Source: a virus
Taxonomy: Duplodnaviria; Heunggongvirae; Uroviricota; Caudoviricetes
Virus record (IMG/VR): IMGVR_UViG_651324002_000003
Coordinates: 1 to 19,933 of that record
Direction: 5' to 3' (one strand)
Length of the DNA: 19,933 nt
Shown here: piece by piece, positions 1-19,933 of the stretch
Layout: every line of letters begins with the position of its first letter
How positions within the stretch are numbered: position 1 is the stretch's first letter
The notes under the pieces: model-generated
What the model saw: only the letters and a program-made list of their open reading frames with translations
Database searches by the model: none
Told to the model about the DNA's origin: nothing
Translations under genes and position numbers: made by a program

Positions 1-33
1 ATGAACAAAGTAACTGAGAAAGGTGATCAAGCA

Positions 34-600
34 ATGCGAAATACTCTGATCCGGATTCTTTGCTGCCTGGTGCTCATTGCGGTTATAGTACCGTGCGTGA
101 CGACGATACCCGCTAACGCAAAGGCTCCCAAAGATACTCAGAATACCCAGCAAGATACCACCCCAACTCCCCAGGATAGACAGAATACCCCGCAGCCGGA
201 AAGACCGTCAGAACGTTATCAGTGGGCTTATAGCGGCGGCGGTCAAACCTTTCAATTTGATACGCACACTCTCCAGAAGATCAATGACCCCTATCGGGAT
301 GAGCAACTGGTAGAAGCCTGGGTCCGTGTTATTACCCCGAATAGGACCGCATCCAGCAGCATCGTTCTGCAGCAATACTACTTCCGGTTGAATACAAAAC
401 AGATTCAGCTGATGAGCTCTTTTGATCTGGCCTCTGATGGACAGGTAGGCCCCGGTAACAAGTTCACCTATGACGCCCACCGGTGGCAGGACATCGTGCC
501 CGGCACTGCGGCTGAAGGAATTTATAACGCGGTAACGGACTATGCTGCTATAAAGTTTCCGCCGCCTAAAGAAAAAGGCAAGTTTTTAGGAATTTTTTAA
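34..600 (+). CDS. Exported hypothetical protein (Sec signal peptide, Q/T/P-rich linker, small beta-rich domain)
   Basis: The ORF track gives 1..600, but ATG at 34 follows AAAGGTGA (SD-like). It yields MRNTLIRILCCLVLIAVIVPCVTTIPANA, a basic-hydrophobic-AxA signal peptide, followed by a QTP-rich spacer. The mature part loosely resembles surface-adhesin-E-like domains (not verified). Confidence 0.75.
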   Translation: MRNTLIRILCCLVLIAVIVPCVTTIPANAKAPKDTQNTQQDTTPTPQDRQNTPQPERPSERYQWAYSGGGQTFQFDTHTLQKINDPYRDEQLVEAWVRVITPNRTASSSIVLQQYYFRLNTKQIQLMSSFDLASDGQVGPGNKFTYDAHRWQDIVPGTAAEGIYNAVTDYAAIKFPPPKEKGKFLGIF

Positions 601-642
601 AATAAGTAAAGGCCTTTGGTTTGCCAAAGGCCTTTACTTATT
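601..642. terminator. Bidirectional intrinsic terminator between convergent genes
   Basis: Perfect 19-bp inverted repeat AATAAGTAAAGGCCTTTGG-tttg-CCAAAGGCCTTTACTTATT immediately after the stop at 600 and 30 nt beyond the stop of the - strand gene at 672. Confidence 0.85.
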
Positions 643-671
643 CCTTCTTACCGTTCTGCCGCGGCTATCCC

Positions 672-1367
672 CTATTCCATGCCATCCCCGGCCAACTTAT
701 AACCGACGCCGTATACAGTCTGGATCAGCTGGGGCTCTTTCGGCTGCGGCTCCAGCTTGCGGCGCAAATTTTTGATATGGGCGTCAATCGTCCGGTCATA
801 TCCTTCAAACGAGAATCCTTGCACCTGCTCCACGATCTGCAGCCTGCTGAACACCCGTCCCGGATTGGTGGCCAGCAGTTCCAAAATTTTAAACTCTGTC
901 GGCGTCAGTTCAATCGGCTGTTCTTTCACGGTTACGATATGTTCCTGCAAATGAACCGCCATATGACCGATGCGGATAACGTCCGGTTTCCTGGTAATCC
1001 GTTGCAGGCGGCGCAAAATAGCCCTGGCCCTGGCCACAACCTCCCGGGGGCTGAAAGGCTTGGTCACATAGTCATCGGCGCCGATCTCCAGACCGATCAA
1101 ACGGTCCGTTTCCTCGTCCCGGGCAGTCAGCATGATAATCGGCACATCATTGTTCCGGCGCAAACGCCGGCATACTTCCCAGCCGTCCAGCCCCGGCAGC
1201 ATGATATCTAAAATAACAATGTCCGGATTTTTCTCCCGCACAATCTGCACCGCCTGCCCCCCATCGTGGGACAAAATCACGATAAACCCGTCTTTTTCAA
1301 AATAAGCTTTCAGCAAGGCGGCTATTTTAACGTCATCATCCACGATCAGGGCAGTATAAGCCATCAT
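672..1367 (-). CDS. OmpR/PhoB-family response regulator (REC + winged-helix)
   Basis: LIVDDD acidic pocket, ILDIMLPGLDG phospho-acceptor Asp, GADDYVTKPF, and C-terminal RTIDAHIKNLRRK...IQTVYGVGYK. SD GGGAGG lies upstream. Confidence 0.96.
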   Translation of the reverse strand: MMAYTALIVDDDVKIAALLKAYFEKDGFIVILSHDGGQAVQIVREKNPDIVILDIMLPGLDGWEVCRRLRRNNDVPIIMLTARDEETDRLIGLEIGADDYVTKPFSPREVVARARAILRRLQRITRKPDVIRIGHMAVHLQEHIVTVKEQPIELTPTEFKILELLATNPGRVFSRLQIVEQVQGFSFEGYDRTIDAHIKNLRRKLEPQPKEPQLIQTVYGVGYKLAGDGME

Positions 1368-1463
1368 GACAGCCTCCCTATTTCAAAAAATTAATTCTAC
1401 TCATGATAAATCATATCATAAGATTGTGAAAAATTAATGAATATCATTCTGCCGTATGAAACC

Positions 1464-1493
1464 AAAAAAGAGCTTGCGGCAATCCGCAAACCC
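1464..1493 (-). terminator. Intrinsic terminator of the host tRNA locus
   Basis: On the - strand, GGGTTTGCGG-attg-CCGCAAGCTC (10-bp stem with two G-U pairs) followed by TTTTTT, 11 nt downstream of the tRNA CCA end. Confidence 0.75.
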
Positions 1494-1504
1494 TTAATTT
1501 TCAC

Positions 1505-1552
1505 TGGAGCCGATAACAGGATTCGAACCTGCGACCCTCTCATTACGAATGA
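1505..1552 (-). tRNA. 3' fragment of tRNA-Thr(CGT), prophage att core (not a complete tRNA)
   Basis: The - strand reads TCA-TTCGTAA-TGAGA-GGGTC-GCAGG-TTCGAAT-CCTGT-TATCGGC-T-CCA: anticodon loop with CGT, variable loop, T-arm, acceptor 3' strand and CCA. Sequence 5' of 1552 has no D-arm or acceptor 5' strand. Confidence 0.9.
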
Positions 1553-1611
1553 ATTACCATATGTACATTATTGTATTATGTTGAATTGCGGTGACGCAAC
1601 CACAGTATTTT

Positions 1612-1674
1612 TGTCCATAAATGCATGGAAGTATATTTTACTGTTTGTGTCCATGGACACTACTTTGGACACAA
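1612..1674. repeat. TGGACAC/TGTCCA repeat cluster next to att (candidate integrase arm-type sites)
   Basis: TGTCCA at 1612-1617 and 1648-1653, palindrome GTGTCCATGGACAC at 1647-1660, direct repeats TGGACAC at 1654-1660 and 1666-1672, and 9-bp inverted pair TTGTGTCCA/TGGACACAA at 1645-1653 and 1666-1674. The function is inferred from position. Confidence 0.5.
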
Positions 1675-1675
1675 T

Positions 1676-1705
1676 AATAGCAGTGACCAATTGGTCACTG
1701 CTATT
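1676..1705. terminator. Perfect 30-bp palindrome, probable terminator of the GNAT operon
   Basis: AATAGCAGTGACCAATTGGTCACTGCTATT is its own reverse complement and lies 21 nt past the stop at 1727. T-rich flanks are weak on both strands. Confidence 0.55.
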
Positions 1706-1726
1706 TAAACAATTTAAAACTACATA

Positions 1727-2308
1727 TCAAGTTATATCTATATGGTTAATTTCTCTTATATATCGCAACAATCCATCATTTCCATCTTGGTCTAAAAAAA
1801 CAAAGCCGTGCTTATCGTAAAATTCCTTTAATTTATTATGGCCGATGCATTCAATCAGGACTATTCTGCCTCCAGTAATGTGCTGTGCTTCTTTAATTTT
1901 TATAAGTGCTAATCGTAACAAATCAGAACCACTTATTAATTGGAGCTTGTCCATGTCATTAGCATAATTTTTAGATATTTGTCCAATAAGAAATACCGGA
2001 ATTGCTGATATCTCCTTAGACTTGCTCCCTGTGATTTTTTTGCGTAATGACCCACTAACATTTTTCCTTACGCTTAATCCTTTAGAGGCTAAAGAGAAAT
2101 ACCCTACTAAAATAGGACTGTCTTTATAAGATGCGTAGACAAGATAGGTTCTAGAAACTCCCATCACTTGAAAAAGAATAGCCTTTTCTTTTAAAAAAAA
2201 TTCAATATCACCGTCCAATGAACACGAAAAGACGGCGAGATGTTTCTTACACTCATCCTCGCCAAGCTCATCAATCATATCGCCAAGATGTATTACGGAA
2301 AAAGCCAT
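1727..2308 (-). CDS. GNAT-family acetyltransferase, putative toxin (AtaT/TacT-like)
   Basis: Motif series FSC..D.DIEFFLKEKA / SRTYLV / VGYFSL / IPVFLIGQISKN / G..LL..A / GGRIVLIEC / LKEFYDKHGF matches tRNA-acetylating GNAT toxin architecture. It starts 3 nt after the upstream small gene. Confidence 0.8.
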   Translation of the reverse strand: MAFSVIHLGDMIDELGEDECKKHLAVFSCSLDGDIEFFLKEKAILFQVMGVSRTYLVYASYKDSPILVGYFSLASKGLSVRKNVSGSLRKKITGSKSKEISAIPVFLIGQISKNYANDMDKLQLISGSDLLRLALIKIKEAQHITGGRIVLIECIGHNKLKEFYDKHGFVFLDQDGNDGLLRYIREINHIDIT

Positions 2309-2311
2309 GGA

Positions 2312-2476
2312 TTAATTTTCCAAATTAAAAAATCTTTTAATTTGATCTTTCTTTACATCTTCTGTTCTTACGCCTGAACATAACGTTATCGGCTTGGGCG
2401 ATTTCAGCGCAAACGCCACTTTATTAGCATTTCGCTTGCTAACGGCAAATTCTTTTATAAAACTCTTAGTTGCCAT
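2312..2476 (-). CDS. 54-aa basic protein, putative antitoxin
   Basis: ATG at 2476 has GGAG 7 nt upstream and yields MATKSFIKEFAVSKRNANKVAFALKSPKP... The gene sits immediately upstream of the GNAT gene, the usual type II TA order. Confidence 0.7.
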   Translation of the reverse strand: MATKSFIKEFAVSKRNANKVAFALKSPKPITLCSGVRTEDVKKDQIKRFFNLEN

Positions 2477-2553
2477 ATACATTCTCCATTCCATTCGTTT
2501 TATTATTACCCAAAAAGGAAATAATAAGACTATAACGGATTACCGATAATTAC

Positions 2554-2582
2554 ATTATAGACACTGATTATCACTATAGCAA
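2554..2582 (-). promoter_or_regulatory. Sigma-A/70 promoter for the antitoxin-GNAT operon
   Basis: - strand TTGCTA (2582-2577), 17-nt spacer, TATAAT (2559-2554), about 75 nt upstream of the ATG at 2476. Confidence 0.7.
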
Positions 2583-2857
2583 TACCAAATTGAATAAAAA
2601 GTCAAGCAACGGTCAAAATACTATTCTTAATACCATTCTTTATATTGTTATACTATGTTCCAAACATTGAAAATGTGAATTCATAAACAGTGGTTAGTTT
2701 TCCCCGAATTCAAATATTTTAACCCCGTTTACAATATTTTTTCAAAAATTCCGGCCATCTCTTTTTTCTGCTCCCTACTAAATGACTGCAGTGAGATTGC
2801 TACCTTAACAGCGTTCTTCGCTTATATATGTATTCCACCACGCGCGATTTATAGACC

Positions 2858-2887
2858 AAAAAAAAGAAAGCCCGACCGGAGCCGGGC
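2858..2887 (-). terminator. Intrinsic terminator ending the late/lysis operon
   Basis: - strand GCCCGGC-tccg-GTCGGGC followed by TTTCTTTTTTTT, 5 nt after the stop at 2893. Confidence 0.85.
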
Positions 2888-2892
2888 CTACG

Positions 2893-3381
2893 TTAGAAGC
2901 GAAGTTCAACCATCCCGCCCTGATGATCCCGGTTGCCAATTATCTTATATTCGATATGGTTATTGGGCGTGTAGCCAATTGATCCAAACACTTCGCTCCC
3001 CAGGAAGCCAGTTCCTAGGGAGCGTTTTTTCGTCTTATCTTCGGGTTGAATTTCAATGCGCAGGTTAATATCGGACGTCTGCTGCAGACTGACCTTCCCC
3101 TGTTCAAATTTCTGTGTTTCGTCTTGCAACAAGGAAAATTGATAGGGTTTATCGTTGACCCGGACACTGACACCAGGCTGATCGATTTTAGCCTCAACAT
3201 CTGCATCCCCCGGGCCACTTTTGGGGACATATCTGACCTCTGTATTGGTCACTGTAACCAGTTTTTCAGTTACAACCGGAACCCTTTCCACTCGGAGTTC
3301 CGCCGGCCGGCCGAAATACATTCCGACGGCACCGACTGCTACCCCTACAACGAAAACGACGATAGCCCGAAATTCATTCAT
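2893..3381 (-). CDS. 162-aa membrane-anchored protein in the lysis region (candidate spanin-like)
   Basis: ATG at 3381 has AAAGGGGG upstream; the longer 3435 start overlaps the previous gene. It has an N-terminal TM helix (AIVVFVVGVAVGAVGMYFG), a beta-rich body and a C-terminal amphipathic strand ending in Phe (GGMVELRF). Confidence 0.7.
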   Translation of the reverse strand: MNEFRAIVVFVVGVAVGAVGMYFGRPAELRVERVPVVTEKLVTVTNTEVRYVPKSGPGDADVEAKIDQPGVSVRVNDKPYQFSLLQDETQKFEQGKVSLQQTSDINLRIEIQPEDKTKKRSLGTGFLGSEVFGSIGYTPNNHIEYKIIGNRDHQGGMVELRF

Positions 3382-3394
3382 CGCATAGCCCCCT

Positions 3395-3694
3395 TTAAGC
3401 GTTCTTACCGGGGTCAATATGCGCCACTCGCGCATTTAGTTCAGCTTTCTTTGCATCGTTAAAGTTGTCAATACTGGAAAGATATCCGGTGATTCTTCTC
3501 AGTCTTTTTATTTTCGCCAATGCTTGGATCATTAGTTTCCCGTCATTCTGAAAAATACGAATAGACGCAAGAGGAAACTTCTGCTTGGACAACATGTCGA
3601 TTTCCTCATTGACCAATTTTTTTACCTCATCAGCAGTAATATTGCAATCGACATGTATCGGTATACCCCTAATTATTAAATCAGGTTCTCGCAT
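3395..3694 (-). CDS. Stand-alone NrdD C-terminal glycyl-radical-type domain protein (99 aa)
   Basis: The C-terminus RLRRITGYLSSIDNFNDAKKAELNARVAH matches the class III RNR C-terminal R-x-x-G-Y-L...FN..K..E...R..H motif (Gly codon at 3485-3487). SD GAGGTG lies upstream. It is far too short for a full NrdD. Confidence 0.8.
   Translation of the reverse strand: MREPDLIIRGIPIHVDCNITADEVKKLVNEEIDMLSKQKFPLASIRIFQNDGKLMIQALAKIKRLRRITGYLSSIDNFNDAKKAELNARVAHIDPGKNA
3408..3430 (+). repeat. 23-bp exact direct repeat, copy 1 (copy 2 at 15016-15038)
   Basis: CCGGGGTCAATATGCGCCACTCG is identical at both positions and the flanks diverge immediately. Confidence 0.95.
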
Positions 3695-3765
3695 AGCAAC
3701 ACCTCTAAAAGATATTTCAGATGTTTATCCAACGATCGGCACTTCCCTTCTGTATTAGGACAACA

Positions 3766-3797
3766 AGCGGCTTTTGCAGTTTCCTGTAAAAGCCGCT
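3766..3797 (-). terminator. 14-bp hairpin with GAAA loop between the 64-aa gene and the NrdD-like gene
   Basis: - strand AGCGGCTTTTACAG-gaaa-CTGCAAAAGCCGCT (one mismatch) followed by TGTTGT, a weak U-tract. It could be a leaky terminator or a stabilising hairpin. Confidence 0.5.
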
Positions 3798-3827
3798 ATT
3801 CATCCTAACTCCAATCAATGCGCTATC

Positions 3828-4022
3828 TTACAAAAGGCCTGCAACCTTCGCCAGGCCGATCAGTGCCAGGCCCAAGATAGCCAGGCCCACCCAAACCTGA
3901 AAGTTCGTGAACTTATGTTTTTCAGCCTTCCCTCTTACCCATCCGTCCAGTTCATGTCCGGATTCATCGAGTTTTTTACCTACCTCTTTTGCCTTTTCTT
4001 TGATTTCTTCCTTATTAGCCAT
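3828..4022 (-). CDS. 64-aa protein with a charged N-terminus and a C-terminal TM helix
   Basis: SD GGAGG lies upstream; the ATG is 2 nt after the amidase stop. The sequence is MANKEEIKEKAKEVGKK... then FQVWVGLAILGLALIGLAKVAGLL. Confidence 0.8.
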   Translation of the reverse strand: MANKEEIKEKAKEVGKKLDESGHELDGWVRGKAEKHKFTNFQVWVGLAILGLALIGLAKVAGLL

Positions 4023-4024
4023 TT

Positions 4025-4567
4025 TTACATTCCTCCATTTAATAAATATTTTTCTATACCAGACGCAATTGCTCTCGCAGCCGCGTCTTGATATGCCTCA
4101 GTGCCCAGCAACGCTTCCTCGGCTGAATGGGTAATAAACGCCAATTCAACCAGTGCCGCCGGCATATTGGTATATTTCAGGACGTATAACCCAACAGAAA
4201 GCTTAACGCCACGGTTAATAAGCCCCGTGGCGTTTACCAGTTCAATCTGAATGGACTGAGCCAGGTCATATCCCCTTTGACTGTCCAAGTGACACCATGT
4301 TTCAGTTCCATGTGCTGCTGGATCGTCATGCCCGTTGCAATGGATACTAATAAATAGGTCAGCACCCCAGGAATTTGCCTGGCCGCAAATATCCTGCAAA
4401 CTATCTGACTGATAGCAGAACGTGTCATAGCCGGCACCATCCAGAATATTCGCGACCATCCGGCCTACCGCAGCTGCCACGTCAGATTCCTGGAGACCCG
4501 ACGGACCGACGGCACCGGGGTCTGGATTGCCGTCTGGAGCGTGGCCGGGGTTGATGAATACTTTCAT
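4025..4567 (-). CDS. N-acetylmuramoyl-L-alanine amidase (Amidase_3), phage endolysin, catalytic domain only
   Basis: KVFINPGH (Zn His), DPGAVG..G..E (Zn Glu), ADLFISIHCNG (Zn His), HGTETW, LYVLK.TNMPAALVELAF (catalytic Glu). It lies directly after the holin. Confidence 0.95.
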   Translation of the reverse strand: MKVFINPGHAPDGNPDPGAVGPSGLQESDVAAAVGRMVANILDGAGYDTFCYQSDSLQDICGQANSWGADLFISIHCNGHDDPAAHGTETWCHLDSQRGYDLAQSIQIELVNATGLINRGVKLSVGLYVLKYTNMPAALVELAFITHSAEEALLGTEAYQDAAARAIASGIEKYLLNGGM

Positions 4568-4570
4568 ATT

Positions 4571-5170
4571 CTACTTCTCCTTCTTATCGCTGCCAGGCAC
4601 TGGCAGATTAAAATTACCGCCGGTGACCCGGTTTGCCAATGTGGCAAAAATCTGTTTCAGCTGCGCCAGACGTGTATTCCCCATTTGCTCCAGGTTCTCA
4701 GTGATCGATATCAATTCCGTGAGCGCGATAACCGTATAAATTCCTCCGGAAATAGACCGGTTCACCGGTGTTCCAAACAATATAATTTCCGGTAGTTTCG
4801 TGACTAAGCCGGCGCAGACGACCAGCACCACATAGGTAAATATCTTCTCACTCCATCGCTGTCGCAGTTCAGTGCTGGTCAGAAACCCCGGCCGCCAGGC
4901 ACTCCAAAAGCCCCAAAATATCGTCCATGCGTTAATAGATTCAGCCGATACACCGATACTGAGTAAATATTTTTTTGTGATCGCCGCCCATTTCGTCAGC
5001 GTATCCAGCAGCACGAACACAACAACGACAGCGAATATAACCTCGCTGCCTCCGAAAAGAAACACAAATGCAGATGATAGTGCTGACGCCAATACCTTTA
5101 CTGGCCAAAAGTCCATAATGTTTTCAAGACCATTTTTGAGCATCCGAATAAGTTTTTGTACACAATCCAA
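4571..5170 (-). CDS. Phage holin (Phage_holin_4_1 / TcdE-like)
   Basis: Several TM segments, with the family motifs LLDTLT, S..LR....EKIFTY and ELISITENLEQMG. TTG at 5170 lies 8 nt after GGAGG; the ORF-track start at 5185 contains that SD. Confidence 0.85.
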   Translation of the reverse strand: MDCVQKLIRMLKNGLENIMDFWPVKVLASALSSAFVFLFGGSEVIFAVVVVFVLLDTLTKWAAITKKYLLSIGVSAESINAWTIFWGFWSAWRPGFLTSTELRQRWSEKIFTYVVLVVCAGLVTKLPEIILFGTPVNRSISGGIYTVIALTELISITENLEQMGNTRLAQLKQIFATLANRVTGGNFNLPVPGSDKKEK

Positions 5171-5241
5171 ACACATCGCCTCCAAATAAAAATAGCGCCA
5201 ATGCGCAGTACCTCATACCACCCCCTTTCACTAGAAAGGAA

Positions 5242-5267
5242 ATAGGAGAGGTTTAAACCTCTCCTAT
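5242..5267 (-). terminator. Perfect 26-bp palindrome overlapping the giant gene stop codon
   Basis: ATAGGAGAGGTTTAAACCTCTCCTAT, followed on the - strand by TTCCTTTC. The TAG stop (5264-5266) lies in the first arm. Confidence 0.6.
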
Positions 5268-8200
5268 CGTTTTTTATTAGGAAGATCGACATTCCAAGGG
5301 ATTGTCACCTTTTCAGTTCCGGAACTTGTTTTACGTGACCTAAACCCGCCCAGCAATACCGTCTTGTAATACCGCTCTGCCTTTAATAATTCGGCTTTAT
5401 CCTCACCAGACAACCCCTGTAAGAACTTCTTTCTCTGATCCCTTGTGAGTCCGGCCAATGGGGACATATTAGCCAGGGCAGTAGCAAGGCTCTGTTTCGT
5501 GCCTCCCAGTGCCTTATACTCCATCAGGTACTTTGCGGCTATCTTCTTATCACCATATCGCAGAGCCATCTTGTAGTTTCGGATTGCTTCTGACTGGTCA
5601 GACATATAGTCTCCATCGCCGCCCTTGCCAATGCTCTTTAAAAAACGATTCTTTTCCTCCATGATGTTGTAATAGGCCGTCTTATCAGGCTCAGTTTTAT
5701 AGAGTAGAAACTTCATTACGTCATATCGAGGATGCGGCTTATCGGCGGCCAAACGATATTCGTCTCCCAGCCCAAAGCTATCAAAAATGTACTCTGGATA
5801 ATCGCGAATCCGCCGGGGCTTAAAGACATCTGGGAACAGCCGGCGCCCGATCAACAATTCGCCCGTGGTTTTAATGGTTGGCGTAATGCCCTGGACGAAC
5901 TTATTGACCGGATTCTTAACCATGTCACCGGCAATCTCCGCAATTGTCTTTTTGCCATTCAGATAGTCTGTAACGGTCTTAACCGGTGTGTCCAGTCCAA
6001 ACCATTCAAGGAAATCAGCGAATGCCCCGAGGCGATTGAAGTACATTACCTTGCCATCAGCATCGCGGCCGAGAATGATATGCGGCTGCCCAGCTATATT
6101 TGGAGGAAGTTCTTTTTCCTCATCCGGCCAGAGCGCGAAATTATACATCTGCAGAAGAATCCACATCCCAGTAGCCTTTACTGCAAACTCCCCGACCTGA
6201 ACCGCCAGGTACGGAGAGTAAACAGCCGCTTTCGTCAAGAGCCTCTTGCCGACTGTTTTCGCGATACCTTCATTGGACGCGCAGTTCCGGAACAGGTTAA
6301 TATAGCGTTTTGCGTTGACCTCTGTCCAAGACCAGAAAGGAATGAGATGTTTTCGCAGTTCCTTGCCGGCAACGGAAACAGCATTGTAATCTCCAAGGAG
6401 TTCGTTGGCCAACTTGAAAGCCTTGTCCCGATTGTCCGATAGAGCCATAACCTCTTCTGACATGCTTGCCCCGAAGTTTTTCGGCCTGCCTTTATTGCTC
6501 TCTATTTGCTCAAGATATTCAAGATAATTCGCGTATCTGAGCAGTGCCTCCCGCAAATCCGTAACCTTCCGGGCACGGCCCCAGTATCCATCCCATACCT
6601 TCGCCGCACCGGTTTTTAATGCGTTTTCCAGACCATCCTTTTGCTCACTGAACCGGATAAACAACTTCAACTTATTGATATCGCCAATTTCCTGCACTTG
6701 CAGAAGGGTCTGCATTCCGCCACGTTCGAACCACTCCCGCAGTTCGTTCGTCATTTCGCCGTCTCCATAGAAGTACCGATTCAGGTCCTTCATAGATTGG
6801 CTTACCTTTCGCAAGGAAGATGGATTCCCGGCTAATACCGCGTCTAAGTCGCTCGTCATATTTCTCAAATTATACTTAATGATCCGGGACGGACTGGTTA
6901 ACTGCCATATTTTCCATGGAGTAATCACATATTGGGACCATTTGGTTCCCGTGTCATTCACGAAATCAGGCGTCATTTTCTCCAATGTAGCCGCAATTTC
7001 TTCTTTGACAATATACCCTTCACGCCGGCCGCCTATAATCAGAGCGGTTTTCAATTGTTCGGGAGATACGCCCAGGGAATTGAGCGATTCACTCATCAGT
7101 TTTTCAACCATCTGTTCTGGGACGGTACGGGCCCGGAAGAATACATTTCCCTCTCTCGGCCGCCATTCAGAATATCCTTCGGGGATCAAATCGCGCCAGG
7201 TAACATACCGCTCGCCAAGAGCACCCCGGACGAACTGTTTCTTGTCCTGTATCCCCCGGAACAGCATTGCGGCGGCTCCACTGCCAGGCTTTCCGCCCTG
7301 CTCTTTCAGCAAGTAGGCGGCATATTCCATGAGCTTGGCGTGATTTTGCTCCTGATCCTGGAGTTTGTCTGCAACGGCATCCTCCATCCCCTGTGCATCC
7401 GATGATTCCTTACGGGCAAAGTATTCCTGCGCCAGATTTTCAACAACGTCCTGATACTTATTATTCGGCCCATATGGCAATTCATCTTTTGCCGCCAGTT
7501 CGCTCAATTTCGCGAAAGCCATAGCCTGCTTGCGGTTCAACGTTTGCTTATACATTTTCCGCGCCATGGATTCGACGGTCATATCATCGCTCACAATGCC
7601 AAACTCTTCAACCATATCACGGAATACCTGCATGACATTCTGGTCATTCATCGTGAGTGCTTCGGCCTTCAGCCGGTCGATGATGTTGTATTGATCATCC
7701 ACCAACTTGATCGTCTTGGCTACCTCCATGTCATACAGCATGTCACGCATGACTTCGAATTCGGCTTCCATATAATTTAGGTTGATATCCTTTTCGCTGC
7801 CTTCACGGCGTCTGAGCCATCCCCTATTCGTCGGCGCCTTCAGCTTTTGGCCAATACCGGCTATTCTCTTCTGATCCATGTACGCCAACACCTGGTGTCG
7901 GTAGTAATCTTCCCGGGCGAATTTGTTCTCCACATTGAAGCCGATTTTTTTCATGACGGCAATGTACCTGTCCTTAATGTCAGACCAAACTTCTTTCCGT
8001 TGTTCTACTGCCTTTGTGACATTGGGATAGTTGGCGGCAATATGCTCATCAAGCCGTTCCTGTTCAACCGGTAACGTTTCCTTGGTCAGTCCAAACGGTA
8101 GCGATCCTTCTTCATGTTGCAGATCATCCAATAGGACTTTCAGCGAAAAGTGGTAGTATTCGTCCTTGGACAGATTCTTCGTGATATCGTCGAGTATCCT

Positions 8201-11200
8201 GATGACTTTGTCGTTGGCTACCCCTTTTTGCTGCTGTAGCTTCTGCAGAGCAAAGCGAATTTCGGAGAACTCAGCGGTATGCGGCATATGCTCATACTCC
8301 CGGCCAAATTTGCGTTTTAACAAGTCCCACGCGCTCTTTAGGCTATCTTTAATACTGGTGGACTCTTTGGCACCAATAACGCCCTGCATGGCCTTTTCCG
8401 CCCGTCTTTGTGTCTCCTCGTTTTGGAATGTGAACCTATCACCGGCGACCGGCTTTTTCTGGATCGGTTCCTTTTGTGGAGTCGGCTTAGTGTAAATGAT
8501 TGTCCCGTCCGGCTTTTCTTCGCGGGTCCAGTTGCGCTCATTCAGCGCCTGGATAAGCTTTTTATAGTTATCGCCTTTCTGGGTGACTTTGGAGAAGGTC
8601 AGTTTGTCCGGAAGTTGCGCGTCTTTTGAGAAGCGAACCTTATCAGCATCTATCAATAATTTATATCCACGTTTTCTGACCTGCTGCTCCAGCATATTCA
8701 TATCATCGAACTTTTGACGAACATAGTCTCTGCTTTCGCGGAGGGTGATCGGGTCATATCCTTCGGCAGCGTTATCCGCGTCCGACCATACACCATTCGG
8801 GTCAATTTGTTCTAACAGATCAATAAGGGTTTCTCTCGAAAAGGTATTGATATTGTCCATAATTTCTTTGGGTGTATAGCTCTGTTTTGAGCGTTGAGGC
8901 TGACCGCCGCCGGAGTAACGAATGTCTGGATTGCTGCTATCAAATGTACCGATGTTATCAGTGGCAGACTTAATTTGATTGGAATAAAAAGCAATATATG
9001 TGTCCCCGCCGTCTTGCCCTTTTATAATAGCTCCATCAAACCCGGCCTCTTTAGCTTGTTTTAAATCAAATCCTTCGCCATTTTGCCATTGCTTATTGGT
9101 ATAGCGGTATGGATTTTTAATGTTCAAATACGCAGGAATGATGTTGCCATATTCTTTGGCAGTATCCCTGTTAGTAGTGAAGAAGAATCCGTCCTCACTT
9201 TCTATCTTTTGTGGATCGAAAGTAGAGAATGATTGTTTTGTACCGTGGTAGACAATGAGCGGCATACCCTGTTTGTCAACAACGGCCGAACTCTTCCCAT
9301 AATTTGTGCCAGTAGGCGGCTTGACGAGATTCAACAAATCTGCTACTGTATTAGCAGAAACACCGTTGGTTTTCTCACTTAATCCTGGGGCAGATTTATT
9401 CCGGCCCAGGACATGAGAATCCAGCGGTGTAATTTTTATGGCATTCAGATGATAAGCCTGTTTTCCTTTTAATGTTTCTTTCACTGTTAGCTCAGTTAAA
9501 TAATCATTGTTGCCAATTGAAAGCGGAGCGACAAAGGTGTGTACAAATGGAACTTCTGGCACATCATGCCTATTGGTTTCAGTAGAAACTAATATGGCAT
9601 TTTCAACAATATCAGGAATGGAAGCAATGGCCTTGACGGAATCGATTTTCCCGTTTGTGATGGCATAATAAGACGTTTCATTCAGCACTGCTTTTGAAAT
9701 ATTAATATCCCATCCAGTATCTTTATTTTTTCGTTCTCCACGAAATTCAGGCTGTTTCTTGGCCCATGCCGTCGCTTCTTTAGCAGCAGCTTTTACATTT
9801 TTAGACTGGGTTGCCTCTGTTCCCGTGATAGTGGTAATGGGAACATGGGTCTGATCGTTAACGCGCCAATCACCAAACCAACTGCGGAAGAACGGCGACT
9901 TAACTCCGACAGTATCCCAGAAGTGCTCGGCCCACGACCGTACCCAGGACTCTTTAAGCATCTCGGCAGGAATCCCCGCAATATTGACATGCTTTACACC
10001 CTTCGGCGCCGGTGCAAACTTTTTATCTTGTGAAGCAGCAGTTTTACCTGCCGTGCCAACCTCATAGCCACTGTCCTTTAGCGACCTAATAACAATATCC
10101 GGCAGCACTGCCTCAATTTCCGAAATTTGCTCCCGAGTTAAGCCGCTATTTCTGTATGAACGTTTCCCGGTCAGAAACTGCAACCATTCTTGCACCGATT
10201 GAACAATACGCTTAAACAGCGCCGGCGACTTCTTCTGTATTTTTTCCCACAGTGATTCACTGCCGAAGCCGTTACCAACTTCATCGCCTATCATTTCCTC
10301 AATGACAGCTTCCCGGTCCATCGCTTTACCGCGCTCTCCCAGACGCCGGCGGTATGCATCAACTTGCGCGTCCGTAACCTTGCTGACCGCTGACCGCATC
10401 GCCTTATACACACCGGGGCGATTTTCGGCTAACCAGTGAGTAAATTCATGGCCCAGCGTCCATTCCAGCGACAGATTGCCGTTACGGTTTAAATACAGTG
10501 TGCCATCCATGTAAAAACCACGCAGGGAAGTATCTGCGTGGTCTATTATTTCGGCCTTGGCGCCTAAATTATTAGCAAGGTCTATGATCCGCTGTTCGTT
10601 CGTGGTTGGGTCAACACTTTCTGCATTGTCGATGATCCCGGCGTCGCTGGAGAACTTAGCTTCGCGTAAGGCGCTGCTGGATTCTTCGATAAATGCCTTC
10701 CGGTCTGCATCCGTGTTAAAGGCGAACCCCTTGACGGCATCCCCTTTTTCCCAGCTATTCCACCATCCATCATGTCTTTTTGCAATATTCATGTGCTGAT
10801 CAAAGTTGTCTCGCAGATACTTCTTCGCTTTGGCGATATAGATCAGATTTTTATTTTTCGTATGGCGGAATTCATGTTTTGAATAATTATCTTCCTGCGT
10901 TGCTTCTTCCGTTGCGCTTTCGGTTTCACGGGATTGGCTGGAGATTGGCGAGGTTGCAGACCGCGCCGATTGAACCTGAAGCCTGTCGGGGAGAGAAATG
11001 GTTTCGATCCGGTCAAATAATTCTCCGATTGTTTCGGCATCGGACAAATCAATATGACGATTGTCTATCTCTTCCGTGCCGGCAGCATCTATATGTTTTT
11101 CAATGACAACAATCTTGGTTCGCACTCCTGTGCCGGCTCTTTCAAACGTAACGGACGGTAATTTGATTTCAGCAACCGGATAGGCGCCGGTTGCCTCTTC

Positions 11201-14200
11201 GGAGTCATACCATGCATTCAGCCGTTTATCTGCCAGGCCGCCATCAGGAAGAAGCGCAACGATCCTGCCGCCGTCGTAAAGATGTTTATACGCCTTCCCT
11301 AAATGCTCTATAGCGGTTTTCCCGCCATGGCCATAGGGAGGGTTCATAACCACTGCATTAAATTTATTGATAATATGATAGTCTTCAAACCGGTTGGATA
11401 CCAGTTTTGCCGGGCTGACCATCACTGCACGGGGCCCCAATTGCAGGCTCGGTTCAATCATCACGTGATCTGCATGGCCTGGGAAGAACCTGGCAATAGC
11501 TCCATGTCCCGCAGAAGGTTCCATGGCCCGTTCCCCGGGCTTCATGTTCGCCCATTCCACCATTTTATATCCAATAGGTTCCGGCGTCGCATAGTAATCA
11601 TTGCCTTCTGCCGACTTGTTTTGACTGGTCTTCTTCTGCTGAGAGAAATAATAGGATTTTGCCCGTTGGAATTCCGTCATCTCCCGCCGATTTGCCCGGT
11701 CTTTTGCTTTTCCGCCCGTTCCTTCGGCGTCCATCCCAGCCGGAAATTCCCCGCTCATTTCGTAGGCTTCAATGAACGAATCCTTTAGCCTCCGCGCCTC
11801 ACCGCCAAGCGCCAGGTTCTCTGCCGTAGACGCACGTTCTGCAATTTTAGTGGCAAAGGCAAGGCGTTCAAAGGTGGTTCCAGTATTCAGATAGCGGAAT
11901 ATGGCATCCGACATCTGACCCGTTCGATAGATACGGCCCTCAATTTGAATAGCCGCCGTAGGACGGACCGGCATGCCCAGGTTGATCAAGACCCGTTGGT
12001 GTTTGCCTGTCCGGTCATGCAGGCTGATCCCTTCCCGGCCGGCATCAGATTGCACTACGATAAGGTCCTTACCACTGTCATCATCATTGAATAAATCGAC
12101 GTTCTTGCCGCGCACCTTCTTGGGAATTGTGCCATTAAAGAACATAGCATCTTCGCCGAATGACTGTTTCACCTGTTCTATCGGCGACAGCAATTCAGAA
12201 AGGTCCAATTTGAGCAAATCCGGGCGCTTGGCAGTAAATTCATGATACAAACTCCGAAGGTCTTCGGGGATGAATTCCGGCCTGAACGGATGGAATCCAC
12301 CGCCCTTGTTGAAGTCATGAAACAACACTACCTTTTTACCCTGTTTCAGGTAATCCTTGACCAATCCTACCGCATGTTTGGCCTTAATGGACTCCAGAAG
12401 ATACATCTTTTGATGATAAGCAAACTGGTCGTCGATGAAATCATACAGAGGGCTATACTTTCTGTCTTCTGCCTCCCACAGCCAATTCAATCCTTCATCG
12501 ATCTTGCCGCCTATGGCATCATTGACCAGTACAAAGTTACGGTCATAGTCTTTATCCACCGTCAGCATCCGGCCGGACAATACGCCCTGGCCTCTCAGCC
12601 ACTCGTGGAATTGCTGTTCCATAATCTCATTATCCACATTGGCATCCGGAGATGTTAACCTGTTATAGCGCATCCGATAGCCGAAGTGGGTAATGAAGAA
12701 ATTCTCCCGGGAGTCCGGTTGATTATACCCGCGGTATTCGTCCGTATCCTGACCATAACCAAACAGGTATCCCTCGGCATATTCGACGTTTTTTACATAG
12801 GCGAAAGGAGTCGCCGACAGGAAAACCACTCTGCTTCGTTTCTCTGGAGGAACAGCGTCCCACTCTTCATACCGTTCTTTGCGCAGATTCTCAATACCAG
12901 TGGATAAGTCCCTGGATTTTTTCTCCAGAGCATCATACTGTTCCCGTTCCTCTTTCGTTCCGGGCTTAAAGTTTCTAAGTTCTTCATAGGCGCTGCGTTC
13001 TTTTTCAACCAAATCCCGTTCAAGGTCATCAAATCGCTGACGATACCCATTGCGATGAAGGGTAATAGCTCGGAGCGCAGACGCTGCACCGGTGATATCC
13101 CCTTGTTCGCTACTGGACAGGTAATGGGACTCATCGGGAACAACTAGGTCCCAATGCCGTTTCGCCAATTCTTGGTTTTGCCCCAGGTTAGCATAAGTGG
13201 TTATGACAATACCCTTGCCGGCGCTCTTGGTATCCTCAAGTTTTGTGATATCCAATCCCATGTTCTTCCCGGCATCAATCCACCCAGCAATGATTTTATC
13301 GTTAGGGGCAACAATGAGAATATTGTTTTTTCCCTGTCTGGCAAAGCGCTTCACAATGCCAATTCCGGTAAAGGTTTTCCCCGTACCAGTCCCGTTGGTA
13401 AACAATACGCCATAGCCGTCGGGCTTCGAAAACCTTTCTTCCGCAAACAGGACATCGTTCTGTTGTTCAGGCATTAAAAAAGGCAGCGTTTTCCGGATGT
13501 TCTCCAGGTTCGCCACCTTTACTGGTATGGATTCAGCTTTTTTCTGTGCCTCTAGTTTGGAAGCTAAGGATGTTCCGCCGGTTTCAGTTTCGGTTCGGTC
13601 TGCAGCAATTGCAGCAAGTCCTTTTGTTGCTGACGGGTCAGATTGTACTCCTTCGTCGCTAAATAGGCTGCTTCCTCCAGGGAGTTCACTTCCGGCAGCA
13701 CGTTCCTGATCCACGGCCGTTCCGCCGCGTACTCCCTGATTCCTTTCGCTTCCGCCACGAGCGGCGCCACCAGAAGGAACCCGTCTATTACCCGGCTGTC
13801 GATCCCCTGTTTCTCCAGTCTCTTCGCTTCCTTGTCCATCGCCTCGGCGATTTCCTGCTGATTCATTGCGAAGTACTTCTGGCCCCACCCCGTCTCGATT
13901 GGGCACAGTTGCGTTATCTCGTTCCAGATTCTCGCGGCCACGTTCACCATACTGACTCCCTCCCTCGAATCCCGGCCATTCAGAAACGCCGGAAAATGCT
14001 GCTTTTACCATGGGGACAAAATCTGCCCCCAGATCCTCTTGTATCCGCTGCTCCATCCCAGTCTGATTCGTAACCCCGTCCTGATAGAGGATTCCCGCAT
14101 ATTCAAACAAAGAGTTGGCTACCCGATCATTATATTTGACATCTTCCGGCCACGCCGTGATGGAATTCCAAACGCTTTTCAGATAAGGCCGGATTCTTTC

Positions 14201-17200
14201 TCCCACCGTATCTACCATTGTAGCGGACCAATCAGAGAAGTTATTGATACCCCGCTGCATGTGAATGGCACCGACCTTAAACGCCGCTCCCATTAACGTG
14301 GGGTTAAATACGGGATTGGAACTAATCTTGCTGAGTTCGGATTGAAGCTCTTTCATGGCCTGCGCTAAAGCCGCATCGCTGTCATCCACGATATTCAGCT
14401 TCTTTTGCTTCGGTTTCTTGCCGGTTAACTCCAGGAGTTGATTGCGAAGCCTATCCCGATTTGCCTGGCTCCCATCGAATCCGGTGATATTATTGCCGGA
14501 TTCGGGAAGTTGCTCAGTCTGTTGTACAGACTGTTGTTCGCTTTGTTGTACGGTCTGTTGTGCGCCTTGTTGTTTTATTGACGGTTCCGCTTCATTTACT
14601 GGGCGCGATCCACTTTTGGATTCTGATATGTTGTTTTCCTTTTGGCGATTTCCGCTCTCCGTCTCTTGATTTCCTTGTCCAGTTCTTCCGGATTGTTCGC
14701 CAGATGCTCCAGACCCAACGCTTTCAGTTTCGACTCGAATGACATTAGAATTTCCCCCTTGTTCTTTCAGTTGTTTCTCCAGTTCAGCAAACAACTGATT
14801 CTTTTTGTTTAAAACAGCGAGTTCCGAGTCGGATATCATGTTTTGGTATGACGGATATCCATTAAACTCATCTGCCGCATAGTGGATACCAATACCCGTT
14901 TGCAGGTGAGTCTTTTTACCGTGCATCAGTTTATCCAAGCCATTCGACTTAGCATAGTCCGCAATTTGGGCTTGAGCACGCTGTAACGCAGTATCCAACG
15001 TTTCTTTTGATATATCCGGGGTCAATATGCGCCACTCGTCGCCACCCCATCTGAAATATTGTGCATGGTCAGCAACGGCGCCCACTTCATCGGAAACGAT
15101 CTTGGTGATCACTCGTAAGTGTTTATCAGCCGCTTCGTTTCCAGCAACGCCATTCAACCCGCCCAGATTGAGGAAGTCCACGTTAGCAAAGGCAAACTGC
15201 CGGCCGTTCGCTTTAAACTCATCCCACGCCCGTTCTACTGTGGGCGTGAATTGCCCCTTGACTTGATACCCAATGGTTTCATCAACAACGCGCGGGGCTT
15301 TCCTGCGCTCAATGAAGCTGTTTGCAGTCTGCTGCGCATGGTCTTCGCTCATTCCCTGAGAAACCAGTTCCGCAGCAAGTTCCTGTCTTTCCTGTTGTCG
15401 GTCCACTTCCGTTTGCGCTAAAAAGGGTTTTGCCTTTTGTACCTGGCTTTCACCCTGCTCCTGCTGTTGCCGTTCTTTCAGCGCCGTCCGGATGTGATCC
15501 GGGAGTTTTTCAACCTGAGCACGGCCTTCCGGAGTGTCCATCTTCTTCCGTAGGGCTTCGCTGCGCAGTGCTTCTTCTACTTGTTTTTGTTTTCGGGACT
15601 GTGCGGCGCGGGATTCCTCTGACTCGATACTGGATCGGCCGAAGGACTGGAATTGTTCCGCTGCCCCCCGAAGATCCCGATTGCCGCCTGTGCCGCCGGC
15701 GACAGATGGTTGAACCCACTCGGGGACTTGCTGGTTGATGTTTTCCCGGGTTGTTTCGATTGCATTTACAGTCGCCTCCAGTGCGCTAAACTCATCGCTG
15801 ATAGTTTCATCTACAGACCAATGGCGCCGGCTGCCGCGCAGGATACTGACAGCCAAATCGTGATACTTCTGATTGTTCATCGGATACAATTGGCGATACC
15901 AATCAGGATTAGTACTTGCGCGGACTTTCCCCTCACCATCTTGTTTAGATATTAATTCTACGCCGCCTTCTGCCGCTTCCTGCTTCAACAAACGAACTTC
16001 TTGCTGTATCCGGGAGTTTATTTCTCCTGTAATTTCATCCCTGACCGCATCTAAGCTTACATTATAGGACCGAAGGATATCCAGGAAGTACTGTTCGTCA
16101 CCCGAAAGGTTTTGGTAGGCCTGTGCCATGCGCCGCTGTTCCCGGAATAAGGCCGCATTGGTATTCGCTTCACCCGGCTGACCTTGTTTGGCAAAAGTCT
16201 GTTGCTGCGGCGTATTGGCTATGAGTTCTCCCAAGGATATAAATCTCTGAGCCCTTGCGGCATCTCCTTTAGCCTGCGCCAGTCTGGCTGCCTCCTGGTA
16301 ATTCCGACTGTTCAATGCCCGTGTAATTTGTTCCTCGGAGTCAGCCTCTTCGTATTTACGCGCCAATTGTTCACTGCCAAGCTGCCGGGCCATACCGGCG
16401 GCCGCCCGGTAGTCTCCCGCCCGAGCCGCATTATCCATTGATTTTTCAACGGCGAATCTCTGTGCGTTGGTCATTCCATCAACGGATTGAGGAATCTGTT
16501 CCCTTGCCTGTGTCAGCGTTATGCCACTGCCGGAAGGGATTTCAATGGATGTACCCGGATCGCCGCCCGGTATGGACGGAGTTACGCCAGGCGACGGAGC
16601 CTGAAAGTATTGTACGCCCCCCACATTATACCGGCGCCATGCGGGATTAGCCTGACCAAATTGTTCGGCCTGCCGGGCATCGGAAAACTCGACTACTTGC
16701 GGTTGCGGTATCGACACCGGAGCAGGAGTTTGGTCCTCGGTTGCCTGACTGGCTTGATTGGCATTAAATTCCGTTGCCAGTCTGAAAAAATCCTCATCAT
16801 TCAAGGATGGACCCTGCTGTTGTTCGTCCTGTACTTGCTCTTGTTGCTGTTCCTGCGGGGTAATTTTGAAAACACCGTAATCTACCCCTGCCTTCGCAAT
16901 AGTGGAGTTGGTTATATTGATTTTACCTGCTTCGTTGAATATCCCATATTGGGCATCCATTTGCGACAGATTTTTGGTGGCGAGATCGATCATGAATTGA
17001 CCCTTTTGTGTTTCTTGCTCCGTCTTCCCCTGCTTGATTGCCTTTTCTCCCTGACGGGCTAAGTCAAAATTCGCTGTTATCTGGTTTTGCAGTTCTCTTT
17101 CCGCATTTTCGACCTGTTTCTGAGTAACGGGATCGACCGCCCCACCGGAAAGAGTTTGCAATTCTTTGGTGACTCCGCTGCGGCGCCGGGAGTCCATCAC

Positions 17201-18592
17201 CCCACGTCCGGCTGCGCCGACACCAGCGGATACCGCCCCGATTGCAAAAGCTGAACGCATTTCTCGGAAGTTCTCATCAGAGAACGGGTTCCAGTCCATT
17301 CCTTCCCCCGTGACATAGCGTTGGATATTGCTCTGCGGTAGTTCTTCCATAACGGATTCACTCAGGCCATTAGCTATCAATGTGGCGGCTACCTTAGCCC
17401 CCGGGCTCAGTTTGTCCCATTGTTTTGCAAGCCTTCCGCCAAACCGTTTTGCTATCGGTCCGGCACCACGGGTAAACAGTCCCCATTCCAGCTTATTCGT
17501 TACAGCCAGCAGAGCGGTGTTCCCGACCATGACCTTATCAGCACGGTTCACTGCCTGTCCCCGGGCGTATTCATCCGCATCTTTTAAGGACATTCCCTGC
17601 CGCATGCCTTCATCATAATACAGTTTATAATCCTCATCGTATCGGTTGCCTGCTTCTACCGATGCTTCAGCCATGGCGGCCAGGGGAGTACCAACAACCG
17701 GAATAGCATTTAACGGCAGGTTGGTAATAGTGAATGGGATATTTCGCTGGACATCCGTCCAGGTTTCGACCAGCGCTGACTGGATAGGGCCAAGACGCTC
17801 CCGGTCTTCTTCCGTAAGATCATCGCTTTTATATTTCTCATAAGTTTCTCTGCCGCTTTGTTCCCACTCCTGTCCTTTATTCTCCAGCCAGTGAGTGAAT
17901 GACCCTGGCTGCGGGGCCGGGATGGGTTTAACCTGCTTTTCTTTTTCAGTCAGAGCCGCAATCCCGGCAATCACTGGACTAGCCGTGGTTTTTACAATAT
18001 CACTTACTAAGTCAGGAGCATTAAGAGCATTGGACATATATCGCATACCAGTGCCATAGCCAGATTGTGCCTGACCAAATCCGGCGATGAAGTCATTGGT
18101 CGCTCTTTTGGGAGGAACCGGGGTGGATTGAAAGTCAAAATCATCTAAGCTCGCTGGTCTCTGGGAATACATTTCGTCCTGCTGATCATGTAACTTCTTC
18201 GCATAGTCCGTCGCCGCTTCCGGCGTGTCGAACTTGCCAAGATGCTGGCCGGTTTTAATGTACTGATCTACGGCCTCGTTCTCGGTTAATATCCTGCCAT
18301 CGTCGCTAACAGTGGGAATCAGCACTTCTCTTCCGTCCATATTAATGCTCATAGACCGAACCGTGCTGATCGATCCGTCTGCATTGCGCACAACGGGGCG
18401 ATTGGAAAGATCAATATTACCTTGTTCGGCCGGCCCGGAAGACGCCGGCAAATTAATAAGCGGCTTGCTCTGTTGAGCAGCCGCTCCATTGTAGTTGTTG
18501 ATAACCGAATCAATATCCGATGGTTGAGTTTGATAATCCGCTTGCATAGCAGGAGGCTGAGGTGCATTCGCTGCACCATTATCACCGAACAA
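5264..18592 (-). CDS. Giant polyvalent protein, probable phage internal virion/ejection protein (>=4442 aa; ~4490 aa if joined to the ATG at 18735)
   Basis: Single 13.3-kb ORF with recognisable motifs: RWGGDEW, GTGTGKT/DESH/SAT/QIEGRIYRTGQ, EPSAGHG/NPPY, HEFTH and VYHGT. It has G/A-rich hydrophobic segments near the N-terminus and lies between an ejection-like gene and the lysis cassette. The TTG at 18592 has no SD. Confidence 0.9.
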   Translation of the reverse strand: MFGDNGAANAPQPPAMQADYQTQPSDIDSVINNYNGAAAQQSKPLINLPASSGPAEQGNIDLSNRPVVRNADGSISTVRSMSINMDGREVLIPTVSDDGRILTENEAVDQYIKTGQHLGKFDTPEAATDYAKKLHDQQDEMYSQRPASLDDFDFQSTPVPPKRATNDFIAGFGQAQSGYGTGMRYMSNALNAPDLVSDIVKTTASPVIAGIAALTEKEKQVKPIPAPQPGSFTHWLENKGQEWEQSGRETYEKYKSDDLTEEDRERLGPIQSALVETWTDVQRNIPFTITNLPLNAIPVVGTPLAAMAEASVEAGNRYDEDYKLYYDEGMRQGMSLKDADEYARGQAVNRADKVMVGNTALLAVTNKLEWGLFTRGAGPIAKRFGGRLAKQWDKLSPGAKVAATLIANGLSESVMEELPQSNIQRYVTGEGMDWNPFSDENFREMRSAFAIGAVSAGVGAAGRGVMDSRRRSGVTKELQTLSGGAVDPVTQKQVENAERELQNQITANFDLARQGEKAIKQGKTEQETQKGQFMIDLATKNLSQMDAQYGIFNEAGKINITNSTIAKAGVDYGVFKITPQEQQQEQVQDEQQQGPSLNDEDFFRLATEFNANQASQATEDQTPAPVSIPQPQVVEFSDARQAEQFGQANPAWRRYNVGGVQYFQAPSPGVTPSIPGGDPGTSIEIPSGSGITLTQAREQIPQSVDGMTNAQRFAVEKSMDNAARAGDYRAAAGMARQLGSEQLARKYEEADSEEQITRALNSRNYQEAARLAQAKGDAARAQRFISLGELIANTPQQQTFAKQGQPGEANTNAALFREQRRMAQAYQNLSGDEQYFLDILRSYNVSLDAVRDEITGEINSRIQQEVRLLKQEAAEGGVELISKQDGEGKVRASTNPDWYRQLYPMNNQKYHDLAVSILRGSRRHWSVDETISDEFSALEATVNAIETTRENINQQVPEWVQPSVAGGTGGNRDLRGAAEQFQSFGRSSIESEESRAAQSRKQKQVEEALRSEALRKKMDTPEGRAQVEKLPDHIRTALKERQQQEQGESQVQKAKPFLAQTEVDRQQERQELAAELVSQGMSEDHAQQTANSFIERRKAPRVVDETIGYQVKGQFTPTVERAWDEFKANGRQFAFANVDFLNLGGLNGVAGNEAADKHLRVITKIVSDEVGAVADHAQYFRWGGDEWRILTPDISKETLDTALQRAQAQIADYAKSNGLDKLMHGKKTHLQTGIGIHYAADEFNGYPSYQNMISDSELAVLNKKNQLFAELEKQLKEQGGNSNVIRVETESVGSGASGEQSGRTGQGNQETESGNRQKENNISESKSGSRPVNEAEPSIKQQGAQQTVQQSEQQSVQQTEQLPESGNNITGFDGSQANRDRLRNQLLELTGKKPKQKKLNIVDDSDAALAQAMKELQSELSKISSNPVFNPTLMGAAFKVGAIHMQRGINNFSDWSATMVDTVGERIRPYLKSVWNSITAWPEDVKYNDRVANSLFEYAGILYQDGVTNQTGMEQRIQEDLGADFVPMVKAAFSGVSEWPGFEGGSQYGERGRENLERDNATVPNRDGVGPEVLRNESAGNRRGDGQGSEETGETGDRQPGNRRVPSGGAARGGSERNQGVRGGTAVDQERAAGSELPGGSSLFSDEGVQSDPSATKGLAAIAADRTETETGGTSLASKLEAQKKAESIPVKVANLENIRKTLPFLMPEQQNDVLFAEERFSKPDGYGVLFTNGTGTGKTFTGIGIVKRFARQGKNNILIVAPNDKIIAGWIDAGKNMGLDITKLEDTKSAGKGIVITTYANLGQNQELAKRHWDLVVPDESHYLSSSEQGDITGAASALRAITLHRNGYRQRFDDLERDLVEKERSAYEELRNFKPGTKEEREQYDALEKKSRDLSTGIENLRKERYEEWDAVPPEKRSRVVFLSATPFAYVKNVEYAEGYLFGYGQDTDEYRGYNQPDSRENFFITHFGYRMRYNRLTSPDANVDNEIMEQQFHEWLRGQGVLSGRMLTVDKDYDRNFVLVNDAIGGKIDEGLNWLWEAEDRKYSPLYDFIDDQFAYHQKMYLLESIKAKHAVGLVKDYLKQGKKVVLFHDFNKGGGFHPFRPEFIPEDLRSLYHEFTAKRPDLLKLDLSELLSPIEQVKQSFGEDAMFFNGTIPKKVRGKNVDLFNDDDSGKDLIVVQSDAGREGISLHDRTGKHQRVLINLGMPVRPTAAIQIEGRIYRTGQMSDAIFRYLNTGTTFERLAFATKIAERASTAENLALGGEARRLKDSFIEAYEMSGEFPAGMDAEGTGGKAKDRANRREMTEFQRAKSYYFSQQKKTSQNKSAEGNDYYATPEPIGYKMVEWANMKPGERAMEPSAGHGAIARFFPGHADHVMIEPSLQLGPRAVMVSPAKLVSNRFEDYHIINKFNAVVMNPPYGHGGKTAIEHLGKAYKHLYDGGRIVALLPDGGLADKRLNAWYDSEEATGAYPVAEIKLPSVTFERAGTGVRTKIVVIEKHIDAAGTEEIDNRHIDLSDAETIGELFDRIETISLPDRLQVQSARSATSPISSQSRETESATEEATQEDNYSKHEFRHTKNKNLIYIAKAKKYLRDNFDQHMNIAKRHDGWWNSWEKGDAVKGFAFNTDADRKAFIEESSSALREAKFSSDAGIIDNAESVDPTTNEQRIIDLANNLGAKAEIIDHADTSLRGFYMDGTLYLNRNGNLSLEWTLGHEFTHWLAENRPGVYKAMRSAVSKVTDAQVDAYRRRLGERGKAMDREAVIEEMIGDEVGNGFGSESLWEKIQKKSPALFKRIVQSVQEWLQFLTGKRSYRNSGLTREQISEIEAVLPDIVIRSLKDSGYEVGTAGKTAASQDKKFAPAPKGVKHVNIAGIPAEMLKESWVRSWAEHFWDTVGVKSPFFRSWFGDWRVNDQTHVPITTITGTEATQSKNVKAAAKEATAWAKKQPEFRGERKNKDTGWDINISKAVLNETSYYAITNGKIDSVKAIASIPDIVENAILVSTETNRHDVPEVPFVHTFVAPLSIGNNDYLTELTVKETLKGKQAYHLNAIKITPLDSHVLGRNKSAPGLSEKTNGVSANTVADLLNLVKPPTGTNYGKSSAVVDKQGMPLIVYHGTKQSFSTFDPQKIESEDGFFFTTNRDTAKEYGNIIPAYLNIKNPYRYTNKQWQNGEGFDLKQAKEAGFDGAIIKGQDGGDTYIAFYSNQIKSATDNIGTFDSSNPDIRYSGGGQPQRSKQSYTPKEIMDNINTFSRETLIDLLEQIDPNGVWSDADNAAEGYDPITLRESRDYVRQKFDDMNMLEQQVRKRGYKLLIDADKVRFSKDAQLPDKLTFSKVTQKGDNYKKLIQALNERNWTREEKPDGTIIYTKPTPQKEPIQKKPVAGDRFTFQNEETQRRAEKAMQGVIGAKESTSIKDSLKSAWDLLKRKFGREYEHMPHTAEFSEIRFALQKLQQQKGVANDKVIRILDDITKNLSKDEYYHFSLKVLLDDLQHEEGSLPFGLTKETLPVEQERLDEHIAANYPNVTKAVEQRKEVWSDIKDRYIAVMKKIGFNVENKFAREDYYRHQVLAYMDQKRIAGIGQKLKAPTNRGWLRRREGSEKDINLNYMEAEFEVMRDMLYDMEVAKTIKLVDDQYNIIDRLKAEALTMNDQNVMQVFRDMVEEFGIVSDDMTVESMARKMYKQTLNRKQAMAFAKLSELAAKDELPYGPNNKYQDVVENLAQEYFARKESSDAQGMEDAVADKLQDQEQNHAKLMEYAAYLLKEQGGKPGSGAAAMLFRGIQDKKQFVRGALGERYVTWRDLIPEGYSEWRPREGNVFFRARTVPEQMVEKLMSESLNSLGVSPEQLKTALIIGGRREGYIVKEEIAATLEKMTPDFVNDTGTKWSQYVITPWKIWQLTSPSRIIKYNLRNMTSDLDAVLAGNPSSLRKVSQSMKDLNRYFYGDGEMTNELREWFERGGMQTLLQVQEIGDINKLKLFIRFSEQKDGLENALKTGAAKVWDGYWGRARKVTDLREALLRYANYLEYLEQIESNKGRPKNFGASMSEEVMALSDNRDKAFKLANELLGDYNAVSVAGKELRKHLIPFWSWTEVNAKRYINLFRNCASNEGIAKTVGKRLLTKAAVYSPYLAVQVGEFAVKATGMWILLQMYNFALWPDEEKELPPNIAGQPHIILGRDADGKVMYFNRLGAFADFLEWFGLDTPVKTVTDYLNGKKTIAEIAGDMVKNPVNKFVQGITPTIKTTGELLIGRRLFPDVFKPRRIRDYPEYIFDSFGLGDEYRLAADKPHPRYDVMKFLLYKTEPDKTAYYNIMEEKNRFLKSIGKGGDGDYMSDQSEAIRNYKMALRYGDKKIAAKYLMEYKALGGTKQSLATALANMSPLAGLTRDQRKKFLQGLSGEDKAELLKAERYYKTVLLGGFRSRKTSSGTEKVTIPWNVDLPNKKR
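5780..6370 (-). other. LPD38-like C-terminal region of the giant protein (approximate bounds)
   Basis: LIPFWSW...ELPP....PHIILG...YF.RLGAF...ITPTIK...ELLIG..LF resembles the C-terminal regions of phage polyvalent/ejection proteins. Recognised from memory and needs an HMM check. Confidence 0.45.
8912..9290 (-). other. ADP-ribosyltransferase-like domain (ART-PolyVal type)
   Basis: VVDKQGMPLIVYHGT (YHGT at 9239-9250), GFFFT, AKEY, AYLNIKNP, GFDGAII, YIAFYSNQIKSATDN.GTFD..NPDIRYS. Confidence 0.8.
9430..9760 (-). other. LPD3-like (BECR-fold-like) domain (approximate bounds)
   Basis: KNKDTGWDINIS...AIASIPDIVENAILV......HTFVAPLSIGNNDYLTELTVKE....AYHL, the characteristic pattern of LPD3-type polyvalent domains. 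Confidence 0.6.
10150..10590 (-). other. Zincin-like metallopeptidase domain (MPTase-PolyVal type)
   Basis: LRGFYMDGTLYLN...TLGHEFTHWL (HExxH at 10436-10450) followed by EEMIGD (candidate third ligand). Confidence 0.8.
11090..11610 (-). other. N6-adenine DNA methyltransferase domain
   Basis: DYYATP, SAM-binding motif I EPSAGHG (~11501-11521), catalytic motif IV NPPY (11333-11344), and GGRIVALLP. Confidence 0.9.
11790..13490 (-). other. SF2 helicase/ATPase, Strawberry-notch-like
   Basis: Walker A GTGTGKT (13373-13393), DESH (13124-13135), SAT (12809-12817), SDAGREGISLH and QIEGRIYRTGQ. The GxSLH...QxxGRxxRxGQ pattern is typical of SBNO-type C-terminal helicase domains. Confidence 0.88.
13564..13950 (-). 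CDS. Nested 128-aa gene in the +1 frame of the giant gene
   Basis: GGAGG (13963-13959) lies 8 nt before ATG 13950. The product has a helical, globular-looking composition, while the giant frame over exactly this interval is G/R/E/S low-complexity. Confidence 0.75.
   Translation of the reverse strand: MVNVAARIWNEITQLCPIETGWGQKYFAMNQQEIAEAMDKEAKRLEKQGIDSRVIDGFLLVAPLVAEAKGIREYAAERPWIRNVLPEVNSLEEAAYLATKEYNLTRQQQKDLLQLLQTEPKLKPAEHP
14513..14572 (-). repeat. Degenerate 12-bp tandem repeat (5 units) encoding QQxx linker
   Basis: (C/T)TGTTG recurs at 14519, 14531, 14543, 14555 and 14567, encoding QQGA-QQTV-QQSE-QQSV-QQTE. Confidence 0.85.
14596..14745 (-). CDS. Nested 49-aa gene in the +1 frame of the giant gene (not in the ORF track)
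   Basis: AAGGGGG lies 8 nt before ATG 14745. The translation is MSFESKLKALGLEHLANNPEELDKEIKRRRAEIAKRKTTYQNPKVDRAQ, TAA at 14596-14598. The giant frame here is S/G/E/N low-complexity. Confidence 0.65.
   Translation of the reverse strand: MSFESKLKALGLEHLANNPEELDKEIKRRRAEIAKRKTTYQNPKVDRAQ
14795..15200 (-). other. GGDEF-like nucleotide cyclase domain (GGDEW variant)
   Basis: VDFLNLGGLN..AGNEAADKHL...FRWGGDEWRIL (GGDEW at 15032-15046) aligns by eye with D.D.FK..ND..GH..GD..L...RYGGDEF. Confidence 0.75.
15016..15038 (+). repeat. 23-bp exact direct repeat, copy 2 (copy 1 at 3408-3430)
   Basis: CCGGGGTCAATATGCGCCACTCG, here encoding EWRILTP of the GGDEW motif. Confidence 0.95.
15577..15765 (-). 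CDS. Possible nested 62-aa gene in the +1 frame of the giant gene
   Basis: GGAGG lies 9 nt before ATG 15765. The product is S/P-rich with one hydrophobic patch (LSPAAQAAIGIFGG). The SD could arise by chance from Leu-Glu-Ala codons. Confidence 0.35.
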   Translation of the reverse strand: MQSKQPGKTSTSKSPSGFNHLSPAAQAAIGIFGGQRNNSSPSADPVSSQRNPAPHSPENKNK

Positions 18593-18735
18593 ATTCCCCA
18601 GAAAGGAGAAAAGTCCTTCCTCTTTTGGGGGGTAGGTGTCTCCGTGGGCATAGTCGGTGAAAAATCAAAATCATCTAATGTCTGCATTTGCTGCTGATAT
18701 TCTTCCTCTGTCCACCCTTGTTTCTTTTTCGCCAT
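18349..18735 (-). CDS. Probable true N-terminus of the giant protein, separated by a -1 frame break near 18623-18632
   Basis: ATG 18735 has GGCGGTG 8 nt upstream and follows the 18760 stop. The first ~36 codons (..TLDDFDFSPTMPTETPTP) mirror SLDDFDFQSTPVPPK in the giant ORF. The remainder of this ORF overlaps the giant ORF out of frame. Confidence 0.7.
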   Translation of the reverse strand: MAKKKQGWTEEEYQQQMQTLDDFDFSPTMPTETPTPQKRKDFSPFWGICSVIMVQRMHLSLLLCKRIIKLNHRILIRLSTTTMERLLNRASRLLICRRLPGRPNKVILIFPIAPLCAMQTDRSARFGL

Positions 18736-18759
18736 TCTATCTACACCGCCCTTTCGCAG

Positions 18760-19812
18760 TTACCGACCAAATCCATTCAGGTATTCCGCATAGTTCACGT
18801 TCGGGATATCATTGAAACCAGTAATCGCCGTCGGGTTTCTGCCATTACCTGCCGACGGCGTATTTAACTGTGCTTGAGATTGCATGTTAGCCGACACCTG
18901 TCCTTTTCTTTGGAACCCCATCAATAACGCTATTTCATCAGGTTTCAATCCGTATTTTCTGGCCAAAAGACCAATCTGCCCTTTTACCTGATCCGCCGTG
19001 ATAGTATTTTCGCCAATCTGCTGTTGCAGTTCTTTCCCCTTGTCTGCAATGGCGTTCATTTGATCCACGTCCAGGCCGCCAAGCGTTTCGGGTGAGTTGT
19101 CGTTTCCTCTGCTGCCAGCACTTCGTATTGACGCCAACGCCCGCTGCTGATTGGCCGCCCACTGGCCCTGGTCGCTTACTTGGCGCTCTTTTCCAACAGG
19201 AACCCGCAACCCGGACATTTCGTCGATCATGTAATCCTGCGCGTATTGAATCCCATCTTTTGACCTATTCTCGGTAGTGAACTTTTTGTTTCCAAGAGCC
19301 TGCTGCCGATAATATTGATTGGCGGCATTAAACATGTTTTCATCGAAATTCGTGCCACCGCCGCCCAATACGAAATTTCTTGCCTTGACGGCGGCCGCCG
19401 CAGGGTCAAGGTTCTGAGCAACGTATCTCCTGGCGGCATCTTCAATAGCCACATTCTTGTTCCAGTTGCTTTGGGCATCACCACTCAGGGTATTTTCTTC
19501 AATCTGGCTTGAATCAATGCCATATTGGCGAAGTTGAGTCCTCAGCGCATTGGCCTCATCGTTTAATCGACGCTGAGTATCGTAGCCGCCCATAGCCGAC
19601 GACGGTGAAATCTCAGATTCTTTCTTCCGTTGCTGAATCTGCCCGTAAAGATCCACTATCTTATTCCGGGCATCTTGCTCTTTTTGCTGCCTGTCAGCAA
19701 CCATCTGCTGATAAGCAAGATCATTCATTTTAGCCGAATACCCCTGGGTTAATCCCTGACCCAGGGCATTGGATACATTTTCAACATTGGGATTACCCCG
19801 TAAGACAATCAA
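18760..19812 (-). CDS. 350-aa hypothetical protein, probable internal virion/ejection protein
   Basis: TTG start 8 nt after AAAGGAGG. It has a Gly/Ala N-terminal segment (VSNALGQGLTQGY), Q/A/N-rich helical composition and no Cys, and lies directly upstream of the giant gene. Confidence 0.65.
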   Translation of the reverse strand: MIVLRGNPNVENVSNALGQGLTQGYSAKMNDLAYQQMVADRQQKEQDARNKIVDLYGQIQQRKKESEISPSSAMGGYDTQRRLNDEANALRTQLRQYGIDSSQIEENTLSGDAQSNWNKNVAIEDAARRYVAQNLDPAAAAVKARNFVLGGGGTNFDENMFNAANQYYRQQALGNKKFTTENRSKDGIQYAQDYMIDEMSGLRVPVGKERQVSDQGQWAANQQRALASIRSAGSRGNDNSPETLGGLDVDQMNAIADKGKELQQQIGENTITADQVKGQIGLLARKYGLKPDEIALLMGFQRKGQVSANMQSQAQLNTPSAGNGRNPTAITGFNDIPNVNYAEYLNGFGR

Positions 19813-19927
19813 TTTTACATCCTCCTTTCGGATTGTAAAGAATACGCATTACCGCGCCACACAAAGGAATTCCCTTTTTTGCCGCAGAAATAAATTCCAT
19901 AGAATATTTTGCTCGGAGGTATGCCAT

Positions 19928-19933
19928 ATGCGG
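19928..19933 (+). CDS. Start of a divergent gene truncated by the window edge
   Basis: GGAGGT at 19915-19920, 7 nt before ATG CGG. Only two codons are visible. Confidence 0.4.

Follow-up and report, generated by a model that had tools for sequence, protein, structure and literature searches.

Genes embedded out of frame in other genes are familiar from bacteriophages: Rz1 of lambda lies within Rz, in the +1 frame, and phiX174 has overprinted genes. Embedded phage genes are treated further in a spanin survey (PMC6139136) and in a review of viral overprinting (PMC8227390). Polyvalent proteins were surveyed by Iyer et al. (2017, PMC5512222), in whose text genes that overlap, are frameshifted, or are nested within polyvalent genes do not come up. 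DarB of phage P1 requires small accessory proteins, the accessories being Ulx, Hdf, DarA, and DdrA/B, and giant DarB-like proteins of Lessievirus have been detected in virions by mass spectrometry (PMC5512222; PMC9144972); the Lessievirus literature reports that homologues of the P1 accessories were not found (PMC9144972).

The DNA considered here, a 19,933-nt viral stretch (IMGVR_UViG_651324002_000003, “the window”), has a giant gene of the polyvalent, DarB-like kind, and within it, in the +1 frame, a small ORF (ORF1) that is conserved in relatives and has the marks of a gene in its own right. Two further +1-frame ORFs (ORF2 and ORF3) lie in the same giant gene.

The giant gene and its +1-frame ORFs

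The source is a Bcep22/Parlo-type phage; the layout agrees with that of phage Parlo, and holin-like and endolysin genes lie downstream of the giant gene (lysis genes at 4025-5185). Pfam matches to GGDEF, ResIII, Helicase_C, LPD3, and ART-PolyVal all fall within one 4,442-aa ORF, so that several effector and LPD domains are found in a single giant phage polypeptide, with a lysis cassette downstream, as in polyvalent proteins. In the DarB-like module, the helicase is recognized by Pfam, and the methylase by motifs and by homologue annotation, a Vibrio phage homologue of the motif-bearing gene being annotated as an N-6 adenine-specific DNA methylase; no Pfam methylase match to the giant gene was found at E<0.01. 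The helical domain directly upstream of ORF1 (domain X) was matched by tblastn in 55 loci, some of them duplicates, has an AF2 pLDDT of 86-97, and gave a weak PHROG match to “DarB-like antirestriction”. A blastn search of the region against isolated phages returned no match, and within the region, scans for promoters and terminators were negative on the strand of the giant gene.

Table 1. Features of the giant gene and the +1-frame ORFs, numbered from the first nucleotide of the window.
Feature	Position	Strand	Remarks
Outer polyvalent (DarB-like) gene	5264..18592	-	4,442 codons; ORF list and Pfam
N6-adenine methyltransferase motifs EPSAGHG ... NPPYG	11330..11521	-	read from translation; downstream of helicase
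SF2/SNF2-like helicase module	11693..13555	-	Pfam ResIII, Helicase_C, Helicase_C_4; alignments A2, A4
ORF1, nested +1-frame gene, 128 aa, all-alpha product (predicted)	13564..13950	-	judged real
Outer-frame reading of ORF1 DNA	13565..13951	-	giant aa 1548-1676; G/S/D/R/A-rich disordered tether, domain X to helicase
Domain X, conserved, helical	13952..14425	-	giant aa ~1390-1547; directly upstream of ORF1
Shine-Dalgarno-like GAGGGAGGGAG	13956..13966	-	5 nt before ORF1 ATG
ORF2, 49-aa +1-frame ORF after GGDEF-like domain	14596..14745	-	weak SD (GGGGGA)
GGDEF-like domain, motif GGDEW	14795..15253	-	giant aa 1114-1266; Pfam GGDEF E=7e-9
ORF3, 62-aa +1-frame ORF before GGDEF-like domain	15577..15765	-	GGAGG upstream of ATG

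A preliminary description of this DNA had proposed three small genes overprinted in the interdomain linkers. The three ORFs are indeed present, all on the minus strand and inside the giant ORF, and they are placed as described: ORF3 and ORF2 on either side of the GGDEF-like domain, and ORF1 just before the helicase, ending three codons before the helicase match. Two of the features ascribed to them are found only in part. A Shine-Dalgarno (SD) sequence was said to precede each ATG; ORF1 has GAGGGAGGGAG, built from outer-frame Glu/Gly codons, and ORF3 has GGAGG, but ORF2 has only GGGGGA, with no GGAG, GAGG, or AGGA core. The outer frame was said to be of low complexity exactly over ORF1 and ORF2; this holds for ORF1, with an AF2 pLDDT <50 across giant aa 1545-1650, but at ORF2 the low-complexity run extends ~30 residues past the nested stop.

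By length, the ORFs do not exceed chance. When the codons of the giant gene were shuffled and +1-frame ATG-ORFs counted, numbers and lengths were similar to those observed: at least 49 aa, 11 observed against a mean of 10.3; at least 62 aa, 7 against a mean of 5.7; and a probability of 0.25 that the longest is at least 128 aa. SD cores lie upstream of 11 of the 176 +1-frame ATGs within the giant gene, so a single 62-aa ORF with an SD is unremarkable. Codon likelihood in the window prefers the +1 frame only at ORF1, at ORF2, and marginally at one further spot. Judging by the sequences compared below, it is conservation, and not its look in the window, that puts ORF1 above chance.

Conservation of ORF1 and selection on its two frames

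Eighty loci were fetched with the helicase alignment only, blind to the nested ORF, and a second scan added 12 distinct loci. An ORF1 homologue, +1 with respect to the frame of the helicase, is found in 80/80 of the first set (119-139 aa) and 12/12 of the second (120-141 aa). In 80/80 loci there is an ATG no more than 6 nt from where the start is expected, and the outer frame is open beyond the nested start in all 80, the 12 further loci being alike in this. The check originally suggested, stop-codon depletion and a retained SD and ATG across homologues, bears ORF1 out: the frame is open, with a +1 stop density of 0.000 in the ORF1 block vs. 0.02-0.05 elsewhere across relatives, the ATG is kept, and an SD core stands 5-17 nt upstream in 57 of 73 homologues (78%), vs. 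423 of 5261 other +1-frame ATGs (8%). Pairwise identities of the nested gene and the helicase are correlated (r=0.64). The ORF1 profile had no match in 400 further genomes from the same phylum.

Parlo, which served as a positive control, has both the helicase and ORF1; gp75 of Bcep22 has domain X, without a helicase of this type and without ORF1. ORF1 is present in six isolated phages, among them Parlo, Skulduggery, and ZX1, and none of their six records annotates it, in keeping with the expectation that standard gene callers would miss such genes.

The pattern of substitution follows the nested frame. Column entropy at nested codon positions one to three is 1.28, 1.11, and 1.45, and amino-acid identity is greater in the nested than in the outer frame for 90% of 2,556 pairs (64% vs. 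34% between the window and one relative, L013). Twenty close pairs together show 818 differences, 444 of them at nested position 3; 427 of the 818 (52%) are synonymous in the nested frame, vs. 145 (18%) in the outer. The outer frame is nonetheless open in 74/74 distinct sequences, whereas synonymous shuffles of the nested codons leave it open with a median P of 0.16. This outer reading never gains a stop, diverges faster, is rich in G, S, D, and R, and is predicted to be disordered. Combined selection statistics are overstated, because the related sequences are not independent, but these comparisons show both frames of the ORF1 DNA to be under selection: the nested frame for the amino-acid sequence of a compact, predicted all-helical domain, with an ATG of its own and, for the majority of relatives, an SD core retained; the outer frame only for openness, yielding a predicted disordered, fast-evolving linker.

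If only the giant protein were made, ORF1 could be the relic of a domain once read in frame, or no more than what conserved DNA happens to give in an alternative frame. It would then be no surprise that the isolate records lack it, and alternative-frame translations of the conserved helicase DNA do likewise cluster by similarity. Those helicase pieces are broken up by stops, however, whereas the +1 frame of ORF1 is intact in each distinct relative, including lineages <40% identical; and with substitutions tracking the nested frame, and the outer product the disordered and faster-diverging one, this explanation is extremely improbable. Programmed +1 ribosomal frameshifting into ORF1, by which an N-terminal polyprotein would be cut short with the folded domain at its end, agrees with the same-strand +1 geometry, and the nested stop just before the helicase would make the shifted product a natural shorter isoform. 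Homology starts at the conserved ATG, however, with the SD core before it in 78% of relatives, and many loci have a +1 stop directly upstream (e.g. TGA-ATG, TAA-ATG), so that the shift site would need to be inside the conserved domain; in an informal look, the junction showed no conserved slippery motif. We think frameshifting very improbable. The preferred reading, to which we give a probability of about 0.85, is that ORF1 is a real gene of ~125 codons, lying in the +1 frame within the tether between a helical domain and a module of SNF2-like helicase and N6-methylase (DarB-like).

ORF2, ORF3, and the other linkers

The preliminary description had an overprinted gene in each of the three linkers, all expressed, each product acting as inhibitor, chaperone, or adaptor of the adjoining effector (the GGDEF-like domain in two cases, the helicase in one). 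That ORF1 appears real is in its favor. So is the codon usage of ORF2, which gives the second-strongest +1 signal in the 4,442-codon gene (maximum +0.19, vs. a mean of -0.52, sd 0.22), coinciding exactly with the ORF; this signal (z about 3.3) is from a single sequence, and is the one positive result for ORF2. The GGAGG before the ORF3 ATG is a third point.

On the other side, no homologues of ORF2 or ORF3 were found in a 5.8-billion-protein index or in the fetched loci. The nearest relatives have +1 stops where the C-terminal half of ORF2 would align, and ORF2 is not conserved in them. A word common to ORF2 and a subclade-specific 52-aa +1 ORF (LEHLA) is not significant, and the HMM of that ORF misses ORF2. 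Going by these sequence comparisons, it is doubtful that ORF2 is a real gene. ORF3 has an ordinary codon score and a low-complexity product. Its likeness to a 49-aa +1 ORF in two of the loci (L003 and L004) comes from outer-frame homology, with alignment scores of 82 for the outer and 62 for the +1 frame. Chance most likely accounts for ORF3, and there is only a slim prospect of its being real. Close relatives of the GGDEF segment were found neither in viral contigs nor in genome contigs, and one weak metagenome fragment was recovered.

ORFs of such lengths are expected by chance at 10.3 and 5.7 per gene, as described above, and across relatives ORF1 is the only stop-depleted +1 block. Other clusters of alternative-frame ORFs in the relatives proved to be R/G/P-rich by-products of conserved outer-frame domains. 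A rule of one overprinted gene per linker is therefore not borne out, ORF3 being chance-like and ORF2 having only its codon-usage signal, and a system of three expressed genes is highly unlikely.

Product, origin, and role of ORF1

The AF2 model of the ORF1 product has eight helices, with a pLDDT of 86.9 and a pTM of 0.82. The product had no match in Pfam or PHROG. Against the PDB, the best results for the model were E=1.1 with Foldseek and Z 4.4 with VIA-align (wide); BFVD and the ESM Atlas gave nothing, and the sole match among AFDB clusters is an uncharacterized member of the same family. A language-model atlas returned nothing for either ORF1 or ORF2. A profile search with ORF1 reached 610 database cluster representatives, some of them in-frame multidomain proteins found in integrative elements and next to restriction-modification genes. 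Free-standing, in-frame homologues were also found in other mobile elements; their neighborhoods are mixed, with only 2 of ~7 sampled adjoining helicase/methylase systems. Four entries of ~120 aa that had been taken as free-standing (P0006, P0011, P0014, and P0100) turned out to be copies of the nested gene, called on contigs that are short and cut.

As a gene, ORF1 would have ribosomes initiating internally and independently on the giant-gene mRNA, and its product would be a cytoplasmic protein, free and mildly acidic. The small gene is probably older than the giant-frame reading, since other mobile elements have homologues that are in frame and free-standing; this is an argument from parsimony and not from a rooted tree. 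The giant gene would have grown across ORF1 in another frame, with read-through fusing the upstream domains to the helicase-methylase module and the small gene retained. The direction of overprinting first implied, small genes written into the giant one, is then probably to be reversed: the giant frame reads through the small gene.

It had also been suggested that the overlap keeps small gene and effector module together. Their co-occurrence fits this, and Bcep22 is without both; but the helicase was the basis on which loci were picked, so the invariable place of the helicase module after ORF1, and the presence of the helicase-methylase module together with ORF1 in 92/92 loci, follow from the sampling. 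Since ORF1 travels with this DarB-like module, our best guess, tentatively held, is that it is an accessory of it, either a chaperone of assembly or packaging or a regulator that acts on the module in the producing cell. Somewhat less probable is an independent counter-defence protein riding along. A broader proposal, rather unlikely when taken as a whole, is that polyvalent phage genes can expand when their frame is read across an accessory gene left intact, as alternate-frame insertion occurring in nature; that the helicase-methylase effector has in ORF1 a partner dedicated to it in the producing cell, be it regulator, antidote, or packaging chaperone; and that ORF2 is perhaps a second, lineage-specific case beside the GGDEF-like domain. 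The overlap would then lock ORF1 to its effector, and the pair would therefore move as one unit in domain shuffling.

If real, this is a conserved gene that exceeds many annotated phage genes in length and is left unannotated within the largest gene of a podophage group that includes therapy-proposed or model isolates (Klebsiella ZX1, Serratia Parlo, Pseudomonas Skulduggery); gene callers would systematically lose genes nested within long ORFs. It defines a new uncharacterized protein family with a confidently predicted fold, and offers a clean natural case of two-frame coding, a folded protein in one frame and a mere tether in the other, which bears on the origins of overlapping genes and on engineered overlap designs. 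Should ORF1 prove to control the DarB-like helicase-methylase or to act as its chaperone, an accessory so far missing from this antirestriction machinery would have been found.

Like Rz1 and the overprinted genes of phiX174, ORF1 is on the same strand as the gene that wholly contains it, comes with start signals of its own, and is conserved in relatives. It differs from them in that its outer reading is a predicted disordered interdomain tether, selected only for openness, and in that the older, folded member of the pair appears to be the inner gene, within a 13-kb polyvalent host gene.

As polyvalent proteins go (Iyer et al., 2017, PMC5512222), that outer gene is a textbook case, with LPD3, ART-PolyVal, a helicase-methylase dyad, and a GGDEF-like domain, and its context is that of a late/virion gene, as for polyvalent proteins (PMC5512222). 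In combining an SF2 helicase with an N6-methylase (the latter recognized by motifs) in one large phage protein it resembles P1 DarB, but the order is reversed, being helicase then methylase here. The small proteins are also unlike: ORF1 is not similar to Ulx (hhalign probability 0.2%, E=0.28), the ORF1 profile has no match in the P1 genome, an empty answer that carries little weight by itself, and no ORF1 homologue was found in Bcep22.

The closest designed counterpart is OAFI (“overlapping, alternate-frame insertion”; bioRxiv 10.1101/2024.11.07.622342). OAFI is engineered, whereas ORF1 is natural and widely conserved; and here, unlike in OAFI, the outer gene was probably extended across a pre-existing inner one.

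The giant gene and its nested reading frames

The window comes from a contig within a 4.3-Mb bacterial assembly, and its layout is that of the Bcep22/Parlo-type podophages, in which the giant gene is annotated as "DarB-like antirestriction"; a giant DarB-like protein of Lessievirus has been detected in virions by mass spectrometry (PMC9144972). Directly downstream of the giant gene are holin-like and endolysin genes, with an acetyltransferase gene close by. Besides the GGDEF-like domain and the helicase, the giant ORF contains LPD3 and ART-PolyVal (Pfam), and the EPSAGHG and NPPYG motifs read from the sequence after the helicase are methylase motifs. Most relatives keep domain X, the helical domain just upstream of ORF1. 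No Pfam family covers this domain, and its PHROG match to DarB-like proteins is weak. Pattern-based scans of IMG/VR, metagenome contigs, and GTDB genomes gave no close relative of the GGDEF segment, and a GGDEF-like domain within a polyvalent protein appears to be rare.

Features of the window and of related loci (aa, residues of the giant product; L-numbers, fetched DNA loci; P-numbers, database proteins matching the ORF1 profile)
Feature	Location	Strand	Remarks
Giant polyvalent ORF	5264-18592	minus	4,442 codons; ORF list
GGDEF-like domain	14795-15253, aa 1114-1266	minus	motif GGDEW; Pfam
Domain X	13952-14425	minus	all-helical, confident model, two similar helical units
SF2 helicase	aa ~1726-2256	minus	ResIII, Helicase_C, Strawberry-notch-type C-terminal part; Pfam
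ORF1	13564-13950	minus	128 aa; +1 frame; GAGGGAGGGAG 5 nt before ATG
ORF2	14596-14745	minus	49 aa; +1 frame; upstream GGGGGA only
ORF3	15577-15765	minus	62 aa; +1 frame; upstream GGAGG
ORF after methylase	10843-11040	minus	65 aa; +1 frame
Second +1 ORF, one subclade	L020:2450-2614; L027:2444-2614; L029; L030; L091; L174:210-368		~52 aa; ends at ORF1 start
Free-standing in-frame homologues	L097:6001-7674 (P0035); L094:6001-7242 (P0055); L100:3562-5262 (P0116); L105:7001-8209 (P0142)
Related element, genome of a different family (L009/L010)	G004:C1:146291-150340		same order
Bcep22 giant gene gp75 (L171)	NC_005262, 3951-17759		DarB-like type gene

The preliminary description had three same-strand ORFs in the +1 frame of the giant gene, each preceded by a Shine-Dalgarno sequence. 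All three are there, on the minus strand; ORF1 and ORF3 have Shine-Dalgarno-like sequences upstream, and ORF2 has GGGGGA only. Their length in the window is no evidence for a gene: when the codons of the giant gene were shuffled and +1-frame ORF lengths counted, there were on average 10.3 ORFs of at least 49 aa (11 observed) and 5.7 of at least 62 aa (7 observed), and the longest reached at least 128 aa in 25% of shuffles.

Conservation of ORF1 and selection on its two frames

By tblastn against isolated phages, ORF1 has matches in Klebsiella phage ZX1, two Vibrio phages, and a Ruegeria phage. Inspection of two of these matches, those in ZX1 and Vibrio phage 1.232.O, showed an ORF of 129 or 131 codons that begins with ATG and lies +1 to the annotated giant CDS, directly before the helicase, in a stretch where the giant frame is of low complexity. 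Further relatives were picked by helicase alone, to avoid selecting on the nested ORF. The best 80 of 346 IMG/VR relatives (46-68% helicase identity) were searched with a small HMM for the nested protein, and all 80 loci have an ORF1 homologue, always +1 relative to the helicase. In every case there is an ATG no more than 6 nt from the expected start, and the outer frame (that of the giant gene) is open well beyond that start. These homologues are 119-139 aa long and usually end within ~60 nt of the helicase match; a second helicase-seeded scan yielded 12 more distinct loci with the same outcome (120-141 aa). Of 73 distinct ORF1 starts, 57 have a Shine-Dalgarno core at a distance of 5-17 nt, versus 8% of all other +1-frame ATGs in the same loci. 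Homologous linkers keep the open +1 frame and its ATG and, in most cases, the Shine-Dalgarno core; the ORF1 protein and its frame are conserved in every relative examined.

Column entropy at nested codon positions 1, 2, and 3 is 1.28, 1.11, and 1.45, a profile typical of coding in the nested frame and opposite to that expected for the outer frame. Because the relatives are kin, all of these selection figures overstate independence, although the lineages range from under 30% to 97% identity. Pairwise identity averages 35.5% for the nested frame versus 27.7% for the outer, and is higher for the nested frame in 90% of 2,556 pairs. Between the window and its nearest relative, the values are 64 and 34%. 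Twenty close pairs with nucleotide identities of 80-99.5% show 818 differences, 444 of them at nested position 3; 427 of the 818 are synonymous in the nested frame versus 145 in the outer. The depletion of +1 stop codons looked for across homologous giant genes is found in the ORF1 block, which has none, but not in the rest of the alignment (0.02-0.05 per codon). The outer frame over ORF1 is selected too, but only for staying open; it is open in 74 of 74 distinct sequences, with a median probability of 0.16 under synonymous shuffling of nested codons.

Low complexity of the giant frame over ORF1, also described previously, was confirmed: its product there is rich in G, S, D, R, and A and nearly without Trp, Met, Tyr, and Phe, and in a model of giant aa 1380-1759 the stretch at aa 1545-1650, between the confidently modeled helical domain X and the helicase, has pLDDT below 50 and no secondary structure. 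The nested protein is predicted by AlphaFold2 (72-sequence alignment) to form eight helices (pLDDT 86.9, pTM 0.82). The protein is mildly acidic (family median pI 5.1) and belongs to no Pfam or PHROG family; searches of PDB, BFVD, and the ESM Atlas with the model gave no fold match, and the sole return from AFDB was an uncharacterised member of the same family.

The related element from a different family's genome is 70% similar to the window in DNA, mainly over ORF1 and the beginning of the helicase.

Other +1-frame ORFs

Neither ORF2 nor ORF3, which flank the GGDEF segment, has a homologue in the databases and loci searched. The GGDEF domain is missing from the nearest relatives (L003, L004, and a related prophage), and +1 stops occur in their region aligned to the C-terminal half of ORF2. 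A faint likeness of ORF3 to a +1 ORF in these relatives was rejected, the outer-frame readings of that DNA being more alike. In a sliding 45-codon codon-likelihood scan (+1 minus outer frame; mean -0.52, sd 0.22), the score of the giant gene rises above zero only at ORF1 (maximum +0.28), in a peak coinciding with ORF2 (+0.19), and at a marginal spot at aa 2521-2578. On this signal ORF2 is kept as a possible, though improbable, gene; ORF3, whose score is ordinary, is a very improbable one. Of the three nested genes proposed, then, ORF1 stands by conservation, ORF2 has a codon signal only, and ORF3 has neither.

The 65-aa ORF after the methylase, with a marginal codon signal (+0.016) and no Shine-Dalgarno sequence, would encode a basic product of low complexity. 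It shares DNA with a conserved outer-frame motif and is probably a chance occurrence. The ~52-aa ORF of one subclade meets the ORF1 start as TGA-ATG or TAA-ATG, a layout that would allow translational coupling. Neither frame is clearly favoured there (191 substitutions synonymous in the nested frame versus 189 in the outer).

Distribution, possible origin, and comparison with known systems

An ORF1 profile search of 1.84 billion representatives gave 610 proteins at E ≤ 1e-3. The expectation that gene callers would miss nested genes holds for the six isolated phages with ORF1, where the giant CDS is the sole annotation under the match. All four of the ~120-aa database entries sampled are nested copies called on short, cut contigs. 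In longer matches the ORF1 domain is read in the ordinary frame, as part of multidomain proteins encoded by other mobile elements; the ORF1 fold therefore exists independently of the overlap. One such homologue precedes a type I hsdR-S-M operon, one belongs to an integrative element and has Dcm, Vsr, SNF2, and MmeI-type genes as neighbours, and one is duplicated and fused to DUF6794; another homologue is a separate gene, with a membrane-like tail, after an LPD38 polyvalent gene. This independent fold, the junk-like outer reading, and the one relative frame (+1) in all loci suggest that the giant gene was extended once, across a pre-existing small gene, a polarity based on parsimony.

ORF1 accompanies the helicase in 92 of 92 loci, by construction, as loci were chosen by helicase. 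Independently of that choice, this helicase and ORF1 are both absent from Bcep22 gp75, which has domain X, and both present in Parlo; pairwise identities of the nested protein and the helicase are correlated (r = 0.64). As to function, our best guess, which is inferred, is that ORF1 encodes an accessory of the helicase-methylase module, made in the producing cell.

Phages are known to have nested out-of-frame genes, as in Rz/Rz1 and phiX174. The literature searched gave no example within a polyvalent or DarB-like gene, and the text of the polyvalent-protein survey (Iyer et al., 2017; PMC5512222) does not mention overlap. Ulx, the accessory protein of P1 DarB, was considered as a relative of ORF1 and rejected as unrelated; no match to the ORF1 profile turned up in P1. 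Domain X of the window recurs in Bcep22 gp75 (27% identity), which has no tblastn match to the window helicase or methylase and no ORF1. Module content thus varies among "DarB-like" giant genes.

What the first reader, a model, noticed from the sequence alone, without database searches (positions are those of the whole stretch)
13564..13950. Nested 128-aa gene immediately upstream of the helicase domain
Seen: GAGGGAGG-8 nt-ATG; 129 codons with no stop. The product (..MNQQEIAEAMDKEAKRLEKQG..PLVAEAKGIREYAAERPWIRNVLPEVNSLEEAAYLATKEYNLTRQQQKDLLQLL..) has amphipathic-helix patterning. The giant frame reads GERGRENLERDNATVPNRDGVG..., a typical by-product of overprinting. The TAG falls a few codons before the conserved helicase N-terminus. 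Inference: selection acts mainly on the nested frame here, and the product may regulate the helicase-MTase.
Basis: partly seen in the sequence, partly recalled or inferred. Interest (0 to 1): 0.8.

Follow-up and report, generated by a model that had tools for sequence, protein, structure and literature searches.

The report
Hidden gene inside giant phage gene
A real, conserved gene for a small folded protein is written one base out of frame inside the floppy linker of a 4,442-codon prophage gene. It sits just before that gene's helicase-methylase part in every relative examined, and none of the four phage records I opened annotates it.

Summary

- **Location.** Window 13564-13950 (- strand) is a 128-codon ORF in the +1 frame of a 4,442-codon polyvalent-protein gene. 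GAGGGAGG lies 8 nt before its ATG.
- **Conservation.** The ORF recurs at the same spot in about 130 loci from phages, prophages and metagenomes (82-83 lineages below 80% identity), with hosts in at least five phyla.
- **Linkage.** 80 loci were chosen only for having the related helicase. All 80 carry the ORF, in frame +1, ending at the helicase's first residues.
- **Selection.** dN/dS is mostly 0.2-0.4 in the nested frame, about 2 in the giant frame over the same bases, and 0.06-0.31 in the helicase.
- **Both frames kept open.** The giant frame has no stop there in 83 lineages. Random synonymous recoding of the nested protein would leave it open only about 1% of the time.
- **Structure.** The nested product folds confidently as an all-alpha protein (pLDDT 84). 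The giant frame over the same DNA is predicted disordered (pLDDT about 42).
- **Initiation.** An SD-like motif precedes the ATG in 69 of 82 lineages, against about 11% background. A stop within 0-5 codons upstream in 20 lineages excludes frameshift fusion there.

The family matches no Pfam, NCBIfam or PHROG model and no known fold, and it is not TnpV. Its function is inferred only: a partner of helicase-methylase enzymes. This scan has found the same kind of nesting before on other DNA, mostly with other (TnpV-like) small genes.

The parts
13564..13950 (-). Nested gene, called 'WN' here after its invariant Trp-Asn motif. It has 128 codons plus TAG and lies in frame +1 of the giant gene. The product is an all-alpha protein of about 14 kDa.
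   Evidence: ORF and translation. Homologues at the same place and frame. Purifying selection. Fold with pLDDT 84.4 and pTM 0.79.
13959..13966 (-). Shine-Dalgarno-like GAGGGAGG, 8 nt before the nested ATG (13948-13950).
   Evidence: Read. An SD-like motif is present at this place in 69 of 82 lineages, against 10-12% at other +1-phase positions or ATGs in the same loci.
13637..13960 (-). The same DNA read in the giant frame (giant residues about 1545-1652). It is a disordered, Gly/Ala/Ser/Asp/Arg/Glu-rich linker that is kept open but whose sequence is not conserved.
   Evidence: pLDDT 38-47 with no secondary structure. 11% hydrophobic residues, against 33% in WN. Apparent dN/dS about 2. No stop in 83 of 83 lineages, although only about 1% of synonymous recodings stay open.
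13958..14485 (-). Conserved all-alpha domain of the giant protein directly upstream of the linker ('updom', giant residues 1370-1545).
   Evidence: 63% identity to L005 and L023 and 21-25% to the other aligned relatives, with an RPYLKSWY-type motif. pLDDT 91-97. No Pfam family and no clear fold match.
11693..13564 (-). SNF2/Sno-type helicase module of the giant protein (residues 1677-2300). It begins where the nested gene stops.
   Evidence: Pfam ResIII, Helicase_C and Helicase_C_4. 41-68% identity to 22 relatives. Its position relative to the WN stop is given.
10673..11692 (-). N6-adenine DNA methyltransferase module that follows the helicase (residues about 2300-2640).
   Evidence: PHROG families annotated as DNA methyltransferase match residues 2323-2514. 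It is conserved behind the helicase in most loci long enough to show it.
5264..18592 (-). Host gene: a 4,442-codon polyvalent protein with GGDEF, helicase, methylase, LPD3 and ART-PolyVal domains.
   Evidence: The same architecture is described for a prophage protein of Acetonema longum in PMC5512222.

Best explanation
**What it is.** The 128-codon ORF is a genuine protein-coding gene embedded, one base out of frame, in the giant polyvalent-protein gene of a prophage.

**How it is made.**
- Ribosomes start at its own Shine-Dalgarno/ATG inside the giant gene's mRNA.
- They make a free, folded, mildly acidic all-alpha protein of about 14 kDa.
- Ribosomes translating the giant frame read the same bases as a disordered spacer. 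That spacer joins an upstream helical domain to the helicase-methylase module.
- Selection preserves the amino-acid sequence of the small protein. In the giant frame it preserves only the absence of stops.

**What is shown and what is inferred.**
- Shown: dual coding, purifying selection on the nested frame, conserved start signals, and strict linkage to the helicase-methylase module.
- Inferred, at about 40% odds: the small protein works together with that module, which resembles DarB of phage P1 only in domain content, as a partner or regulator. Nesting would keep its gene and dosage tied to the module.
- The stated confidence refers to the shown part.
For: **Recurrence**
- tblastn of the product hits four cultured phages. 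Every hit is in frame +1 of the annotated giant CDS.
- 14 viral, 9 genomic and 17 metagenomic loci were found from the product.
- All loci with enough flank except the stand-alone copies show ATG at profile position 1 (two codons upstream in four) and the giant frame open across the ORF. The third frame holds 2-19 stops.
- In L027 and L040/41/43 the host ORF is only 332-584 codons.

**Unbiased linkage**
- 80 loci were chosen by the helicase alone (46-67% identity). All 80 have the ORF: 119-141 codons, frame +1.
- The stop lies within -46 to +65 nt of the helicase match start, with one locus at +197.

**Selection**
- Codon-position pattern.
- Phase switch confined to the ORF.
- dN/dS.

**Giant frame kept open by selection**
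- 0 stops in 83 lineages. The expected open fraction is a median of 1.2% under synonymous recoding.
- Stand-alone copies carry 1-3 stops there.

**Fold**
- pLDDT 84.4 with only 15 sequences.
- pLDDT 38-47 for the giant frame on the same DNA with 38 sequences.

**Independent initiation**
- SD-like motif in 69 of 82 lineages, against 10-12% background.
- In-frame stop 0-5 codons before the ATG in 20 of 82 lineages, and directly adjacent in 3.
- The giant-frame residues across the ATG vary: NV, DV, NA, DA and others.
- The two SD-less loci seen are verrucomicrobial.

**A real protein family**
- 563 clusters at E <= 1e-3, most of the 150 listed about 120 aa long and starting at Met1.
- Some carry the domain in ordinary multidomain proteins.
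- One AlphaFold DB entry of 130 aa matches at TM 0.82.

**Functional link**
- Stand-alone relatives sit at the head of two different type I R-M operons.
- Others lie in islands holding SNF2 helicases, one of them with methylases.
Against: - There is no direct evidence that the protein is made.
- No sigma-70-like promoter lies upstream, so expression must depend on the giant gene's own transcript.
- 13 of 82 lineages lack a recognisable SD.
- The functional part rests on gene neighbourhood only.
- The fold matches nothing known, and no family model matches.
- Relatives are not phylogenetically independent, so counts such as 80 of 80 overstate the number of independent observations.
Confidence: 0.88

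Rival explanations
1. The ORF is a chance by-product. A linker poor in hydrophobic residues rarely creates stops in its +1 frame, and the similarity seen in the +1 frame merely reflects conservation of the giant frame.
For: Openness alone is unremarkable: other frames of the same gene hold runs of 116-244 codons. Only 11% of the linker's residues are hydrophobic. Similarity does leak between frames: the -1 frame of the stand-alone P0024 gene matches the window's linker at E 3e-5.
Against: The +1 product is far better conserved than the giant-frame product on the same bases: 66% against 35%, and 31-36% against 19-26% at long range. dN/dS is below 1 only in the +1 frame. The start codon and SD are conserved. 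The fold is confident. The domain also exists in ordinary non-overlapping proteins.
Confidence: 0.02
2. The +1 frame is real coding sequence but is not a separate gene. It is reached by programmed ribosomal frameshifting from the giant frame. That would give either a truncated N-terminal product ending in this domain or, with a second shift back, a giant protein that contains the domain.
For: The +1 frame is open upstream of the ATG for a median of 11 codons and up to 188. In the natural proteins P0006 and P0016 the upstream domain and this domain are read in a single frame.
Against: In 20 of 82 lineages a stop lies 0-5 codons before the ATG, and in 3 it is directly adjacent, which leaves no room for a shift site. 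Met is at position 1 in 91% of 111 family members. The SD-like motif is enriched seven-fold. I did not look for a conserved slippery motif, so none is known. Some leakage by frameshifting in individual phages is not excluded.
Confidence: 0.05
3. The gene is real, but its product does not serve the phage's own helicase-methylase. Instead it is an autonomous anti-restriction or anti-defence effector aimed at host type I restriction enzymes. Alternatively it is a chaperone that loads the giant protein into capsids.
For: Polyvalent proteins are thought to carry early anti-defence functions, and the DarB-type methylase-helicase dyad protects DNA from type I restriction (PMC5512222). The family is mildly acidic, with median pI 5.1. 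Relatives lie next to type I R-M genes.
Against: It is unclear why an inhibitor of restriction would be encoded as the first gene of R-M operons in cellular islands. The acidity is far from that of DNA mimics. The chaperone idea fits poorly with relatives in non-phage islands. None of this was tested.
Confidence: 0.25

Closest known systems
Rz/Rz1 embedded spanin genes of phage lambda (own knowledge; not re-examined here)
   Same: A complete small gene with its own start lies wholly inside a larger same-strand phage gene in the +1 frame. Both products are made.
   Different: Rz and Rz1 are of similar size and form one complex. Here the host gene is 35 times longer and the overlap covers only a disordered linker. 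The nested frame, not the host frame, carries the sequence constraint. The nested protein has no lipobox or signal sequence.
comS inside srfAB of Bacillus subtilis (own knowledge)
   Same: A small gene nested out of frame inside a giant multidomain gene and expressed from that gene's transcript.
   Different: comS has 46 codons, is confined to a narrow group, and overlaps a folded enzymatic domain. The gene here has about 125 codons, folds on its own, spans several phyla and overlaps a spacer.
Spacer of hepatitis B virus polymerase overlapping preS/S
   Same: The host protein reads the shared DNA as a dispensable, disordered spacer, while the other frame carries the constrained protein.
   Different: An animal virus with an unrelated protein. 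There the overlap is part of a genome-wide compaction rather than a single insert.
TnpV-like small genes nested in linkers of polyvalent or DarB-like methylase-helicase genes
   Same: The same architecture: a helical-protein gene of about 120 codons, in frame +1, with its own SD, in the low-complexity linker next to the helicase-methylase dyad of a giant mobile-element gene.
   Different: A different protein family. No PF14198 match was found in the window's genome or in 111 family members, and profile-profile probability is 0.2%. Here the module order is helicase then methylase, and the gene precedes the helicase.

Membership tests
Embedded same-strand overlapping (overprinted) gene pair | One ORF lies wholly inside another on the same strand in a different frame | tested here: met
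   frame +1, giant residues 1548-1677.
Embedded same-strand overlapping (overprinted) gene pair | Both frames are kept open across divergent relatives, beyond expectation | tested here: met
   0 stops in both frames in 83 lineages, about 10 stops in the third frame, and a median of 1.2% expected for the giant frame.
Embedded same-strand overlapping (overprinted) gene pair | Protein-level purifying selection on the embedded frame | tested here: met
   dN/dS 0.08-0.75 in 17 pairs; codon-position phase switch.
Embedded same-strand overlapping (overprinted) gene pair | Own translation start signals | tested here: met
   SD-like motif in 69 of 82 lineages against 10-12% background. ATG at profile position 1 (within a few codons) in 80 of 80 helicase-selected loci.
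Embedded same-strand overlapping (overprinted) gene pair | Both products detected in cells | not testable with these tools
No proteomics is available.
TnpV (Pfam PF14198) | Match to the family profile | tested here: not met
   No match in the window's genome or in 111 family members at E <= 0.01. hhalign probability is 0.2%.
Any curated protein family (Pfam, NCBIfam, PHROGs) | Profile match of the nested product | tested here: not met
   none.
Polyvalent protein (host gene; Iyer et al. 2017, PMC5512222) | Many unrelated effector domains in one giant polypeptide of a phage or conjugative element, including polyvalent-specific domains | tested here: met
   GGDEF, ResIII/Helicase_C, LPD3 and ART-PolyVal; the same architecture is described for Acetonema longum.
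DarB-type methylase-helicase dyad (phage P1) | SNF2-like helicase and N6-adenine methylase in one polypeptide | tested here: met
DarB-type methylase-helicase dyad (phage P1) | Sequence relatedness to P1 DarB and its domain order (methylase before helicase) | tested here: not met
   phmmer of DarB against the giant protein found nothing. The order here is helicase then methylase. P1 (first 50 kb, including darB and ulx) has no homologue of the nested gene.

The most novel reading that the evidence does not exclude
Hidden small genes may be an integral, general component of helicase-methylase modules in polyvalent proteins. This family sits in front of the helicase-then-methylase type. TnpV-like genes sit in the methylase-then-helicase type. 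The small protein would be an obligate trans-acting subunit or switch of the module. It would be kept inside the linker so that it can never be separated from the module by recombination, and it was repeatedly 'released' to serve type I restriction-modification operons.
Probability: 0.3. Interest if true: 0.85.

Novelty: new variant of a known kind. Interest (0 to 1): 0.75.

Why it matters
- **Strength of the case.** Long same-strand overlapping genes with strong comparative support are rare in bacteria and their phages. This one rests on 82-83 lineages below 80% identity, drawn from hosts in at least five phyla.
- **An unusual reversal.** The embedded frame holds the folded, constrained protein. 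The giant host frame degenerates into a spacer.
- **Annotation gap.** Gene callers forbid such overlaps. All four deposited phage records examined lack the gene. A whole protein family of 563 clusters has no curated model.
- **Biology.** Polyvalent proteins are thought to be anti-defence weapons. An unrecognised component tied to their helicase-methylase module, and recurring at type I R-M operons, is a concrete and testable lead.

Tried and rejected
**Fold and family searches that found nothing**
- Fold searches of the nested protein found nothing convincing. PDB Foldseek had a best E of 2.2, BFVD 1.2, VIA-align wide a best Z of 4.3 and the ESM Atlas a best TM of 0.48.
- A PDB sequence profile search gave a best E of 0.008 to TOM5, judged to be chance.
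- Atlas feature searches of P0001 and of the C-terminal part of P0109 gave no usable hit.
- Fold searches of the upstream domain gave nothing clear.

**Comparisons that were negative**
- P1 Ulx and other P1 proteins: no homologue of the nested gene in the first 50 kb of P1, and DarB is not detectably similar to the giant protein.
- TnpV relationship: rejected.
- The idea that the small gene was an older free-standing gene later bridged by a read-through linker is not supported within the sampled diversity. Stand-alone forms are scattered among nested ones, with at least 4 changes forced by supported branches. One stand-alone form still carries a piece of the giant gene's upstream domain. The deeper origin stays open.

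**Other checks**
- Promoter scan upstream of the ORF: nothing above the shuffled expectation.
- Literature searches found no description of this nesting.

- The search for related loci with the 111-sequence alignment failed for lack of a conserved stretch.
- One search of earlier findings failed because it held too many words.

Full report
**What is in the window**

The window's largest feature is a 4,442-codon ORF on the - strand (5264-18592). It carries GGDEF, ResIII/Helicase_C, LPD3 and ART-PolyVal domains, and PHROG matches annotated as DNA methyltransferase. That makes it a polyvalent protein in the sense of Iyer et al. 2017, who describe the same architecture in a prophage protein of Acetonema longum (PMC5512222).

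The flagged ORF, 13564-13950 (-), has 128 codons plus TAG. It lies in frame +1 of the giant gene over giant residues 1548-1677. GAGGGAGG, an 8-nt spacer and ATG are read directly.

Openness alone proves nothing. The 146-codon stop-free run is the longest in that frame, but others of 116-244 codons exist in other frames.

**Recurrence at the same place and in the same frame**

- tblastn of the product against deposited phage genomes hit Klebsiella phage vB_KpnP_ZX1, two Vibrio phages and Ruegeria phage 45A6, at E 2e-9 to 1e-6.
- In all four, the hit starts at a distance of 1 modulo 3 from the start of the annotated giant CDS. That CDS is the only annotated feature there.
- Each has an ATG exactly seven codons before an invariant (I/V)WN(E/Q)I motif, and an ORF that stops just before the helicase.
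- Searches seeded with the product found 14 viral, 9 genomic and 17 metagenomic loci.
- Every locus with enough flank, apart from the stand-alone copies described below, shows the ORF in frame +1 of an ORF that stays open across it. In most loci that ORF spans the whole locus or thousands of codons. In L027 and L040/41/43 it has only 332-584 codons. The third frame holds 2-19 stops.
- Named hosts are Anaerospora, Pyrinomonadaceae, Polaromonas, Verrucomicrobiae, Maridesulfovibrio, Halocynthiibacter and Luteolibacter.

**Linkage measured from the other side**

I searched viral contigs with the helicase alone. 389 contigs encode a relative, and the best 80 (46-67% identity) were kept.
- All 80 carry the ORF, in frame +1, with ATG at profile position 1.
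- The ORFs are 119-141 codons long.
- The stop lies within -46 to +65 nt of the start of the helicase match, with one locus at +197.
- The giant frame is open across the ORF in all 80.
- In loci long enough to show it, the methylase follows the helicase.

**Which frame is under selection**

- Codon positions. Differences between relatives peak at the nested frame's third position, which is the giant frame's first. In the flanking helicase they peak at the giant frame's third position.
- Product identity. For window vs L005 the nested product is 66% identical and the giant-frame product of the same bases 35%.
- Phase switch. A sliding window places the switch at about 13954-13595 and nowhere else in 6 kb of well-aligned sequence.
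- dN/dS (Nei-Gojobori) over 17 pairs: 0.08-0.75 in the nested frame (mostly 0.2-0.4), 0.9-3.1 in the giant frame on the same bases (mostly about 2), and 0.06-0.31 in the helicase.

**The giant frame is also maintained**

- In 83 lineages (below 80% identity) the giant frame has no stop over the 120-codon domain.
- Recoding the same nested protein with random synonymous codons leaves that frame open in a median of 1.2% of trials (mean 3.9%).
- Stand-alone homologues have 1-3 stops in that frame.
- This is therefore true dual coding.

**Structure**

- With only 15 sequences AlphaFold2 gives the nested product a mean pLDDT of 84.4, pTM 0.79 and eight helices.
- The giant frame was folded from residue 1370 to 1699 with 38 sequences. 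It shows a confident helical domain (pLDDT 91-97). Then, over the part shared with the nested gene, pLDDT is 38-47 with no secondary structure. Confidence recovers about 25 codons before the nested stop.
- The linker is 11% hydrophobic and rich in Gly, Ala, Ser, Asp, Arg and Glu. The nested product is 33% hydrophobic.

**How it is expressed (inferred from sequence)**

- An SD-like motif lies 5-18 nt before the ATG in 69 of 82 lineages. The rate is 10-12% at other +1-phase positions or ATGs in the same loci.
- The two SD-less loci seen are verrucomicrobial.
- In 20 lineages a stop lies 0-5 codons before the ATG in the nested frame, and in 3 it is adjacent. Frameshift entry is therefore excluded there.
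- Met is at position 1 in 91% of 111 family members.
- The giant-frame residues spanning the ATG vary, so the ATG is not held by the giant frame.
- No promoter-like site lies upstream, so translation is presumably from the giant gene's mRNA.

**What the protein is**

- A profile search of 1.84 billion representatives found 563 clusters at E <= 1e-3, and 428 at E <= 1e-10. Most of the 150 listed are about 120 aa long and start at Met1.
- No Pfam, NCBIfam or PHROG model matches.
- Only one AlphaFold DB cluster matches, an uncharacterised 130-aa protein at TM 0.82.
- No solved or viral structure matches.
- The family is mildly acidic, with median pI 5.1.

Some members are ordinary, non-overlapping proteins with the domain at the N-terminus:
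- P0024 lies directly upstream of hsdR-hsdS-hsdM on a 95-kb element.
- P0109 lies directly upstream of hsdM-hsdS-darT-macro-hsdR.
- P0016 and the Bradyrhizobium protein (L030) lie in integrative islands. P0016's island holds dcm, vsr, an SNF2 helicase and an MmeI-type methylase. L030's holds an SNF2 helicase, a deaminase-domain protein and a Prim-Pol gene.

On a tree of 81 domains, these stand-alone forms are scattered among nested ones. P0016 still carries a piece of the giant gene's upstream domain in the same frame (49% identity, E 3e-22). This suggests repeated release from polyvalent genes.

The window's genome has a single copy, and only 1 of 40 relatives has one, as expected for a mobile element.

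**Function**

Function is not established.
- The strict position in front of the helicase-methylase module suggests a protein that works with helicase-methylase enzymes. So does the reappearance of released copies at helicase-methylase (type I R-M) operons. I put this at about 40%.
- An autonomous anti-restriction effector or a packaging chaperone are alternatives.

**Relation to what is known**

- The architecture is that of embedded overlapping genes such as Rz/Rz1 or comS in srfAB (own knowledge).
- Like the hepatitis B polymerase spacer over preS/S, the host frame is the unconstrained one.
- I found no publication describing nested genes in polyvalent proteins.
- This scan has noted the same kind of nesting before on other DNA, mostly with TnpV-like genes in methylase-then-helicase genes.
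- I tested that lead. This family is not TnpV.

**Verdict**

The gene is real with high confidence. Its function is open.

Noticed in passing
Neither has a tblastn match in any fetched locus, including the nearest relatives whose flanks cover the equivalent region. On present evidence they are not conserved.
   Followed up: partly
L020-L022 (P0024) and L052 (P0109): Multidomain proteins that begin with the same domain are the first gene of two different type I restriction-modification operons. One of those operons has a DarT-macrodomain pair inserted between hsdS and hsdR.
   Followed up: partly
L032:6001-7242 (P0016), compared with L012:2400-3020: In this natural protein the giant gene's upstream domain and the nested domain are read in one frame. 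By eye this looks like a one-base indel just before the ATG. The gene lies in an integrase/AlpA island beside dcm-vsr-SNF2-MmeI-type methylase genes.
   Followed up: partly
L026 and L031 (Verrucomicrobiae MAG, Luteolibacter): The nested gene is present, but no purine-rich motif precedes its ATG.
   Followed up: no
window about 13564-13640 (- strand): The last 25 or so codons of the nested gene overlap the point where the giant frame regains predicted structure (helix at model residues 284-299). This short stretch may be constrained in both frames.
   Followed up: no
L027:7553-8539: In a Thermodesulfobacteriota MAG the nested gene sits in a host ORF of only 328 codons (upstream domain plus linker). 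A fragment resembling the methylase C-terminus follows in another frame. This is apparently a decayed copy in which the small gene is still intact.
   Followed up: partly
MW722080.1, MG592596.1, KT820175.1, OZ196038.1 (L001-L004): All four deposited phage records annotate only the giant CDS at this place. The nested gene is missing from their annotation.
   Followed up: yes
window 13958-14485 (- strand): The helical domain of the giant protein just upstream of the linker folds very confidently (pLDDT 91-97). It has no Pfam family and no recognised fold.
   Followed up: partly
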